In this document: positions 1 through 64,000 of the stretch, in pieces | How positions within the stretch are numbered: position 1 is the stretch's first letter | Layout: every line of letters begins with the position of its first letter | DNA from: a virus | Length of the DNA: 64,000 bases | Reading direction: 5' to 3' (one strand) | IMG/VR virus record: IMGVR_UViG_3300049203_000068 | Span: 3,339 to 67,338 of that record | Notes under the pieces: generated by a model | Seen by the model: only the letters and a program-made list of their open reading frames with translations | The model's database searches: none | What the model was told of the DNA's origin: nothing | Program-made: the position numbers and the translations under genes

Positions 1-59
1 CGCCATTGCCTTTGTTCGTGGAATTGCTGCCCGCGTAAAAAGAAACCGGAGGTTAGACC

Positions 60-263
60 ATGAGTAAGTCAACGGATGAGCGCAAGAAGTCGCTCTTGCA
101 AAAGTGCAAACTCCAACGCGACATGCTCGCGTTCCTTGAAAAGTCGGTTGAGAATAACGAGGTCATTCACGCGGCGACGGTAGTTAAGACCATCACTGAG
201 ACGGCTGGCGATATAGTCTACGGAGCCGGAAGGTACAACGAAGCACTCATAGCGAAAGATTAG
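60..263 (+). CDS. hypothetical phage protein
   Basis: ORF with GGAGG RBS upstream; tightly packed operon. Confidence 0.7.
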   Translation: MSKSTDERKKSLLQKCKLQRDMLAFLEKSVENNEVIHAATVVKTITETAGDIVYGAGRYNEALIAKD

Positions 264-267
264 ACCA

Positions 268-477
268 ATGAGCACAACTAGGGACGAAACAATTGAACTG
301 ATCTTAGATCATTTGTTTACCAATGGCGACAAAGTAAAAGGGGATCGCCTGTTGCTGATTACTGAAGACTACTCAGGCGCGGCTAAAGTCAGCAACGCGC
401 GATATCTCGGCGGTTACAGCCGACCAGCCATCAGGAATTTATTACAGGACGCTCTCAGAGAAGGGAAGCCACGATGA
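268..477 (+). CDS. hypothetical phage protein
   Basis: ORF; ATGA overlap with next gene. Confidence 0.7.
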   Translation: MSTTRDETIELILDHLFTNGDKVKGDRLLLITEDYSGAAKVSNARYLGGYSRPAIRNLLQDALREGKPR

Positions 478-698
478 ATAACGATGATCTAACTAAGGAA
501 TCACGCTCGGTTTACGGATTAGCAATGGGCGAACTTGGCTATCGTGTCGGCAAGGATGGAATTACCGCGATCGAGCCTATCGACGTGAACGGCCAGATGG
601 CCTACGTGCCGTGGTTCAACGTCTGGCGTGGACAAACACTTGTCTGCAAGGTGAATGCTGCCCATGTTCATATTGTCGAGTACGCACCATCTAATTGA
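474..698 (+). CDS. hypothetical phage protein
   Basis: ORF; translational coupling. Confidence 0.7.
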   Translation: MNNDDLTKESRSVYGLAMGELGYRVGKDGITAIEPIDVNGQMAYVPWFNVWRGQTLVCKVNAAHVHIVEYAPSN

Positions 699-1006
699 GA
701 AGGGAAGCCACAGGAATGAGTGAGAAGGAACAACCGCAGATGCTTCGGATGGAATCAATTAGTAACGGAATAATCCAAACCGGGTTTAGCTGCCATCCCG
801 TCCGGGGGGATAGCCACCTGGAAGCCAACTGTGGACCCACGGCTGACGGGAAAAGACACCAGCCGCCACGGGTAGAGTTTTGGTGTGCTTCGGGCTGGTA
901 TAGCACGACCGAGGCTCGAACGTTCGCTAAAGCAATCATGGAAATCTGCGATAAAGCCGATTCTCTTTGGGAGCAAGTTAAAGATCGCGCGAGGGATACT
1001 CCATGA
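695..1006 (+). CDS. hypothetical phage protein (start may be ATG at 716)
   Basis: ORF in coupled operon. Confidence 0.6.
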   Translation: MRREATGMSEKEQPQMLRMESISNGIIQTGFSCHPVRGDSHLEANCGPTADGKRHQPPRVEFWCASGWYSTTEARTFAKAIMEICDKADSLWEQVKDRARDTP

Positions 1007-1221
1007 CTCTCACTACTGAACAACTACCAGTTGGCACGAAGATTCGATTTACGCAAACGCTTGAGTGTGACGCGAACGAGGATCATCCTGCGTTTACTTA
1101 TGCCGTGAAGGGCGACCTCGGTGAGATTACCGGACACGGTTGTCGTGAGGGTTACTGGGTGACGTGGGAACATTGGCCCACGCCGTTTGGTGCCAGCCGA
1201 GAGGAGTTTGAGCCGGTATGA
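1003..1221 (+). CDS. hypothetical phage protein (SH3-like small beta protein)
   Basis: ORF; ATGA overlaps at both ends. Confidence 0.65.
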   Translation: MTLTTEQLPVGTKIRFTQTLECDANEDHPAFTYAVKGDLGEITGHGCREGYWVTWEHWPTPFGASREEFEPV

Positions 1222-1496
1222 CTACTGAACAACTAGCCGCGCTAAAGGAAGTAGCAGAGCAGGTCAAGGGACCATTCCAAAGCGCTCTACACGAAGTTAT
1301 GTGGCGAGAAGAGTTTCACCAGCGATTCACTCCAACTACGTGTTTAGAGTTACTGGAGGAAGTGGAGCGGCTGACAGCACAGATAGATCGATTGTATACG
1401 TGCGTGGTGTGTGAGGCTACGCTGTGCGAACCTGAAACGCCGCCGCATTGCGAGGATTGTATTCTGAGGGAGGAACATTATGGATATGCCGACTAA
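1218..1496 (+). CDS. Ead/Ea22-like small protein with C-terminal Zn finger
   Basis: TPTTCLELLEEVERL motif; CxxC...CxxC. Confidence 0.55.
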   Translation: MTTEQLAALKEVAEQVKGPFQSALHEVMWREEFHQRFTPTTCLELLEEVERLTAQIDRLYTCVVCEATLCEPETPPHCEDCILREEHYGYAD

Positions 1497-1830
1497 TTCA
1501 TCAGAGGCGCAACCACAGGGAGTGGAACTGTTGCCGTGTCCATTCTGTAGACGTAAGTCGCTAGTCGAGGAGTTCCGTGATGGGGATGATCCGCAGCCGC
1601 TATTCGTGGTGACGTGCGAGGTCTGCCCGGTCAAGACCTACGATCAATTCTCGGCTCAAGAGGCCATTCGTATCTGGAACATCCGTGCAGATGATCGGTT
1701 CCGAGATCTGTGCCGTTCAGCGTTAGCTATTGCTAAGCGCAAGGGCAACGCTACTAACTGGGAGGCTTTCGTGAACCAACTAGAAAGGGCTTTCCACACA
1801 AACAAGCAGAAGGAGCACCTTGATGGCTGA
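1480..1830 (+). CDS. Lar-family restriction alleviation-like Zn-ribbon protein
   Basis: ELLPCPFC...VTCEVC...EAIRIWNIR signature. Confidence 0.75.
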   Translation: MDMPTNSSEAQPQGVELLPCPFCRRKSLVEEFRDGDDPQPLFVVTCEVCPVKTYDQFSAQEAIRIWNIRADDRFRDLCRSALAIAKRKGNATNWEAFVNQLERAFHTNKQKEHLDG

Positions 1831-2320
1831 AGCACCCGAACGGCTATTCGTTCAATTAACACCTATGGGCGGGACGATCTCTTATCTCAGTAGTCCACCT
1901 GATAATCGCAAACCCGTTTATGAATATATCCGCGTTGACCTTCCCCGCGCTACAGCAGACACTGAAAAGGCGGCACAACTAGCGGACGACTTTGCGCGAC
2001 GGCTGCGGAGCATTAACAATCACGCCACGGCAGCGGGAGTCGAAGTGTTAGCGAAAGAGATCCGCGAACTCACTCCCCGCGCTACTGGAGAAACAACAGT
2101 TGAGACGGCGCTGGCCGAGTTACGGGAGATGTTTCCGGGCAAGGTGATCATGGTTCGACGCGAAGACAGTTTTTATCCGCCTGACGGTCGGGATGCCGCA
2201 GAGACGAATTCGATGGTAACGATCAAGATCGGTTACTTGGAATCAGAACCAAAATTCAGAAGCTTTAGATCGCTTGAGGACTGCATGGCCCAAGTGCGCA
2301 AGTGGAAGGAATCGCAATGA
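1820..2320 (+). CDS. mosaic hypothetical protein; C-terminal domain paralogous to 63707-63931
   Basis: Shares ELREMFPG...CMAQVRKWKESQ with ORF 63707..63931. Confidence 0.7.
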   Translation: MMAEAPERLFVQLTPMGGTISYLSSPPDNRKPVYEYIRVDLPRATADTEKAAQLADDFARRLRSINNHATAAGVEVLAKEIRELTPRATGETTVETALAELREMFPGKVIMVRREDSFYPPDGRDAAETNSMVTIKIGYLESEPKFRSFRSLEDCMAQVRKWKESQ

Positions 2321-2389
2321 CTAAAGACGAAATAAAAGATCTTAAAGACGTACTACGCGACGCTGCGTGGTCTATTGTTCGAGACTCTG
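2291..2389 (+). repeat. 99-bp direct repeat, copy 1 (copy 2 at 63902-64000)
   Basis: Base-for-base identical, CAAGTGCGCAAGTGG...CGAGACTCTG. Confidence 0.95.
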
Positions 2390-2553
2390 CACTCTACAAA
2401 GATCGACTTCTCAGCAACGATGAATGCGACCGCAAGGCTGATTACTTAGCGGACTACTTACATTCAACCGCTATCGTGTGGATCGTGGATCAAGAGTGCG
2501 CAGAGATAGCACGCAAAGAAGCGGCTAATGCAGTAATGGAGGATGCAGCGTAA
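2317..2553 (+). CDS. hypothetical phage protein
   Basis: ATGA-coupled start (MTKDEIKD) after GGAAGGA. Confidence 0.7.
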   Translation: MTKDEIKDLKDVLRDAAWSIVRDSALYKDRLLSNDECDRKADYLADYLHSTAIVWIVDQECAEIARKEAANAVMEDAA

Positions 2554-2620
2554 ATGCCGACCTTTGGGCAAGCCATCAGGGCCGCGCGGCTTGGTTATCA
2601 CTGGAGCGTAAAGCACGTGC

Positions 2621-2836
2621 ATGATTCGGATCGACGCGCAGGGACCGCCGTGGCAAATCAATCTCTGCCCTCCTGACGCGTTACCAAAAGGGAAAGGCGA
2701 TAGGCACACGAGCGGAGAATATCGATGCTGGTGGGACAACCCGGATGTGCTGGACATGGTTCCCGATCTGCAAAGAGTGCGCGGCGTCAAGAGGCCGATC
2801 CTATTTCACGTCAACGATGAAGGCGAGCGGGTTTAA
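2621..2836 (+). CDS. hypothetical phage protein
   Basis: ORF; start uncertain. Confidence 0.45.
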   Translation: MIRIDAQGPPWQINLCPPDALPKGKGDRHTSGEYRCWWDNPDVLDMVPDLQRVRGVKRPILFHVNDEGERV

Positions 2837-3030
2837 TGGCAATTCTTAAATGGACATCCTTTCACGAGATCTCAGTAGCGCTAACAGATGAAGAAATGAG
2901 CGAAGTTGAGATCGGTCTATCTGGATTCGAGTCAAAGTATTCGATCTATTTTTCTACTCGTGAGGTAGCGATTAAAGATTTAAGAGCTGCGGCAGACTGG
3001 CTTGAAGGGGAGAAAGATGAGCGACGCTGA
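2836..3030 (+). CDS. hypothetical phage protein
   Basis: TAATG overlap with previous stop. Confidence 0.65.
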   Translation: MAILKWTSFHEISVALTDEEMSEVEIGLSGFESKYSIYFSTREVAIKDLRAAADWLEGEKDERR

Positions 3031-3196
3031 ATACGAAGAATTTATCCGATCCATACCGCCTGAGAATTGGCATTGTCAGAAGTGCGCGGGCCCGTTCGTC
3101 TTCGATGGCAACTCCTATGCGTGTGACCGCTGCGAAATGATGTGGCCTGCCGCCCATATCGTTCAGTTTGGTTATGCGGATCTAACACGCGAATGA
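3002..3196 (+). CDS. small Zn-ribbon protein
   Basis: CQKC...CDRC. Confidence 0.6.
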   Translation: MKGRKMSDAEYEEFIRSIPPENWHCQKCAGPFVFDGNSYACDRCEMMWPAAHIVQFGYADLTRE

Positions 3197-3221
3197 CCGC
3201 CTATTACAAAGAAATTTAGCG

Positions 3222-3566
3222 ATGTTCAGTGCTTATAAAATCACGAGCCAGGTGAGCCACAAGGCTTACATTGGAATAACCGCCGTTGGCGTCGACGTTC
3301 GCTGGCGCGAGCACGTTCAAGAATCAAGGCGTGGTAAAACGGGCGCACTTCATGCCGCCATCCGAAAATACGGGAGCGAAACGTTTAACGTTGTGCACAT
3401 AGCGTCGGCGGTATCACGAGAAGACCTTTTGCTCCTTGAAAAACTGTTAATTGCCCAGCACGGAACCCGAGCACCCAACGGCTACAACCTAACGATAGGC
3501 GGTGATGGCTGTCTTGGGCTCAGGATAACGAGATTCACAGCCCATCTGCATGGAAGCGCGATTTGA
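3222..3566 (+). CDS. GIY-YIG endonuclease (nuclease domain only, probably truncated)
   Basis: AYKIT...YIGIT...RWREH...E...GYNLTIGGDG motifs. Confidence 0.85.
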   Translation: MFSAYKITSQVSHKAYIGITAVGVDVRWREHVQESRRGKTGALHAAIRKYGSETFNVVHIASAVSREDLLLLEKLLIAQHGTRAPNGYNLTIGGDGCLGLRITRFTAHLHGSAI

Positions 3567-3691
3567 TTGCGGCGGGATGGACCGAAGAGCGACATACAGT
3601 CTGGAAAGATCCTGAAGGCAACCTGTGGCGCGGGCCATATGGCGCATGGTGCGAGCTTCGGCGGCGGATAGCGAAGGAGTGTTTCAAATGA
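3506..3691 (+). pseudogene. start-less remnant of a small phage gene
   Basis: Open frame without ATG reading ...AWKRDLIAAGW...WKDPEGNLWRGPYGAWCELRRR; its stop overlaps the next ATG. Confidence 0.45.
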
Positions 3692-4806
3692 CAACTAACA
3701 AGCATCAACCACCAGCACCGCCAGAGCGCGTGTGGTTAGAATTTTTTGGCGGCAACGTGCGCGGGGTATCGGTCTACGTTCCTGAGTGGCACGACAACAC
3801 GCCGATTACTCACCGACTGGAACGGATTAAGCAGAACGGTTTTTCCTACGCCCGCGTCCACGAGGTTGACGAAGGGCGAGTGAGGGACGGTTCCGCGTGT
3901 CTGCACGAGACATGTACACGCCCGCTGGACTGTCGCTATTACTGCATGGAGCGTCATTCACGGCTTTGCGTTGAGCCTCGGAACCGAATCGGCTTAGCGC
4001 GGACGGAAGCAGGGAAGTGCGAGCACGGGGTCTTGTGGAGTATGGAATGTTTGTCGTGCGGACATTCAGACTTCGAGGCCGCGCCTGTCTCCAGTAGTGA
4101 GCGCCGCTGTGGAGAATGTGGTCACGTTGATGCGATTGATCCACATGGTCGATGTATGTCCGTCTACTACGATGCCGGAGGCAGTCTGGTTTATTGCGGC
4201 TGCAAGTGCGTATTCCCTGCATCAACTAAAGAGACGGCGGAACAGTTTGAGCGTGACTTTGCGGCGTGGCAGCGCAAGGTGAATGAAAGCATTGAGGCAA
4301 CGCGACAATTAGAGATACTAACCGCCGAAGACTTTAACATCCGTATCAACGCACGGGCCGACGATCCCGCTCTCGCTATGGCACCAGCACCAAAGGAGCA
4401 TATAGTTGAATGTGGGGTTTGGACCGATCCTAACGCCGCGTGTACGTGCATTGAGTCGGACACTCCCACTGCTGCGGCAACAGCAGAGATTGATCGTCTA
4501 ACCTCAGAACTAAAAGCGGTTCAAGAACGTGCAGCATCTGAAATATCAGAATTAGCTGTGGCGGTAACGGATCTGAAGTTTGAATTGTATAACGCCGGAT
4601 TCGAGATTGAGCAGCTTAACGCGGAAGTAGAGCGACTGCGCAACCAACGTGATTCCGCTCGAGCTAACGCTATAAATGAAGCACTAATTGCGGTTGAAGA
4701 TCTCCGCAAGGCTTATCCTGAGAGCGTATTTACGCGACATCTACTCAACGTGGTTATCGCTGCGCTTGAGTCTCTCAAGCAAAAAGAATCCAGTTTCCAA
4801 AAGTGA
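3688..4806 (+). CDS. mosaic Cys-rich / coiled-coil hypothetical protein
   Basis: AAGGAG RBS before ATG 3688; several Cys/His clusters; C-terminal coiled coil. Confidence 0.7.
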   Translation: MTTNKHQPPAPPERVWLEFFGGNVRGVSVYVPEWHDNTPITHRLERIKQNGFSYARVHEVDEGRVRDGSACLHETCTRPLDCRYYCMERHSRLCVEPRNRIGLARTEAGKCEHGVLWSMECLSCGHSDFEAAPVSSSERRCGECGHVDAIDPHGRCMSVYYDAGGSLVYCGCKCVFPASTKETAEQFERDFAAWQRKVNESIEATRQLEILTAEDFNIRINARADDPALAMAPAPKEHIVECGVWTDPNAACTCIESDTPTAAATAEIDRLTSELKAVQERAASEISELAVAVTDLKFELYNAGFEIEQLNAEVERLRNQRDSARANAINEALIAVEDLRKAYPESVFTRHLLNVVIAALESLKQKESSFQK

Positions 4807-4828
4807 GCGTTAATGCCCAAGTGCAACT

Positions 4829-4858
4829 TTGATTCTCCCATCCGTCTGATTCTACAAT
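4829..4858 (+). promoter_or_regulatory. sigma70-type promoter for leaderless HTH gene
   Basis: TTGATT-N18-TACAAT; GTG start 7 nt downstream. Confidence 0.5.
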
Positions 4859-4865
4859 TGCGGCC

Positions 4866-5066
4866 GTGACTCCTGAAGAGCTTAAACAATGGCGAGACAA
4901 GCATAGGCTTTCACAATCAATGCTGGCCAGTCGTTTGGGCGTCAGCACTAATACCGTTGCTCGCTGGGAACGTGGTGAGATGGCGTACCCGCCCTTTCTG
5001 GAACTCGCATTGCGCACCATCGCGCTCGACCTAAAGCCGAAAACAAGATCCTCAAAACGGCCTTGA
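4866..5066 (+). CDS. Xre/Cro-family HTH regulator
   Basis: LKQWRDKHRLSQSMLASRLGVSTNTVARWERGE is a typical HTH_XRE pattern. Confidence 0.9.
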   Translation: MTPEELKQWRDKHRLSQSMLASRLGVSTNTVARWERGEMAYPPFLELALRTIALDLKPKTRSSKRP

Positions 5067-5091
5067 CTCCTATATACCGCCCGTATATACT
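5063..5091 (+). promoter_or_regulatory. sigma70 promoter with overlapping palindromic operator
   Basis: TTGACT-N17-TATACT; inverted repeat TATATAC-N5-GTATATA at 5071-5089. Confidence 0.75.
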
Positions 5092-5167
5092 GACTGCCTA
5101 ATTGAAGCGGGTCGCCAAGGTGCTTAGAACACCCCGGCAACCCTGACCATAAACATCTAACTAGGAG

Positions 5168-5641
5168 ATGATCATGGCTTCCGCAAATCTTAACTCACGG
5201 CGTTCGCGCCAACAAACCTTCGACCTAACAACCATACTGGACGGAATAAGACAGCCGGAATACGTCCATCTAGTTAATGCTGATGACGGCGAACTGCATA
5301 ACGGCGACTATTTACTAGTGGATCGCCTGCGACGCCCGCGTAAAGGTGATTGGGTTGTCTGGAGCGAAGATAATCAGCACCATATCTGCCGATACGAGAG
5401 CGCAGCTAAAACCGGAGAGATCTACGCCGTTGTTGTTTCATTAATCCGCGACTTCCGCAAAATCAAACGTCCAAAATCACAAGACAGAAAGATCTCTCAG
5501 TTAAATGACGCTCTTGCTCGCCTTGAGCGTGTGCCTGAAAACGAGGCTGAACGATTCAGGCTGGAGACGGAGATCTTTAAGTTGGGGCACGTCTCAGACA
5601 TGGAAGAATGGCCGGACGTGATCGGGGTGCAGCATGAGTGA
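5168..5641 (+). CDS. degenerate S24/LexA C-terminal-like protein
   Basis: LHNGDYLLVDR...PRKGDWVV...EIYAVVV resembles the S24 fold; catalytic Ser (GxSM) is absent; AGGAG RBS. Confidence 0.55.
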   Translation: MIMASANLNSRRSRQQTFDLTTILDGIRQPEYVHLVNADDGELHNGDYLLVDRLRRPRKGDWVVWSEDNQHHICRYESAAKTGEIYAVVVSLIRDFRKIKRPKSQDRKISQLNDALARLERVPENEAERFRLETEIFKLGHVSDMEEWPDVIGVQHE

Positions 5642-5801
5642 GCAGCACCCACACAACAAGATTGGCAACGCGATCGGCCAGTGCAAGAGGCGGTTATTTG
5701 ACGCCCTTCGGCTTGGCGCGGATCTCGAACTCGCGATCAGTAACTTCCTCGCGGATCTAACTCGCGAGCTAGCCGAAATCGTGAAAGGGGAACACAGATG
5801 A
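5634..5801 (+). CDS. small hypothetical protein (55 aa, MSEQHPHNK...)
   Basis: Translated by hand; overlaps upstream stop; ATGA-coupled to next ORF. Confidence 0.55.
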   Translation: MSEQHPHNKIGNAIGQCKRRLFDALRLGADLELAISNFLADLTRELAEIVKGEHR

Positions 5802-5917
5802 TCACCTTCACGTTCAGTCTATTCGGTCGGCCCTTTACATTTTGGTTTGGCTTCCATAGAGCGATCCGAGTGCCCGGATTCGAGAAGACAGGAGTGAGAT
5901 CATGGCCACCCCGTTAA
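5798..5917 (+). CDS. small Phe-rich peptide (39 aa, MITFTFSLFGRPF...)
   Basis: Translated by hand; AAGGGG RBS; coupled start. Confidence 0.4.
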   Translation: MITFTFSLFGRPFTFWFGFHRAIRVPGFEKTGVRSWPPR

Positions 5918-6528
5918 AAGCGCTACTTCCGACAACGAACGATGCCGCGTCCACCATCTCTTTCGAGGAGCCGTACATCGTTGCATTTGCGATTGAGGGG
6001 ACGGCTCCGCTAATCTTTCACCGCTGGTCTTGCGAGGCAGTAGAAGAAAAGGCCAAAGCCGCCAAGAATAGTAAGGCTAAGAAAACCGATAATATCGAGA
6101 GTTACGTTTACCGCAACGAACTGAATCAAATCTGTCTGCCCGGCGAATACATCCGACAAAGCATGATTCATGCGGCGAAGTTCAAACAAGATCCACGCTC
6201 GCCACGCAAGTCAGCAATGGATCTTTTTAAGGCGGGTATCGTTGCGTTAACAGAACTCGCGCCGTTGAACGGCGGGACCGAAACATGGGATTACATCGAT
6301 CAGCGTCGCGTTGTGGTTCAACGGAACGCCATCTCTCGGATGCGTCCAGCGTTTGCAAGGGGATGGACCGCCGACTTTGAATTCTCGGTAATAATACCGG
6401 AGTATATCGACTCCCAGTTATTGCATGAGGTTCTAACATTGACTGGACGGTTGATAGGAACGGCTGACTGGCGGCCCTCTTACGGAAGGTTTCAAGTCAG
6501 TAAGTATGAGGTTTTACAGTTAAGGTGA
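5902..6528 (+). CDS. solo RAMP/Cas7-like RNA-binding protein
   Basis: N-terminal strand IEGTAPLIFH; LPGEYIRQSM (Cas7-like PG..xR helix); thumb-like hairpin RRVVVQRNAISRMRP; C-terminal G-rich loop GRLIGTADWRPSYGRF; AGGAG RBS. Confidence 0.8.
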   Translation: MATPLKALLPTTNDAASTISFEEPYIVAFAIEGTAPLIFHRWSCEAVEEKAKAAKNSKAKKTDNIESYVYRNELNQICLPGEYIRQSMIHAAKFKQDPRSPRKSAMDLFKAGIVALTELAPLNGGTETWDYIDQRRVVVQRNAISRMRPAFARGWTADFEFSVIIPEYIDSQLLHEVLTLTGRLIGTADWRPSYGRFQVSKYEVLQLR

Positions 6529-6627
6529 GGAACGCTGGGGTATGGTGAGGTACGGTTTGCGGAGGTTAGGTGCGCCGTGCTATGGCAAGCTGAGGATACG
6601 GCCAGTTTCGGCTGGCCGTTCTCTTTT
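6519..6627 (+). ncRNA. candidate guide RNA: phased G[G/C]N-NN pentamer array plus 3' hairpin
   Basis: 15 consecutive pentamers at 6524-6598 all begin G[G/C] (7 are GGT) with a variable last dinucleotide; lies directly after the RAMP-like gene. Confidence 0.75.
6598..6627 (+). terminator. intrinsic terminator with UUCG tetraloop
   Basis: ACGGCCAGT-TTCG-GCTGGCCGT then TCTCTTTT. Confidence 0.85.
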
Positions 6628-6751
6628 GGTGCATATTGAAGCAACTGTTCGCTGGTGAGCATCGCTCATGAGCAGAATGATCAGAACTGCGGCGCTTTTT
6701 ATAAGGCACTCGGATTGCTAAGGCTGAATGTGTGACTGGCTTTATGAAACT

Positions 6752-6859
6752 ATGAAACGAGTTTTTCTCATCCTCGCTTTGTTCTTTGTGGCCGCAGTCT
6801 TTGTCGCCGCACTCTATATTGCTTTGTGGGCCGCGTCAAAGGGCATGGGTGCGTTATGA
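6752..6859 (+). CDS. small membrane peptide (35 aa)
   Basis: MKRVFLILALFFVAAVFVAALYIALWAASKGMGAL, translated by hand. Confidence 0.45.
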   Translation: MKRVFLILALFFVAAVFVAALYIALWAASKGMGAL

Positions 6860-7579
6860 AGCGCTCAGCCCAAATCTACTGTTTATGTAATTGATCAATG
6901 TGGTCCTATCCCCACTGCTCAGCTTTGCGGAGCAGAGATACATTCCGGCATATTGACCCACAAACCATGAAGTCCCTGCACCGGAGAGACCTAGACGCAT
7001 GCTGTTGTTAAATCCAACGGCATTAGTCCCTGACGTAAACAGCGTTTCCGTCCCGTCCAGCAGGACCGTGTACTCGGTGGACGTTGTAATTATTTCTAGT
7101 AGTCGCCAAGAGGCGAGGGATAATGTTGGATTTGTACAAGTGCGTCGAGTCGTACTTCCCGCGCCCATGTACACCTTGCTGTCAGTAAACGGGTACGCAT
7201 CCGGTATGGCAATGCTGACTGTGCCAATATTCCAAAGCTGATTTCTTGAAGCAATACCTGGATCGTTTACGGCCTTGACTATCAGGAAAATATGCCCTGC
7301 GGTGAGCGCGGTGCCATCTACCCCTGACCATCCCTGTCGAACACTCGCACCTACATCAGCCACAGCCAACCCGTTGAGTTGGTTTGTTTTGAACGTTGGT
7401 CGATCAGTTCCCGCGGAGGTAAAGTTCTTCGCAGCGAACTGCCCAGTCAGCGTTCCCATTGGATCGTTGTCGGCGTAAGAGTCCCGCGAAGGTTCCCACC
7501 ATTCCCAAATACTGGAGAGTGTTGAGGGAACGGCGGGTCCGGCGGGAGCTAGCAAATACGGATTAACTAAATTGCTCAC
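6854..7579 (-). CDS. LamG/concanavalin-like tail accessory protein
   Basis: RPTFKTNQLNGLAV...LINYINSRFGL pattern; end of tail operon. Confidence 0.7.
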   Translation of the reverse strand: MSNLVNPYLLAPAGPAVPSTLSSIWEWWEPSRDSYADNDPMGTLTGQFAAKNFTSAGTDRPTFKTNQLNGLAVADVGASVRQGWSGVDGTALTAGHIFLIVKAVNDPGIASRNQLWNIGTVSIAIPDAYPFTDSKVYMGAGSTTRRTCTNPTLSLASWRLLEIITTSTEYTVLLDGTETLFTSGTNAVGFNNSMRLGLSGAGTSWFVGQYAGMYLCSAKLSSGDRTTLINYINSRFGLSAS

Positions 7580-8628
7580 TGCCGTGTACCTGTAAATGAA
7601 ACCTTGAGCCCTTTCGCTCCCGTGCCCGCCCCATCAATATCAATCGTCACTTTATCGGTTAAGGCAAATGCTGTAGGACTGGATGTCAGCGCGGCGGGCG
7701 TTGCGGCTGTGTGGCTCGTGTCCTCGTTGGCGTCAATCGTCGGGTTAGTAGAAAAGATGGTAGTCCCGCCCTTATTTACATCGATTGTGATCGCCCCTGA
7801 GCTTGATTGCGTGGAAAGTCCAGCGCTAACGCCAGTAATGTTTACAGCAACGGGGAAGTAAAAGGTGATCTTCGCTGCGCCAGTTGTGATTGCAGTGGAT
7901 TCATCGGAAACCGCAACCGTAAATTCAAATCCGAGGCTTGATTTAATCAGGGCCGCAAGCTGGGCCATTGTCACGTCTTCGGGATCTCCCGTGCCCGCAG
8001 TATTACGTCCTTTGATGGTGGCGTTAGCCATATTTGCGAGCTTGGTATTAGTAACAGCATCATTTGCTATTGCCGCACCCTGGCTTCCACTTCCTGGACC
8101 CGCAGTAACATCGCCAGTGAGTTCTGTAATGCCGCCGCCAACACCGGCAACTGCTGTATCAACATAAGTCTTAGTAGCTTTTTGTGAGGCATATTTAGTA
8201 TCTGAATCCGCTGCCAGAGTGCCGTCTGTATCTTTGTTTGCGACGTCTTCTGGTGTGTAGGCAATGTTGGTTTGAATGACATCCCAGTTGGCCCCTACTG
8301 CGGCTTGGGTTCCTGAACTTGTGCCGTCAGTTTTACAGACAAACAGATCGCCAGCCTCAACAACGATTCCAGATGCGCCTCCGATCTTTCCTGCGACGCT
8401 TGCTATGTAGATATGCCCAGCATCGGCTGCGGGATAGTTCGGATTGGTGGAACAGTCAATAGTGCCTTTGTAAACGAGAGTGTCAGCAACGCCGGCGATC
8501 GAGGTGGCCAACTGAGAGATCGATGTATTCTCGTTTACCGGAGTGCCGACGGGATCGCTTACGATTTCAAGGAGGGCGGTCCCTGCGGGATTTGGATTGT
8601 TTGGTAACTGTGTAATCTTGCTTCCCAT
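7576..8628 (-). CDS. tail fibre / receptor-binding-type protein
   Basis: Gly/Thr/Ala rich; LTGDVT, IANDAVTNTKLANMA fibre motifs; C-terminal TIDIDGAGTGAKGLKV domain. Confidence 0.7.
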   Translation of the reverse strand: MGSKITQLPNNPNPAGTALLEIVSDPVGTPVNENTSISQLATSIAGVADTLVYKGTIDCSTNPNYPAADAGHIYIASVAGKIGGASGIVVEAGDLFVCKTDGTSSGTQAAVGANWDVIQTNIAYTPEDVANKDTDGTLAADSDTKYASQKATKTYVDTAVAGVGGGITELTGDVTAGPGSGSQGAAIANDAVTNTKLANMANATIKGRNTAGTGDPEDVTMAQLAALIKSSLGFEFTVAVSDESTAITTGAAKITFYFPVAVNITGVSAGLSTQSSSGAITIDVNKGGTTIFSTNPTIDANEDTSHTAATPAALTSSPTAFALTDKVTIDIDGAGTGAKGLKVSFTGTRQ

Positions 8629-8643
8629 AAATTTGACTCCAGT

Positions 8644-10689
8644 TTAATCGGGTGAATGTAATAACTCTCTGAACTTCCAAGTTGCCAGCATCACGTCATC
8701 TGTTGAGAGCGCCTTTTCAAGACTATCTGCATCGATCCGACAGAACTTGAGGAATGATACTGAGCGTAGGTTTGTTTGAGTCGGCACAGTAGTATTCAAT
8801 GTCAGGACGTCATTTGCCCCTGAGGTCGTTGAAGAATTGATCCGTCTCAAGATCATTGTGTTGTTGTTATACACGAAAGCCAGATCGCGCCTTGCCTCAC
8901 TCCCTGCGTAAACTTCCGTGTAAATGTGACCACTCACGGTTAAGTTGCCACCGACCGCAGAGACGATTGTGAAGTCTCTTTGCATTGAGGCAACCCAAAG
9001 ATAGACCAAAGAACCTGCGTGGTAGTAAAACCATCCTAAGAATTTCGCGATCTGCTCCAGACCTTTCAGTTTAACGCTGTAGCTGAATGCCTCTGCCGCG
9101 CTCGCAGTATCCGATTCGACTTCAAAGATGCCAGTTTCAAAGTCTACTTCGTGTGTTAAGCGATCTACGTCGTACTCGCGCGGATCGCTCCAGTCATGTG
9201 ACTGCCAGATTGCCGGATCGTGGACCTCGTATCCTTTGTACGTGATCGTTGGCGTCCATTCAATAATTCTATTTGGAGTAGCGCTCTCATCCTCTGCTAG
9301 CAGTCTCGCAGTAATGCCTAGCTCTTCCACTTCGGCGGTATGGCCACGGGGCTGAATAGAGGGCGGGAGATAACCCCGTCTTGCCGGGCACACTTGACTG
9401 AGATTTGCAACGTAAGCGTTAACTGTTGGCGTCATTGGCACGACCGCCGATCCGGTGAATGACTCAACTTGGAGATACTCGGATTTCGTAACCTGCCCGG
9501 CATCGTTCAATTCTCGTAAATGAACATAACTATCCACTTCGTAGTCTTTGTACTGAGTCGATGCCGGAATACTTGTTGCTCCTGATGAGAGCGGAACTAG
9601 TAATTGCTCGCGATGCTCAAGTATTGGAATGAACCATTTCCTATCCTGGTAAGCCTTAATCTTTGCTCTTAGATCCTGACGTTCAGCGTTGTCTCGAATC
9701 ACTTGCGCAAATTCAATCTCGCGGCGTGGTTTTGGGCGTACTCCGTTGCCTTCTTCCCTGCCTGAAACAGTCGTAGATAATCCTGACATAAAACTAAGCC
9801 GCTCAATCAGGTTCTGGCTCCAGTTGTGGCGAAAGGGAAAATTCACAGGATCTGGTTCTAAGTCGGAATAAAGAATTGCCGAGGGAACCACATTCGAGAA
9901 ACCATTGAGAAGCGTGGCGTTGATCGCCGACTCGTAATGAACAGTGGTTCTTGTTGATCCAAGTGAGTGAGTGTAATAAGCAACTTCATCATAATGCGCA
10001 TCGCACGCGGAGACCTGAAACGGATGAACAAAGAACCCCGGAAGGTCCTGGACGCTGCCGCTTGCGTTAAGAAACGTGCCGGGCGCATCCATACGATTCG
10101 GCAATCCGCTGGTTATAGTGGTCGTATCTTTCAAAATGGTATCGACACGCAGCGCAAGAGCATTTCCCACTCGCTCGAAAACCACGTGGTAGGATTGGCC
10201 AAACTCCACCGCATCAGGATTAACGACCAGCCAGCCGTTACCGGCTGTATCAATCACGCAGCCTGCGATTTGATCGAAATGATCGATGTAAATAAACGTT
10301 GAGCCTGTGCGGCCAAACATAGGCTGCATAATGGTTCCGAATTGTGCGCCCCCGCCGACTGCCGCGGGAAGTCGCAGCCACCCCTCTAAGGCGAAGTCTC
10401 CGGAGGGTTCAATCAAGGGATCGGTTCCAGCACCGATTCGTGATACGCGCGTTGCTCCAAATATCCCGTCATTGAATCCGCGGAATTCAACACTTGACGG
10501 ATCAGTCTCGATCGGAGATGGATAACCATAAGCCTCTGGCGTTGTGCCGGGCTGGATATATTCGAGCTCTCCGTGCAGCTCGTTCCCTGACAGGTCCGTG
10601 ATCTCATCCCCGTTTGCGGCCGCACCTACATTGTTCAGCCGCCAAAACAGCGCCGGTGTATCCGCCAGAACTTCGCTCTCATAACTCAT
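8644..10689 (-). CDS. tail tip protein with N-terminal LamG domain
   Basis: YESEVLADTPALFWRL...DEVAYY LamG domain; C-terminal distal-tail-like region. Confidence 0.7.
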   Translation of the reverse strand: MSYESEVLADTPALFWRLNNVGAAANGDEITDLSGNELHGELEYIQPGTTPEAYGYPSPIETDPSSVEFRGFNDGIFGATRVSRIGAGTDPLIEPSGDFALEGWLRLPAAVGGGAQFGTIMQPMFGRTGSTFIYIDHFDQIAGCVIDTAGNGWLVVNPDAVEFGQSYHVVFERVGNALALRVDTILKDTTTITSGLPNRMDAPGTFLNASGSVQDLPGFFVHPFQVSACDAHYDEVAYYTHSLGSTRTTVHYESAINATLLNGFSNVVPSAILYSDLEPDPVNFPFRHNWSQNLIERLSFMSGLSTTVSGREEGNGVRPKPRREIEFAQVIRDNAERQDLRAKIKAYQDRKWFIPILEHREQLLVPLSSGATSIPASTQYKDYEVDSYVHLRELNDAGQVTKSEYLQVESFTGSAVVPMTPTVNAYVANLSQVCPARRGYLPPSIQPRGHTAEVEELGITARLLAEDESATPNRIIEWTPTITYKGYEVHDPAIWQSHDWSDPREYDVDRLTHEVDFETGIFEVESDTASAAEAFSYSVKLKGLEQIAKFLGWFYYHAGSLVYLWVASMQRDFTIVSAVGGNLTVSGHIYTEVYAGSEARRDLAFVYNNNTMILRRINSSTTSGANDVLTLNTTVPTQTNLRSVSFLKFCRIDADSLEKALSTDDVMLATWKFRELLHSPD

Positions 10690-12609
10690 TTATTCCAGTA
10701 TCCTTGCGCTTCCGTCCTCAAGTAACCGGGTTGATCCGTCTTCTAAAAGTCTTAGACTTAATGCGGTCACGGTAATCGTTGCGCAAACCTTCGTACCATT
10801 TGTGACTTGTCTGAGTGAATAGGTTTGAATGCAAAACGTGTAAGGACCAATTGTTAATGCGGGCCACCTAAACGAGTCTTTGTTATTCGCGTCCGGGGCT
10901 AGAAACATAGGTGATAGGGTTTCGGTGCCATCAGGTTCCGTGACATAGAGACGTGCGTATTGACCTCCTGGCGTATAAGTGTCAAAGATAATCCCACCCT
11001 GAATAAAATTATCGATGGACCCGTCGACAGTTTCTAATGCCACTTGGGTTAAGCCATCGGATGGAAATTCCACGCTATCCCAGCTTGCAGACGGTGGTGC
11101 AGTATTGAGTCCGGTTGATGGATCTGTATGTGAGGTTCCTGAAGGCTCACCAAACGTCCGAGCTCCCGTTGCGAACTGATCTTCTATGCTTAAAATTCGG
11201 TAGTCGGGATCGCGCGCGGTTCCCGGTGTTACCGCAAGTATCCTCATAATCTTGCTGAATGTCGGGTTAGTCCATTCCCACTTGATCACTTCGCCCCGGT
11301 ATCGCAATTTGCCCCACGAAGGCACAACCCAATTAGTTAACGGGCCGCGAGGGAAACTCAGCGCGCGGCCGTCTCGTGTCACTAAAAGATTGCCCGTCGT
11401 AGTATCCGCGACACCTAAGTACTCCTGTGTTCCGGGAACTGTGCGACCGCCTTGGATCTTCTGATTTGCCGGATCGATGTAGATTGATTTGCGGTCAGCG
11501 AAATTATTGTTCTGATCTTTGAATGCAACCTCTACTTTATTGAGTGTGTCTTCGTAGGCTCCGGGTGAATAGCGATCAATCCGCGTAATTACATCCCGAT
11601 TCATTACCGGCAGAGATCCAAAAGAGTAGTCGCGCCTGATGAGTCTAAGAGTTAGACCAAGTGAGGGTGACGGATCGGCGATCATGTCGCATTGAGCCTG
11701 GATGTTTTTGCAAACCTCAATTGGTGACGTCGGGTTTTCAATCTTCCCGGTCCATCCGAGACCCTCAGAGTGCAAGGTTTGGGCGACGAGTCGGAACGAG
11801 TTAAGGTTTAATTCATCGACGGGAACTTGTGCGCCGTACTCCAGTGACGTCGCGTGTTCAAACCAGACTTCGACCGGGTTAGCATGTCTGCCGATCTTTG
11901 AATATTCAGGAACGCCAAGATTACTCGGCTGGCCCCTAACTGTTACTTTCCATTCCTTGAATCGCGGCGTGAATCCAACCCCACCGGCAGCAAAGTATCC
12001 CGATTCTGTAAATCCAGTTGGACCACGAGAGATCAGGGCCAGAATCCCGTTTAATCCGGGGATGTTTGCCGGAGGAGTCGCCAAGAGGTTATTCAGATAA
12101 GCATTGGGAGGATCTGTGTAGTTTCCCCGTGTGATGTCACACAAAGAATACTGCCCACCTTCACCGGGAGGCTGATCGCCGCCCCATGCCTGGGGGTCGT
12201 CAATCAGAAATGAGCCACCAGCGTTATCTGTGCCGGGCGTAGCTGCGTAAACAAGCCGATCAGCAATCTTAATCTGCTCAATGTGCCTGTCTGGCCCATA
12301 GCAAAGGGCAAATGCCTCTCCGCAGTAGTAGCGGTATGCAACCGTGATCGTATCAAGCAATGCCGCCGAAAGCCCCAAAAACAGGTAATCAGTCCAGTGC
12401 GAGTCACGTTCGACAGCTCGAGCCTTGAAGTCGCCGTACCAGATGCGTGAGGGGGTAATTTCTTCAGTGCCTGCCACATATGCTAGAGATCGCGTCTCTG
12501 ACGGAGCGTTGTCTTTCCGGAACTCTTCAAGGGTGGTCTTGTGTGGTCTTTGCCGGGTAACTTCACCGAGAAACATTTGACCCGCAAGGAGTGCTAACTG
12601 AAGCCACAT
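10690..12609 (-). CDS. tail tip / central fibre (host specificity J-like)
   Basis: WYGDF, ANPVE, LRLIRRDY motifs; position after hub gene. Confidence 0.75.
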   Translation of the reverse strand: MWLQLALLAGQMFLGEVTRQRPHKTTLEEFRKDNAPSETRSLAYVAGTEEITPSRIWYGDFKARAVERDSHWTDYLFLGLSAALLDTITVAYRYYCGEAFALCYGPDRHIEQIKIADRLVYAATPGTDNAGGSFLIDDPQAWGGDQPPGEGGQYSLCDITRGNYTDPPNAYLNNLLATPPANIPGLNGILALISRGPTGFTESGYFAAGGVGFTPRFKEWKVTVRGQPSNLGVPEYSKIGRHANPVEVWFEHATSLEYGAQVPVDELNLNSFRLVAQTLHSEGLGWTGKIENPTSPIEVCKNIQAQCDMIADPSPSLGLTLRLIRRDYSFGSLPVMNRDVITRIDRYSPGAYEDTLNKVEVAFKDQNNNFADRKSIYIDPANQKIQGGRTVPGTQEYLGVADTTTGNLLVTRDGRALSFPRGPLTNWVVPSWGKLRYRGEVIKWEWTNPTFSKIMRILAVTPGTARDPDYRILSIEDQFATGARTFGEPSGTSHTDPSTGLNTAPPSASWDSVEFPSDGLTQVALETVDGSIDNFIQGGIIFDTYTPGGQYARLYVTEPDGTETLSPMFLAPDANNKDSFRWPALTIGPYTFCIQTYSLRQVTNGTKVCATITVTALSLRLLEDGSTRLLEDGSARILE

Positions 12610-13449
12610 TCAGATAACTCCTTTGACTGCCGGGTCTACGTTCGGCATGAATGGCCAGCCGCCATGCTTAGCTCCACTATTTGTTTGGGCATCGAACTTC
12701 ACGGACCAGACTCCGTAAGTCAGATCATCGCCCGGATAAATATCGGCAGTAAACCCTACGTCTAAAGTGAATTGAGGGAAAGCAGCATTAAGCGTTAATG
12801 TTTTTACTCCCAAGACAGTTGTGTGAGTGAGGATTGTTCGCATGTCGCGATCGGGGGCAATGATCAATCCACCTCTGAACCAATCATCCGGTTCGGATAT
12901 TCCGGTAACGGTAATTACGTCTCGCTCATCATTAACAGAATCTATCGTGATTCCGGTTCGCAGTGTTTCGATGTCGATACCTGAGCGCGGATCGAAGATT
13001 GAATAACGGGACAATGCTGACAGGGAGTCATTAAACGATTGCCGTTCAAAGAAGTGCCAAACCGACTTACAGTGAAAGCTGACAATTGAGCGATCAAGTT
13101 CGAAGTTTGGGCGCACAATCCAGCCGTGATACTCGTGAGTTGCGGTATCCAGGTCCCGGTCATAGTTGTAAATATCCACGATCACCGGGTAGGCCGGTGG
13201 ACCAAGTACCCAAAGAGCCGCAACGCTCGACGTATCCTTCATGCTGACGTCGATTTCCGCGTCTTCAGGATCTTCGCTAAAGGTGGGGGGTGTATGGTCC
13301 ACTTGTGGCTTGTCACCACTACTGCTGTCACCGATGTAAACCTCTCCGTTATAAATTTGGTTCTCGCCAACAGCAGTAAGGCGCCGAATATTCCCGCCAC
13401 AGTCGAAGCGGTAAAGAAAGTTAGTCTTGATTGGATCAGTGACAGCCAT
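12610..13449 (-). CDS. baseplate hub-like tail protein (BR0599/DUF2163-like)
   Basis: LYRF start; DDWFRGG; IYPGDD...KF...HGGWPFMP. Confidence 0.7.
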   Translation of the reverse strand: MAVTDPIKTNFLYRFDCGGNIRRLTAVGENQIYNGEVYIGDSSSGDKPQVDHTPPTFSEDPEDAEIDVSMKDTSSVAALWVLGPPAYPVIVDIYNYDRDLDTATHEYHGWIVRPNFELDRSIVSFHCKSVWHFFERQSFNDSLSALSRYSIFDPRSGIDIETLRTGITIDSVNDERDVITVTGISEPDDWFRGGLIIAPDRDMRTILTHTTVLGVKTLTLNAAFPQFTLDVGFTADIYPGDDLTYGVWSVKFDAQTNSGAKHGGWPFMPNVDPAVKGVI

Positions 13450-13860
13450 TTAGAAAGAGAACTGTAATTTGCCGATCCCGAACTTTGGCGGCTTGCCAAT
13501 TTCAATAGCCTTTGCTGGCAGAATCGGGCCACCGTTATAGATCTTTGTGAACGCACCTGATGATGTATCTACTATGTCAAATGAATTCAGGTCTCCGTTG
13601 CCGGCCGTAGAGGGAGAAGGGAATTCCAGGATTACTGAATTGCTCATCTGACCATTCGATGAAGCGCCGAAAATCGTTGTCCCGCGAGGTAGTATGAGAC
13701 GCGCATAACCCCCATAGGTGGACTCCGTTCCGCCCCCGCCGCGATTTGAAGGGGCAACTAACAACCGAATGTAGAGATTTGATCCGATAGAGATCGCCGT
13801 GCCTCTGTAGAAGAAGTTCAGGATCTCATCGGCAGTCGTAAATCCGCACCAGCCAGCCAT
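13450..13860 (-). CDS. minor tail protein
   Basis: GGGGTESTYGGYAR motif; follows tape measure. Confidence 0.65.
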   Translation of the reverse strand: MAGWCGFTTADEILNFFYRGTAISIGSNLYIRLLVAPSNRGGGGTESTYGGYARLILPRGTTIFGASSNGQMSNSVILEFPSPSTAGNGDLNSFDIVDTSSGAFTKIYNGGPILPAKAIEIGKPPKFGIGKLQFSF

Positions 13861-13864
13861 TTAC

Positions 13865-16800
13865 TTACCCTCCATTGCCGCCAAACGAACGCTTCATTAA
13901 CGTATTCCGAACCAGTCTTTCAACGATTACCTGTTCCCCTTCCGGGCTATTGACGTAATTGCGCACATCGCGGCCATCGTCCAGAAAGACAAACCGGATG
14001 TTGCGAGGTTGATTTGTAACCAGTGCCGCATTAGGAATGGACTGGAAGGACGGAGTTGAGCGTTGAATTGACTCCAGCATGCCCATCTCTGCATCTGAAC
14101 GCGAGATGAAGCCCCCGGCCTCGAATTTTGGAATTCGACCGAATAGCCCCTTCGTTTGTTGTAGGTATGCGCGGAGAATGCCGACTTGACGCGTAGCGTG
14201 TTTCGGATCTGTGGTGAGCACCGCTTCTGGATAACCACCCTCAACAACATGCACCATTCCACCCGGCACAGCTGGAAACAGGCCTGTAGCTGCACCTAAT
14301 GCCCCTCCCAAGCCTCCAACTGCCTGAGTGGCGCTAGATGCGGCCACGGTGGCGGCAAACGCGGCCCCAGCGGCCGTCACGGCAGCGGCAAAGGATGCGG
14401 CAGCAGCCGTAAGGCTTCCAACCAGTGTTGTTGAGGCAGCAGCGCCTCCAGTTGTTAAAGCGGTAGCGGCGGCAGTGCCTCCAGTCGTAAGAGCGGTTCC
14501 TGCGGCTGTTCCAGCACTCGCTAAGCTAGTAGCGGCGGTCGTGTCTGCGGCTTTAGGCGAAAGGCCAAAAAGTTTTGAAAGAAAGCCGCCTGGCGTGCCC
14601 TTGGTATTTGTCGCATCTGGCTTAAAAAGTCCCTCCAGTTGCTTAGTAAGACTCTGCGCGGCGATCTTATTGAAAGTATTCAGAACGGTCTCGCCAAACG
14701 AGATCGCGGCATCCTTTAGGCCATCAAACCCGAGCCGCGCGTTTTGAAAGAAGCCTTCGAAGCCCTGCTCGATATTTGAAAACAACTCCTGATTGATTTG
14801 CTGACCAACGTCATCAATTACGGCCCCTAGACGTTCTATTTCCTGAATCTGCGCCCTGATTCTAAGCACCTCATCTTCCTGCCCCTGCGTCGCTTCTGCG
14901 ATCTGTAGTTGAGCCGCAAGAATGTCTAGGAGTCGAGCACGGCTGATTTGCTGAAGCCCCAAGATCGCGGCGCGCGCATCTCTTTCATTCAACACACCGT
15001 CCAGAACTTTATTCTGTATCGTCTGCTCGTGAAGTCGTAACTCTGAAAGCGTGCGCTCAATATCCACGCTCTGCTGTTGGATAATGGCTTTCTTGAAAGA
15101 GCTATCCAGCAAGTCAATGAGATCACGAACCGGCTCTGGTAATTCATCCAATCGCGCTCTGAGTGTTTTAAAATCGACGGAGTTGAGGGCAGTCTGTAAC
15201 TCGGGTGCCAGTGAGGTAACATCAACACGTAGATCTTGGATGGCGTCCTTGAACCTTTGTCGTAGTCGAATCGCGGCAGCGTCCGTAGAAAGACCTCGCT
15301 CTTCAAGAACACTCGCAGTAAGTTCCGTCTCCTGTTTTTGGATTTCTTTAAGTAGATTTGCTTCTTCACGCGTGAGATCTGCCGCTATATCTTTTCGTTT
15401 GCGTTGTAGGGTAAGAATCCTGGTTGAGACTTCGGCGTTTTGCGTCTCAAACTCAGTTTGTGCCTTTGCGAGTTCTGTCTGCTTCTTTGTCTCCGCGGTC
15501 TGAAGTTGTAAGTCTTTGGCGCGGCCTTTGAGTTTTGGATCGCGATTTATTACATCAACAGTGGCTTGAAACTCTCGCTCAATTTGTTTTCTGCGCTCGG
15601 CCCATTCATCAAAGAGAGCTCCACTAAGACTCTTTTCCTTGGCCAGTTCCGCATCAACTTGAGACTCTTCGAGGCGTCTTCGTTCAGCAAAGTATTTTCT
15701 GACGCTGGCAAGCCGGTCTTCAAAATTGGCCTTGAGAACTTCAAGCTCACGATCTAACCCATCCTTAGTGAGATCGAATTGTTGTTGTATACCTGTGCGG
15801 GCTAAGGCAATTCGATTCGCAGCCTGAGTCTCAGTAAACTCGTTTTGCGCCTCTTCAAAGTCTTTCTGAGCCTTACGTAGGGCATTAGCAGCTTGCTTGT
15901 CTCCTTTATCGGTCGCACCCTTCGGTGTAAATCCCTTTTTGCGAAAGACCCCGGCACCAGCTACCGCTTCTCCGCCTACATTTGGACCTAGGTTAGCCGC
16001 AACGGTTACGCCTTGTGCGGCAGCCCTTTGTAGGGCAGCGATAAACTTGGCCACGAGCACGGCGGCGATCGTTGTTGGATCTAGACCGGACACGGCCAAA
16101 ACCAACATATCAATGAGCGCCGCACGGATCTGTGCGTCCGCCGCTACAAGTGCCTCAGCAATTGAAAGGATCAGTTTCGCTGCTAAAACCTGCCCGGCCT
16201 GAGCAAATTTAATTGCCTGCGCAACCAGAAAGGCATTTACACGGACGAAGGCGCGAGCAATGGCGGGTAGAAGTTTCGCGATGAATTGATCCAATGCGCC
16301 CAACGCCGTCAGGAGTATGCGGGCAAATGCGGCCCACGCTCCGCGGAAATCCCCGTCAATCAGCTTTAGGATCAGATCAACGAAGTTACCGAACGTTCTT
16401 AGAAACCCCTCAGTGACCTTTGTCACAAACTCAAATGCCACCCCGACGATCTCAACAATCTTCTTGCCGTAGTTTTCCCACGCGACAGTTATGAGACGGA
16501 GAACCTTTGCGGTGATCGATTGCAGTGTTGGCAGAATTCTTTGACCTATCTCATTAAAGACTGCTCGAATCCGATTGAATGCGCCAAGTACGGCGGCAGC
16601 TGCGTTTTGTACGAGCCCCTGAATACCGAGGAAGTTAGTCTGCCACGCCTTGAAAACAGCAAATGCTGCCGTAGCAAGTGCTGTCAGCTGAATGGCGAGT
16701 CCAGCAAGAACTAAAAGCAATTCGGGAAACCCGATAGCGCCGATAACGCCAGCCAACGCAGCGAATCCTGTAATCATCCCGCCAGCCGCAGTAACTAAAC

Positions 16801-17956
16801 TTCCCAGCACCAGGAGAAGCGGACCAGCGGCGGCAGCGAGCGCCGCAACGGCGATCACGGCTGTCTGGACTTGGGGAGATAGATTTTTAAACGAGTCAGC
16901 CAGGCCGAGGATGAGCGGCTCGAGCGTATTTATGAGTTTAGTTAACGGAGGCAGGATTGCGTCACCGATCGCTACCGATGCAACAAAAATTGAGTCGGTG
17001 AAATTCTCGAAAGAATTCTTTGCGCCAGCGGCAGCTCGAGGTAGCTTAGCAAGCGCGTCGAGTAGTTTCCCAATAAATTCCTGAGACGATAAGCCGAGCT
17101 TTTGTATGTCTTCTGAGTTAACCGTTCCAAACGCTTGTAAGAGCGCCTGACCGACTGCCGGACCGGCTTCGATTATCGGTTTTAGATCTTGAGCTACTAC
17201 CTTCCCCTTCGCGGCCAACTGTCCGAGCTGGACTGTAATACGCTCAAGCTCTTCTCGACCGCCGCCGGTTAATGCAACTGCATTTGCGAATTGTGTGAGA
17301 GCCCGTTCAGCAACTTCAGCAGAGAAACCTACCGCCTGAAGTCGAATCGATCCCTGTATTGCCTCCTGAAACCCAATGCCCGGAGACTTTGCGATTTCTC
17401 TCAACCGAGCGAGTTGCTTGCCCGCTTCATCTGCGGACCCGGCCATCACCTCGAGACCACGACGAAGGGAATCAAACTCAACGGCATTTTTAGTTGCGAG
17501 TACTGCTATGGCGGTCAACGGCGCCGACAGGGCTACGGTCAATAATCGTCCGGCCGAACTTATCCCTGAGCCGATGCGGTTAAGAGTGCCGCCTACCTTT
17601 GATAGTGACTTCTCAAGCTTGATTGAGGTTTGATTGAGCCGATTCTTTTGTTGTTCAAGCTTTTGTGCTGAAAGCCTCGCGCGCTCCATCGCAGTCGCGT
17701 TTCTAAGATTCGCAACTTCGAGGCGTTTCTGTCGAGCATCAAGCGCGGCTGAGGCAAGTTCTAAACGTCGGAGTGCCTGTGCTTGCTTCTCTGATGCCTG
17801 TGTAACCCTTCCAAAGTTTTGAGCGGTATTCCCCGATTTAACGTTCGAAACTGTTTCGAGTTTTTTCTTAATGCGGTCCAAGCCCTGAAGGGTAGGGTTG
17901 AGCCCCTTCAGAATTGACTCTAATGAAATGATTAAGCGAGTGGTGTCTTGATCCAA
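13865..17956 (-). CDS. tape measure protein
   Basis: 1363 aa, Ala/Leu-rich helical, AWQTNFLGIQ motif, KFEAGG; TTG start with GAGG RBS. Confidence 0.92.
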   Translation of the reverse strand: MDQDTTRLIISLESILKGLNPTLQGLDRIKKKLETVSNVKSGNTAQNFGRVTQASEKQAQALRRLELASAALDARQKRLEVANLRNATAMERARLSAQKLEQQKNRLNQTSIKLEKSLSKVGGTLNRIGSGISSAGRLLTVALSAPLTAIAVLATKNAVEFDSLRRGLEVMAGSADEAGKQLARLREIAKSPGIGFQEAIQGSIRLQAVGFSAEVAERALTQFANAVALTGGGREELERITVQLGQLAAKGKVVAQDLKPIIEAGPAVGQALLQAFGTVNSEDIQKLGLSSQEFIGKLLDALAKLPRAAAGAKNSFENFTDSIFVASVAIGDAILPPLTKLINTLEPLILGLADSFKNLSPQVQTAVIAVAALAAAAGPLLLVLGSLVTAAGGMITGFAALAGVIGAIGFPELLLVLAGLAIQLTALATAAFAVFKAWQTNFLGIQGLVQNAAAAVLGAFNRIRAVFNEIGQRILPTLQSITAKVLRLITVAWENYGKKIVEIVGVAFEFVTKVTEGFLRTFGNFVDLILKLIDGDFRGAWAAFARILLTALGALDQFIAKLLPAIARAFVRVNAFLVAQAIKFAQAGQVLAAKLILSIAEALVAADAQIRAALIDMLVLAVSGLDPTTIAAVLVAKFIAALQRAAAQGVTVAANLGPNVGGEAVAGAGVFRKKGFTPKGATDKGDKQAANALRKAQKDFEEAQNEFTETQAANRIALARTGIQQQFDLTKDGLDRELEVLKANFEDRLASVRKYFAERRRLEESQVDAELAKEKSLSGALFDEWAERRKQIEREFQATVDVINRDPKLKGRAKDLQLQTAETKKQTELAKAQTEFETQNAEVSTRILTLQRKRKDIAADLTREEANLLKEIQKQETELTASVLEERGLSTDAAAIRLRQRFKDAIQDLRVDVTSLAPELQTALNSVDFKTLRARLDELPEPVRDLIDLLDSSFKKAIIQQQSVDIERTLSELRLHEQTIQNKVLDGVLNERDARAAILGLQQISRARLLDILAAQLQIAEATQGQEDEVLRIRAQIQEIERLGAVIDDVGQQINQELFSNIEQGFEGFFQNARLGFDGLKDAAISFGETVLNTFNKIAAQSLTKQLEGLFKPDATNTKGTPGGFLSKLFGLSPKAADTTAATSLASAGTAAGTALTTGGTAAATALTTGGAAASTTLVGSLTAAAASFAAAVTAAGAAFAATVAASSATQAVGGLGGALGAATGLFPAVPGGMVHVVEGGYPEAVLTTDPKHATRQVGILRAYLQQTKGLFGRIPKFEAGGFISRSDAEMGMLESIQRSTPSFQSIPNAALVTNQPRNIRFVFLDDGRDVRNYVNSPEGEQVIVERLVRNTLMKRSFGGNGG

Positions 17957-17958
17957 AC

Positions 17959-17983
17959 GGACGCCTCATTAAATAAGGTGTCC
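17959..17983 (-). promoter_or_regulatory. hairpin occluding the tape-measure RBS
   Basis: Minus strand GGACACCUUA-UUUAA-UGAGGCGUCC; GAGG lies in the 3' arm, 7 nt before the UUG start. Confidence 0.55.
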
Positions 17984-18002
17984 ACTCGGCTCTCTGGCGG
18001 GT

Positions 18003-18191
18003 TTACGCGCTGGTGCTCACTGTGGTAGGTGACTGTAGTTTATCAGATTCAGTTTGTTTGAGAGTTGAGGCTAAAGAAATGTCGTTGTACTTTTTGCAGC
18101 GTGAGCATTTTAACCTAACGACGCCGATCAGGTTGTGGCTGATCTGGCAGAGGAAGTTGTTGCAGTGGTGGCAGCGGACGTCAATCAGCAC
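18003..18191 (-). CDS. Mu Com-like zinc-finger regulator
   Basis: DVRCHHCNNFL...LKCSRCKKYN matches the Com pattern RCxxCxxLL...IKCxRCxxxN. Confidence 0.75.
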   Translation of the reverse strand: MLIDVRCHHCNNFLCQISHNLIGVVRLKCSRCKKYNDISLASTLKQTESDKLQSPTTVSTSA

Positions 18192-18431
18192 GGTTGCGAA
18201 GAGCCTTCTTGAAGTGGTAGCGCGCGAAAAGAGCGTAAAGAACCCCGCCGATTAGTTGGCCCGCTCCTACCCCCATGCAAAAGCTAAACCAATCCCATCT
18301 ATTCAATCGTATATCCCCAACTCTGTACCGGAGCGAAGCCTGTTGCCTGGGCCAGCAGGCAACCGACCGCTAAAGCGCCACATTGCTATCGTGAATTCTT
18401 CAATGGTAAACATGATTGAATTATACACTTC

Positions 18432-18938
18432 TCAATGCCCTCGCGCCATTCTTTCTGCCTTGGCTCTTAAATGTTCTGGTATCTGTGCCCACATAGCCGA
18501 CTGCTCAGATTTGAATCTTTCCTGCTCTTGTGGTGTCCAGTCACTAAAGTATTCGTGCCGTTGGGCATCTAACGCCTCAGCTTCTTTGTCGGAAATGCTT
18601 TCCTGATAACGCTGTCCGTCTTCTCTGGCTTGCAGCATTCGGATCGTTCGATCTTCCTGCTGCATCTTGCGGATCGCCTCATTAAAGCCTTTCCGCTCTG
18701 CCTGGGCAACGCGATAATTATAGATGGTCTGAACGCGCTCGCGGCGTGCGCGAGCGTCAATCTCGCGCAGGAACTTATTGACGTGAGCGAGGGTGTAGTT
18801 ATTGAGTAGGTTTTCTAGTGGTCCGTGTCCGTGGGCAATGAGGTCGTTGATGTGCTGCCACCATACGCGAGGGCTGCGCGTTGAAGCCTGCCGAGAACCT
18901 TGGTGACCTTTTCGATGTTCTCGGGGGAGAAAAAACCC
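18432..18938 (-). CDS. tail assembly chaperone frameshift extension (gpT-like)
   Basis: Open -1 frame overlapping the chaperone gene; slippery G GGT TTT at 18932-18938. Confidence 0.6.
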   Translation of the reverse strand, partial: GFFLPREHRKGHQGSRQASTRSPRVWWQHINDLIAHGHGPLENLLNNYTLAHVNKFLREIDARARRERVQTIYNYRVAQAERKGFNEAIRKMQQEDRTIRMLQAREDGQRYQESISDKEAEALDAQRHEYFSDWTPQEQERFKSEQSAMWAQIPEHLRAKAERMARGH

Positions 18939-19327
18939 AGGTTCTTCTCCAGTATCGCTGCGAGGATGTCCAAACCCTCGAGCGGATCTTTGTCTTCCAG
19001 CCATTCGGGCGGCTCGTTTGTGGCAACGGAAATGAGCCCTAAAGCCGAGGGGCCACTAATTGAGATGGCGGTAACCGCCAGATCGATCATTCTGTGCTGA
19101 TCAATCTTAAAGTTTCCGTCTGCGCCGCGCGGTAAAGCGAGGATCGTCCGCAACAGATAGCCAAATGGACCAACGTATTCGAGAGCCCGGAACGCCGGTC
19201 CAAGCGTGAAGCGCTTGATCTGGTAAGTCTTACCAAAGGCCGGGACCGGGACAGGAGTATTAGCGATGTCGTCAGTCGTGCTGGCTTGCTGCTGAGCGAA
19301 GGCCTGAGTAGCCGGATCAGTAATCAT
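18815..19327 (-). CDS. tail assembly chaperone (gpG-like)
   Basis: Position between tail tube and tape measure; EKNLGFF motif. Confidence 0.75.
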   Translation of the reverse strand: MITDPATQAFAQQQASTTDDIANTPVPVPAFGKTYQIKRFTLGPAFRALEYVGPFGYLLRTILALPRGADGNFKIDQHRMIDLAVTAISISGPSALGLISVATNEPPEWLEDKDPLEGLDILAAILEKNLGFFSPENIEKVTKVLGRLQRAALAYGGSTSTTSLPTDTDH

Positions 19328-19638
19328 TTCTTTTCAGGCCCCACTTTGGTTTCAGCCTCAGCAACTACCGCTTTTAGCCCTGCGAGTTTTGAAGGCTTTT
19401 CTTTCTCATAGCTTCCGGTCTTGGCGTAGTAATGTGTCACGCCCTCAGTACGCAATCCATCAGGATCGCCATCAACAGAGGCGATGTATTCATAACCGGC
19501 CGGAGCTGAGCGGGCCTTGCTTGCCTCAGCAGACCACGAGCGCAGGAGCGCATCGGGATCTTTTTTCAGCGTGGCCTCACTGATGACATAAGTCTCCAGC
19601 AGTGCGCCATCCTTATCACGTTGATCAAATCTAGGCAT
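19324..19638 (-). CDS. hypothetical protein in tail operon
   Basis: GAGGGAG RBS; coupled to chaperone. Confidence 0.7.
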   Translation of the reverse strand: MPRFDQRDKDGALLETYVISEATLKKDPDALLRSWSAEASKARSAPAGYEYIASVDGDPDGLRTEGVTHYYAKTGSYEKEKPSKLAGLKAVVAEAETKVGPEKK

Positions 19639-19660
19639 TTTGTGATTCTCCCTCTTGTGA

Positions 19661-20416
19661 TTACGCGTCGAAGTAAATCAGGCGCATGAACTGTCCGGTC
19701 GCGGAAGCCGCCGCCTTCGTGGTATCAACCAGCACTGATCCGTTGATGACCATTGTGCCAAACTCGTCGTTGATCATTCCAAGAGTTTCCAGCGGATCAA
19801 GTCGGCACTTAAATGCGTCCATCACAACGCGCTCAAAGTCGCCACTCACAGTACGCGCTGTGTTGTAACCATCAATGCGGATGTGCTTCTCCGGTGGCGC
19901 AGTCTTGAAGACTCCCACCTGACGGGAGGCGGCGTTCGTGTAGTCAGCGGTGATCGGTCCGGTCATCCCGGCCACGTCACTGAATACGATCACGCCAGAA
20001 GGATCAACGGTGTACTTGGTGCTGGTGATTGCAACGCCGTTGTCTTTAAGCGTCACCGCCGAAACCCTGCCGGTCGCTTTAAGCGCGTAACGCTCGCTAA
20101 CAACTGGAGGCGCGGTCAACACTGCTTCGCCTGTGATAGCACCGCCGGAAATGGCCGCCGCGTCACCGTAACTTGCGACTTCAAAGTTTGCTTCCTTGAA
20201 GTCATCAACCGTGATCGTGATCGTAGCCGTCAGCTCGGTGATAATTCGAGCATCCGTAGTGCGATTGCCGGTGTACGACTCTTTGTGTGTCAGCGTGTCG
20301 GTTGAAAGACCAACCGAGGCGTCTGGGGCGTTGCCAAACCAAGCATAGTTAACGGGGTTGCCTGAACCATCACGTTCCGCGTGAAAGGCTGGGCCTTGAC
20401 CTGAAAAAAGCGGCAA
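19661..20416 (-). CDS. major tail tube protein
   Basis: FSGQG...FGNAP...HKESYTG...INDEFG pattern; AGGAGG RBS. Confidence 0.85.
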   Translation of the reverse strand: MPLFSGQGPAFHAERDGSGNPVNYAWFGNAPDASVGLSTDTLTHKESYTGNRTTDARIITELTATITITVDDFKEANFEVASYGDAAAISGGAITGEAVLTAPPVVSERYALKATGRVSAVTLKDNGVAITSTKYTVDPSGVIVFSDVAGMTGPITADYTNAASRQVGVFKTAPPEKHIRIDGYNTARTVSGDFERVVMDAFKCRLDPLETLGMINDEFGTMVINGSVLVDTTKAAASATGQFMRLIYFDA

Positions 20417-20431
20417 AATAGCACCTCCTGA

Positions 20432-21055
20432 TTAGTTAACGTAATGACGATAATTGGAAGCGCGTTGATGTCGCGCGATTTCTCGCTGACGCGCCGCTAA
20501 AACTTCCCTCTGCCCGATTGTCTGGCGTAGCGATTCGCTTTGATAATGCTCAAAAGTCTGCGCAATCAATATCGGCTGCTGACTCTCATACCACTCCACG
20601 GCTTGCGCTACTTGCTCACTGCTCCAGTTGTGAGCATAGAAGACGTGCTCTACAAACCCGGCCAGGTGAACAACTCTGCGACATTCACTCGTGATCGGGC
20701 CGATATCAAGCGCTCGCTCTCCCTCAGTTTTACACTCACCCCTGCGGTTGACGATTCTTCGCCCCTCTTCAACACACGTGCGCGGGCGTGCGCCAGGGCA
20801 GATAGCGGGCATCTGGAAATACTTACCAAAGTACTTCCGTTGAACTTCGCGGAAGTATTCAATATCGGCGCCGCGAGTCGCTTCCGTCCACGGACGTTTT
20901 GCAACGAGAGAATGGACCGCTTCGGTTGCCGCGCCCCAAACATCACTGAATAGATCATCGGCGTTGGCAACGCGAACGAATGGATCGCCCTGATGTGATT
21001 CGGGTCGAAAAGTCCGGCCCTGCCTTATAGCCTCACTTAATCGCATCTTTTGCAA
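20432..21055 (-). CDS. hypothetical protein between tail tube paralogs
   Basis: ORF of 207 aa (MRLSEAIRQG start motif). Confidence 0.7.
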   Translation of the reverse strand: MQKMRLSEAIRQGRTFRPESHQGDPFVRVANADDLFSDVWGAATEAVHSLVAKRPWTEATRGADIEYFREVQRKYFGKYFQMPAICPGARPRTCVEEGRRIVNRRGECKTEGERALDIGPITSECRRVVHLAGFVEHVFYAHNWSSEQVAQAVEWYESQQPILIAQTFEHYQSESLRQTIGQREVLAARQREIARHQRASNYRHYVN

Positions 21056-21629
21056 ATTCTCCCTTTAGTCGAAGTCCGGTCACTGACTCCCGGTAAGCCT
21101 TTTCTTTATCGAATCGCTCAATAACAAAGAACTTGCCGCGCTTGCCTTGATGGCGTTCGTCGCAACGCGCCTCAGCAGTAATTTTTACACTCGCAAATTC
21201 GTCGGAAATCAAGTCAAAGCTCTGTCCTGCCCTAGTAATGACGCGATGCAGTTCAAGCCGGACTAATCGACCCCAGCCGACACCCTTCGCATCAGTAGTC
21301 GCCGTATCGATCCCGTCAAAGAACAGCGCATACTCAAAAGGCGCTGATTCACCGATATCGAATGCCAGCACGTTATGGTTCGGGTAATGAGCACGAAGAT
21401 CATCATCAGCAAGTGAAGTAAATTCATTCGTAGTCGATTGCCGGATCGTGGAGCCGCAAATAACTTCCAGATTCACTTCGTCAAGTCGCTGGACGTAGAA
21501 CTCAATCTCTCCCGTCAGGAAACTGACCGTAAACTTTGGGACATTACCAACGAAGCGCACATCACCCATGTTGCCCTGAGCGTCTAATTTTGCCGCTCTA
21601 AGTTTTCCTTGCCCGCTATAAAGTTCCAT
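21033..21629 (-). CDS. tail tube protein paralog
   Basis: YSGQG...FVGNVP...FDGIDTA...LISDEFA aligns by eye with 19661..20416. Confidence 0.7.
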   Translation of the reverse strand: MELYSGQGKLRAAKLDAQGNMGDVRFVGNVPKFTVSFLTGEIEFYVQRLDEVNLEVICGSTIRQSTTNEFTSLADDDLRAHYPNHNVLAFDIGESAPFEYALFFDGIDTATTDAKGVGWGRLVRLELHRVITRAGQSFDLISDEFASVKITAEARCDERHQGKRGKFFVIERFDKEKAYRESVTGLRLKGEFAKDAIK

Positions 21630-21632
21630 ACA

Positions 21633-22211
21633 TCAGGTTCCTTCCAATGGCTCAATAAGCCTTAAAGTCAATAACATCTCCGCAACGTGGACCAGGACCA
21701 TACCAAACGCGTCAGGAGCAAATGAAGGCATCTGTACTTTGTCATGTCCCTCAATAAATTCTGCCGGCCCTGCTTTCATGTTCACCACCGTCGCAAATCC
21801 TAACTTTGGAGCGCTATTGATCGTTGTCCTGATCAACTCTACGTTTGTTGACGCTACGTTTTCGCTGCCTTCACCCATTTGGTAGAAGTACGTCAACCGA
21901 AACCGTCTCGTGATTCGATTCCTACCCCGCGCCTGCGTCAAAGATCGGACAGCATCTTCCGGCGGTGGTGTCTGACTGAACGATTCTTCGGAAATCATCA
22001 GGCAGTTAATGCGCTGAATCGTTCCACCACCTTCGATTGAGACCGTATCGAGATCCGACCTCAGGTTCGACGGGTCTTCACCGCTATCCGCTCGGAATGC
22101 AAAAGCTAATTGGTCAATGATCTTTGCCTTCTTCGTTCCCGAAGTGGCGATTACAGGAGTCAATAAAGTCGCGAGCTGCGTCTTAATCTCATTTGCTGTC
22201 GGCGGCGGCAT
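21633..22211 (-). CDS. tail terminator-like protein
   Basis: Synteny and size. Confidence 0.55.
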   Translation of the reverse strand: MPPPTANEIKTQLATLLTPVIATSGTKKAKIIDQLAFAFRADSGEDPSNLRSDLDTVSIEGGGTIQRINCLMISEESFSQTPPPEDAVRSLTQARGRNRITRRFRLTYFYQMGEGSENVASTNVELIRTTINSAPKLGFATVVNMKAGPAEFIEGHDKVQMPSFAPDAFGMVLVHVAEMLLTLRLIEPLEGT

Positions 22212-22328
22212 ACGTGCTATTCTGTTCCGGGACGGCCACTCCGGGTGGAAACACTTCCCGTTTCGAGTTACGGGCCACAGCGGGTTGGCCGCTGGGTGAC
22301 AACAAGTTCCTTGGCTCCGACCGTCCCA

Positions 22329-22763
22329 TCACGCCCTTGTCAGGTTTTGAGCAAACTCGCGCACCTTCAATAAATGAATATCCCGAATCTCACCACGTGA
22401 CTCTGCCAGTGCAATCCGAGCAAATCTTCGGGCAGCCATGCCAGGACGTTTGCCATACTTGTATCCGCGCGGTGCTGGCTGGCCTGTCGTTGAACCTCTT
22501 CGACCAGTCCCGTATTCACCAAAGATCATGTAGAAAGCAGTCGGGAAGAGACGGTAGATCTTCTTTAACCCTTCGGTCACAAACTCTTCCTGCAAAGATC
22601 GTAATCCTGCGCCGGTGCGATAGAAGCGTGCGCGTATGCTGCTCTCAACATGACGGCGCAAGATTGGCGCAGAGTCTTGGAGCGCTTCATCTCGCGCCCT
22701 TTCCAGATCGCTCTGGTAATGCGTGAACACTCGGCCAAGTTTTAGCGTTACCAGATCGCTCAA
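22329..22763 (-). CDS. HK97 gp10-like tail completion protein
   Basis: RTGAGLRSL...EYGTG...GMAARRF. Confidence 0.75.
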   Translation of the reverse strand: MSDLVTLKLGRVFTHYQSDLERARDEALQDSAPILRRHVESSIRARFYRTGAGLRSLQEEFVTEGLKKIYRLFPTAFYMIFGEYGTGRRGSTTGQPAPRGYKYGKRPGMAARRFARIALAESRGEIRDIHLLKVREFAQNLTRA

Positions 22764-22996
22764 CTTAGAACCTTTCTTGCCTGCGCTTTATTTCGAGCGA
22801 GCTTTCTGACGATGATGTCATCCTTAACCCCGGACGCACTGAAACGCTCAATTGTGCGCGCGTCGTCAACAAGCACGATTCGCATGTCGGTCTTACGCAC
22901 GACGCGATCTGATTGCGCGCGTTGCTGTGTAGCCTTGGTCGCCATTACAACTCCGCTCAAACCAATCAATCCCGCAATGAAACCTCGTCGATTCAC
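22760..22996 (-). CDS. small protein with twin-arginine-like N-terminus
   Basis: MNRRGFIAGLIG; coupled overlaps on both sides. Confidence 0.65.
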   Translation of the reverse strand: MNRRGFIAGLIGLSGVVMATKATQQRAQSDRVVRKTDMRIVLVDDARTIERFSASGVKDDIIVRKLARNKAQARKVLS

Positions 22997-23352
22997 GCCA
23001 ACTGCTCCCCTATCGCCTGCACCTTAAATTCGTAACTGGGCACGCTGCCGGTAAATGAGTCTTTACCGATTATCTTATAGTTCATTCCTTTAATTCTGAC
23101 TGCGGTCATTGTCTTGAGGTGCGTTAACCGATCACCTTGAAGATCTTCCACAAACAGCTTGAAATATCTTGGCCCAGCTTCAATGTCCTGATATTCATGA
23201 CGACCCAAATCCCAGTTAGTTGTTAACGTTGCGAGCGTCGTATATGGACCATTCCCTTTCAGTAGCAATAAGGTGTCTGTGCCAACGAATAGCTGGCGGC
23301 TAACGTTATGCCCTGCCGCCCTTGCGGTTGCCACGTCACTAGGAAACGTCAT
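22993..23352 (-). CDS. head closure / stopper protein
   Basis: Synteny; beta-rich, 119 aa. Confidence 0.55.
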   Translation of the reverse strand: MTFPSDVATARAAGHNVSRQLFVGTDTLLLLKGNGPYTTLATLTTNWDLGRHEYQDIEAGPRYFKLFVEDLQGDRLTHLKTMTAVRIKGMNYKIIGKDSFTGSVPSYEFKVQAIGEQLA

Positions 23353-23879
23353 GCCCTCACCACGCTTATCTCTCGCCTGAATGGCCGGAAACTATTCGCG
23401 ATCTCAATACACCGCTTATACATCTGAGAGATCTCCGGTTCACCGTCCGCGTCTATAAACTGGCTGGACTTCCTGGCTTTCAGTAACCAGCATGCGTGCG
23501 CGGCACGTTCGATGTCGTAGACATTATATTCCGCTCCCACTATTCGCGGGTTAAACCTCGCTGTCCCGATCTCGCGCCATGTCAATTGCGGATTGCTCGT
23601 GCCCTCCCCAATTAAGGCGCCTGAGTATATCGGCCAATCGTTTGCGATAAGCTCCGTGGCCTGAGAGGTTCCGGGTTGCTCGACCTGATAAGCGTGGCCA
23701 TTGCCGACCACTACCACGCTCCCCGCAACATAGGCGGTATTGATGGCCCACCTACTCGCGAGTTTGGCTCGATCAATCTCAGTTTCTATCTCCGTAGAGG
23801 TTAATGTTGGAGCCACCGCAGATTGAACCAGCGTGTTGACGATTGTGATGGCGTCACTCCTGTCAGAAGCGTCAGACAT
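23349..23879 (-). CDS. head-tail adaptor with inserted carbohydrate-binding-like module
   Basis: YDIERAAHACWLLKA adaptor motif; WAINTAYVAGSVV..NGHAYQV insert. Confidence 0.65.
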   Translation of the reverse strand: MSDASDRSDAITIVNTLVQSAVAPTLTSTEIETEIDRAKLASRWAINTAYVAGSVVVVGNGHAYQVEQPGTSQATELIANDWPIYSGALIGEGTSNPQLTWREIGTARFNPRIVGAEYNVYDIERAAHACWLLKARKSSQFIDADGEPEISQMYKRCIEIANSFRPFRREISVVRA

Positions 23880-23888
23880 TAATTACCT

Positions 23889-24275
23889 TTATGTCCCGAT
23901 CGCGACCCATGCAATCTTCACGTTGTCGGTGAAATCGGTCGCGGCTATCGGGGTAACATCATTAACCGCAGTGGGCTTGTAAGTGGTGATTAGGATTGAG
24001 CCAGCCGCGGGAGTGCCGGCCTGATCACCGATCGAGCCTGCGCAGAATAATTGATTGACTGTCGGTGCTCCGCCAAAGGCAACAATTACCGCGACCACCG
24101 TTGCAAGGCCAGTAACTACAGTATCTGACGCCGCAACTTGCGTATGTACACCGCGAGCAATCTTGTAACCAGCACCAACGCCCTGCGTAAGAAGTTCAAG
24201 TTGCGCTTTTGTCAGGTTGGTTAGCTTGGTAGCCGCTTCAGACTGCGCTTGATCGGATTCCGGGTTATAGGACAT
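23889..24275 (-). CDS. putative capsid decoration protein
   Basis: TGLATVVAV...AWVAIGT; position. Confidence 0.55.
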   Translation of the reverse strand: MSYNPESDQAQSEAATKLTNLTKAQLELLTQGVGAGYKIARGVHTQVAASDTVVTGLATVVAVIVAFGGAPTVNQLFCAGSIGDQAGTPAAGSILITTYKPTAVNDVTPIAATDFTDNVKIAWVAIGT

Positions 24276-24767
24276 TTATTTCTCCTTTAGCGCGTCTTCA
24301 ATGGCTCCAAATCGCTTTTCGCCAATGTCGGGTACGTCTTTGTACCAGCCCTCTCCCCTGGCGACGAGTTTGCGCACCTTTGCATAGGTGCCATAACCAG
24401 CCGCATCTAGCGCAGAGCGCGAAGGAAAGTCATCAGGTAGTGGACCACGCAGAGTCATATTTAGATCATCGTCGTCATCTGCCTTATGTTCCAATTCAGC
24501 CAGCGGCAACGCCATTTCTGGCATTAAGCCCGTGACGGTTTCTGGCCTGATCGGCTTATGCACGTTCTCGCCTTCCAGCGAGACGATCGGTACTTCCATT
24601 GTGTACTCCCCAGATGCCACGGCCTCCTTAGCGTCCACCGGAAATACATCCTGATGGGATCCGTCAGACTTGTGGTAGATCCGCACTTGCTGTGGCGCTG
24701 GTGAATCTTTGATTACCTGTCGGGTTGACGTGACCTTGTTAGTTGTTGCCACTACTTCCTTTGCCAT
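24276..24767 (-). CDS. hypothetical protein with C-terminal helix-hairpin-helix-like domain
   Basis: LPDDFP...AAGY...VPDIGEKRFGAI; AGGAG RBS. Confidence 0.65.
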   Translation of the reverse strand: MAKEVVATTNKVTSTRQVIKDSPAPQQVRIYHKSDGSHQDVFPVDAKEAVASGEYTMEVPIVSLEGENVHKPIRPETVTGLMPEMALPLAELEHKADDDDDLNMTLRGPLPDDFPSRSALDAAGYGTYAKVRKLVARGEGWYKDVPDIGEKRFGAIEDALKEK

Positions 24768-24834
24768 CCGAACTTCTCCTTTTTCTGAAACCCAAAACAA
24801 CTAAAGGGGCTTGACTGCTGGTTACGGCGCCGGG

Positions 24835-25302
24835 CTATTCCTTTGCAACAAATGCCGTGAAGTTGATCCCGGTGGCGATCGCGCCCGTCACGACTGTAAA
24901 GCCGCGGATATAGCGATAGTAGACGTTGTTTCGTTCGTTAGTGAACGGCAGCACGTAGCGTCCGGCGGCATCATCAACATCAACTCCTGATCCGGCATAG
25001 GCAGCTCCGATGGTTGAGCCGTCACCCACTGGAAGTGCGGCCAGGATCACGATGTCTGAGGCAAACGTTGCGCTATTACTACCCTGAATTAACAGATCGT
25101 AGCGTTCGTCTCCAGAGGCGATCTCCAGTGCGCTAATGTCCATCACGCATTTTCCGCAGAAGCGGCCGGTGCCGACATCAAGAACTTTGGCAGATCCGCC
25201 GACGCCCCATGCGGCATCAGCGGCAACGAGACCTGTGTCTTTCATTTCCAAGTCTGCGTCATACGTGTAAGACTCGCGGTGTTTTGCAGCGGTGTAAGTC
25301 AT
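24835..25302 (-). CDS. minor capsid / cement protein
   Basis: Directly follows capsid gene; jelly-roll-like ...YRYIR...GINFTAF. Confidence 0.7.
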   Translation of the reverse strand: MTYTAAKHRESYTYDADLEMKDTGLVAADAAWGVGGSAKVLDVGTGRFCGKCVMDISALEIASGDERYDLLIQGSNSATFASDIVILAALPVGDGSTIGAAYAGSGVDVDDAAGRYVLPFTNERNNVYYRYIRGFTVVTGAIATGINFTAFVAKE

Positions 25303-25328
25303 ATCGTTTTCTCTCCTATGCAGCCGCC

Positions 25329-26255
25329 TTACGCGGTAACTGCGGCATTGCTAATTGACCACAGACGCGCAGCAGCGCGCGGATGAAACAGCGCGATTCC
25401 TGCGTACCACTCGACTCGCGTTCGCTTTACTGGCTGCGTTTGCAGTTCACCAAGATCGCGCACGCTCATCACTCCACTTTGAATGCCCTGTAGCATTCCT
25501 TCCATGAACGACACAACATAGATCGAAGTCGCAGTGGCAGTGCCTGAGGTTGCCGCCTCTGTGAACGGAAGGATTTCGTTGCCGGCGTTGTCCTGCTCGA
25601 TGATTAAAATCGGTAAGTCGTTGTATTGCGTCACGCGACGGCCAAACGCATCTACTGTGTAGGTGATATTTCCGCTAACGGTTTCGGTACGAGCGGCCGC
25701 TGTAAGCAACCGGCGCATCGTCTTGTTCATGATCAAGTGCGTCGGGTTGTCTACCGCATCAATCGCCTCATCCAACTTAGCTAGGCTCAGCGGCGTGCCG
25801 TTCGCGGTGGCGCCGGCAGCGATCTTTTGCGTGCCCGTGAGCCTTACTTGCAGCCCGTCGTACAGCCGCGGATCGACGGTGGAGTCGCCCTTGATGATTG
25901 CCTGCGACCAACGCAGCGCAAGTGCTTTGGTTTTCATTGCCTCCTGCACGGCGCGTTGATCCTGGCCCATCGTTTCGAGGATGAACACATCGACGTCGAG
26001 ATCACCACCCGCAATTACTAGAGGCTCAGTGACGGGATTGATTACGCCGGTAGACTCCGTGTAGGCTTCATTAACGCCGCGAAAGCCAATACCGGGCAAA
26101 GTCTCTTCGCGGTTGTATTGAAGGGCATTACCGGCAATAGTGTCGAAGGGGAGCGTTCGCAGGATGTCCGAGCTCGCTGCAAACAGTTCAATAATCGCGC
26201 TGCGCTTGACTTCTCCTGAGTGGAGTTTCGCAGCTTCTACGAGCGTCAGTGCCAT
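25329..26255 (-). CDS. major capsid protein
   Basis: LTLVEAAK...IIELF...YNREETLPGIGFRGVNE...GGDLDVD...RTRVEWY; AGGAG RBS. Confidence 0.9.
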   Translation of the reverse strand: MALTLVEAAKLHSGEVKRSAIIELFAASSDILRTLPFDTIAGNALQYNREETLPGIGFRGVNEAYTESTGVINPVTEPLVIAGGDLDVDVFILETMGQDQRAVQEAMKTKALALRWSQAIIKGDSTVDPRLYDGLQVRLTGTQKIAAGATANGTPLSLAKLDEAIDAVDNPTHLIMNKTMRRLLTAAARTETVSGNITYTVDAFGRRVTQYNDLPILIIEQDNAGNEILPFTEAATSGTATATSIYVVSFMEGMLQGIQSGVMSVRDLGELQTQPVKRTRVEWYAGIALFHPRAAARLWSISNAAVTA

Positions 26256-26294
26256 AAGGTCTCCTGATTAGCGCCCGCCGTAGAAATTTATTAC

Positions 26295-27515
26295 CTAAGC
26301 AGCGGCTGATTGCTTATTGGCCGCTTTCAGGCGTTCCACGGGCGAAAGCTTGGATAGATCGGCTCCCTGAACCGAGCGCCCGTCATGAGTGGCCCCACCA
26401 CCGCCGACTGTGTTTGCATCAAAAGCCCTGAGATAGTCTTCTGACACCTTCATTTCCTCAACCAACTGCTCGATCGTCATTGGCGTGCCTTGCGCATCCC
26501 CAATGCGCGGGTTGCCCTTCTCATCAATTACCTTAGCGGTAAACTTCCCGTCTTCGTTGAACACCTTAACCCTGGCCTTAACGTGCGGCTCAAGAAGTTT
26601 CACCGCCTTTGTATGCTTCGACAGCGCCGAAACGACTTCCGCGTCAACCAACTTGGCTTCAAGAGCACTGGAGAGCGATTTAATACTTGTTTCGCGCTCT
26701 TCGATTTCTTTTTGGTGCTTATCAAGTAGCTGCTTTTCACGTTGGGCAGCTTGGTCCTTTAACTGCTGCTCCAATACTTGCCACTGGCCTTTGCCTTCGA
26801 GTGCAGCTCGCTCAGCGGCCTCATGAGCTTCCATCAGTTCGGCGTATTTCGCCGGATCGATGCCGCTGTATCCGGCCAGATCATCTTTTGCCTTTTTAAG
26901 ATCCGCGAGCACCTTGTCGCGGTTCTGTTTTAGCCCCGCGACTTCTGAAGGAGTCTCAAACTCAAAAGTGTACTTGCCGTCCTTTTCAGCGCACAGCTTC
27001 TGTTGCGCCACGGGTAGGGCGTCAAACTGTTCTTTTGTGTATTCGATTAGCATTGGCTTCCTTTGCTGTTGTGACTCGGCCTCACCGAGATCTCGTGAAC
27101 GGAAAATATCTATAGCATCTTTCGGATCTTTAAGTTTGTGGACACGCGCCCCGCGCTTAGCTAACTCGCCCTGAATCTCGCGAAAGACCGTGAACATCCC
27201 CTTGGTCATCGACTCCTGACCGGGTAGTCGCATCTCAAACGGATGATGAAGTGTCAGAATATCCGCGTCTAATGGCTTGTCAGGATTTGCACGCAGCCAC
27301 TTTCTGAGTGCTCGCGCCATCTGCACGCCTTCAATGATCCAATCCCCTTGATCGTCAAACCACTTACTCGCAAAGTCACTTGATTCGCTCCAGCCGAGAT
27401 GCTCAACGTCATGACTACATCGAAGAGTTTTGATTCCGAGTTCATCTCTTAGTTTCTCGGATAAGGTTGATTTGCCAGCCCTTGGACCTCCGATGATGAT
27501 GATCCGACGTGACAT
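26295..27515 (-). CDS. P-loop kinase-like domain fused to capsid scaffolding protein
   Basis: IIIIGGPRAGKST Walker A and WIIEG; C-terminal coiled-coil scaffold; internal ATG at 27053 with AAGGAAG. Confidence 0.75.
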   Translation of the reverse strand: MSRRIIIIGGPRAGKSTLSEKLRDELGIKTLRCSHDVEHLGWSESSDFASKWFDDQGDWIIEGVQMARALRKWLRANPDKPLDADILTLHHPFEMRLPGQESMTKGMFTVFREIQGELAKRGARVHKLKDPKDAIDIFRSRDLGEAESQQQRKPMLIEYTKEQFDALPVAQQKLCAEKDGKYTFEFETPSEVAGLKQNRDKVLADLKKAKDDLAGYSGIDPAKYAELMEAHEAAERAALEGKGQWQVLEQQLKDQAAQREKQLLDKHQKEIEERETSIKSLSSALEAKLVDAEVVSALSKHTKAVKLLEPHVKARVKVFNEDGKFTAKVIDEKGNPRIGDAQGTPMTIEQLVEEMKVSEDYLRAFDANTVGGGGATHDGRSVQGADLSKLSPVERLKAANKQSAAA

Positions 27516-27518
27516 GCA

Positions 27519-28001
27519 TCATCCCCGCGGCCCTGCATAAGGCTGATTTTCGGTCGGAGAAACACCCCGCACAGAATGGCCTTCCAGAACGAGGCGAGTT
27601 AAATCCTGTGTAACCGACTCGCATCGCTCTTCGATCTGCTTTAGCGTGGCGTTGTTGAACTTCTGCGCCTCGCTTTCAGGCACAAGCAGCCTAAGCATGT
27701 CGCGGGCGTAGTCCGAAAGTGGGGCGACAAACAAGTGCATCAACTCGTGAACCAAACCCTCACGCTTAAATTCTTCTGTTTGATCAAGCCAAGAAGCATA
27801 AACATTCATCCGCGCCCATCTGTAATCATAGTGAGCCGTAATATCTGCCACTGTTGAGGCGTTGGCGGTATCGCCCGCGCACCATGCGACCCAAACATGT
27901 GAGCACCAGTCAGGCACGAGGTGGTTTAGATCGTTCAAAAAGCGCTCAAGCTCAGGCCGCACTACTGCGGGTGTCTCATCGTAGAGTCGGATTTTTGTCA
28001 T
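27519..28001 (-). CDS. zincin-like metallopeptidase
   Basis: LVHELMHL (HExxH) plus downstream EE. Confidence 0.65.
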   Translation of the reverse strand: MTKIRLYDETPAVVRPELERFLNDLNHLVPDWCSHVWVAWCAGDTANASTVADITAHYDYRWARMNVYASWLDQTEEFKREGLVHELMHLFVAPLSDYARDMLRLLVPESEAQKFNNATLKQIEERCESVTQDLTRLVLEGHSVRGVSPTENQPYAGPRG

Positions 28002-29389
28002 TGCACGCCGCCATTCATTACGCTCGCTCCCGGCATCTCTTGCCCCTTCGGCGCATTGATTGCCGTTACTGCCTCAGGATCGACTTCATCGAATCCGAGA
28101 ATGATTGATCCGCCAGTAGGTAATCCGAGATAGTCAACCGCGTGGATCTTAAATAGCGCTTCGATTCCATCTTTCAGTGCGCGCAGCCAAGTTGCGAGTT
28201 CAGACATGCGCTCATCTTGATCCATCTGCTTTTCGCCGAGCGTCACTTCTTTATCCTGCTTCGCCGCTATGATTGACAGGCCCACGGCCGACATGCGCTG
28301 TTCCAGATCTGTGAGCGCTTGTCGCAAAGCATCCGTAGCGCTCGGATCGGCCGCCTCATACTTTACGTCTCCGTCCTTATCAGTCTGAACAACCGTGCCC
28401 GGACCAAGCTTTAACTTCGGCTTGTGTGCGCCCTCTGCTGTGGCCTCAGGGTTATTCAGAATCTCGCCCTTGATGTGCAGGATTGGCACCAGCATGCGTA
28501 GTTGACAGTTCAGATCCGACCATTGCTGCCAGTGCCCGATATTCAAATATGCGAGGTCAAGGAGAGGAGGATCGGACTCCATGAATGCTTTACGCCGCGA
28601 ATAAATCGTGACTAAAGGAATTCTGCTTAGTGCAGTAGATCCGCCGTCTTTCTTTACGAGGTCTTTGCCTTTTTCGATCTCTTCATAAAGCGTCCACTCC
28701 ATCGGCCCGTAAATGGCGGGGGAATCGTCCGTCTTAGGCGAGATCACGATCAACCTTAGAACCCTGTAGCGAGTTACTTCTTTCTCGCCAAACTCGCCAT
28801 CGTCTTCAGTTGCTGATTCAATAAGCGTGACTTGCGTCAGAACCTTTTCGCCGTTGATGCGAGCTGACTTCCAGTTGATCGCTTCATCCTTGCGATACTT
28901 GGTCCAATAGGGACGACGGCCTGAAACCTGATCATCTAACGCGGTTGGGGTCGGAGAGAGTGAGGTGATCGATCTCGTGGCGGGCTTTTGCATGTCTACG
29001 AGTACATGCGCATGACCGTCATTAATTACGTCTCGAAAGAGTTCTTTTGCAAATACATCTAAATGGTTCCCTGCAAGATCAATATCTTCAACATGTGCTT
29101 TTAGCTGCGTTGGAACATCCGGCTCAAGTTCGGGATTGCGCTTCAGAGCCATGCCGATTAGCCCCTCGCGTACCTTTACGAAGGTATTGAACAGCAGTGA
29201 GCGTGAGAGTCGAACCTCATAAGCCTGGATTGACTCGCCAGCCTCCATTGGCAGATATGTACCGCCGCGTTCCCGTAACCGCTCCGTACCGGCAGCGAGG
29301 TCTCGGACTACAGTTAGCGACTTAGCTTGCCGTTCGGTAGCAGCGTTTCGGAATGCGGGTGAGTTGACTTCGTTTGGAGTTGTGGCCAT
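27998..29389 (-). CDS. portal protein (DUF4055-like)
   Basis: YLPMEAGES..AYEVRL, IDLAGN, PPLLDLAYLNIGHWQ. Confidence 0.88.
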   Translation of the reverse strand: MATTPNEVNSPAFRNAATERQAKSLTVVRDLAAGTERLRERGGTYLPMEAGESIQAYEVRLSRSLLFNTFVKVREGLIGMALKRNPELEPDVPTQLKAHVEDIDLAGNHLDVFAKELFRDVINDGHAHVLVDMQKPATRSITSLSPTPTALDDQVSGRRPYWTKYRKDEAINWKSARINGEKVLTQVTLIESATEDDGEFGEKEVTRYRVLRLIVISPKTDDSPAIYGPMEWTLYEEIEKGKDLVKKDGGSTALSRIPLVTIYSRRKAFMESDPPLLDLAYLNIGHWQQWSDLNCQLRMLVPILHIKGEILNNPEATAEGAHKPKLKLGPGTVVQTDKDGDVKYEAADPSATDALRQALTDLEQRMSAVGLSIIAAKQDKEVTLGEKQMDQDERMSELATWLRALKDGIEALFKIHAVDYLGLPTGGSIILGFDEVDPEAVTAINAPKGQEMPGASVMNGGVQ

Positions 29390-29445
29390 TCACGGAAGAG
29401 AATAACTAGAAATGCAGGTTTATTTCGTGGAAGTCCTCGACCGGC

Positions 29446-31059
29446 TTACCCTAATATCCTTCCCACTACTACAACCTGCCCATGTTTCGGCGGATCGTAA
29501 AACGCTAAATTTGAGCCATCCGCTAGATCCGGTGAGTATCCCAATCGCTTTTTCATCGTCGCCTTATCCTCAACAACCTTCTGCCCTGGTGCTTTGTACT
29601 TTGGTGCTGACAACTCACGTTCTAATCGTTCTCGAATGTCCTTCCTGAGCCGCGAAAGATCAAGTCGCTTCGTCCGTGCGCGCTCACGCTGATCAAACCA
29701 CAGTTCTGAGCGGACATTTTTATACTGCTCTTCGTCCTTTGCCTTGGCACTTGAATTAACCGGAATCGCGTTATAGCCCCAGCTCTTTAAGAGGTCACAT
29801 GGCCCGGCCCCTAATCCGCCCGTTACATCCACTTTTATGCGAAGTGTCTTTGCGAGTCTTTCGTTTTCTTCGGTCGACAAGCCAGGCTTGAAGTTACGGG
29901 CCGCTTCGAGGGCGTCATCGCGGCACGCTGTTGCGACCTCAACCGTGTCCATCTTGCGAATCTCGCGACCCTTCAACAAGCACGGGCCACGGCGCACAAA
30001 AATCGTTGTCCGGTCATCACCAAACCTTGCTGGGTCACAGCCCAACTCTGGAACGTCAGTGTCAGCGGGCTCGAGTACCGGCTGGTGCTTCAACCATGTT
30101 TTAGGAATAACCTGCTGATCCGCCTGTGTTGGGAACTCGCCCAGTACGCGGCCCTGAAAGTACGCCGTGGGCATGTACTCCCATTTCTCCTCCAGATTTG
30201 CGGTCGTACCTTCAAGTGCGTTCTTTATCTCAGGTAAAGACACGAACGGAAATGAATCCTCCGAAGGCTTATCAACCAACTCGCACTCTTTTTCCAACAT
30301 TTCATACAGCCACAGCAGCCGAACCGCGTCAGGGAACGGCGGTCTTTCCCCTCGCAGTTCCGCAACGATGTTCGGATGATTTAGCGCAGAGATCGAAAGC
30401 GTGTTGTAGAGTGAAGACTCTGAGGCTAACCCAAACTCCGTCGCTTCATCCGTCGGGTTGCCGATCGCAAACACTCGGTTATCTGGATGCGTCATCAGAC
30501 CACCGACCGCATCCCAAATGTATTTCGGAACACCAACGCCTTCCTCGATCACGATCAGGATAGGCGCTGAATGCTCGCCTTGAAAACCTTCGCCCTTCTC
30601 CGCATTCAGAGCTCGAACATAATGCTCGCCTTCTTTCAATTTGTCGGCATCACGGATTATTCCAGTATCCAGGATTATTCCGGGCAAGCCTTTAGCCCGA
30701 CGCAGTGTTTTTAGTTGTTTGAATGTAAGCCCGAGCGCCTGTGGCCACGTTGGCGCTGTGATATACCCGATATGCTTCGACCAACAGTCGTACCACCACG
30801 AAGTAGCAACTGCGGCTGTAAAGGTCTTTCCTACCGCATGCGAGGCTTTGACCAGCGTTCGGCGCTTATCCAAAACGCTTTGCAGCATCTCATCCTGATC
30901 CGGAGTGAGGGAAACACCAAGGACCTCTTTGGCGTAGGCTTGTGGGCGGGTTTGATATTTGGCGAGCGGATTAGTGAACTGTCTCGCTCGGAGTTTCGCC
31001 AGCGCCTGCCTCTTGATCGGCTCCGGCCACTCGCGCCAGTTCTCGCTCAAGGGCTGCAT
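29446..31059 (-). CDS. terL: terminase large subunit
   Basis: ASHAVGKT Walker A; VIEEG Walker B; GCDPARFGDD and SPDLADG nuclease motifs. Confidence 0.93.
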   Translation of the reverse strand: MQPLSENWREWPEPIKRQALAKLRARQFTNPLAKYQTRPQAYAKEVLGVSLTPDQDEMLQSVLDKRRTLVKASHAVGKTFTAAVATSWWYDCWSKHIGYITAPTWPQALGLTFKQLKTLRRAKGLPGIILDTGIIRDADKLKEGEHYVRALNAEKGEGFQGEHSAPILIVIEEGVGVPKYIWDAVGGLMTHPDNRVFAIGNPTDEATEFGLASESSLYNTLSISALNHPNIVAELRGERPPFPDAVRLLWLYEMLEKECELVDKPSEDSFPFVSLPEIKNALEGTTANLEEKWEYMPTAYFQGRVLGEFPTQADQQVIPKTWLKHQPVLEPADTDVPELGCDPARFGDDRTTIFVRRGPCLLKGREIRKMDTVEVATACRDDALEAARNFKPGLSTEENERLAKTLRIKVDVTGGLGAGPCDLLKSWGYNAIPVNSSAKAKDEEQYKNVRSELWFDQRERARTKRLDLSRLRKDIRERLERELSAPKYKAPGQKVVEDKATMKKRLGYSPDLADGSNLAFYDPPKHGQVVVVGRILG

Positions 31060-31582
31060 CTAAATCCTCCGGCTGAACAATTTCGAGTTTGTCAACAAAC
31101 AGTTTGTGGTACTTACCGAGATCCACATGCGCTCCGTGCGCGTTGTGCAACTCCAGTTTTGTGAGTTTACCTGTGTCTTTGTCGAAGGCCATACTTTTAA
31201 TTAACCGGGACACACCGCGCCTCTTGGCGCTTGCGAGGTCAAAAGTTCCGTCTAACTCAAAAACCTCAGCAATGTCTGCATCTGCTATCCGGGTTAAGCC
31301 GACCAGTACTTCGGTCGCGCTCAGTATCTTACCTTTTGCCGCTCTTTCGGCGTCCGCGCGTAGTTCGGCTATAAATCGCGAGACATTAAGTTTTATTAAG
31401 TTCTGTGACGCTATCACGGCGAGTGTCAAACCCGCGCCTTTGTAGCCGGCTAACCTTGCGGCCTCAGCGCCGTTTCCATTCGCTTCCCCAACAAAAGCGA
31501 GGCAAAACTTCCGCTGTTTGAGCGTGAGACGTACCAGGTCTCCACCCGGTGGACGACCCTCATTTCTATTAACCTTTTTCAC
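30971..31582 (-). CDS. terS: terminase small subunit
   Basis: LTLKQRKFC...NGAEAARLAGY...ASQNL...LGKYHKLFVDK. Confidence 0.9.
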   Translation of the reverse strand: MKKVNRNEGRPPGGDLVRLTLKQRKFCLAFVGEANGNGAEAARLAGYKGAGLTLAVIASQNLIKLNVSRFIAELRADAERAAKGKILSATEVLVGLTRIADADIAEVFELDGTFDLASAKRRGVSRLIKSMAFDKDTGKLTKLELHNAHGAHVDLGKYHKLFVDKLEIVQPEDLDAALERELARVAGADQEAGAGETPSETVH

Positions 31583-31650
31583 TTTTCCTCAGTTCTGCTT
31601 CCCGGCGTTCTTTAATCCAGGTTCAGGGCTCTTTCTTCTGTTTGGGTCAC

Positions 31651-32043
31651 TCACAAAACCATCCTATAGTCCGTTCCGTAATCCAGCGCGACTAGCTGCC
31701 CCTGATAGTATCCAAAGTTGAAATAGTAGTTATCGAAAGGCATTCCCTTTGCGCTCCAGAACTGCCATTCAACGGGACACATCGCCATTGATGCTTCTTT
31801 GCGGTACGGCTCTAGAGGCTTTGCGGGTTCGCAACGCGGCATAATGACTAATAGTCCGAATCGATCCGCAAACAAGACTGGGCACAGCTTCTCGTGACCT
31901 AATCCCCCAAAGCGCCGCTCGAGGCGATTGCAGTGAAACCCAAGACGAAACAAAACCCAGGACCACGGATAAAAGCGCGGCACTTTAAGGACGTAACGCT
32001 TAGTCAGCATTACGTTGCGCGTTGATCCCCATGTAACTTTCAC
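31651..32043 (-). CDS. minimal protein-kinase-like protein
   Basis: GSTR, VLKVP, N..E, D...NFG...VALDYG kinase-like motifs. Confidence 0.55.
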   Translation of the reverse strand: MKVTWGSTRNVMLTKRYVLKVPRFYPWSWVLFRLGFHCNRLERRFGGLGHEKLCPVLFADRFGLLVIMPRCEPAKPLEPYRKEASMAMCPVEWQFWSAKGMPFDNYYFNFGYYQGQLVALDYGTDYRMVL

Positions 32044-32192
32044 AAAATGCTTCCACGTAAGAGATACAGCAAGGTCAACGCAACCAGAGTTACAAACAAG
32101 ATTACTCGAATCGTCTCTGAGATTCGCGGCACATAACTAATCAGAATTGCCAATAGAATCAAGATCAGCACGGCAACAACAACTCCGGTCAT
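32040..32192 (-). CDS. small two-helix membrane protein (50 aa)
   Basis: MTGVVVAVLILILLAILISYVPRISETIRVILFVTLVALTLLYLLRGSIL; coupled overlaps. Confidence 0.6.
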   Translation of the reverse strand: MTGVVVAVLILILLAILISYVPRISETIRVILFVTLVALTLLYLLRGSIL

Positions 32193-33907
32193 GGCAGTTT
32201 CACTCCTGTATAAACAAATTCAGCCTTCTTTCCTGAGAGATTACGATAGAAATAGTAACCCTGTGCTCTTTGCGTCGCGGCTTGCTGATTCTGTTTTCCC
32301 TCAGTAGTTTCCCAAACAACTGTTATGCGACTGCCTACGACAGGACCGGGATCAGGAGTCGGAGAAGGCGTAGGGCTGGGCGTCGGCGTCGGAGTAGGTG
32401 TCGGAGTCGGGGTCGGGCTGGGGTCTGCAACGCTCGTTGCGCCCTCTCTCCAAGCTAAGTATCTTCCGCCCGATCGGTATGACTCGTCATATTCCTTCGC
32501 CCGAAATGACGCGAGACTTCTATAGTTATCTGCTCCGGAATAACTTGAATCAAACATCTCATCCGCTGCCGCTTGTAGTTTTGGATCGCCGGTCAGCGAA
32601 TAAGCATATGCGAGTGCGTGAATGCTCGGGTTGTTTAATTGTCGCCCTTCCGCTATCTGGCTGAGATCCGATGGAGGGAAAAGGCTAGCTACCGTTCCGC
32701 AACCATTCGTGCAGTCTGTACCGTCATTGAAACTTCCGCCAACGAAGTAGTACGTCGCACGCCAGCCATTTGGATTGTAGCCCAACGAATAAACTGCTTG
32801 AGCGCCGCGCACAATAGACTGAGCAATGTTCGAATCACCCGTCAGTCGGTGCGCTTGGATCATTCCCTCAAGCAAGATGCCAACATGAAACGGCTGCATT
32901 GTGTCGCCCACGTCGATCGCGCCGCCCCAGCGCCATGATCCGTCAGACTGCTGCATCTTCAGATAGTAATCAAGGCAAGCACTTACGGCCTTTCCTCGCA
33001 TTTCATCACGCACGACAGCGTCAGGATGTACTCGAGCAAGGTTTGACGCGTAGAGCACCGTAAAGCCGCCATCACGGACGCCGAAATAGAGGCCCGTGAA
33101 CTTCAGGCGAATCGGGGTTCCTATCCATTGCTCAAAGTGCGTGCGCACGTAGTTGGTAATCCACGGCCACATTTCAGGGCGGCCATCGAGCGCGCGCAGT
33201 ATTAGGCCGTTCAAGCTAATGTTCCGCGGCGCAAGCGAGAATTCGGCCGGCGTGCGGCCTTCGTCAATGAATGGCGCCCGCCACCAACCGTCGGCAATCT
33301 TGCGGGCGTAATCTCTGAAACGTATATCACCCGTGCGGTAGAAGTTAATCCAGTGAACGGACGCCTGGTCATAATAGTTCGTATCAATGAACGGGTTGAG
33401 TTCGTCACCTATTGTCAACACGACAGATAGTCCGCTTTGTGATGGCTGCCCCCATGACTCGGAAGATTCATTCCCCCAGCGCATTGTCAATTCAAGCGAC
33501 GTGTCATCGACGACACGTTTGATGTAGTGCGAACGTAGTACGCCGGTCGTATCTCTGATCCAGAACGCTGTATCAGGCGCGTTTGTGATTACCTGTGTAA
33601 ACTTTGTGTTCGTGCCCGTGACGAGGTTCGATCCCCATTCGACCGCGACCGTACCTGTAAGTTGACGCATCGGCGGATCCATAGGGAACGCTGCGCCATG
33701 TACCAGACCGCGATCGATGGCGGTCTGATCGAACCAAGAAGCACCTGAGATTTGAGATGTTCCTGATTTACTCTGTGGGCCAATAATGAATTCAACTTCA
33801 GGAGAAGGGAAGATTACTTGTTCATCAATCATAGTTTGATTATTCCAGTTACCTGCCAGTAAGAGCGGCAATAAGATCGGGATCAAATATGCTCTGAGTT
33901 TAATCAC
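32189..33907 (-). CDS. secreted alpha/alpha-barrel glycosidase-like protein with Pro-Thr linker
   Basis: Signal-peptide-like N-terminus; repeated xxxTGD motifs (YRTGD, RLTGD, SLTGD); QQSDGSW; (PT)n linker. Confidence 0.6.
   Translation of the reverse strand: MIKLRAYLIPILLPLLLAGNWNNQTMIDEQVIFPSPEVEFIIGPQSKSGTSQISGASWFDQTAIDRGLVHGAAFPMDPPMRQLTGTVAVEWGSNLVTGTNTKFTQVITNAPDTAFWIRDTTGVLRSHYIKRVVDDTSLELTMRWGNESSESWGQPSQSGLSVVLTIGDELNPFIDTNYYDQASVHWINFYRTGDIRFRDYARKIADGWWRAPFIDEGRTPAEFSLAPRNISLNGLILRALDGRPEMWPWITNYVRTHFEQWIGTPIRLKFTGLYFGVRDGGFTVLYASNLARVHPDAVVRDEMRGKAVSACLDYYLKMQQSDGSWRWGGAIDVGDTMQPFHVGILLEGMIQAHRLTGDSNIAQSIVRGAQAVYSLGYNPNGWRATYYFVGGSFNDGTDCTNGCGTVASLFPPSDLSQIAEGRQLNNPSIHALAYAYSLTGDPKLQAAADEMFDSSYSGADNYRSLASFRAKEYDESYRSGGRYLAWREGATSVADPSPTPTPTPTPTPTPSPTPSPTPDPGPVVGSRITVVWETTEGKQNQQAATQRAQGYYFYRNLSGKKAEFVYTGVKLP
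32345..32425. repeat. 6-bp-period repeat encoding the Pro-Thr/Ser linker
   Basis: (GGNGTN)n-like tract encoding PSPTPTPTPTPTPTPSPTPSPTPDP. Confidence 0.8.
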
Positions 33908-33988
33908 CTAATGAGTTATCACCACCAAGACAAGAAAGAGCCACAAAGCCCCAACTGAGGTTAATCCGACAAACACATTCTTGGGCAT

Positions 33989-34459
33989 TCAGGCATCCCC
34001 TTTAACCGAGGTTTCGCTGGAACTCGGCGGCTTGATCTTGTCCAGTTGCTCCAGCGTTACTCCCAGTTCAATCGCCGCCTGCAACCTCTTGATATAGTGA
34101 GCATCCACTTTTCTTCGATCTTCCTGTTTTGCCAGCTCGAGTCGTAATTGACGCAACTCAAAATCCGCGTTGTCTCTGTCTGCGTTTGCTGCGTCTCTCT
34201 CCGTTCGTAGCCGATCATTTGTATTTAATGCAGTCTCCAATCGATCCATCATCCGCATCATTGACTCACCGGCGGTTGAGTGGGAACGAATCGTTATCTC
34301 AGTAGCTTCAGCCTCCGTCTTACGCGCTTCAAAAAATGGCCTTCTGCGGTTCTGCCACAACTCGTAAATCTTGAAAATACCTCCACCTATTCCGAGGGTT
34401 AAGCCGGTTCTTATAAGCTCGAAGGCCCAGTGAGGAAGTGCTGTTTGCGTATCCTGCAT
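33989..34459 (-). CDS. membrane-anchored coiled-coil protein (lysis-associated?)
   Basis: N-terminal hydrophobic segment followed by coiled coil. Confidence 0.6.
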   Translation of the reverse strand: MQDTQTALPHWAFELIRTGLTLGIGGGIFKIYELWQNRRRPFFEARKTEAEATEITIRSHSTAGESMMRMMDRLETALNTNDRLRTERDAANADRDNADFELRQLRLELAKQEDRRKVDAHYIKRLQAAIELGVTLEQLDKIKPPSSSETSVKGDA

Positions 34460-34462
34460 TTA

Positions 34463-34927
34463 TCATGCGCTCGCAGACCTTGCTACTTGTTCGATCTTCG
34501 CCTGCAGTAACTCCCACTCACTGAGGCGAAAACTTACTATCTCCAACTTTCTCGCTTGATATTGGCGCTGCGCTCTCCCATCCAGTGCAGGCCAAACCTC
34601 AGATCCAAATGCTACAGTTTCCGGCGGTAACGGAGATCTCCACGGCACCCGCTTAACCGCCCCACCTTCGCAGTTAGCATCGTGCCAAGCATCTACCTCG
34701 TTTGGGTGCGCAACTCTTAACTCGATGTTGTGAAAGTCAGTCTTGGGCGTGTCTTCATCATCACTCGCGGCGAAGCCGTAATGTTGGTTCACCCAGCGCA
34801 TGAAGGCATAACATGCTCGCAGACCGAACTTCACCCAATCCGGCATCGGAAAGGTGCGCATCGGCTTGCGCTGAACGGTGATATATATCTCCTCCAGCGA
34901 TTCGCATACGCAGCGCTGAGAGTCCAT
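34463..34927 (-). CDS. hypothetical protein
   Basis: Likely start MDSQRC; upstream part overlaps a 49-aa Pro/Glu-rich ORF (34932-35081). Confidence 0.55.
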   Translation of the reverse strand: MDSQRCVCESLEEIYITVQRKPMRTFPMPDWVKFGLRACYAFMRWVNQHYGFAASDDEDTPKTDFHNIELRVAHPNEVDAWHDANCEGGAVKRVPWRSPLPPETVAFGSEVWPALDGRAQRQYQARKLEIVSFRLSEWELLQAKIEQVARSASA

Positions 34928-35198
34928 TCCTTTAGGGTTGCTTGCCGGGACCAATTGGATCGCCCCCTCCCGGATCTGTTGGCGTCGGCTCTTCGCTGTC
35001 CTGTGTTGTTGGTGCAGATGGTTTCGACTCTTCAGGACTCTCCGGCTGTTCGTGCTCATTGGGTTTCTCGTTCTCTTCCATTGACTTTCTCCAAGCGAGT
35101 AAGTTCAAATCCGTGCGCCTTCGTGGATACTTCTTAGCGGGAGGTCCACGAGGAGCGGTTGAGGGTGGTCACGCGAGTGCCGCCCTCGCCTCTGCTAT

Positions 35199-35561
35199 TC
35201 AAATCTGATATTCAAACCTGATCATCCGCAGCAGCCCTTGTGCTTTAAGGCGCTCTTCCTCACTGTCTGTGCGAGACTCCAGTTTTTGTACTCTCGCCAC
35301 CAGTTCAACCAATTCATCCTTTTCAATCGTGCCCTTTATGTACCTCAAAAGCAGATCATCGATCCCGAGGTGATCCGTGGGACTATGTAGGCCCATCGCG
35401 GTGACGAACTTGACCTGCGGCCAGATCACCGTCATCTGCGTTTCCAGTGCTGTTACCTTGCGCGAGATCGAGAATGCAAACCCGAACGCTGCGCCCCCGA
35501 GCGTAACCGCCAGCGCTGCGAAGAAACTGGCGACAGCCATTAGTATGTTTGCGGTGCTCAA
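35199..35561 (-). CDS. holin-like membrane protein
   Basis: N-terminal TM segment; lysis region. Confidence 0.5.
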   Translation of the reverse strand: MSTANILMAVASFFAALAVTLGGAAFGFAFSISRKVTALETQMTVIWPQVKFVTAMGLHSPTDHLGIDDLLLRYIKGTIEKDELVELVARVQKLESRTDSEEERLKAQGLLRMIRFEYQI

Positions 35562-35980
35562 CCATTTTTCCTTCGCAGCACAGCCAGGGTAAGGACACCC
35601 TTACTGGCGTGAATGACCGGCGATAAGTGGATCGTTACCGGAATTTCCGCCCCGCCGGAATCAACCGCCCAAAGTTCCAACCCGCTGCCCATTTCCCGCT
35701 TCACCGGGTTCATGTAGTACTTCTTGAAATGCTCATCGTGTGCGGCGTGAAACCTGTCGGGCAGCAGGATTGACAACGGCTTGCCTACAAGCTCATCGCG
35801 CTCGCGGATAAAAAAGATCTGCGCCTTGTCGTTGACCCGCTCAATCAATCCTTCTCTGTTGACGATGATCGCCGGGTCAGGCAGGTCAAGAAAGATCCGG
35901 CGGTTAAACCGCTCTTCTTCTTCCAGTCGTTCGAGAATATGACTCGGGGGGTCAAGCCCCTCTAGCCTATCATCCGGCAT
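35558..35980 (-). CDS. stand-alone PAS domain protein (FixL-like)
   Basis: PDPAIIVNREGLIERVN...LVGKPLSILLP...H...REMGSGLEL...GAEIPVTIHLSP. Confidence 0.85.
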   Translation of the reverse strand: MPDDRLEGLDPPSHILERLEEEERFNRRIFLDLPDPAIIVNREGLIERVNDKAQIFFIRERDELVGKPLSILLPDRFHAAHDEHFKKYYMNPVKREMGSGLELWAVDSGGAEIPVTIHLSPVIHASKGVLTLAVLRRKNG

Positions 35981-36126
35981 ACGGTTCTCCCGACGGAATT
36001 ATGTTTAGATCTGCTACTCGTTTTCTCAACCCAGGACACCTTTCTTTACAAAGATCCAATACAAAGCAGCTGCTCCTACTAAAGAGCCGATGAAACCGAT
36101 CAATAAGTCAATGAAGTAGTGCATCG

Positions 36127-36696
36127 CTATCTCTTAATCACCGCTACAAGAATTCCGGCGACCGTGAGAATAGTTCCCAGCGTGGCCGTGCGCGCGTTGG
36201 CCTTGTCAACCTTCTTCTCCAGGACATCGACGCGCTTCATTGCCATATCAACCATTGTCTGCAACGTAGCGATCGCGCGTTCATAAGTCGCAATCAGCCC
36301 TTGCTGCTGTTGAATTGCCTTTTCTCCAATTGCCAGCGTCCGCTCAAAAGCTGCGCGTTCCTTTGCGCCTGCCGCTATTGCATCGTTCGCCGCCTTGATG
36401 GCCTTTTCCTGCTCCTCAATAGCCACCGCCGCCGCCGCCAGTTGCCTCTTGAGGTTCGCAATGTCATCAAGCGCTGCGCTAACCGCTCGCTTGAGTTGGC
36501 ACCTCTCAGAGAGATCATTGTCCGCACACGGCTGTGATTGTTGCGGCAGAGGCGTTGATGGCCTTGGCCCTTGCGCACAAATCCTCTGTTGTAACGTTGT
36601 CAGTAGGAGTATGCACAGGATCATCCGCCACGGCTTTTTTGAACTCAGCAACCTTTTCTGCGGCTGTCTTTGATTGATCATTAAATACCTTTTCAA
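36127..36696 (-). CDS. spanin-like coiled-coil protein (start uncertain)
   Basis: Overlaps the Rz-like gene; coiled coil; C-terminal hydrophobic helix. Confidence 0.5.
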   Translation of the reverse strand: MKRYLMINQRQPQKRLLSSKKPWRMILCILLLTTLQQRICAQGPRPSTPLPQQSQPCADNDLSERCQLKRAVSAALDDIANLKRQLAAAAVAIEEQEKAIKAANDAIAAGAKERAAFERTLAIGEKAIQQQQGLIATYERAIATLQTMVDMAMKRVDVLEKKVDKANARTATLGTILTVAGILVAVIKR

Positions 36697-36991
36697 GTCT
36701 GTTCTTCTCGGCCTTCACGGAAGTTAATTCCTGTTTGGATTGCGCAAGCTCGAGCAGTGTCTTGTCGATCTCTTTCTTCTGTTCGGTGGCGCTATCGAGT
36801 TCCTTTTGTAACTCCCTGCCCTGCCATGACATCTTTGTGGCAAACCACGTGTTTCCGAGAGCGTTTAATATGCCGGCCGACTTGTACCAAATAAAGAATC
36901 CCAGAATCAGAACCATGCCAACTGAGAGCGGAATCGTGATTAAGGCATTTGCCTTGAACCACTTCCCAAAACTGTTGATCGCGTAATTCAT
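36515..36991 (-). CDS. Rz-like inner spanin
   Basis: N-terminal TM segment, coiled coil, C-terminal Cys; near endolysin. Confidence 0.55.
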   Translation of the reverse strand: MNYAINSFGKWFKANALITIPLSVGMVLILGFFIWYKSAGILNALGNTWFATKMSWQGRELQKELDSATEQKKEIDKTLLELAQSKQELTSVKAEKNRLEKVFNDQSKTAAEKVAEFKKAVADDPVHTPTDNVTTEDLCARAKAINASAATITAVCGQ

Positions 36992-37180
36992 CTATTTATT
37001 TCGCTTCGCTAGATTGCGGTGAAACTGTTCCTGCTGCTCCGCGACCGTCTCAGGCCGCCGACTGGTTTTTGATTCACTCAAGTGAAACTTCTGTCCGCAG
37101 GCATCACAGACAATCTGGACGTGGTCACTATCAAAGAAGTCGTGGCCACAGTTAGGGCAGATGATGTGGTTGAGTCTCAT
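36992..37180 (-). CDS. Zn-ribbon protein
   Basis: CPNC...CDAC. Confidence 0.55.
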   Translation of the reverse strand: MRLNHIICPNCGHDFFDSDHVQIVCDACGQKFHLSESKTSRRPETVAEQQEQFHRNLAKRNK

Positions 37181-37184
37181 CACT

Positions 37185-37463
37185 TCACGCGCCAGCGGTT
37201 TGACTTTTCTCCGTTTCACTTTCGGCTGGCGTGAAGTCCACGAAGAACTCATGCCCTTGCGAGAGTTTGTTCATAGCATCCGGGTTGTTAATGGTGATCG
37301 AGAACTGAGCACTTGGCGTCTACTTAGACCACTGCGCGTTGTCGGTCCCATCCGCGCCGTACACTGCGGTTAGTTTTACTTCTTCTTGCGTTGTTTCGCC
37401 TTTTTCGCATTTGTAATGCGCTACTGACTGCACACGCATCTTGCATCGTAAAATTCCTGACAT
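37185..37463 (-). pseudogene. small phage protein interrupted by an in-frame TAG at 37320-37322
   Basis: 47 codons, TAG, then 44 codons in frame (TPSAQFSITINNPDA...GHEFFVDFTPA); GGAG RBS. Confidence 0.65.
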
Positions 37464-37598
37464 TGGTTTTACTCCCTTTAGAATTTGCTTAACCATCTTG
37501 TCGATTGCCTCTGTTCGTTCTTCTTCAAAGCGGGCCCAGTCTTCTTCCGTAGGGCCAAAGCGGATGTGGTCAATATCGCCGCGGCAATCCATGAACCC

Positions 37599-38585
37599 TC
37601 ACTCCGATACCTTCGTCGCGACCACGTTGTCTTTTCCGCGATCAGCAAGGTTGTTAACGCTCAACTCCTGACGCTTCCAGCGTCGCTCTTGGCTCTGATT
37701 CCACAGAAACCCGGCAACAATGATGCTCACCACGAATACCGTACACAGCGCAATGATGGAGTTTTCTGATAGCTGTATGCCGCCGATCTTGATTCCTAAC
37801 GCCGCGGCCGCAGTTCCTACCGGCCCGGCCGCTGCCGCCACCTTCGTGGCCATGGACGTTTGAGGCGCCGCAACTTCGATTACGGGCGGGTTAGTTGGTA
37901 CTGTCTGGACAGTCGGTGTCTCTGGTTTTTCTATAACAACAGGAGTTACAGACGCGTCTTCTTGTTTCGCTGGTTCGTCTTTGGTGAGAGCGGGAGAATC
38001 CGCGACTTCTACCGGCGGCTCCTTTTTGAATCGCTCATACGCCGCTGCCATCTTTGCATCGTAATTGTTTTTTTTGTAAGCCGCCCCATTGTATTGCCGT
38101 GCGAATGATGCCCAATCGTGGGCGCGTAACTCTCCAACTAAACCGAAGCTCTTGATTATGTTGACGAAGGCTTTTAACTGTTCGTCCTCGCTCACCTTCA
38201 TTGCATCAACAAATTCTCCAACAGTCTTAAATCCCGCCGCTTCATGGTTGAAGCCCATGATCTGAAACTTGCCCCAGCTCGCAGACTTCATAGCCGCGAT
38301 AGGATCTAGCGCAAACGCTTCGCTGAAACGGGCGTACTGGTGCGCTCCGGCTTTGCCGTAACCGCCTGACTTTGGATTCGAAATATCTGGATGTGAGGCG
38401 CTGAACTTCCCGTGAGTAAAGTGGTGGAATTTATGCCGTTCGAAAAGTATTTTTACCCGACCATCAGGCAGGAATCCGTCACCACGGCTCTCAACCTCAT
38501 CAACCGCTTTGATTACAGCGGGCTCGACGCCCAGTTCTTCTGCGGCTGACCGGAATGCGGATTCTGTAATCGATTTGAGGCTCAC
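37599..38585 (-). CDS. endolysin, N-acetylmuramidase (DUF3380-like) with C-terminal membrane segments
   Basis: AVDEVES.G.GF...ILFERHKF...SASWGKFQIMGFN...WASFARQYNG. Confidence 0.9.
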   Translation of the reverse strand: MSLKSITESAFRSAAEELGVEPAVIKAVDEVESRGDGFLPDGRVKILFERHKFHHFTHGKFSASHPDISNPKSGGYGKAGAHQYARFSEAFALDPIAAMKSASWGKFQIMGFNHEAAGFKTVGEFVDAMKVSEDEQLKAFVNIIKSFGLVGELRAHDWASFARQYNGAAYKKNNYDAKMAAAYERFKKEPPVEVADSPALTKDEPAKQEDASVTPVVIEKPETPTVQTVPTNPPVIEVAAPQTSMATKVAAAAGPVGTAAAALGIKIGGIQLSENSIIALCTVFVVSIIVAGFLWNQSQERRWKRQELSVNNLADRGKDNVVATKVSE

Positions 38586-38621
38586 GCCTCAGTAGATTAG
38601 CTTTTGTTGAGGTTTTAAGTT

Positions 38622-39095
38622 TTAGGGAGTCGCAAAGCGAAGCGCTGAATCATGCGCCTCTTTTAACTTGATAAAGTCTTGAGAGTTGCCGCCGAGATCA
38701 GGATGCGTTTTGAGCGCGAGGCGTTTGTATGCCCGCCGCACGTCCTTTTCAGAGAAGGGAGATGATAACCCGAGGACGGTAAACGCTTCGGGTGTGAGGC
38801 AGGGACTGCTGCCCATCCAATTCCAGTCTGCGGAGCTTGGCGCGGGCTTTTCTGCGTAGAAGTATTCGTGAAACCTTGTGTGATATTGCTTTCCTTCACG
38901 CTCCATCGTGACTCGATTAAGTTGGATGCGAGTGTCTTTGTGCTCAACGTGAATCCGAGCTGCCGTGATCTTCGTAATGCGATACGGCAGATACAGCGTA
39001 TTCCAGCCAATGATCTCGCCCGCTTCTAAGCCTTCGGACTTCCAGTATCGCCAGCCATGATAAACGGTTTGCCCAACTGTAAATGTGCGTTTCAT
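38622..39095 (-). CDS. J-domain (DnaJ-like) protein
   Basis: VLGL...VRRAYKRLALKTHPDLGG with HPD motif. Confidence 0.85.
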   Translation of the reverse strand: MKRTFTVGQTVYHGWRYWKSEGLEAGEIIGWNTLYLPYRITKITAARIHVEHKDTRIQLNRVTMEREGKQYHTRFHEYFYAEKPAPSSADWNWMGSSPCLTPEAFTVLGLSSPFSEKDVRRAYKRLALKTHPDLGGNSQDFIKLKEAHDSALRFATP

Positions 39096-39133
39096 TATCT
39101 CTTACCTATATGAAAAGAGCAGAGAATCAACCT

Positions 39134-39400
39134 TCAGTCAATTGCGATTTTTACACTCACGTTTGTTCTGATCGGCGCGTTACTGGCATCGATTACGAGG
39201 TGCTGAAGGTCGAAGCGCTCCAGCTTGGCAAGTCTCTCCGGCTCATTCAGATTCCGAATTCCCGCGAGTAAATCCCGCAAGTTGATTGAGAGGTCCGATT
39301 TGGCCTTCTTCAGGATCACGTCAACATCCGAATCGCCGAGAGTTATACCCATCTGTTCGGCCTCGAAGCGCACCCATTCTTGATCGGTCATTCTAGCCAT
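39134..39400 (-). CDS. hypothetical protein
   Basis: ORF with RBS. Confidence 0.6.
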   Translation of the reverse strand: MARMTDQEWVRFEAEQMGITLGDSDVDVILKKAKSDLSINLRDLLAGIRNLNEPERLAKLERFDLQHLVIDASNAPIRTNVSVKIAID

Positions 39401-39435
39401 GTCTTAATTGTCCTACCTTCCTACTGGAGTGCCAA

Positions 39436-39687
39436 CTAATCCCAAAGTGCTCCCGATGCAACCATGCGCAGCGGTTCGGAATTTCCTTTCATCGCCTCAT
39501 CGACAACATGATCAGTCAACCTATTCATTAGGAAGTCGAATCGACCGGAACTACCTTTAGTCAATAGCACAAGCGCCTCCTGAGTTTTGACTTCATTGCC
39601 CGCTTCGATGTGTGCGATCAGTTCCGGGATCTCCGCTTCCAGCCTTTGCAGGTCGCGAATTAACGCTTGGCGTTTTTCTAATCTCAT
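39436..39687 (-). CDS. hypothetical protein
   Basis: N-terminus shared with 43157..43594. Confidence 0.65.
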   Translation of the reverse strand: MRLEKRQALIRDLQRLEAEIPELIAHIEAGNEVKTQEALVLLTKGSSGRFDFLMNRLTDHVVDEAMKGNSEPLRMVASGALWD

Positions 39688-39855
39688 ACGCCGCCATCCA
39701 TTTCTTCCGCGTCTTCAACTGTGTAGCACTCGCAACGCAGATGATCCGCGTAGCCCATTAAGCACTCGCCCGGATACGCGCAATCCCATGAATCGTCTTC
39801 GTCTTCATCCTCGAAATCGTCGTCTGCCTCACAATCGAACGGTTCAATGTAGTCT

Positions 39856-40233
39856 TCACAGTAGATCATCTTTTCTGGGCTCCCGCCTTGCGTCGCGATA
39901 CATCCACCAACGACCATCAGCCCACCTAACACGCCCGTTGTAGACCCGAAAGCGTTGCTCGCGAAATACTACGATCGAATCATGGTGCAGCCGAGTTTCA
40001 ACACGATCCCATTCTTCAAACGAATGCCCCGGCTTTTCAGCTTTACGCTTTCCGTTGCACGTCCAGAAGTGATGCCACGGTCGGACAACGAAAGGCCGCA
40101 GATAGAAAATCACCGTGTTCGCGTAGCAGCAATACGGCTGCGTCTTGTCAGGACAGGGCGCCTTAGTTAGCAGAGGTTCGCGCACTTGGATCAAGTGTTC
40201 GTGCTCAGTTGGAATGATAATTAGATCGTCCAT
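39856..40233 (-). CDS. hypothetical protein
   Basis: ORF in operon. Confidence 0.6.
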   Translation of the reverse strand: MDDLIIIPTEHEHLIQVREPLLTKAPCPDKTQPYCCYANTVIFYLRPFVVRPWHHFWTCNGKRKAEKPGHSFEEWDRVETRLHHDSIVVFREQRFRVYNGRVRWADGRWWMYRDARREPRKDDLL

Positions 40234-40270
40234 TCAATTATATCTTCCACCTATAGGCTCTCCAACCTGT

Positions 40271-41215
40271 CTAGCGGACCCTCACGTAGTCACTGCCTAA
40301 CGGTTGGCCAACGAGATGCCAAACCCAAGGTGGCGTACCTTTGGCGCCCTCTGTTTTTGCGCGCACAACCTTTTCAAATAATCCGTCGCGCTTGTACGCC
40401 AGCATGACCGCATGAATCTGACCGGTCGGAACATTTGCGAACTTGGCTATCTGAGATTCTTCACGGTTCCCCTTTGCCCATGCGTGAATCACAATCTCTT
40501 TCAGGGATTCGAGCGTATATTTCTCCAAGTGATCGTCCAACTCCTCGATCCATCCGTCGATCACATCTTGTTTGAATTTAGGTTTAGGACATCGGATGCC
40601 TAGTTCAACCAGTGTGCTCCTCGCCTCAAGGCAGAAGTCGATCATTGCCTGATCGCCGATAATCTTGATCGCCGGAATCGGAGTTGCGCCAACCAAAGAA
40701 AGCGCGACAGTCGCCACGTCAATATCCGACTTCTCGCCTGGCTCGAGTCCGGTTTCAACGTAGCGTTTGACTTGTGGCGATCTCCATCCCTTAGTGGCGG
40801 CAATTGCTATCACCGCATGAGGATCGGCGGCTTCCTTGGCTTCCTGATACACCTTGAACTTTAAGTTTTCCACCCAGGTGGAATTTTCAAACGTCTTATA
40901 GGTTTTCTCGATCTCATAAATTCTGCTTTTACCTAGCCCGACTTCTTTGGCGAAGTTCACAACGGCCCCGTCTCCGTGCTTACGAATTAGCGAAGCCGCA
41001 ATAGCGCCAAGCTTCCATAGATCGTGTTCGGTATCACTCACCGTCTCGCGCCATGCGGCAACATGCTCGTCATAGGTAACGCCGTTGAAGACTGGCATTC
41101 CCTTAGGCGCCCTACCGAAGTCAATTTGCGTGTTCATACTTGGGGGAATTTTGGATACGGGTTCCATTGTTTCTACTTGCATTATTTTGTTTTCGTCTCC
41201 CACTTTTGTCGCCAA
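40271..41215 (-). CDS. putative DNA-binding protein
   Basis: HTH-like FAKEVGLGKSRIYE; C-terminal winged-helix-like region. Confidence 0.55.
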   Translation of the reverse strand: MATKVGDENKIMQVETMEPVSKIPPSMNTQIDFGRAPKGMPVFNGVTYDEHVAAWRETVSDTEHDLWKLGAIAASLIRKHGDGAVVNFAKEVGLGKSRIYEIEKTYKTFENSTWVENLKFKVYQEAKEAADPHAVIAIAATKGWRSPQVKRYVETGLEPGEKSDIDVATVALSLVGATPIPAIKIIGDQAMIDFCLEARSTLVELGIRCPKPKFKQDVIDGWIEELDDHLEKYTLESLKEIVIHAWAKGNREESQIAKFANVPTGQIHAVMLAYKRDGLFEKVVRAKTEGAKGTPPWVWHLVGQPLGSDYVRVR

Positions 41216-41228
41216 TCTCCAATCCGGT

Positions 41229-41705
41229 TTACTCCTGTGAGGTGTTCGCTCGTGAGGATTTCAAGGGTTCCTGAATCAGTCGCGATGTGCTCGCGATCAA
41301 TTCGTGCGTCCAAACTTGTCTGGCCGCGGGATGCGGGATTTCTAACACCCTGCCGCTCTCATTCTTGAGTTTGTATCCCGATTCTTTGAACGTGCGCTGC
41401 GCCACTTTCCCGCAGACTAATAACACGTCGATGTGTGCCGCGTGCGGGTCATTAGTCTCGATCTCTGCGAGGTTCTCGGCTAACCATTTCGGATCGGGTG
41501 TACCGTGTTGGTTGGCACGCGACACCAACTCACGGCAGGCATTCGTTACAAGCAGTTTGGCGTTTGGCCCGCAGAGTTTATATAACCGTCGCCCGCTGTG
41601 GTTTTCAGGGTTGATGCGGAAGAAGCGCGGCGCTTCCTGATAACCGGCGCTGGAAGTCATGCTGCGCCAGTCCCACATGGTTTCTAAGACTGCAACAACG
41701 TTCAT
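41229..41705 (-). CDS. uracil-DNA glycosylase-superfamily-like protein
   Basis: SGRRL, LLVCGKVAQ, IPHPAAR motifs. Confidence 0.6.
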   Translation of the reverse strand: MNVVAVLETMWDWRSMTSSAGYQEAPRFFRINPENHSGRRLYKLCGPNAKLLVTNACRELVSRANQHGTPDPKWLAENLAEIETNDPHAAHIDVLLVCGKVAQRTFKESGYKLKNESGRVLEIPHPAARQVWTHELIASTSRLIQEPLKSSRANTSQE

Positions 41706-42145
41706 TTTGTTTCGGCTGCTCTCAAAGCATCTTCTACCCACTTTAATGCTTGCCCATTAGGTATGAACTTCGGCGTTATTCGAATCACGGTCCACCCTGC
41801 GATCGCTGCGGCGTTGTACTTTTCTATATCCCGCAAGATGTTTCCCACGGCTTTGTGTGCGCCGCCGGACTCCATGAATAACCCGCCTTCGTACTCAACC
41901 AACAGCTTTGAGCCGGTCACGCGCCAGTCGGATCGCCACTTGCGCGGACGTGCGAAATAGAACTCGCGCTCAACCTGAATTCCCACTAAAGACAACTGTT
42001 GTTCAAACTCTGCCTTGTAGTCGTGCTTTACTTCTCGAGTAATCTGGACGTTAGTTGCCTTCGGTTCAACTGAGACAATCTCTATCTTCAAACCTTTACG
42101 GGCTTGATAATCCGCATAGTCCTGATCTGTCCAGCGTGCGCTCAA
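41702..42145 (-). CDS. PD-(D/E)XK (Vsr/DUF559-like) endonuclease
   Basis: EFYF..PRKWRSD...LVEYEGG...DIEKYNAAAIAGWTVIR. Confidence 0.85.
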   Translation of the reverse strand: MSARWTDQDYADYQARKGLKIEIVSVEPKATNVQITREVKHDYKAEFEQQLSLVGIQVEREFYFARPRKWRSDWRVTGSKLLVEYEGGLFMESGGAHKAVGNILRDIEKYNAAAIAGWTVIRITPKFIPNGQALKWVEDALRAAETK

Positions 42146-42259
42146 TTCTTTCTCTCCGCTTCTCTTGCCCTAGCGCGAGCGCTAGAACACTGTTTACAGC
42201 CACACTGGCAGTGAATTACTACTCGACAATTCTTACAGTGCTCGTGACGGTTAGTCATT

Positions 42260-42484
42260 TCACTCACTATCTGGTCTCCTCAGCACTGGCCGGTCATAGC
42301 CAATTCCTTCCTTATAAACAGCCCTGCCATTTAGTGGCGTTAGGTAGACAGCATTCCGAAATTTTACGCTTACATAACCATCAGCAAGTTGGTTCATCGA
42401 AATGAACTCTCCCGGATCTTCCCTGCGACGGGACGCAAAGCCTTCTACTCGCTCACGTGGCTCAGGCTTTTTGTCAGACGTCAC
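42260..42484 (-). CDS. hypothetical protein
   Basis: ORF with GGAG RBS. Confidence 0.55.
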   Translation of the reverse strand: MTSDKKPEPRERVEGFASRRREDPGEFISMNQLADGYVSVKFRNAVYLTPLNGRAVYKEGIGYDRPVLRRPDSE

Positions 42485-42507
42485 TCTTTACTCCCAATAG
42501 CAGCTAA

Positions 42508-43149
42508 TCAAATTCCAGTGTTAGCAAAGTTGCCCGCCGCCTTCCCCTTTAACTCTTGGAACAAGGCACCCCTGCCGGCGACGTAACCATTACGAGTCTT
42601 GATCCACTGCGGCAGATCTAGATGTTCGGTCTTCTGAATCCCATTGCCGTTTGCCGAAAGCGTGGCCGCGATCTGCTTGCCTTTAATAAACTGATAGGGC
42701 AGGAAAGAATGAAGGTATCCATCCCGGACCACTGCCGCGATGTTCTGAAACGCGTACAACTCCAGATCGCCTTCGCGCTCGGATGCCTCTAAGCATGGAC
42801 GAATAGCAAACTGCGGCGTCTTTACTTTGTGCGAGCGATTCAGCCACATTGAGAAGTAACGTTCTAGATCTGCGGGAACGTTATGCGGCGTTGATGTTTG
42901 AATGGTCGAAACGAACGCATCAAAGACACCGGCTATCTTGGCCTGCTCAGCCGCCGGATATACGGTCTTGGGCTTTGGTGTCGGCACCGGGGCCTTCTTT
43001 GGCCGTACCTCTGGCTCTTCGGCCTCGTGAACACTTATAACGCTGACGCGCACAAGGAATTGCAAATGAGCGCCGCACGATGGGCAGTCAAAGGCTTTGG
43101 TCTCTTTCTTGATTGCTTCTATTTTTAATGGTGTTAGTGCTTCACTCAT
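42508..43149 (-). CDS. hypothetical protein
   Basis: ORF of 213 aa with CPSC. Confidence 0.65.
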   Translation of the reverse strand: MSEALTPLKIEAIKKETKAFDCPSCGAHLQFLVRVSVISVHEAEEPEVRPKKAPVPTPKPKTVYPAAEQAKIAGVFDAFVSTIQTSTPHNVPADLERYFSMWLNRSHKVKTPQFAIRPCLEASEREGDLELYAFQNIAAVVRDGYLHSFLPYQFIKGKQIAATLSANGNGIQKTEHLDLPQWIKTRNGYVAGRGALFQELKGKAAGNFANTGI

Positions 43150-43156
43150 GATTTAC

Positions 43157-43594
43157 TCAACTCTTTTGCTCCATAGCAGCTAATGCAGCACGACAGATCG
43201 CTAACGCGGGACTCTCAACGGTCGCGGATTCGATGAATGGTTCCGCTGGCGGGTACATACAGCACCACCAACCGCCCGCGCTGCTCGCGTTAACGCTGAC
43301 CATGTATTCCTGCTTCTGAAAATGCTCAACCACTTTCATTGCGGCTTCAATGGATGACGAATATGGTCTGACGCCTATTCGGTAGCCGCCCGGATCACCG
43401 TGCGATGGTCCTACAGTCGGATCGCTCCATACTTCTGGCAATGTATTCCCCATCACACGCTCGGCAACGGCGCGATCTAATTCCTCTCCACTTAATTCTT
43501 TGGTTGACTCAGGCATATAAGCGATCAATTCAGGGATCTCGGCTTCCAGCCTCCGCAAGTCGCGTATCAAGGCTTCACGCCGTTCAAGTCTCAT
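43157..43594 (-). CDS. phage ABA-sandwich (BC1872-like) domain protein
   Basis: GEELDRAVAERVMG...YSSSIEAAMKVVE...ALAICRAAL. Confidence 0.75.
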   Translation of the reverse strand: MRLERREALIRDLRRLEAEIPELIAYMPESTKELSGEELDRAVAERVMGNTLPEVWSDPTVGPSHGDPGGYRIGVRPYSSSIEAAMKVVEHFQKQEYMVSVNASSAGGWWCCMYPPAEPFIESATVESPALAICRAALAAMEQKS

Positions 43595-43930
43595 CTACCC
43601 CTCTCCAATCTCGTGATCTGCTTCAAAAGCAATAAGAGCAGAGTTGGCTGCGATCAATTCCCGGATGAATGTTCCCACGTCCACATTCAAGAATGTTATG
43701 GACGCAAGTGACCGCTGGGCGGCCTTGGACTTTTCAACTACAGCCGCTCGTAGACGTTCGTGTTCAGTAGTTATCCGCGCTTTCTCTGCGCTATCCGTGC
43801 TCGCAAGATCGCGGATCGGATCTTTAGCGGTGCTGTTCCGAATGAGCGTTCTTAATCGCGCGCCATGCGACGCCGCAGAAGATTCTCTCGACTTATAATC
43901 AGGTGCGTACTCTACTTTTCCGGTTTCCAT
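43595..43930 (-). CDS. hypothetical protein
   Basis: GGAGG RBS before METGKVE. Confidence 0.6.
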   Translation of the reverse strand: METGKVEYAPDYKSRESSAASHGARLRTLIRNSTAKDPIRDLASTDSAEKARITTEHERLRAAVVEKSKAAQRSLASITFLNVDVGTFIRELIAANSALIAFEADHEIGEG

Positions 43931-44138
43931 CAGTACCTCCGTTGTGTTCGTTAGCGTATGCCTGAGCGATGCTGCCACATACGATGTCACCGATGGCGGC
44001 TATCACCATCAGCGTAAGAATCGCCCCGACAGGTATGGCTACGAATTCACCAACCCGCAACACTACAAGCGTCAGCGCTGCTGTTGTAAGACGATCAAAA
44101 GCACGTTCACCCGCTTTCCAGAAGCGATATGAGTTCAT
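43899..44138 (-). CDS. small membrane protein
   Basis: Hydrophobic segments; RBS. Confidence 0.55.
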   Translation of the reverse strand: MNSYRFWKAGERAFDRLTTAALTLVVLRVGEFVAIPVGAILTLMVIAAIGDIVCGSIAQAYANEHNGGTDGNRKSRVRT

Positions 44139-44171
44139 TAGATCTCCCCTTCGTCTACTCTGGTTAATACT

Positions 44172-44570
44172 TCAGGCATGGCCAATCCCATCCACGCGCA
44201 CGCGTTTTTCCTTCATCATGTCTTTTATGAATCCTTCTTGACTTCCGATTGCCGTGTCTAGGATGAGGTAGTAAACGGTCTCGCGCTTGGGTTTGATGGT
44301 CCGCTGCATCAAGAGCGTTGTGCCTGGATCGTACCAGTGCATCGGCCCGTTTGATCTTGGATCGTCTACCAAGGCGCGGTACTGATCCAAGGTGCGGATC
44401 TTGCGGCCGCGCAGGAAGTCATTCTGCACCTTACTCTTGGTCGTTTTGCGGATGCCTCCATCTTTGCCCCTGAATCCCAACGCGCTCAATCGACGCACCG
44501 CATCAAAATCACAAAACGCTATGCCCGCTCCCGGCAAGACTGTTAGACGAATCGTTTCACCCAACTCCAT
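44172..44570 (-). CDS. hypothetical protein
   Basis: GGAGG RBS. Confidence 0.6.
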   Translation of the reverse strand: MELGETIRLTVLPGAGIAFCDFDAVRRLSALGFRGKDGGIRKTTKSKVQNDFLRGRKIRTLDQYRALVDDPRSNGPMHWYDPGTTLLMQRTIKPKRETVYYLILDTAIGSQEGFIKDMMKEKRVRVDGIGHA

Positions 44571-44649
44571 TTACCCCTCCGCTCTAACCGCACACAAAAG
44601 AGTTCCCAAAACCACAAAGGCTGTTAGTAAGAGAATTGATTTAGACATT

Positions 44650-44889
44650 TCAGATCGCTAGTACCTGTTCGCCTTCGCTCATCAGTTTCTTTTCCAGTGC
44701 CTCCGCTTCGGCGCGAAGTTCTTCAACCTGAGCTTGCTTCTTTTCATATTCGCCTATGCGCGAGACGCAGGAATTGACGGTTGAGCGTCCGTACTTCTTG
44801 CAAAGCGCTTGGACTTCGGGCATTGCGGCCCGTATCGCGGCACGGTGCTGATCGCGTTTGCTGGCCTTCTTAACGAGTTTTGGTTTCAT
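44650..44889 (-). CDS. small coiled-coil protein
   Basis: AAGGAG RBS. Confidence 0.65.
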   Translation of the reverse strand: MKPKLVKKASKRDQHRAAIRAAMPEVQALCKKYGRSTVNSCVSRIGEYEKKQAQVEELRAEAEALEKKLMSEGEQVLAI

Positions 44890-45037
44890 AAATTCTCCTT
44901 TGGAGTTGAACTCCGGTTGCTTCAGTTTCTGCTACTTACTTCAGGGTCGCTAGTCCGCTGCTATTTCGGACTGTCGGCCCTGAAATCTAAACTGCTTCTG
45001 TTAAAGGCGCCTGACCGTGTTACTCAACGTCTGCGAT

Positions 45038-45346
45038 TTATTTGCTGCCCGTTCTTATGTCTTTCACCTTTTGCCGGGCCCGTCTGTATCCGATCTCCAG
45101 CGCTTCCCAGTCCGCGTCATTCTCTTGAAATCTGATAACGCCTTTAAGCGCCGTATAAGTGCAGGAGTTCAGATCGTTATTATGCTCAACTCCGTCGTAG
45201 ATGAACTTCACCGGACGATTCATCATGCCGAAACAGAAGAACGACTCACCGGGAACAGGTCGCGTAACGTCTGCATAGTCCGAATCCTTAACCTGATAGA
45301 CGGGCGTACAACGAGGTTCTGGGCAACACCACGGGCGCTTAGGCAT
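45038..45346 (-). CDS. hypothetical Cys-containing protein
   Basis: GGAG RBS. Confidence 0.6.
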   Translation of the reverse strand: MPKRPWCCPEPRCTPVYQVKDSDYADVTRPVPGESFFCFGMMNRPVKFIYDGVEHNNDLNSCTYTALKGVIRFQENDADWEALEIGYRRARQKVKDIRTGSK

Positions 45347-45722
45347 TTACGCTCCGATCTCAATTCCGCGCTCGCGCAGAAACGCCGCGTCAATCTCCTG
45401 CGGCCAATCCGTAGGCCATTCAACAGGCTCTCCTTGCGCGTCAAATAAGATCCATCCCTCGGCGTCACGATAAGCAGAGTTAATTGTCATTGATTCGGCC
45501 ACCTCACTGCGTCACATTTACCAGTAAGAACGTACCAAGCATCACGCAAACGATGCCAGAAGCAACAACGCAACGGGCGCGACGGAACCCACTCGCCGCC
45601 AATGTTTGCCATGTTGGAGTTTGCGCCAATTATTAAGTTAGCCAGTAAAATCATTTTTAATCCCTCCCCTTCGCAGTTTCCAACTCCCAACTTCTCTCCA
45701 TTCGCATGTATGGCTATCTAAA

Positions 45723-47219
45723 TCATGCCGCTATCCCCAGTGGTATCCAGATCCTTTCGTTACCTGGAGACGCCGTATAAGAGCGGCGCTCACAGATACC
45801 GAACGATATGCCCTTTATCCAGTAATCCTTCACTTCGATCTGTGGGGTCATCGTATTCAGCAGCCGGCGCTTCTGATCGCGATTCAGTTCATCGAATGAG
45901 ACGAACGCTCTGAATATCTTGGCCAGTAATTCAACCCCAAACGCTGGCTCTTGTTCGCGACTCAGCATCTCTTCCGTCGTTTGTTGCTCGCGCTGGATTG
46001 TCAGGAGACGTGTATTGCGTTCGTCTTGCCCGATGACACCTTCAAAGTAAGAATCCAGCACTCGTTGGCGTTTTGCCGTAAGACTCTTGATCTGTGATCC
46101 AAGACGCTCGCGGTCAAGGGGCTTTGCTGACAGCTTTGATGCTTGAAGTTGAGACTGAAGAAAAGCCGGGTTCGTTAGCTTCTTAGTGAACGCTTCGTCC
46201 AGTCGCGGATCAAGCCGGTCACGTCGCATGTACCTAGCTCCGCATCCGTCACGACACTTGTAATAATCGCCGCGGTGGATCGCTGTGTAGATCCTTGCTC
46301 CGCATAGGCATTTCAAAAAGCCGTTGTAGGTAAACCGATGCTCGAATCCTTCTATATGTCGCCATGCCTGTAGTTTCTTGACGTCGAGAATTCGTTGCAC
46401 GTGATCGAACTCCGACTCTGATACGAGTGGATCGAGCACTCGCACCCTGATCACCTCATCGGCAGCTCGGTTGATTTTGCGCTTGCTTCCTTGGCGTCCG
46501 TTCTTTGTCGCGTACTTGCCGGTCGGTGATGGGTCACACTTCTTATCGATCACTCTGACGCCGGTATAGATCGGGTTTCTGAGAATCCGTCGCAGCCTAT
46601 GAGCAGGCAATCCCAGCTTGTCGCCTATCGCGGCGTAAGATGTTTCGCCAGCCAGAATTAAACGAAACGCTTCTTTGACCTTTTCGGCGTTAGCGGTGTA
46701 TGACCACGTACCGTTGAAATCAACCCCATAAGGCAGACAGTTTTTACCGGCCGGAAATCCTCCAGCTCTTCGTTTTTCTTCTTTTGCGGTCCACGTTCTT
46801 TCTAGTATCTCAGACCGCTCCATGCCCGCGATCGCCGCGCGGATCGTTCCCATCAATCTGCCTGTCTTTGATGAGAAGTCTATCGGTCCTTCGGGCAAGT
46901 AAAGCATCGTGTTTGAATCTGCGAACGCCTGAAGCAGAGCGTAGTCAGAAAACTTTTCCGGCCTCATTAATCTTGAGAACTCCCGCGCAACTACGGCATG
47001 TATTTCAGGGTCATTCATCAGGGTTACAAGTTCCTGAATCTCGGGAGCTAGCAACACGGCAGCACCAGACACATCCGATATCTCAATCGAGCGAATGATC
47101 GTCAACCCGTAAGCAAGCGCAGTCTTACGGTTAATTGCTCGCTGTGCCGGAATCGAGGCTCTATCCTCTGCGGCCTGCGATTCTGTGGACACTCTTATGA
47201 GTTCGATTGCGTGCTTCAT
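45723..47219 (-). CDS. large serine recombinase (integrase)
   Basis: IRVSTESQ catalytic motif; SRLMR; PYG; ILRNPIYTG recombinase domain; C..CG...YYKC Zn ribbon; coiled coil. Confidence 0.92.
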   Translation of the reverse strand: MKHAIELIRVSTESQAAEDRASIPAQRAINRKTALAYGLTIIRSIEISDVSGAAVLLAPEIQELVTLMNDPEIHAVVAREFSRLMRPEKFSDYALLQAFADSNTMLYLPEGPIDFSSKTGRLMGTIRAAIAGMERSEILERTWTAKEEKRRAGGFPAGKNCLPYGVDFNGTWSYTANAEKVKEAFRLILAGETSYAAIGDKLGLPAHRLRRILRNPIYTGVRVIDKKCDPSPTGKYATKNGRQGSKRKINRAADEVIRVRVLDPLVSESEFDHVQRILDVKKLQAWRHIEGFEHRFTYNGFLKCLCGARIYTAIHRGDYYKCRDGCGARYMRRDRLDPRLDEAFTKKLTNPAFLQSQLQASKLSAKPLDRERLGSQIKSLTAKRQRVLDSYFEGVIGQDERNTRLLTIQREQQTTEEMLSREQEPAFGVELLAKIFRAFVSFDELNRDQKRRLLNTMTPQIEVKDYWIKGISFGICERRSYTASPGNERIWIPLGIAA

Positions 47220-47379
47220 TCGGAATTAATTCCTTTGCGATCTGTTCCGCCGTCTCAAAATCTTCGTCTAAGACAGCGCGGGCAAGTCGGCGCGTAGTAT
47301 TTTCCCTTTCCTCCGCAATGGCAAGAGCGGCATCGATCAAGCCCTGATCTGAATTGTTTTTTATTAACTCAAGACTCAT
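47161..47379 (-). CDS. small hypothetical protein overlapping the recombinase start
   Basis: GGGGAG RBS before MSLELIK. Confidence 0.55.
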   Translation of the reverse strand: MSLELIKNNSDQGLIDAALAIAEERENTTRRLARAVLDEDFETAEQIAKELIPNEARNRTHKSVHRIAGRRG

Positions 47380-47399
47380 ATCTCCCCTACAATCCTCAA

Positions 47400-48065
47400 T
47401 CAACCAATCTTTCGAAACCCGATCACCCAAACCCAAGGATTTGACTCCCATGAGAAGCCGCGCTTTGCGTTGATCGAATCCCAGCCGTTACGAAAGCGTC
47501 CGATGATCGTTACGTCCGAGGCGCGCGGGTCTACCTGCTCAACGCCTTCCGCAAGACAGTCTGCGGCGCTGATGCCCTGTATGCGCTCAACTCTTATGTC
47601 TGTTATTTCGAGTGTGGTACGACTGGCCCATCGGAACATAAAGCGCGGATTAAGGTTCGGTTTGACTCGATAGTGTGTTGTCCAGTCCCGTCTGCTTTCC
47701 ATGAACCGGACGAAGCGATCGTTTCCAACGCCTTGGCCATCAGCGGAGTAATAGAAGTTCGTGTGCTCAAGCGAATAATGAATCGCCTCTTTAACCCAAA
47801 TGCGATCTCCTGGCCCGCCGTGTGGGCAAGCGATCTCTTTATTTTCTGTTGGATGACAAATCCATAGATGCTTCTTTAGTCCGAAGCGACCGCGCTTGTA
47901 ATATTCAGACCAGTCCGTGATTTCGTGCCGCATCCACGATTCGAGCGGTTGCGGTTTGATAATGCGACGCGTCTGCGTCTTCTTTCCGTTGAGGATCGCA
48001 CGTATGCTTTCCCCGGTGAAGATCATCCCCGTCTCTTTCACTTCTACTGCTGTTGCTGTGGTCAT
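47400..48065 (-). CDS. ASCH/PUA-like phage protein
   Basis: IRAILNGKKTQTRR...GDRIWVKE...RVERIQ...WESNPWVWVI. Confidence 0.8.
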   Translation of the reverse strand: MTTATAVEVKETGMIFTGESIRAILNGKKTQTRRIIKPQPLESWMRHEITDWSEYYKRGRFGLKKHLWICHPTENKEIACPHGGPGDRIWVKEAIHYSLEHTNFYYSADGQGVGNDRFVRFMESRRDWTTHYRVKPNLNPRFMFRWASRTTLEITDIRVERIQGISAADCLAEGVEQVDPRASDVTIIGRFRNGWDSINAKRGFSWESNPWVWVIGFRKIG

Positions 48066-48502
48066 AAACATAGTCCCTCGCCGCTTACGTGCGTCACGTT
48101 TCGCCATGCAAATTTTAGATACTCCGGCATGATCCATAGATGACGCATGTTGGAGACATTAACCACGTCCCGATCGCGCGGATAGACCTCAACCGCATCC
48201 TGTTCCGAGTATCCGACGCCGTTCTTTATCTTTTGCAATTCATCCCATGTGATATGGGCCAGCCAATTCCCCGCCGCGTCAACGGTCGTGCGGCAGATTG
48301 AGAGCCTGATGACGCCGCCATTCTCGTTGAATGCTTGGACTAGAAAACGGTTAGAGCGAAACACCGCGAACCGTGTTGGCTCAGTGTCGTGCGGCCAGTT
48401 CTCTCTCGTAAGCTGCACGAAGTCATCCGAGAGGTTGCGGTTAACTTTCCGCAGATGCGATCTCGCTAACGATAGGTTTACCCGCCGCTCTTGTCGGTTC
48501 AT
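48062..48502 (-). CDS. conserved phage protein
   Basis: ITWDELQKIKN...AVEVYP....VVNVSNMRHLW. Confidence 0.75.
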   Translation of the reverse strand: MNRQERRVNLSLARSHLRKVNRNLSDDFVQLTRENWPHDTEPTRFAVFRSNRFLVQAFNENGGVIRLSICRTTVDAAGNWLAHITWDELQKIKNGVGYSEQDAVEVYPRDRDVVNVSNMRHLWIMPEYLKFAWRNVTHVSGEGLCL

Positions 48503-48759
48503 GCGTTGATCTTCCTTCGCGCCTTATGCGCGCTCATCTTTGAAGCTATCGCCATCTCAACTCTTCCCGGTGGATGTCCGAGATGCCAATGAGACCTGCA
48601 CGGATACTCGTTGAGTAAATCGCCTCCCATTTCGTGAAACTTTCTTGCTGCTGCTCGCGCCTGTCCCGCAGTGCGGTATTGAATCTTTCGCTCGCACTTG
48701 GATCTCCTTATGTGGCGCTTGCTGCTCATGCTGCTGTTGGCCATTCCTTCATTGCCCAC
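48499..48759 (-). CDS. small Zn-binding basic protein
   Basis: C..K..Y...A...YPC..HWHLGH. Confidence 0.6.
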   Translation of the reverse strand: MGNEGMANSSMSSKRHIRRSKCERKIQYRTAGQARAAARKFHEMGGDLLNEYPCRSHWHLGHPPGRVEMAIASKMSAHKARRKINA

Positions 48760-49694
48760 ACGTCATTAGGTATGCGGCCCTGCATTCCCGGCCTTGGTCC
48801 ACTGTCCTGTTTGACGTAAACGCTCACGCCTGCGGCTCGCGCTGACTCGGCAAGTATCAGCGCTTCGGTCAACGGCATTTCTCTATGTCCAGCGCCGCTC
48901 TCGCCGCCGATGACTATTCCGTCAATCGCTGCTCTTCTGCCGTCCTCAGAGTCAAGCCAGTTCCGGTAAAGCAGGCCGCCCGATCCCCCGCACTGCGGAC
49001 AAACGAGTGATGACGAGGGCGACGGCAATAAGGTAGATTCCGATCCGAGCCATCCGCAGGCGCAATGCCATGTTCGGGCGTTGATTCCGGCCAGTAAGGG
49101 CTCCACACTGATCCATCTAACCGCCGCCGGGGTTTCAAGAAGTTCCGGTATCCGTTCGTCAGCGTTCTCTTGATCTTCGACTGAGACGCCTAGGTGAACA
49201 TTAGGCAAGGGCCACGACGCGGCCGCTTCGCGTAGCGCCCTCATGTGGTCAAGTACGAGAACCCACGTTCGCGTGCGGTTCATGTGATAAGGATCGGAGA
49301 AGTAGTCGCGCATCCGCTTCGCCCGTTTAGTGAGAAGTTGGAATGTAACGTCAGGCCGCAGACAGAAAACGGCGAAATGCTGATCGATAATTTCATCAGA
49401 CACCCAGTCGCCAAACAGATCCGTCATATCGTCAACAAAGACTTTCTTGCCCGCGATCTTCTTTGACTTCAAAACCTGATTCGCCTCTGCCATGTCGAAG
49501 TACGGCGTCAGTGATTTCATGTTCTCAGCCGTGAACGATTCGCCCCGGCCCCAACGTTTTGCAAGTGCTTCGCTATAACAAAATCGGCATCCCTCAGAAG
49601 CATGAACACACGCCCAAACCGTCTCGCCCTTGGCGTTTCGATATTTCAAGAAGTTAACCGAGAAGTCTGTCCACCCGATGCTTGTTTGCTGCAT
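48726..49694 (-). CDS. phage Gp37/Gp68 (DUF5131) family protein
   Basis: IGWTD, GCRFCYSE, MTDLF, QLLTKR, LGVSVEDQ, SVEPLL, VIGGESG. Confidence 0.9.
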   Translation of the reverse strand: MQQTSIGWTDFSVNFLKYRNAKGETVWACVHASEGCRFCYSEALAKRWGRGESFTAENMKSLTPYFDMAEANQVLKSKKIAGKKVFVDDMTDLFGDWVSDEIIDQHFAVFCLRPDVTFQLLTKRAKRMRDYFSDPYHMNRTRTWVLVLDHMRALREAAASWPLPNVHLGVSVEDQENADERIPELLETPAAVRWISVEPLLAGINARTWHCACGWLGSESTLLPSPSSSLVCPQCGGSGGLLYRNWLDSEDGRRAAIDGIVIGGESGAGHREMPLTEALILAESARAAGVSVYVKQDSGPRPGMQGRIPNDVWAMKEWPTAA

Positions 49695-49779
49695 TCTCTA
49701 CCTCTTACTTTGTTTGAGCCTTTGCGGCCATTCCCAAAACTCCAGAAAGGAAACAGCCGCGCTTGCTCAGTTGAAAAGG

Positions 49780-50124
49780 TTACGGTGTTGGCGTTGCCGG
49801 ATTTAGTGTCGCGTTGATCTGGTCTGCCATTGACTGTCCTGCCGCCTTGATGCCGTCGATCTCATCCTGTATCGCTGGATTATCCGTTGGCAGCGCGTTG
49901 AGCCGGTTGATGATTTCAGTTACGCCGGGCGCAACCACGTCCGTCAATAAAGTCTGCACTTCTTTCAGTTGATCCTCTTGGCCCATAATTCTCCTTCGTA
50001 AGATTAAGACTCCAACGATCGCGATGACCGTCAAAATCAAGTTAATTAGCATGAGAACTTTCATGTACGTTCTCCTTCGATGGTCTAAATCATGTACTTC
50101 CGTTTCATGCGCCCGCATTGACAC
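49780..50124 (-). CDS. membrane-anchored hypothetical protein
   Basis: One TM segment; start uncertain. Confidence 0.5.
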   Translation of the reverse strand: MSMRAHETEVHDLDHRRRTYMKVLMLINLILTVIAIVGVLILRRRIMGQEDQLKEVQTLLTDVVAPGVTEIINRLNALPTDNPAIQDEIDGIKAAGQSMADQINATLNPATPTP

Positions 50125-50175
50125 ACCCGACTGTTATTCGGGAAGACGTGGATCAGTCCCGCGCATTTCATGTCA

Positions 50176-50613
50176 CTATCTCTCCTGAATCTCAAAATGG
50201 TTGATTCGTTCATGCTTCATGCTCAGGGCCATCGGTATCAACCATTGGAGATTCGGCAATGCCTCCGATTTACTAAGCGCCGGCAGCCCGCAGCACACGA
50301 CCGCCTCATCGGTTAGGGACTTCGCTTTCAACACATCTCCCGTTGCATAGAAGAAGTGGACCAGCCAACCACGATCATCGCGCAGCGTGCAGAAACACTG
50401 CCACGCCTGATGCTCAATGCCTGTCTCTTCAAAGAACTCTCGCCGCATGGCCTGATCTGGTGTTTCCTCGCTTTCAATTCGCCCACCAATACCGTTTAGT
50501 TTTCCGGCTTGCCACGCTGGGCGATTCTTACGAATCAAGAGAACTGCTTCCCCGATGTGGTCAAACATAAAGCCAACGACGTATTCGCGGTTTGGTTCTA
50601 GATGTTCGCTCAA
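50176..50613 (-). CDS. Nudix hydrolase
   Basis: GGRIESEETPDQAMRREFFEETGI Nudix box. Confidence 0.92.
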   Translation of the reverse strand: MSEHLEPNREYVVGFMFDHIGEAVLLIRKNRPAWQAGKLNGIGGRIESEETPDQAMRREFFEETGIEHQAWQCFCTLRDDRGWLVHFFYATGDVLKAKSLTDEAVVCCGLPALSKSEALPNLQWLIPMALSMKHERINHFEIQER

Positions 50614-50655
50614 TTTCTCTCTCTCCGTGTTGAATAGGTTAGTTCAGAGTTCATT

Positions 50656-51435
50656 TCATGCCGTTGCGAAGTCCATTGTTTCCTGCCTGCCTTCAAGGGT
50701 TTGATCCGCAGAGAAATCAAGAACTTCCTGTGACATCCGCTTTGCGGCGATCTCGCAGTATCTTTCATCTACGTCGATGCCGATTGCGCGATGGCCTAGA
50801 TTTTTGGCCGCTCGCAACGTCGTACCACTACCCATGAACGGATCGAGAACAAGAGCGTCAACCGGAACCAGTTGCATTACCCATCGCATAACGTCTTGCG
50901 GTTTCTGCGCTATATGATCGCGTTCGCTATCAATCTTGCAGGCATATACGTTTTGGGGCGATCCTTGTCCGTCGAGTGCGGGGCCATTGGTTGCGTAAAT
51001 CACGTATTCGGCTGAGGACGAAAAGCGTCCTTTCTGCATCCGGCATCCGGGCTTCCACCATGTCCCAAGATTGCGCCACGTCCAACCGCCCGCCTGCACC
51101 GCGTCTGTAAGAATCGGAAGCTGCCTCCAGTCGATAAAAGAAGCCAATACCGCGCCCGTGAGTGATGCGCCACGAGCCGCGTTGAGCCACATAGATGACC
51201 AAGCCAGAAATCCGCGTTGATCACGTGTGTCACCTGCAAATTCAGGACGGTAAGCCGCCGTGTCACTGTTGACGTATTTCATGGTTGTCAATTGCGCTCT
51301 GTCGCCACGAAAAGCGCCGCCGGACGAATAGGGAGGATCTGTAACCAGTGCACCAATCCCGCCAAGCTGATGCAAAACTTCAAAACAATCCGCGTGATAG
51401 ATCGTTACTGCTTCATCTTGATAGTACGGATTCAT
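50656..51435 (-). CDS. DNA N6-adenine/N4-cytosine methyltransferase (beta class)
   Basis: TDPPY, H..QKP, VLDPFMGSGTT. Confidence 0.93.
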   Translation of the reverse strand: MNPYYQDEAVTIYHADCFEVLHQLGGIGALVTDPPYSSGGAFRGDRAQLTTMKYVNSDTAAYRPEFAGDTRDQRGFLAWSSMWLNAARGASLTGAVLASFIDWRQLPILTDAVQAGGWTWRNLGTWWKPGCRMQKGRFSSSAEYVIYATNGPALDGQGSPQNVYACKIDSERDHIAQKPQDVMRWVMQLVPVDALVLDPFMGSGTTLRAAKNLGHRAIGIDVDERYCEIAAKRMSQEVLDFSADQTLEGRQETMDFATA

Positions 51436-51483
51436 TTACGCTGCTAAACTCTTTCTATCTGCCTGATACCTAACAAATGATCT

Positions 51484-51870
51484 TTACGCCGCAAGGTGGA
51501 ATTCTCTTTCCTGAATTCTGATGGCTTTGCAATCAAAAATAAGTTCTGTTAACGCGTCTCCAATTAAGTCATAATCAAGTTTTGTTTCTCTGCGAATTGC
51601 TTCTCGTGTTCTGCATCCATTGTTAACCGCGTCATACACTTGACTGAATGCCATGCTTGGAGATAGCACCATCGGCTTGCGTTCAATTCCTAATTCACGT
51701 CTGCGATATTCACGAGCGCCGCGGGCCGCGCGTAACTCTCTTGACCGTCTGCGGCAGCAGGACTTGCAGTAAACATATCTTTGGTCCACTGCTCGCCGGT
51801 CGCGTGGAAATTCGTTCAGGCTTAATTTCTGGCCAGCACGTTTACAGTTGATGTCTTTGCAGATCTTCAT
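51484..51870 (-). CDS. Zn-finger / HTH hypothetical protein
   Basis: MKIC....C...CKSC. Confidence 0.6.
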   Translation of the reverse strand: MKICKDINCKRAGQKLSLNEFPRDRRAVDQRYVYCKSCCRRRSRELRAARGAREYRRRELGIERKPMVLSPSMAFSQVYDAVNNGCRTREAIRRETKLDYDLIGDALTELIFDCKAIRIQEREFHLAA

Positions 51871-52112
51871 GCTGCCTTCGTCTGCTCCTGCTCTACGATC
51901 TCAATCCCGCGCCAGCGTCGTGATCGTTTTATCCAGTTCCGCGCTTCCATCTTCTTCAAGTGAGCGTGTACCGTCGCACTCGATTCCATCTCAAACACCT
52001 GCCCGATCTCTTTGAACGTGGGTGCGAATCCGTTTCGGCTCAAGTAGCGCTTGATGAACTCGAAGATTCGTAATGTTTTGTTGATAGTTGCCATATTCAG
52101 ATCCTGCACCAC
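51867..52112 (-). CDS. stand-alone LexA-type DNA-binding domain
   Basis: IFEFIKRY...NGFAPTFKEIG...SSATVHAHLKKME..NWIKR...RGIEI. Confidence 0.85.
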   Translation of the reverse strand: MVQDLNMATINKTLRIFEFIKRYLSRNGFAPTFKEIGQVFEMESSATVHAHLKKMEARNWIKRSRRWRGIEIVEQEQTKAA

Positions 52113-52456
52113 ACAGCTAAATCGGTAGCGTTCATGTTTGGACGTTTGGCTTTCACGTAGTAGCCGGTCTTCTTTGCTAATCCCAGTCTTGCAACCATCA
52201 TCATCAAACTACCCATGCAGTTCGGACTCACTTCATTCGATGGAGGATCGCCCGCAATCTCTCTGACATCCTCAACCGTAAACGTCTTTCCACTTGGAAA
52301 CCCCGCGACTGCGGATCGAAACGCGTCTCGATACCAATCCGGCGTATGGCGAAGGACGGATCGCATACCGCTCTTTTTCAGTTCTTCACCTGTAAGCGGT
52401 TGAGAAACCGATGCGGGAGCGCCTTCGAAGATCTTGTCTAGTAGTGGCATGCTCAT
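52097..52456 (-). CDS. hypothetical phage protein
   Basis: Coupled ORF. Confidence 0.65.
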   Translation of the reverse strand: MSMPLLDKIFEGAPASVSQPLTGEELKKSGMRSVLRHTPDWYRDAFRSAVAGFPSGKTFTVEDVREIAGDPPSNEVSPNCMGSLMMMVARLGLAKKTGYYVKAKRPNMNATDLAVWCRI

Positions 52457-53010
52457 AGATGCCCGTACCTCGCTCGGAACATTTCCAGGGCTTCGTCTTC
52501 GCTGACTTGCGGTATTTGTTCGCGTCTGCGCTGTCCGTAGTTTTTAACTTTCGGAAGTGGTAACGGAGTGATTCCGGGGTCAAGTTGAAAACCAATTGTG
52601 CTAGGTCGCTGCGTCACCGCGCGCTTAGAAAGTTCGTCGGCTTCTCCGTTTTGCTCACGGGGTATCCAAACAATCACAACTTCTGGCAGTTGGGCTTTCA
52701 GCGCATGCGCTTCGTGGAAGTAGGGAACGTATGCGCCGTTCTTCACTTTCCAATGTCCAGTGATTTGCTTGACGACTAGGTTCGCATCTCCGTAGACCAC
52801 GGCGCGAGAAATGTTTTCACGGATGAAGTATCGCAGCACGGCGATACATCCAGCGTACTCGACACAGTTATTTGAGAGTGAGGGCCAACGCCCTACGTAA
52901 ACCGCATCCGAATGAATCACGACGCTATTTCGTTTGATAACAATTCCGTAACCGCCGTGGCCGCCGGGATTGTGCGGCTGGACCGCTCCATCAAACCACG
53001 CCTCGATCAT
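52453..53010 (-). CDS. ribonuclease HI-like protein
   Basis: WFDGA..NPG..GYG, NNCVEY, GDANLVVKQ, WIPREQN.EADELS. Confidence 0.9.
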   Translation of the reverse strand: MIEAWFDGAVQPHNPGGHGGYGIVIKRNSVVIHSDAVYVGRWPSLSNNCVEYAGCIAVLRYFIRENISRAVVYGDANLVVKQITGHWKVKNGAYVPYFHEAHALKAQLPEVVIVWIPREQNGEADELSKRAVTQRPSTIGFQLDPGITPLPLPKVKNYGQRRREQIPQVSEDEALEMFRARYGHL

Positions 53011-53480
53011 TTCAGTACCTCGCACGGCACGCCGTATGTGTAATCTCTTTGCAGGAACGGATCGCGTTTCACGATCAGTCTTGTCCCCGTGTTGTTGCAG
53101 TGAGGGCAAACCTCCTTGCCCCGAAAGTCGTATCGGCCAATCCGTGGCATAGATTCACGTTCCGCCACTTTTATCCGTTGCCAGGCAACGCACACTTCGG
53201 AAACATCAAGCGTGAAAGTTGACGTGCGTTCGCGGCGTGCGCTTGCGATGCACTCAGCAAGTCTGTGTTCGGGTACAAGATCTTGAAGTGTGAGCGTCCA
53301 CGCTTCCACCATCAGATCGAATTCATCCTCAACCGGACGGGCTGGATTACCGGCGAAGTATCGATTCAACTGGTTCATCACCGAGGCTGCGTAACTCGGC
53401 CGCACGTTCGCGTGCCCTGACGGTTGCGGCGTTCCTTCGTTCAGAAGCTGTTTGATACGTTCCGAGTTGATTTGTTCCAT
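53007..53480 (-). CDS. putative helicase loader/inhibitor (lambda P position)
   Basis: Directly after the initiator; C-terminal CPHC...C; function inferred from synteny only. Confidence 0.5.
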   Translation of the reverse strand: MEQINSERIKQLLNEGTPQPSGHANVRPSYAASVMNQLNRYFAGNPARPVEDEFDLMVEAWTLTLQDLVPEHRLAECIASARRERTSTFTLDVSEVCVAWQRIKVAERESMPRIGRYDFRGKEVCPHCNNTGTRLIVKRDPFLQRDYTYGVPCEVLK

Positions 53481-54240
53481 TACCGTTTCCGTTTCTTCGT
53501 GCGCGACCTTCAAGTTCGCGCATTCGATTTCGCCATGTGGCGGGCCAGTCGAGTTTCTTCCCTCGCTGCCCGGGAATCCCGCGCCAGTAGTCGCAAAACT
53601 CGGCCAACGCGATATCAAGATTTACGTGCGGAGCGTCTAGCGCTGCCCATTCCCTCATGCTTGAGTTGAGACAGAAATCGTCAGGCAAACGTGTACCCCG
53701 CGAATCAGCGCGCGACCTAGTGCGCTGTGGTTCCTCTTGGGTTCTTTCCTCTAGGGTTCCTTCTTCACTGGGTTTCTTCCTTATTTCATGTGGTGAACTT
53801 GTAACTTCACTGTATGAACTTGCAACTTCATCCTGTGAACTTGCGTGTTCATGTGGTGAACTTGGCCCTTTAGCAACTTCATCCTGTGAACTTGCGAAGT
53901 GGGACATATTCTGGGGCCAAATATCCGCGACCGTGATCGAATGGTTAGGCTTGCCGCCCTTCTGATTAACCTCATCCGACACGGTGATTAACGGGATAGT
54001 CAGCGGCTTAAAAACGCGCTGAAGCGATAGTTTTGCTTTGCTCACCATCCCGCTACTCATGCCGGTCTCGCGCGCGAGAGTCGCGGTTGACTTCCAGCAC
54101 ACACCATCCGATCCCGCAGTGCGTTTCAGATGGACGTAGAGAGTTAGTTCGTATGGTGTTAGTCCGAGTAGTAGCACGATGTTTGGTATCTCGGTTCGAT
54201 ACTTTCGGGGGTCGCCCCTGTCGGTTACGCGTTGGGCCAT
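53347..54240 (-). CDS. replication initiator (lambda O-like, N-terminal wHTH)
   Basis: LYVHL...CWKSTATLARETGMS; RGTRLPDDF...FCDYW...DWPATWRN; internal iterons. Confidence 0.85.
   Translation of the reverse strand: MAQRVTDRGDPRKYRTEIPNIVLLLGLTPYELTLYVHLKRTAGSDGVCWKSTATLARETGMSSGMVSKAKLSLQRVFKPLTIPLITVSDEVNQKGGKPNHSITVADIWPQNMSHFASSQDEVAKGPSSPHEHASSQDEVASSYSEVTSSPHEIRKKPSEEGTLEERTQEEPQRTRSRADSRGTRLPDDFCLNSSMREWAALDAPHVNLDIALAEFCDYWRGIPGQRGKKLDWPATWRNRMRELEGRARRNGNGNGTNQLGTYQTASERRNAATVRARERAAELRSLGDEPVESILRR
53785..53894. repeat. replication origin iterons, 5 x TTCA-N5-TGAACTTG
   Basis: Copies start at 53785, 53806, 53827, 53848 (21-bp spacing) and 53878. Confidence 0.85.
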
Positions 54241-54250
54241 TGAAAGGAAA

Positions 54251-54336
54251 GAACCTCATTTCAGGTGCTTGGTGCGTTTGGGCTGGGACTTTGCACTGGT
54301 ACAAAGTAGCGACCGAAAGCACCTGAAATCAGGTTC
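54251..54336 (-). promoter_or_regulatory. long hairpin (attenuator-like) just upstream of the initiator gene
   Basis: 20-bp inverted repeat 54251-54270 / 54317-54336 with one mismatch; followed by UUUCCUUU on the minus strand. Confidence 0.65.
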
Positions 54337-54439
54337 CTCATGTCCAGTGACTTGTCCGCAGTTGCCTAAGCCGCGCCCCAAGCGGGGAATGTAATGTCAT
54401 GGTTGTTCTAGCACCTTTCGAGAAGTTAAGTTTTGGATC

Positions 54440-54685
54440 TCACTCTCCCGCGCTTGCGCCGACACCGATAGCGCTTTCAGTCTTAGCTATCGCCTCAGTA
54501 ACTAGATGGTCTATATTTCTTGTGTGTCGCGCCGCGTTCAGCAACGCTTCGATTTCGGAGTTGCCTTCGCCCAGGATGCAGAAAGTTTCAAACCACACTT
54601 CGTAGCGATGGTCATCACCGGGTTGTGCCTTTTCGACGTAGATACAACCGGCCTCGCCCTTGAACTCACTGATTGATTTAATCAC
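54440..54685 (-). CDS. hypothetical protein
   Basis: GGAGG RBS. Confidence 0.6.
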   Translation of the reverse strand: MIKSISEFKGEAGCIYVEKAQPGDDHRYEVWFETFCILGEGNSEIEALLNAARHTRNIDHLVTEAIAKTESAIGVGASAGE

Positions 54686-55181
54686 CGCTCACACCTCCGC
54701 TTGCTGCGAGGGCTGCATCCGTAGCACTTTCCGAGCTTGTCTCTGAACTCGGAATAGATAACGTCGCCTCTGATTTCTTGTTTGGTTTGCGCGGTGCACG
54801 CGCTACAGACTTTGGGGGTTCAAAATCGTGAGACTTGATGTAGCCGCGGTCATGATCGGGATGCTCTTTGACGTTCCCGCAAACGCCACACTTCGCCTCT
54901 TTGTCTGCTGTGGGTTCTTTCTGCGCCAGCGGACTTGCGGAGGACTTCTTTGTGGACCGCTGACGTGGCTGTGGCGCCAGAGACTTCTCCAGCGCACCAT
55001 ACGCCGCTCGTAAGGCGTTAACCACGGCTTCTTCCTTCTCCACTACGCCTATCGCCGCAACCGCCTCCGAACGCCGCTTTGCCAGCAAGTCTTCCGCAAG
55101 TGTTAATTGCTGTCGCGCGTCACTCAGCACCTGTTCGTATTTAGTAATCGGCTTCGCCATCTCGATTTCCTTTCGCATCAA
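54678..55181 (-). CDS. hypothetical coiled-coil protein
   Basis: ORF with RBS. Confidence 0.6.
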   Translation of the reverse strand: MMRKEIEMAKPITKYEQVLSDARQQLTLAEDLLAKRRSEAVAAIGVVEKEEAVVNALRAAYGALEKSLAPQPRQRSTKKSSASPLAQKEPTADKEAKCGVCGNVKEHPDHDRGYIKSHDFEPPKSVARAPRKPNKKSEATLSIPSSETSSESATDAALAASGGVSGD

Positions 55182-55189
55182 TCCCCGAT

Positions 55190-55545
55190 CTGGAAGTTTT
55201 AGGACCAGCGACCCCTGCCCCTAGCGAGAAAGATCGCCAGCCCCTCGTTCGCGCGACTATTTTCCGGGCGTGTCACGCGAACTAATCTGGAGCGGGAATG
55301 TCCCCTCACAGGAGCACGAATCCCAGAAGATCAAGAAATTCGCACTCGCAAACATCCCCGCATAACTTTTCAAAGACGCCTGACGCTCATTTTCAACTAA
55401 ATGATTTTGAGGGGCGGCCTGTCACCAAAGACGTACAGCTACCTCCGACATCCTTTGATTTGCATCGTTGGCCTGTAAGCCGCCCGTAAATTTACTGAGA
55501 GGCGTTGGTAAGTTCGGACACCTAAGCGCCCTAGCCTCGTAAGAA
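55190..55545 (-). ncRNA. candidate structured intergenic RNA
   Basis: 11-bp stem at 55247-55282; nested stems at 55412-55485; G-U pairs favour the minus strand. Confidence 0.35.
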
Positions 55546-55549
55546 CGTT

Positions 55550-56665
55550 CTATGCAAACGCCGGCTCCTCAGTGCTGATCAGGTTTGGATCTTTCTTCGC
55601 CGCCTCTCTTGCTCTGTCAACCAAGTCATCCCATGCTGGAAACGCTCGCTTGGCGTTAGCGATTACCTGAACATTAAGATCCGTCATCTTTGCGTTAGTC
55701 ACACAACGCTTGAATACCCGATTCATATCCGAGATGGACTTATCGACTTTCTCTCGATACTCCATTGGGGTTTTGAATCCGTAGAGCATCGTTAGATAGT
55801 TTGAGTACTCAATCTTCCAATTCTTTTCGAAGCGAAAGAGTTTTTCGTCAAATAGGATTTCTTGCTCCAGTCGCGGACGCTCTTTGTTCAAAACGTATCC
55901 CGTGATCTCGGTAAGATCCGCAACGTACTCGCTCTCGACCGGCGAGGGATTCAGGATCGGAAACTCAAGTAGCATGCAGTCATCGCGGCAGACGTAAACT
56001 ATGTGCGCCTCGTTCATCCCCAGCGACTTGAGATAGTGAAACGCCTGTGATCGATGGTTAACGCCCGGCTGTTGTGATCGGTCATACTTCGCGTACATGA
56101 ACGTCGAACAACTTTTGATTTCTAAGACGATAGTCTTTAATGCGTCGTTACCAAATTGCTTTTCAAGGCTGTCAATGATCGCCAGCGAAGCGTTTTCCAG
56201 CATTTCCGGTAAGCCAAGAAAGCTTAGTTCCTTGCGCGCCTTGCGCCAGTCGGGTTGGCCGCCCGCCAGGAAGTCAAGTTTGCCCGACACTCGCAAGAGG
56301 CCCGGATACTGGTAGCTGAGTCTGGTTTGCTGTTCGACCAATATCCCGGCCCGCTTCAGTACCAATGCGCAAAGCCATTCCCAAATGTCACCCGCCTGAA
56401 ACTTTCTTAGGCTGCGATTGTTTGGCGCGTTACTCGGCTGAACGCCGCTCATCTTCAAATAACGGTCAAGCATCCCGCCGCCGATCTCCGAAGCCCACAC
56501 GTAGTCTCGCGGGACCAGCAAACGCTCTTGACGAACCACTAGCGATTGATTCCAAACGTTCGCAAAGTCCCACGATGGACCATCGTGAACCACTCGCGGC
56601 TCAGGCAGGGGCGCGGTCCACCCAAGCGCGGCCTTAAGTTTTTGCAGTAGAGCGTTAGCGATCAT
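55550..56665 (-). CDS. PD-(D/E)XK (Cas4/RecB-like) exonuclease
   Basis: WASEIG, VSGKLD, VLEIKS, Q..HY. Confidence 0.75.
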   Translation of the reverse strand: MIANALLQKLKAALGWTAPLPEPRVVHDGPSWDFANVWNQSLVVRQERLLVPRDYVWASEIGGGMLDRYLKMSGVQPSNAPNNRSLRKFQAGDIWEWLCALVLKRAGILVEQQTRLSYQYPGLLRVSGKLDFLAGGQPDWRKARKELSFLGLPEMLENASLAIIDSLEKQFGNDALKTIVLEIKSCSTFMYAKYDRSQQPGVNHRSQAFHYLKSLGMNEAHIVYVCRDDCMLLEFPILNPSPVESEYVADLTEITGYVLNKERPRLEQEILFDEKLFRFEKNWKIEYSNYLTMLYGFKTPMEYREKVDKSISDMNRVFKRCVTNAKMTDLNVQVIANAKRAFPAWDDLVDRAREAAKKDPNLISTEEPAFA

Positions 56666-56673
56666 GGTTGCCC

Positions 56674-57375
56674 CTAAAAAGGAATATCGTCGTCTTCAAT
56701 TGGAGGCGCGTCACCATACGGATCTTCGTCTGCCGGCCGTTCGTTAAATTCGTGATGGCCGTTTGACTGTTCCCCGAGCGCGGCCCGTGCTGCCGCCACA
56801 CGTGGGATTACGACGTTAACCATCCGCTCTTGTAAGAATTCCATCTGATCATCAAAGTTCCACTTGCCCCCAAGTCGCTGAATTGGCTCCGGACATTCGC
56901 CGGGGTTTTGCCGCGTGTACTTTTGTGGAACCGAAACGCTCTTTTCGTCTTCTTCGTTTTCCCGCTGCCCGACAAAGAAAGCGGTGGAATCCGTTTTCGG
57001 ATCAAGCCAGGCGCGAAACTCAACCGGACGCAGAAAGTCGATGTTCTCCGCAAGCTTCATAAAGCGACTCGAAACGCGTGATTGAAACGGAAGTTCAAGC
57101 ACCCCCTTTTCACCGTTGGCGTCAAGGTAAATCTTCCAGCTCATGTATCGCTGGTCGTACTTATCTTCAGTGTCGCGCCACTCGATCTTCGTCACCATTG
57201 CCTCCACGGTTTGGTAGCGCTTTATAAACTTAATGACGATCTCTTTTGTTGACGGATTCATAACCTCGACGGGTACAAATCCCGGCCTCTCTTTTGACGA
57301 CTCTTCGCAAATCGAGTTGTGCTTAATCACAAAGAATCGACCGTTGCTTTCAGTGCGTTCCTGAAATCCTCTCAT
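56674..57375 (-). CDS. putative single-stranded DNA-binding protein
   Basis: Acidic tail ending EDDDIPF; adjacent to exonuclease. Confidence 0.65.
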   Translation of the reverse strand: MRGFQERTESNGRFFVIKHNSICEESSKERPGFVPVEVMNPSTKEIVIKFIKRYQTVEAMVTKIEWRDTEDKYDQRYMSWKIYLDANGEKGVLELPFQSRVSSRFMKLAENIDFLRPVEFRAWLDPKTDSTAFFVGQRENEEDEKSVSVPQKYTRQNPGECPEPIQRLGGKWNFDDQMEFLQERMVNVVIPRVAAARAALGEQSNGHHEFNERPADEDPYGDAPPIEDDDIPF

Positions 57376-57587
57376 TGCTTTCCTTCTCTCAGTCCCGCTG
57401 CTTTACCCGTGAAGTAAGCCTTGCGAAACATAAATTCGTAAGTCTCTTTTAGTGACGCGATGCCTAACTCGGCAGTCTGTTTGAAGATCAATTCAAACTC
57501 ACAACGCATTCGCGCTTCTTCAAACTCCGTCTCTCCGCGCATCATTAGCGGATTTGGATCAACTGGATTTGATTGAGCACGTTTCAT
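57372..57587 (-). CDS. hypothetical protein
   Basis: Coupled ORF. Confidence 0.6.
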   Translation of the reverse strand: MKRAQSNPVDPNPLMMRGETEFEEARMRCEFELIFKQTAELGIASLKETYEFMFRKAYFTGKAAGLREGKQ

Positions 57588-57818
57588 TTAGCCTCTTGCT
57601 GCTCTTTCTGCTTTAGCTGCAAGTACTTTTCCAAGTAGTTCGTAGTTCACGTGTTCACCGCGAAGGATTGCTGGCCGCTCGATCTCTATCGCCTCGCCTC
57701 TTAACAGCAAATCCGTTCCACGCTCGCTATATCGAAGCGCTTCATCGATCGAGCCCCGCTCAGCAGCGAGTGCGGCGAGTCTGAAATATTCAGAAGCAGT
57801 TTCAGTGATGATGCTCAT
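57588..57818 (-). CDS. hypothetical protein
   Basis: GGAGG RBS. Confidence 0.6.
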   Translation of the reverse strand: MSIITETASEYFRLAALAAERGSIDEALRYSERGTDLLLRGEAIEIERPAILRGEHVNYELLGKVLAAKAERAARG

Positions 57819-58159
57819 TGCTTGACCTCCGGTGGATCCGGTATGTGGCCCCTGATGAACGCAAAGAAGTCTTCGGCTCTAGCGCCCTCAGGCGTTTCCG
57901 CGTCATAGTGGAAGTATGGCAACGAGACGAAGTAGTCACTGCGGACCTTCTGAAGTGCCGCGAAAACGCACTTCCACGAACAGCAATCAACCTGATCAGC
58001 CCGCTGCTCACCGTTCCGAAAGACAGTAAAGTTCAGCGCCGCGCCATCTTCGGGAAACACGCGCCCGCATTCATCGCAACCACGAACCTCATCGCTCAAG
58101 CGCTTGCGCGAGCCGCAGTGATCGCAAGTTTCGAATTCAGCTTCTTTAACGATTCCCAT
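57815..58159 (-). CDS. Zn-binding hypothetical protein
   Basis: CDHC, CDEC, CSWKC. Confidence 0.65.
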   Translation of the reverse strand: MGIVKEAEFETCDHCGSRKRLSDEVRGCDECGRVFPEDGAALNFTVFRNGEQRADQVDCCSWKCVFAALQKVRSDYFVSLPYFHYDAETPEGARAEDFFAFIRGHIPDPPEVKQ

Positions 58160-58367
58160 TCCATCTCCACCTAAGCCGACCGTCTCTCAAACTTGGATCG
58201 CAGATCAATTCGCTATTGCAGTTCAAACACCCGATCGTGTCGCCTTCGCGCATTAAGGGTTCTTTCTGATCTCCCCGGCGATACATTTCGTATTCAAGAG
58301 CCATGCGGCAACACTTCTCCACGCCGTTGTAATTCACTCGCCATGTAGAGTTAGGTTCGGACATCAT
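58146..58367 (-). CDS. hypothetical protein
   Basis: Coupled ORF. Confidence 0.6.
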   Translation of the reverse strand: MMSEPNSTWRVNYNGVEKCCRMALEYEMYRRGDQKEPLMREGDTIGCLNCNSELICDPSLRDGRLRWRWNGNR

Positions 58368-58639
58368 CCTTTTTGCGTTTCGCGCGCCCGTGTCTCAAAC
58401 ATGTCATACAGAACGGTGTCCGGTTCGACGCCTTCCTTCTCAGCAACGGCAATCACCGCATTGCGCGCGGCTTGGCAATACTCAGCAGAGGGGTTCAGAT
58501 CGTCACACTGGCCGACGCGATAGGTAGCCCATATTCTTTGCTGCATCGGTCGCGGGACCATCTTCCAGTGCGGGTAACACATGAAGACTTCCGGCTTGAT
58601 CGGCGTCGTGCAATTCGTTGCATGGCAGTGATGGGCCAT
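58364..58639 (-). CDS. small Zn-finger phage protein
   Basis: HHCHATNC...MCYPHWKMVP...IW..Y. Confidence 0.7.
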   Translation of the reverse strand: MAHHCHATNCTTPIKPEVFMCYPHWKMVPRPMQQRIWATYRVGQCDDLNPSAEYCQAARNAVIAVAEKEGVEPDTVLYDMFETRARETQKG

Positions 58640-58677
58640 TTCTCTTCCTCTCCCTCAGTAGAGACAGCAGACAGCGG

Positions 58678-58887
58678 TTATTCTTCGAAGATCTCGCTTA
58701 CAAAGTAGACGCGCTTACCTCCCTCGAAAACCTTTTCAAAGTCTTCCTGCTTCTTGCCGTCGGTGCCTTCTTTTTGTCTCCAGTGGCTGAAGTCGCAGTA
58801 GTTTTCACCGATGCCATCCGACATCTGTCCGGCGAATTTATCTGCGGTCTTTTGGTTTGGAAATCTAACAATGATGTCGTAGCTCAT
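58678..58887 (-). CDS. hypothetical protein
   Basis: AGGAG RBS. Confidence 0.6.
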   Translation of the reverse strand: MSYDIIVRFPNQKTADKFAGQMSDGIGENYCDFSHWRQKEGTDGKKQEDFEKVFEGGKRVYFVSEIFEE

Positions 58888-59143
58888 TAGCCCTGCTCCT
58901 GCACTTTCAATCTCAGACCGTTCATTCCTAAGTTCTGTGTCTTCATAAACCTAATTTTCATTTCTCTCTGTGGGGGATAAATCCCTCAGTACCGGGAATT
59001 CGCTAGCAATGAAAATAATGTTTGCAATTTAGAAAAGATGCCCTCATAATGCCGCGCCTTACTTCCCCTAACGGCTTAGAAACTTTCGGCGTGTGCGGCG
59101 TCTAAAAGTTTCCCGCCCGCCCCTTTTCCTTCTCAATCTAAAC

Positions 59144-59332
59144 TTACGCAGCTTGCGCCCGACGGAGGGCCGCTTTGACTTCAGGGACGCGTTCCAAGAG
59201 TTTTCTCAATACTTGCGACTCGGTACGCCCGTCTTTTTCTGCGATGTCTTTGATTAGATCTTTAACTGGAAGCGGGACGAATCCGGCCACAAGATGTAGC
59301 CGCTGACGTTCGGATTTTGACTTGGTTCCCAT
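59144..59332 (-). CDS. ribbon-helix-helix regulator (Cro position)
   Basis: LVAGFVP..VKDLIKDIAEKDGRTESQVLRKLL RHH pattern; first gene after the leftward promoter. Confidence 0.75.
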   Translation of the reverse strand: MGTKSKSERQRLHLVAGFVPLPVKDLIKDIAEKDGRTESQVLRKLLERVPEVKAALRRAQAA

Positions 59333-59342
59333 ATCGCCGTGG

Positions 59343-59371
59343 ATAATACTTAAGGTTCTTAAGGTTTGCAA
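59343..59371 (-). promoter_or_regulatory. leftward early promoter with operator in spacer
   Basis: TTGCAA-ACCTTAAGAACCTTAAG-TATTAT (17-nt spacer). Confidence 0.8.
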
Positions 59372-59447
59372 GTGTTATTTTGTTTTTGATTTTGCTTAAG
59401 GATATAAAGCTAGAAACGGGGACATTAAGGTGCTAAAACCTCATGGC

Positions 59448-59690
59448 ATGGCAAAGGCAAAGCGCGCGGCGATGGTCGGAACGATGGTTCCTGACGAGCT
59501 CAAGGAAGAATTACAAAGGATTGCCGACGCGGATTCGAGGTCTCTCAGCTTCGTAGTGTTTGCTATGATTGAACGCGGCCTTACGCAGTACAGAAAAGAC
59601 AAACAACTCCGCCCGAAAAATGACTCACGACTCGCGGTGATTAGGGCTAGGGCAGAAGATTCTCCCGCACAGAAGAAAACGAAGCCGTGA
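59448..59690 (+). CDS. Arc-like ribbon-helix-helix repressor (CI position)
   Basis: MVGTMVPDELKEELQRIADADSRSLSFVV..MIERGL. Confidence 0.8.
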   Translation: MAKAKRAAMVGTMVPDELKEELQRIADADSRSLSFVVFAMIERGLTQYRKDKQLRPKNDSRLAVIRARAEDSPAQKKTKP

Positions 59691-60094
59691 TAATATCCCC
59701 CGTTATCAGCAGCTCAACAACAGTGGTTCCGCTCTATTCTATGAAAATTGCCGCCGGTCCTCCGTCACCAAATGAAGACTCGATTGAAGACCGCATAGAT
59801 CTGACTGAATATCTAATTCCACGGCCCGAAAAATCCTTTTTGATCCGCGTTGAAGGCGAAAGCATGATTGACGCCGGGGTTTTTCCCGACGATCTTTTGG
59901 TGGTTGAGCGCGCAGATGAAGCCCAAAACGGCGATGTGGTAGTCGCCCTGATCGGCGGGCGGTTTACGGTAAAGCGATTTCAGCGGCACGGCGATCGACT
60001 GCGCCTGGTTTCGGCCAACAAAGAGCGTCCCGAATCACGCCATGAAGACTTCTCCGTGTGGGGCATCGTCCGGTATTGCATCCATAAGTTCTAG
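59687..60094 (+). CDS. UmuD/LexA-type S24 peptidase, stand-alone
   Basis: IAAG cleavage site, VEGESM (Ser), FTVKR (Lys), WGIV. Confidence 0.9.
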   Translation: MIISPVISSSTTVVPLYSMKIAAGPPSPNEDSIEDRIDLTEYLIPRPEKSFLIRVEGESMIDAGVFPDDLLVVERADEAQNGDVVVALIGGRFTVKRFQRHGDRLRLVSANKERPESRHEDFSVWGIVRYCIHKF

Positions 60095-60183
60095 GTAATC
60101 CCAACCACAAAATCCCTTAAATCGCGGCAAGTACTCAGGTTCCCGTCTGCCTGAAAATAAATCATTAAAGAGCAAAATATGTC

Positions 60184-60213
60184 TTGCAAACCTTAAGGTT
60201 CTTAAGGTAGTAT
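60184..60213 (+). promoter_or_regulatory. rightward early promoter with operator in spacer
   Basis: TTGCAA-ACCTTAAGGTTCTTAAGG-TAGTAT. Confidence 0.8.
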
Positions 60214-60238
60214 CTGTCTATTGAAACGGAGACGCTAA

Positions 60239-60400
60239 ATGAACAACAACGACTTATTAAACAAAGATTCACTAATGCTAACGCTGGTAGTGCTGGCAAT
60301 GATTCTTGCCTTGGCTATTTCAGTAGGCCCGGCCGCAAAGAAACGGCTGGGAGAGATGCTTACCGATCCACTCAAGGTTCAGCAAGTAACGAAGGCGTAA
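60239..60400 (+). CDS. small membrane protein (53 aa)
   Basis: GGAG RBS; MNNNDLLNKDSLMLTLVVLAMILALAISVG... Confidence 0.6.
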   Translation: MNNNDLLNKDSLMLTLVVLAMILALAISVGPAAKKRLGEMLTDPLKVQQVTKA

Positions 60401-60416
60401 CGAAAGGCAAACTCAG

Positions 60417-60641
60417 ATGCGAGTTACTTACACGATTTTCGAAAAGTCACGGCGCGGCGGCGAGTACGTCCGTGGACAAGTGGCATTCAACCACTACGGG
60501 CGCAGCGAAGACAACCGACTTGAGGATCGCATTGTGTCGGATCTGCAAAGCGACTACGGCCTTGACTGGACAGGGGATACGAACGGCATCCGCATTGAAA
60601 GACGCGGGGCGGTTCAGGTTCAACAGATGGTGAAGGCGTGA
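60417..60641 (+). CDS. hypothetical protein
   Basis: ORF with RBS. Confidence 0.65.
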   Translation: MRVTYTIFEKSRRGGEYVRGQVAFNHYGRSEDNRLEDRIVSDLQSDYGLDWTGDTNGIRIERRGAVQVQQMVKA

Positions 60642-61021
60642 ACCGGGGAGAGACGCAAATGGCTAACTTAACTAACATCGACGGTAAGAGCTTTAGGCGG
60701 ACGCCTCCGGCTATTAAGAGAATTGCGGCGGGCTATTACGAGATGCGCTTCCCCGTAACGCTGATCGCGGACGGTAAATCAACCGTCGTGACCGCCCATG
60801 CTGAAATCATCAAGAGAGAAGACGGTAGCGGATGGAGCTTTACGCTGAAGGCATCGCGTAGCGGCTTCGCCACCTATCTGTCAGCACATGAAGATATCTA
60901 CAGCTCTAAGTCTCAAATAGTCGAATTCTTTTGCTCTGACAGATCGCGATACTGGGAATACGTGACCGATCACGGTCTGAATTCTTGGTGCATGTCCAAC
61001 GTGAATGCGGTGAAGGCGTAA
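60638..61021 (+). CDS. hypothetical protein
   Basis: ORF; GGGGAG RBS before MANLT. Confidence 0.65.
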   Translation: MNRGETQMANLTNIDGKSFRRTPPAIKRIAAGYYEMRFPVTLIADGKSTVVTAHAEIIKREDGSGWSFTLKASRSGFATYLSAHEDIYSSKSQIVEFFCSDRSRYWEYVTDHGLNSWCMSNVNAVKA

Positions 61022-61038
61022 GGGAAGGGGAGGAACCC

Positions 61039-61248
61039 ATGCATAACATTCGAGTGGGCAGCAAGCGCGTTTTGTTGACGGATGCAGAGATCGAGGAACT
61101 TGATCGCTACCGCGCCAGCGAAAAGTACGCGTTAGTTAGATCGCTGGAGAAGAATACGCGCGATTTAGCGGCAACAAGACGGGCATTCGACGCCGCCGGG
61201 GAACGGTTCCTTGAAACCATCCCAGACATCATCGACTCGGTTAATTGA
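61039..61248 (+). CDS. hypothetical protein
   Basis: GGAGG RBS before MHNIRV. Confidence 0.65.
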   Translation: MHNIRVGSKRVLLTDAEIEELDRYRASEKYALVRSLEKNTRDLAATRRAFDAAGERFLETIPDIIDSVN

Positions 61249-61263
61249 GGGGAGAGAGACGCA

Positions 61264-61557
61264 ATGGCAAATAGGGCAACGGTGATGAACTCAATAATCG
61301 CAGACAAGACAATGGATCGAGCACCGCGGAATCTTGAAGCGCAGCGGCTCAGCAATTTAACCGGACGCGCTATCGACTGGCGCACGGTGGACTGCCGGTG
61401 TGATGAGAATCCCTTTTGCGACAGGTGCTCAGGACTAGGCGCGTATCACGAAGCGTTTTATTTGAGTTGCAATCACCCGGTTATAGACGGAGCGGATCTC
61501 GAGTGCGAAGTAGCCGGATGCGCAGAGCGCGAGGCGCGGAAAGCGGAGGCGGCGTAA
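61264..61557 (+). CDS. Cys-rich hypothetical protein
   Basis: ORF with RBS. Confidence 0.65.
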   Translation: MANRATVMNSIIADKTMDRAPRNLEAQRLSNLTGRAIDWRTVDCRCDENPFCDRCSGLGAYHEAFYLSCNHPVIDGADLECEVAGCAEREARKAEAA

Positions 61558-62150
61558 TGGCCCGCGTCTTAATAGCCTGTGAGTTTTCGGCAATCGTTCG
61601 TGACGCCTTTTTAGCGCGTGGGCATGATGCTTGGTCTTGCGATCTCCTGCCGACCGAAGGTGATTCTCGCCGACATATCCAAGCCGATTTCCGCAGCGTG
61701 GTTCAGGGTTCCTGGGACTTCGTTGGCTATCACTATGAATGTCGAGTAATGGCGAATAGTGGTGTCCGTTGGCTAGCGGTTAAGCCGGAACGCTGGTACG
61801 AGCTTGAAACGGCCTGCGAGGTATTCAACCTAACTCTTAGGGACGCGCGGCCCGGTTACTCAGAGAATCCGATTCAGCACTGTCACGCGAAACAGCGTAT
61901 TGACCGCGAGCAGGATCAGACAGTTCAGCCGTGGTGGTTTGGTGAACCGTTCTTCAAGGCAACCTGTCTGTGGCTTCGCGGCATTTCTCCGCTCACGGCA
62001 ACCAACCGTCTGACACCGCCTGCAACGGGCACGCCCGAACATAAAGCCTGGTCTGCTGTTCACCGTGCACAACCGGGTCCGAATCGCTGGAAAGAGCGTA
62101 GTCGCACGTTTCGACGTTTAGCCGTTGCGATGGCTGAGCAGTGGGGTTAG
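61557..62150 (+). CDS. DNA cytosine methyltransferase-like phage protein
   Basis: RVLIACEFS..VRDAF..RGHDAWSCDLLP, ENP, QPWWFG, K.TCLWL, RSRTF..AVAMAEQWG. Confidence 0.8.
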   Translation: MARVLIACEFSAIVRDAFLARGHDAWSCDLLPTEGDSRRHIQADFRSVVQGSWDFVGYHYECRVMANSGVRWLAVKPERWYELETACEVFNLTLRDARPGYSENPIQHCHAKQRIDREQDQTVQPWWFGEPFFKATCLWLRGISPLTATNRLTPPATGTPEHKAWSAVHRAQPGPNRWKERSRTFRRLAVAMAEQWG

Positions 62151-62209
62151 TCAAACGAGGAGTAAACGATGAAACAGCTACTCCAGAAGAGCATAGAGAG
62201 GGGATACCG

Positions 62210-62527
62210 ATGCTAAACCTAATCACAATTACAGAGACACCAAGCGATCTGATCCGGTCTCGCGCGCGCCTTATGTGGGCCACAAAGTACGACTCAGGTC
62301 AACACACGATCTCATACAAAGTCGTGCCGCACGGATCGTCATTCGACCATAAAGGAAAAGACAAACGGATCGTGTTGTTCGATCTGAGGCGCGGCACCGC
62401 TGACTGCTTATCGCTCGAGACTGGCGAAGTTTGCGAGGCTAACAGTTTCGGACGTTTGTGCTCGCATGTGTATGCAGCTCATAGATCGATGGAAGCTGCG
62501 AACAAGAGAGTAGGAAAGGCAGCGTGA
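62210..62527 (+). CDS. SWIM-like Zn-finger protein
   Basis: C.......C...GRLCSHVYA. Confidence 0.6.
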   Translation: MLNLITITETPSDLIRSRARLMWATKYDSGQHTISYKVVPHGSSFDHKGKDKRIVLFDLRRGTADCLSLETGEVCEANSFGRLCSHVYAAHRSMEAANKRVGKAA

Positions 62528-62643
62528 ATATTGGGGTTTGATGCCAAGGGTTTACCGCCTTGGTTGTCGCAAACAATACATGAGAACAGCCATCCGTCGT
62601 CACGGCATCGCGGCTCTGGGAAGAAATTGGCTAGAGCGATCGG

Positions 62644-62964
62644 TTGGTAGCTGATCGCGCGGCGTTTAGATACGACGCGCAGGGCGGACTCGGCCCAACA
62701 ATTTTAATTGAGGGAGAGAGACGAGATGGAAAACGAAAACTCATGACTGTTAGCAAAGAACAAGCAATGGCAATGTTCGATCACGATCTCAACGGCTTCA
62801 TGGATGAGATACGCGGGTTGTTGGCCCATTACCGCATCGGAGATTGGGATGCGTATTTATTCTTTCGCAAGCCTGACTGCCCGGAAAGCTACGTATTGAA
62901 ATATGAAGCGAACGCGGGTGACGAATTCGCAAAGAAGATTGTCGCCCTGCATACGGAGGACTGA
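62644..62964 (+). CDS. hypothetical protein (start uncertain)
   Basis: ORF. Confidence 0.5.
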   Translation: MVADRAAFRYDAQGGLGPTILIEGERRDGKRKLMTVSKEQAMAMFDHDLNGFMDEIRGLLAHYRIGDWDAYLFFRKPDCPESYVLKYEANAGDEFAKKIVALHTED

Positions 62965-63000
62965 ATCAGTTTGAGTTCCACACGGAGAAGGGGTTGAGAG

Positions 63001-63192
63001 ATGGTCTATCGAGAAAACGCGCAGGACGAAACAAAGGAATTAGCCGACTATCTAAAGGGCTACGGCGACGCGGTGCAGAACGCGAAGATCTCCCGCGCCG
63101 CCGAATGGATGGAGAAGCTTTCGTGGAACGTGTGCGGGCAGGGCTATGTCGGGTGTAGCGGCGGGCACGATTGCGGCTCAGATCACAAGTGA
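63001..63192 (+). CDS. hypothetical protein
   Basis: ORF; C-terminal CGQGYVGC.GG..C.SDHK. Confidence 0.6.
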   Translation: MVYRENAQDETKELADYLKGYGDAVQNAKISRAAEWMEKLSWNVCGQGYVGCSGGHDCGSDHK

Positions 63193-63204
63193 AGGATTTC
63201 AGCA

Positions 63205-63447
63205 ATGACTACACGCAACACAGAAACAGAACCTGACGACTTCGAGTACGCGACTCGCGTTGACGTGAACATCGCGATCCTGCGCGAGATCGCAAAGATT
63301 CGTCTTCGCGAACGCTTGCCGCGCGTGATGGCCGGCGTGGCCCAACACTTGATCGCTGCCGGGGTTGACTTCTCCAAAGTTGACTACTCGCGCATTACTG
63401 AACCTACAGAAGCAGACCTAAACGCAATTTACGAGGACTTGATATGA
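63205..63447 (+). CDS. hypothetical protein
   Basis: AAGGA RBS. Confidence 0.6.
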   Translation: MTTRNTETEPDDFEYATRVDVNIAILREIAKIRLRERLPRVMAGVAQHLIAAGVDFSKVDYSRITEPTEADLNAIYEDLI

Positions 63448-63710
63448 GCACACAACGCGAAAATGTTTATACCTGTCCGAAGTGCAAGGGCCTGACCGTC
63501 ACGATAGACATTGATGAGGGGGTGACTCCAATGTTTCTAGACTGCCGCGCCTCTGGCCGTGAAGGTGATTGTGACGGCATGGCGGTTTCAGCGATGTATC
63601 CCAAAGGACCGCGACCATCGCATATCCCTGCGCCCGCGTGGGAGTGGTTCAAACCAGCCGGACCTGATTACGACAATCTCGGTCTCGATATCAGAAAGCG
63701 AACACCGTGA
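63444..63710 (+). CDS. Zn-ribbon hypothetical protein
   Basis: NVYTCPKC...GVTPMFLDC...C. Confidence 0.7.
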   Translation: MSTQRENVYTCPKCKGLTVTIDIDEGVTPMFLDCRASGREGDCDGMAVSAMYPKGPRPSHIPAPAWEWFKPAGPDYDNLGLDIRKRTP

Positions 63711-63931
63711 CCACGGAAACAGAATCCGTAAATGCCGCGCTAGTTGAGTTGAGGGAGATGTTTCCCGGCCGAGTTGTATGGATACGCCAAGATGCCGACT
63801 GGTTTGACGAAGAAGGTCCACACTTTGAATCTACGGTGAAGATTGGCTTTCTCAGAACTGACCCAAAATTCAAGGCCCCAACCCTCGCGGAGTGCATGGC
63901 TCAAGTGCGCAAGTGGAAGGAATCGCAATGA
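63707..63931 (+). CDS. hypothetical protein, paralog of the C-terminal domain of 1820..2320
   Basis: ELREMFPG...VKIG.L...PKF...CMAQVRKWKESQ. Confidence 0.7.
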   Translation: MTTETESVNAALVELREMFPGRVVWIRQDADWFDEEGPHFESTVKIGFLRTDPKFKAPTLAECMAQVRKWKESQ

Positions 63932-64000
63932 CTAAAGACGAAATAAAAGATCTTAAAGACGTACTACGCGACGCTGCGTGGTCTATTGTTCGAGACTCTG
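63902..64000 (+). repeat. 99-bp direct repeat, copy 2 (runs to window end)
   Basis: Identical to 2291-2389. Confidence 0.95.

Follow-up and report, generated by a model that had tools for sequence, protein, structure and literature searches.

Does a lone Cas7-like gene in a phage genome, running directly into an array of phased pentamers, encode an RNA-guided system, and is such a system of a new kind? An earlier note on this DNA described the locus as a candidate non-CRISPR RNA-guided system and pointed to a resemblance to VIPR. The stretch analysed here (the window) takes up 64,000 bases of a linear, single-contig virus record that is 67,338 bases long and estimated to be 91% complete. VIPR (Viral Interference Programmable Repeat) is described in a 2026 preprint as RNA-guided DNA silencing (10.64898/2026.04.26.720920). 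In the available part of that preprint the system is defined by a RAMP protein, Vipr, together with vrRNAs of 9-16 YNNGG repeats and a 3' tail; the NN dinucleotides pair with DNA, one base in three being skipped. VIPR systems are mostly phage-borne and comprise seven types and six vap genes; some have a single vrRNA, stand-alone vipr genes exist, and self-targeting is not seen (10.64898/2026.04.26.720920). With a probability of about 0.88 we take the locus to be a VIPR of a temperate soil siphophage, in which vipr and one vrRNA would be co-transcribed up to an intrinsic terminator and would form a silencing RNP. The observations behind this reading are homology, fold, conserved RNA-binding residues, the array, the association of arrays with the gene family, the faster change of NN and the lack of a self-match above chance. 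Sequence, fold, GGY-binding residues and the arrays of homologues support this resemblance and with it the RNA-guided reading; the novelty of the system was overstated, because VIPR is already in print.

A scan of 35 open reading frames (ORFs) against PHROGs depicts a siphovirus-like temperate phage with genes mostly on the minus strand. The functions recognised include tape measure, tail proteins, major tail, major head, scaffold, portal and large terminase as well as endolysin, a 498-aa serine integrase, methyltransferases and replication proteins. The G+C content is 0.51-0.53, no tRNA genes were found in the phage, and the closest matches in cultured phages are distant (major capsid 59%, to a Microcystis phage; portal 33%). 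A run of small plus-strand genes ends at 6528 with vipr; the same block holds a GIY-YIG homing-endonuclease-like ORF (3222-3566) and a Lar-like restriction-alleviation ORF (1480-1830). Elsewhere, about 3.8 copies of a 21-nt tandem repeat (53785-53864) overlap a replication-initiator-like ORF on the minus strand (53347-54240) and look like iterons of a phage origin.

The statement that the window holds no cas operon or CRISPR array stands: TRF reported no array of a period above 33 nt, and PADLOC and PHROGs agree in the ORFs scanned. PADLOC, run on Vipr and nine other ORFs (six of them its neighbours), found no cas or defence family and matched only generic HTH/control-protein models, on a small HTH protein (4866-5066). 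Among the 35 ORFs scanned with PHROGs, a Cas4-like exonuclease family was matched by the ORF at 55550-56665 only. This 371-aa ORF belongs to the replication module. The PHROG families that it matches carry the names 'CRISPR/Cas system associated' and Cas4-domain exonuclease (E=2.8e-10); it is probably a PD-(D/E)XK recombination nuclease of that module, not part of a cas operon.

The locus itself consists of three adjoining or overlapping features, and a promoter match lies further upstream:

5902-6528, plus strand: vipr, encoding a 208-aa Cas7-like RAMP protein (Vipr), with ATG at 5902 and TGA at 6526-6528
6524-6598, plus strand: vrRNA repeat tract of 15 units G[G/C]N-NN, unit 1 overlapping the vipr stop codon
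6598-6628, plus strand: 3' tail with a 9-pair UUCG-loop hairpin and a T-tract, an intrinsic-terminator-like end of the vipr-vrRNA transcript
5063-5091, plus strand: sigma-70-like promoter match (10 of 12 consensus positions), the only plus-strand match in 5000-7000

The vipr gene is preceded by a ribosome-binding site, AGGAG, 8-9 nt 5' of the start. ORF and translation yield the 208-aa protein and the RAMP motifs attributed to it (IEGTAPL, LPGEYIR and GRLIGTADWRPSYGRF). A RAMP fold had been proposed from these motifs, and the best structural matches are indeed CRISPR Cas7 subunits. A Pfam search of the 208-aa protein returned nothing, including no Cas7 family, and the sole sequence match in the PDB is the Vipr of Escherichia phage SUSP1 (PDB 36pp). 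For SUSP1, the available part of the structural preprint describes one Vipr protomer per repeat, with GGY flipped out and held by two neighbouring protomers (10.64898/2026.04.26.720927). H17 and D177 recognise G1 through hydrogen bonds, R138 and W178 enclose G2, which is held by stacking and a salt bridge, and Y3 occupies a pocket with R179; K33, K82 and R39 touch the DNA, and mutation of R39 reduces silencing (10.64898/2026.04.26.720927). In the alignment with the window Vipr, and in the alignment of homologues, these residues correspond as follows:

H40, at SUSP1 H17 (reads G1): invariant among homologues
R148, at SUSP1 R138 (G2): invariant among homologues
D189, at SUSP1 D177 (reads G1): at least 90% conserved
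W190, at SUSP1 W178 (G2): the position is aromatic among homologues
R191, at SUSP1 R179 (Y3 pocket): invariant among homologues
K55, at SUSP1 K33 (DNA contact): invariant among homologues
K93, at SUSP1 K82 (DNA contact): invariant among homologues
A59, at SUSP1 R39 (DNA contact): not conserved

The residue whose mutation lowers silencing in SUSP1 is an alanine, A59, in the window Vipr. Relatives recovered from a scan of genome contigs are 35-62% identical and come from many phyla. Those at loci L144-L217 (50-62% identical) carry the labels Planctomycetota (many of them Phycisphaerae), Pseudomonadota, Bacillota, Actinomycetota, Acidobacteriota, Cyanobacteriota, Patescibacteria and one Bathyarchaeia; such identity across phyla is unusually high for a small phage protein, with binning errors a possible contribution to the labels of these genomes and MAGs.

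From position 6524 onwards, 15 in-phase pentamers read exactly as the earlier note quoted them. The first position is G in all 15 units, with the phase unbroken across 75 nt; the second is G in ten units and C in five; and the third is a pyrimidine in 12, the exceptions being GGA (twice) and GCG (once). The resulting guide dinucleotides are GA, AC, GG, AT, GA, AC, TT, GA, TA, GC, GT, AT, AA, GA and TA, the first of them belonging to GGTGA, the unit that includes the vipr stop codon. In a pentamer scan the tract scores 20.5 and is the only one scoring at least 8 on either strand of the window; 50 mononucleotide shuffles of the window reached a maximum of 10 (mean 2.55), and the next best tracts in the 67,338-base genome score 7.5 and 6.5. 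The chance probability of (1/8)^15 given earlier, a post hoc figure, is of the same order as the estimate from window composition (G about 0.28, G+C 0.52; about 0.14 per pentamer and about 2e-13 for 15). A minus-strand ORF at 6492-6662 overlaps the array; we rejected it as a gene, antisense ORFs over vipr and its arrays being a recurrent frame artefact.

Canonical GGY is found in only 8 of the 15 units. Because five units have C at the second position and three lack the pyrimidine, some may bind Vipr poorly. The same departures would fit an array that is a decaying, non-functional vrRNA, its upstream counterpart lost and Vipr idle or served by guides in trans. We regard such decay as very unlikely, and the intact G1 and unbroken phase speak against it. 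Since G1 is hydrogen-bonded in SUSP1 and G2 stacked and salt-bridged, a C at the second position would be tolerated where G1 is not free to change; by this analogy, the modes of contact would explain both the invariant G1 and the relaxed second base.

The 9-bp UUCG hairpin and U-tract described earlier are located at 6598-6619 (nine pairs, six of them G-C, loop TTCG) and in the letters that follow, TCTCTTTT. The hairpin folds with -17.1 kcal/mol (z -3.74), and none of 200 shuffles was as stable; the structure of the whole 141-nt stretch is unremarkable (z -0.93). The promoter at 5063-5091 is a consensus match only, and the number of promoter matches (2) equals the mean in shuffles (2.0); it weakly points to a possible start of a transcript running through the ORFs 5168-5641 and 5634-5801, vipr and the vrRNA. 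Beside it, 5108-5181 gives a sub-threshold Rfam match to an R1162-like plasmid antisense RNA (32.7 bits, gathering score 55, E=0.0045). All or part of the stretch is present in 20 runs of soil or rhizosphere samples, drawn from 17 studies, and one of them may be its source; no RNA run is listed among these 20.

If the tract is a guide, related vipr genes should carry similar tracts, as the earlier note had proposed to check. A peptide pattern matched 454 IMG/VR stretches; a relative is encoded in 395 of these, from which the 80 best were taken, and 74 further loci came from species-representative genomes. An array was counted if it lay on the same strand, scored at least 10 and was at most 400 bp from vipr. 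Such arrays adjoin vipr at 145 of the 154 related loci: at 76 of the best 80 of the 395 IMG/VR relatives (59 upstream, 53 downstream, 36 both) and at 69 of the 74 loci from representative genomes (55 upstream, 50 downstream, 36 both). Among the nine loci without an array, several are truncated contigs. That VIPR arrays can be recovered by 5-nt entropy periodicity has been reported (10.64898/2026.10.21.760802, available part). Independently of our scanner, the 120-nt flanks show a G-G autocorrelation of 0.20-0.22 at lags of 5 and 10 and of 0.11-0.16 at other lags, against 0.09-0.10 in controls 1.5 kb away. In 148 distinct arrays (2,912 pentamers) the first position is G at 0.97, the second G at 0.86 and C at 0.08, the third a pyrimidine at 0.90, and NN is near-uniform; the values for positions 1 and 2 are biased by ascertainment, since the scanner rewards G followed by G or C there.

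These loci bear directly on a reading in which the G-rich tract is a mere 3' UTR or terminator, for example one prone to form G-quadruplexes, and the protein a stray CRISPR Cas7. Two-tetrad quadruplexes are conceivable where GG recurs at every fifth base, and the best structural matches of the protein lie among Cas7 subunits, as such a reading would have it. The 5-nt periodicity occurs on both sides of the gene at about 150 homologous loci from many phyla, neither cas genes nor a CRISPR array were found by TRF or in the ORFs scanned with PADLOC and PHROGs, the only PDB sequence match is a Vipr, and NN changes faster than the scaffold (see below). We therefore hold this alternative to be extremely unlikely.

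The position of the array was compared at 103 loci with a downstream array, the window included. In 11 of them the first unit starts no later than the last base of the stop codon; it lies 1-10 nt beyond the stop in 33, 11-30 nt in 44, 31-100 nt in 11 and further away in 4, which places it within 30 nt of the vipr stop in 88 of the 103. Direct fusion of guide and gene is therefore a habit of the clade. By a strict rule, a hairpin and T-run tail follows in 23 of these 103 loci, again including the window. In the nearest relatives by a quick tree (L003, L005 and L006) arrays flank vipr on both sides, against a single downstream array in the window, which would agree with decay of the kind considered above. 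A downstream-only array is nonetheless found in about one locus in five (17 of 80 and 14 of 74), and a relaxed second position is shared by close relatives: C accounts for 0.22 there in the five closest loci analysed (L003, L005, L006, L007 and L010).

At L025, whose Vipr is 65% identical, and also at L022, five downstream GGY-NN tracts (L025, 3580-4170) are separated by conserved spacers of about 50 nt. The L025 spacer can form a closed stem that contains an internal hairpin (-22.6 kcal/mol, z -3.9); it has no Rfam match and is probably the vrRNA tail or a processing element of that subclade. At gathering score, Rfam found nothing in 20 related loci or around L025.

No vap gene could be recognised next to vipr. 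Across 82 related loci, no neighbouring ORF of the window recurs beside vipr, and the largest true cluster of neighbours comprises 7-8 loci. The upstream ORFs of 157 and 55 aa, considered as a new vap, were rejected, as they are not conserved beside vipr. A search for phrog_5926 (vap1) gave no match in the genome; as it matched nowhere at all, it carries no weight. The absence of vap does not exclude membership in VIPR, because stand-alone vipr genes, and six vap genes for seven types, have been described in the available part of the defining preprint.

A guide should change while its scaffold is kept. The earlier note had asked whether NN is variable in homologues, and it is: among locus pairs with vipr DNA at least 85% identical (119 pairs, not independent of each other), 2979 of 3468 scorable scaffold positions (0.86) and 1655 of 2323 NN positions (0.71) are identical. 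L022 and L025, with vipr 96.7% identical, agree in 110 of 114 scaffold and 41 of 77 NN positions downstream, and in 67 of 75 and 25 of 50 upstream.

On a shorter time scale, variants of the phage were found in contigs of three soil-metagenome runs (X2, X3 and X5), the X3 contig differing by 50 other letters and 13 gaps across 1,850 bases. The differences listed for vipr number 12, of which 9 fall at third codon positions and one changes a residue (R153K); vipr is under strong purifying selection, which is a further argument against decay. Within the array three differences are listed, namely 6556 T>C (GGT to GGC), 6557 T>C (TT to CT in unit 7) and 6561 G>T (GCG to GCT). Two of these three natural changes keep or restore the pyrimidine, again contrary to decay, and the guide is almost fixed among such near-identical variants, with one NN change in 30 positions among the differences listed. 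The hairpin at 6598-6619 has no change among the differences listed for the three runs; there is a 1-nt deletion at 6624. The 2-kb stretch holds 38 further differences outside this listing.

Two further observations were made in this comparison. Dense substitutions and single-base indels cluster at 5610-5680, at the junction of the 157-aa and 55-aa ORFs, in X3 and X5, in contrast to the almost exclusively synonymous change in vipr itself. At about 6783-6861, just past a small hydrophobic ORF 3' of the terminator, the contigs of all four compared runs end or diverge, as if recombination had joined the early-gene block to the tail-fibre end here.

The target of the guide was sought with the published 1-nt-skip rule, a natural target being expected to match at least 80% of NN. 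In the phage's own genome the best match is 19 of 30 (shuffles: mean 18.7, maximum 20), which gives no sign of self-targeting there. The full 30-base 1-nt-skip pattern had no match in the viral, genome and metagenome contig collections. Partial seeds matched as follows. Units 4-11 gave 9 matches in viral contigs, the best of them 25 of 30 (L086); this site was rejected as a target, since it lies in AT-rich DNA with no open frame in six and about 3 such matches are expected by chance, assuming about 1e11 positions in the collection, the size of which is an estimate. Units 1-8 gave 39 matches in viral contigs (best 23 of 30), 30 of them open in the NNx frame, an excess due to the codon-like composition of the seed. 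These were likewise rejected, as they belong to unrelated families: of eight fragments scanned against PHROGs four had no match and four matched, to major head, phrog_17260 (twice) and tail sheath. Units 8-15 gave 13 matches in viral contigs (best 22 of 30), units 6-15 gave 2 in metagenome contigs, extending to 22 and 21 of 30, and units 1-10 with the variant CT at unit 7 gave none. No match of these partial seeds (8-10 units) extends beyond chance. Since no target was found, we infer the biological role from published systems; no criterion of membership in VIPR is weakened by this result.

The empty search in viral, genome and metagenome collections is compatible with decay. It would equally suit a real VIPR whose guide is aimed at the host chromosome or at the VIPR machinery of another phage, serving as a decoy, in counter-defence or in the control of host genes, all the more as no phage target was found in IMG/VR. 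[quoted passage not shown] The guide, however, matches none of the 82 vipr loci (best 21 of 30), and most natural targets reported in the available part of the defining preprint are prophages or satellites (10.64898/2026.04.26.720920). We consider a host or machinery target rather unlikely.

A VIPR directed against a competitor remains our preferred reading; its expression, the assembly of the RNP, the binding and silencing of DNA and the kind of target are proposed by analogy. Speaking against it are the empty target search, the absence of an RNA run among the 20, the units that depart from GGY, A59 in place of R39, the missing vap, the plain hairpin tail and a guide almost fixed at shallow divergence. 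That a RAMP protein coats pentamer RNA, grips a trinucleotide and displays NN as a discontinuous guide had been put forward earlier, and this agrees with the published VIPR mechanism as far as it is available. vipr and the vrRNA would be co-transcribed up to the intrinsic terminator. By homology with SUSP1 VIPR, Vipr protomers would coat the RNA of about 105 nt, one per pentamer, each G-G/C-Y trinucleotide being flipped out and gripped between two neighbouring protomers. Serving as a gapped guide, the 15 dinucleotides would pair with a DNA site of 45 bp, every third base skipped; the filament would form an R-loop triplex on double-stranded DNA and block transcription. Silencing is expected because no nuclease or accessory gene is attached. 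This output, too, had been anticipated, and the available parts of the VIPR preprints describe transcriptional repression of competing phages and satellites; SUSP1 VIPR silences a satellite recombinase (10.64898/2026.10.15.759431). The likeliest target would be a gene carried by a competitor (phage, prophage or satellite) that shares the soil host.

The fusion of guide and gene allows a more speculative proposal, which we put forward tentatively and consider unlikely. Given that unit 1 holds the stop codon and that the guide shows no promoter of its own, it may be the 3' end of the vipr mRNA itself, on which newly made Vipr would load in cis, a self-limiting RNP factory from one transcript. 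In SUSP1 the protomers are resolved starting at the 3' cap and proceeding in the 5' direction (10.64898/2026.04.26.720927, available part); a filament growing in that direction could set the 5' boundary of the guide and, on reaching the stop codon, could shut off further translation.

Among known systems the locus is most like type II VIPR of Escherichia phage SUSP1 and of a Pseudomonas fulva prophage, as available descriptions present them. In both, Vipr is Cas7-like and about 200 aa long, and its GGY-binding residues are the same; a same-strand GGY-NN RNA of 9-16 units with a structured 3' tail lies beside the gene. Both are phage-borne, without nuclease and, in the window's case as far as the own-genome search shows, without self-target. 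The type II clade is characterised by vap1 and arrays of vrRNAs with a pseudoknot tail, features that were not found in the window, where the tail is a plain terminator-like hairpin in place of the SUSP1 pseudoknot. With single-vrRNA VIPR and stand-alone vipr, as far as described, the locus has in common one vipr, one vrRNA and no second conserved gene. Scaffolds with a relaxed trinucleotide position are also on record, as NNNGG, YNNNG and NNNNG (10.64898/2026.04.26.720920) and as GAC/NN, CAC/NN, WGT/NN and TGH/NN (10.64898/2026.10.21.760802). In the window one position is relaxed as well, from G to C at the second base in 5 of 15 units of an otherwise GGY array; G-S-Y is not among the patterns named in the available parts of these preprints. 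Compared with the Cas7 of class 1 CRISPR-Cas (Csm3 of type III-A, type VII Cas7, Cmr4), the window lacks cas partners and a CRISPR array; the period of VIPR is 5 nt with three bases flipped out, that of class 1 Cas7 6 nt with one, and the VIPR guide is fixed in the genome, unlike the acquired guides of CRISPR-Cas.

The particulars of the window are modest variations (a single guide fused to the stop codon, a terminator tail, no vap and a G-S-Y scaffold); of these, the stop-codon fusion alone leads to a new idea that could be put to the test. This locus does not alter the account of VIPR given in the 2026 preprints. What it offers is a minimal natural VIPR, made up of one protein of 208 aa and one guide of about 105 nt with an ordinary terminator and without a helper gene, from a soil phage found repeatedly in the soil metagenomes of many studies. 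For the way VIPR is made and for the strictness of its code, the stop-codon fusion, the C at scaffold position 2 beside an invariant G1 and the 50-62% identity across phyla are of consequence. The locus would be of use chiefly as a compact system that might be reprogrammed to bind DNA, and for testing whether silencing can proceed without a vap.
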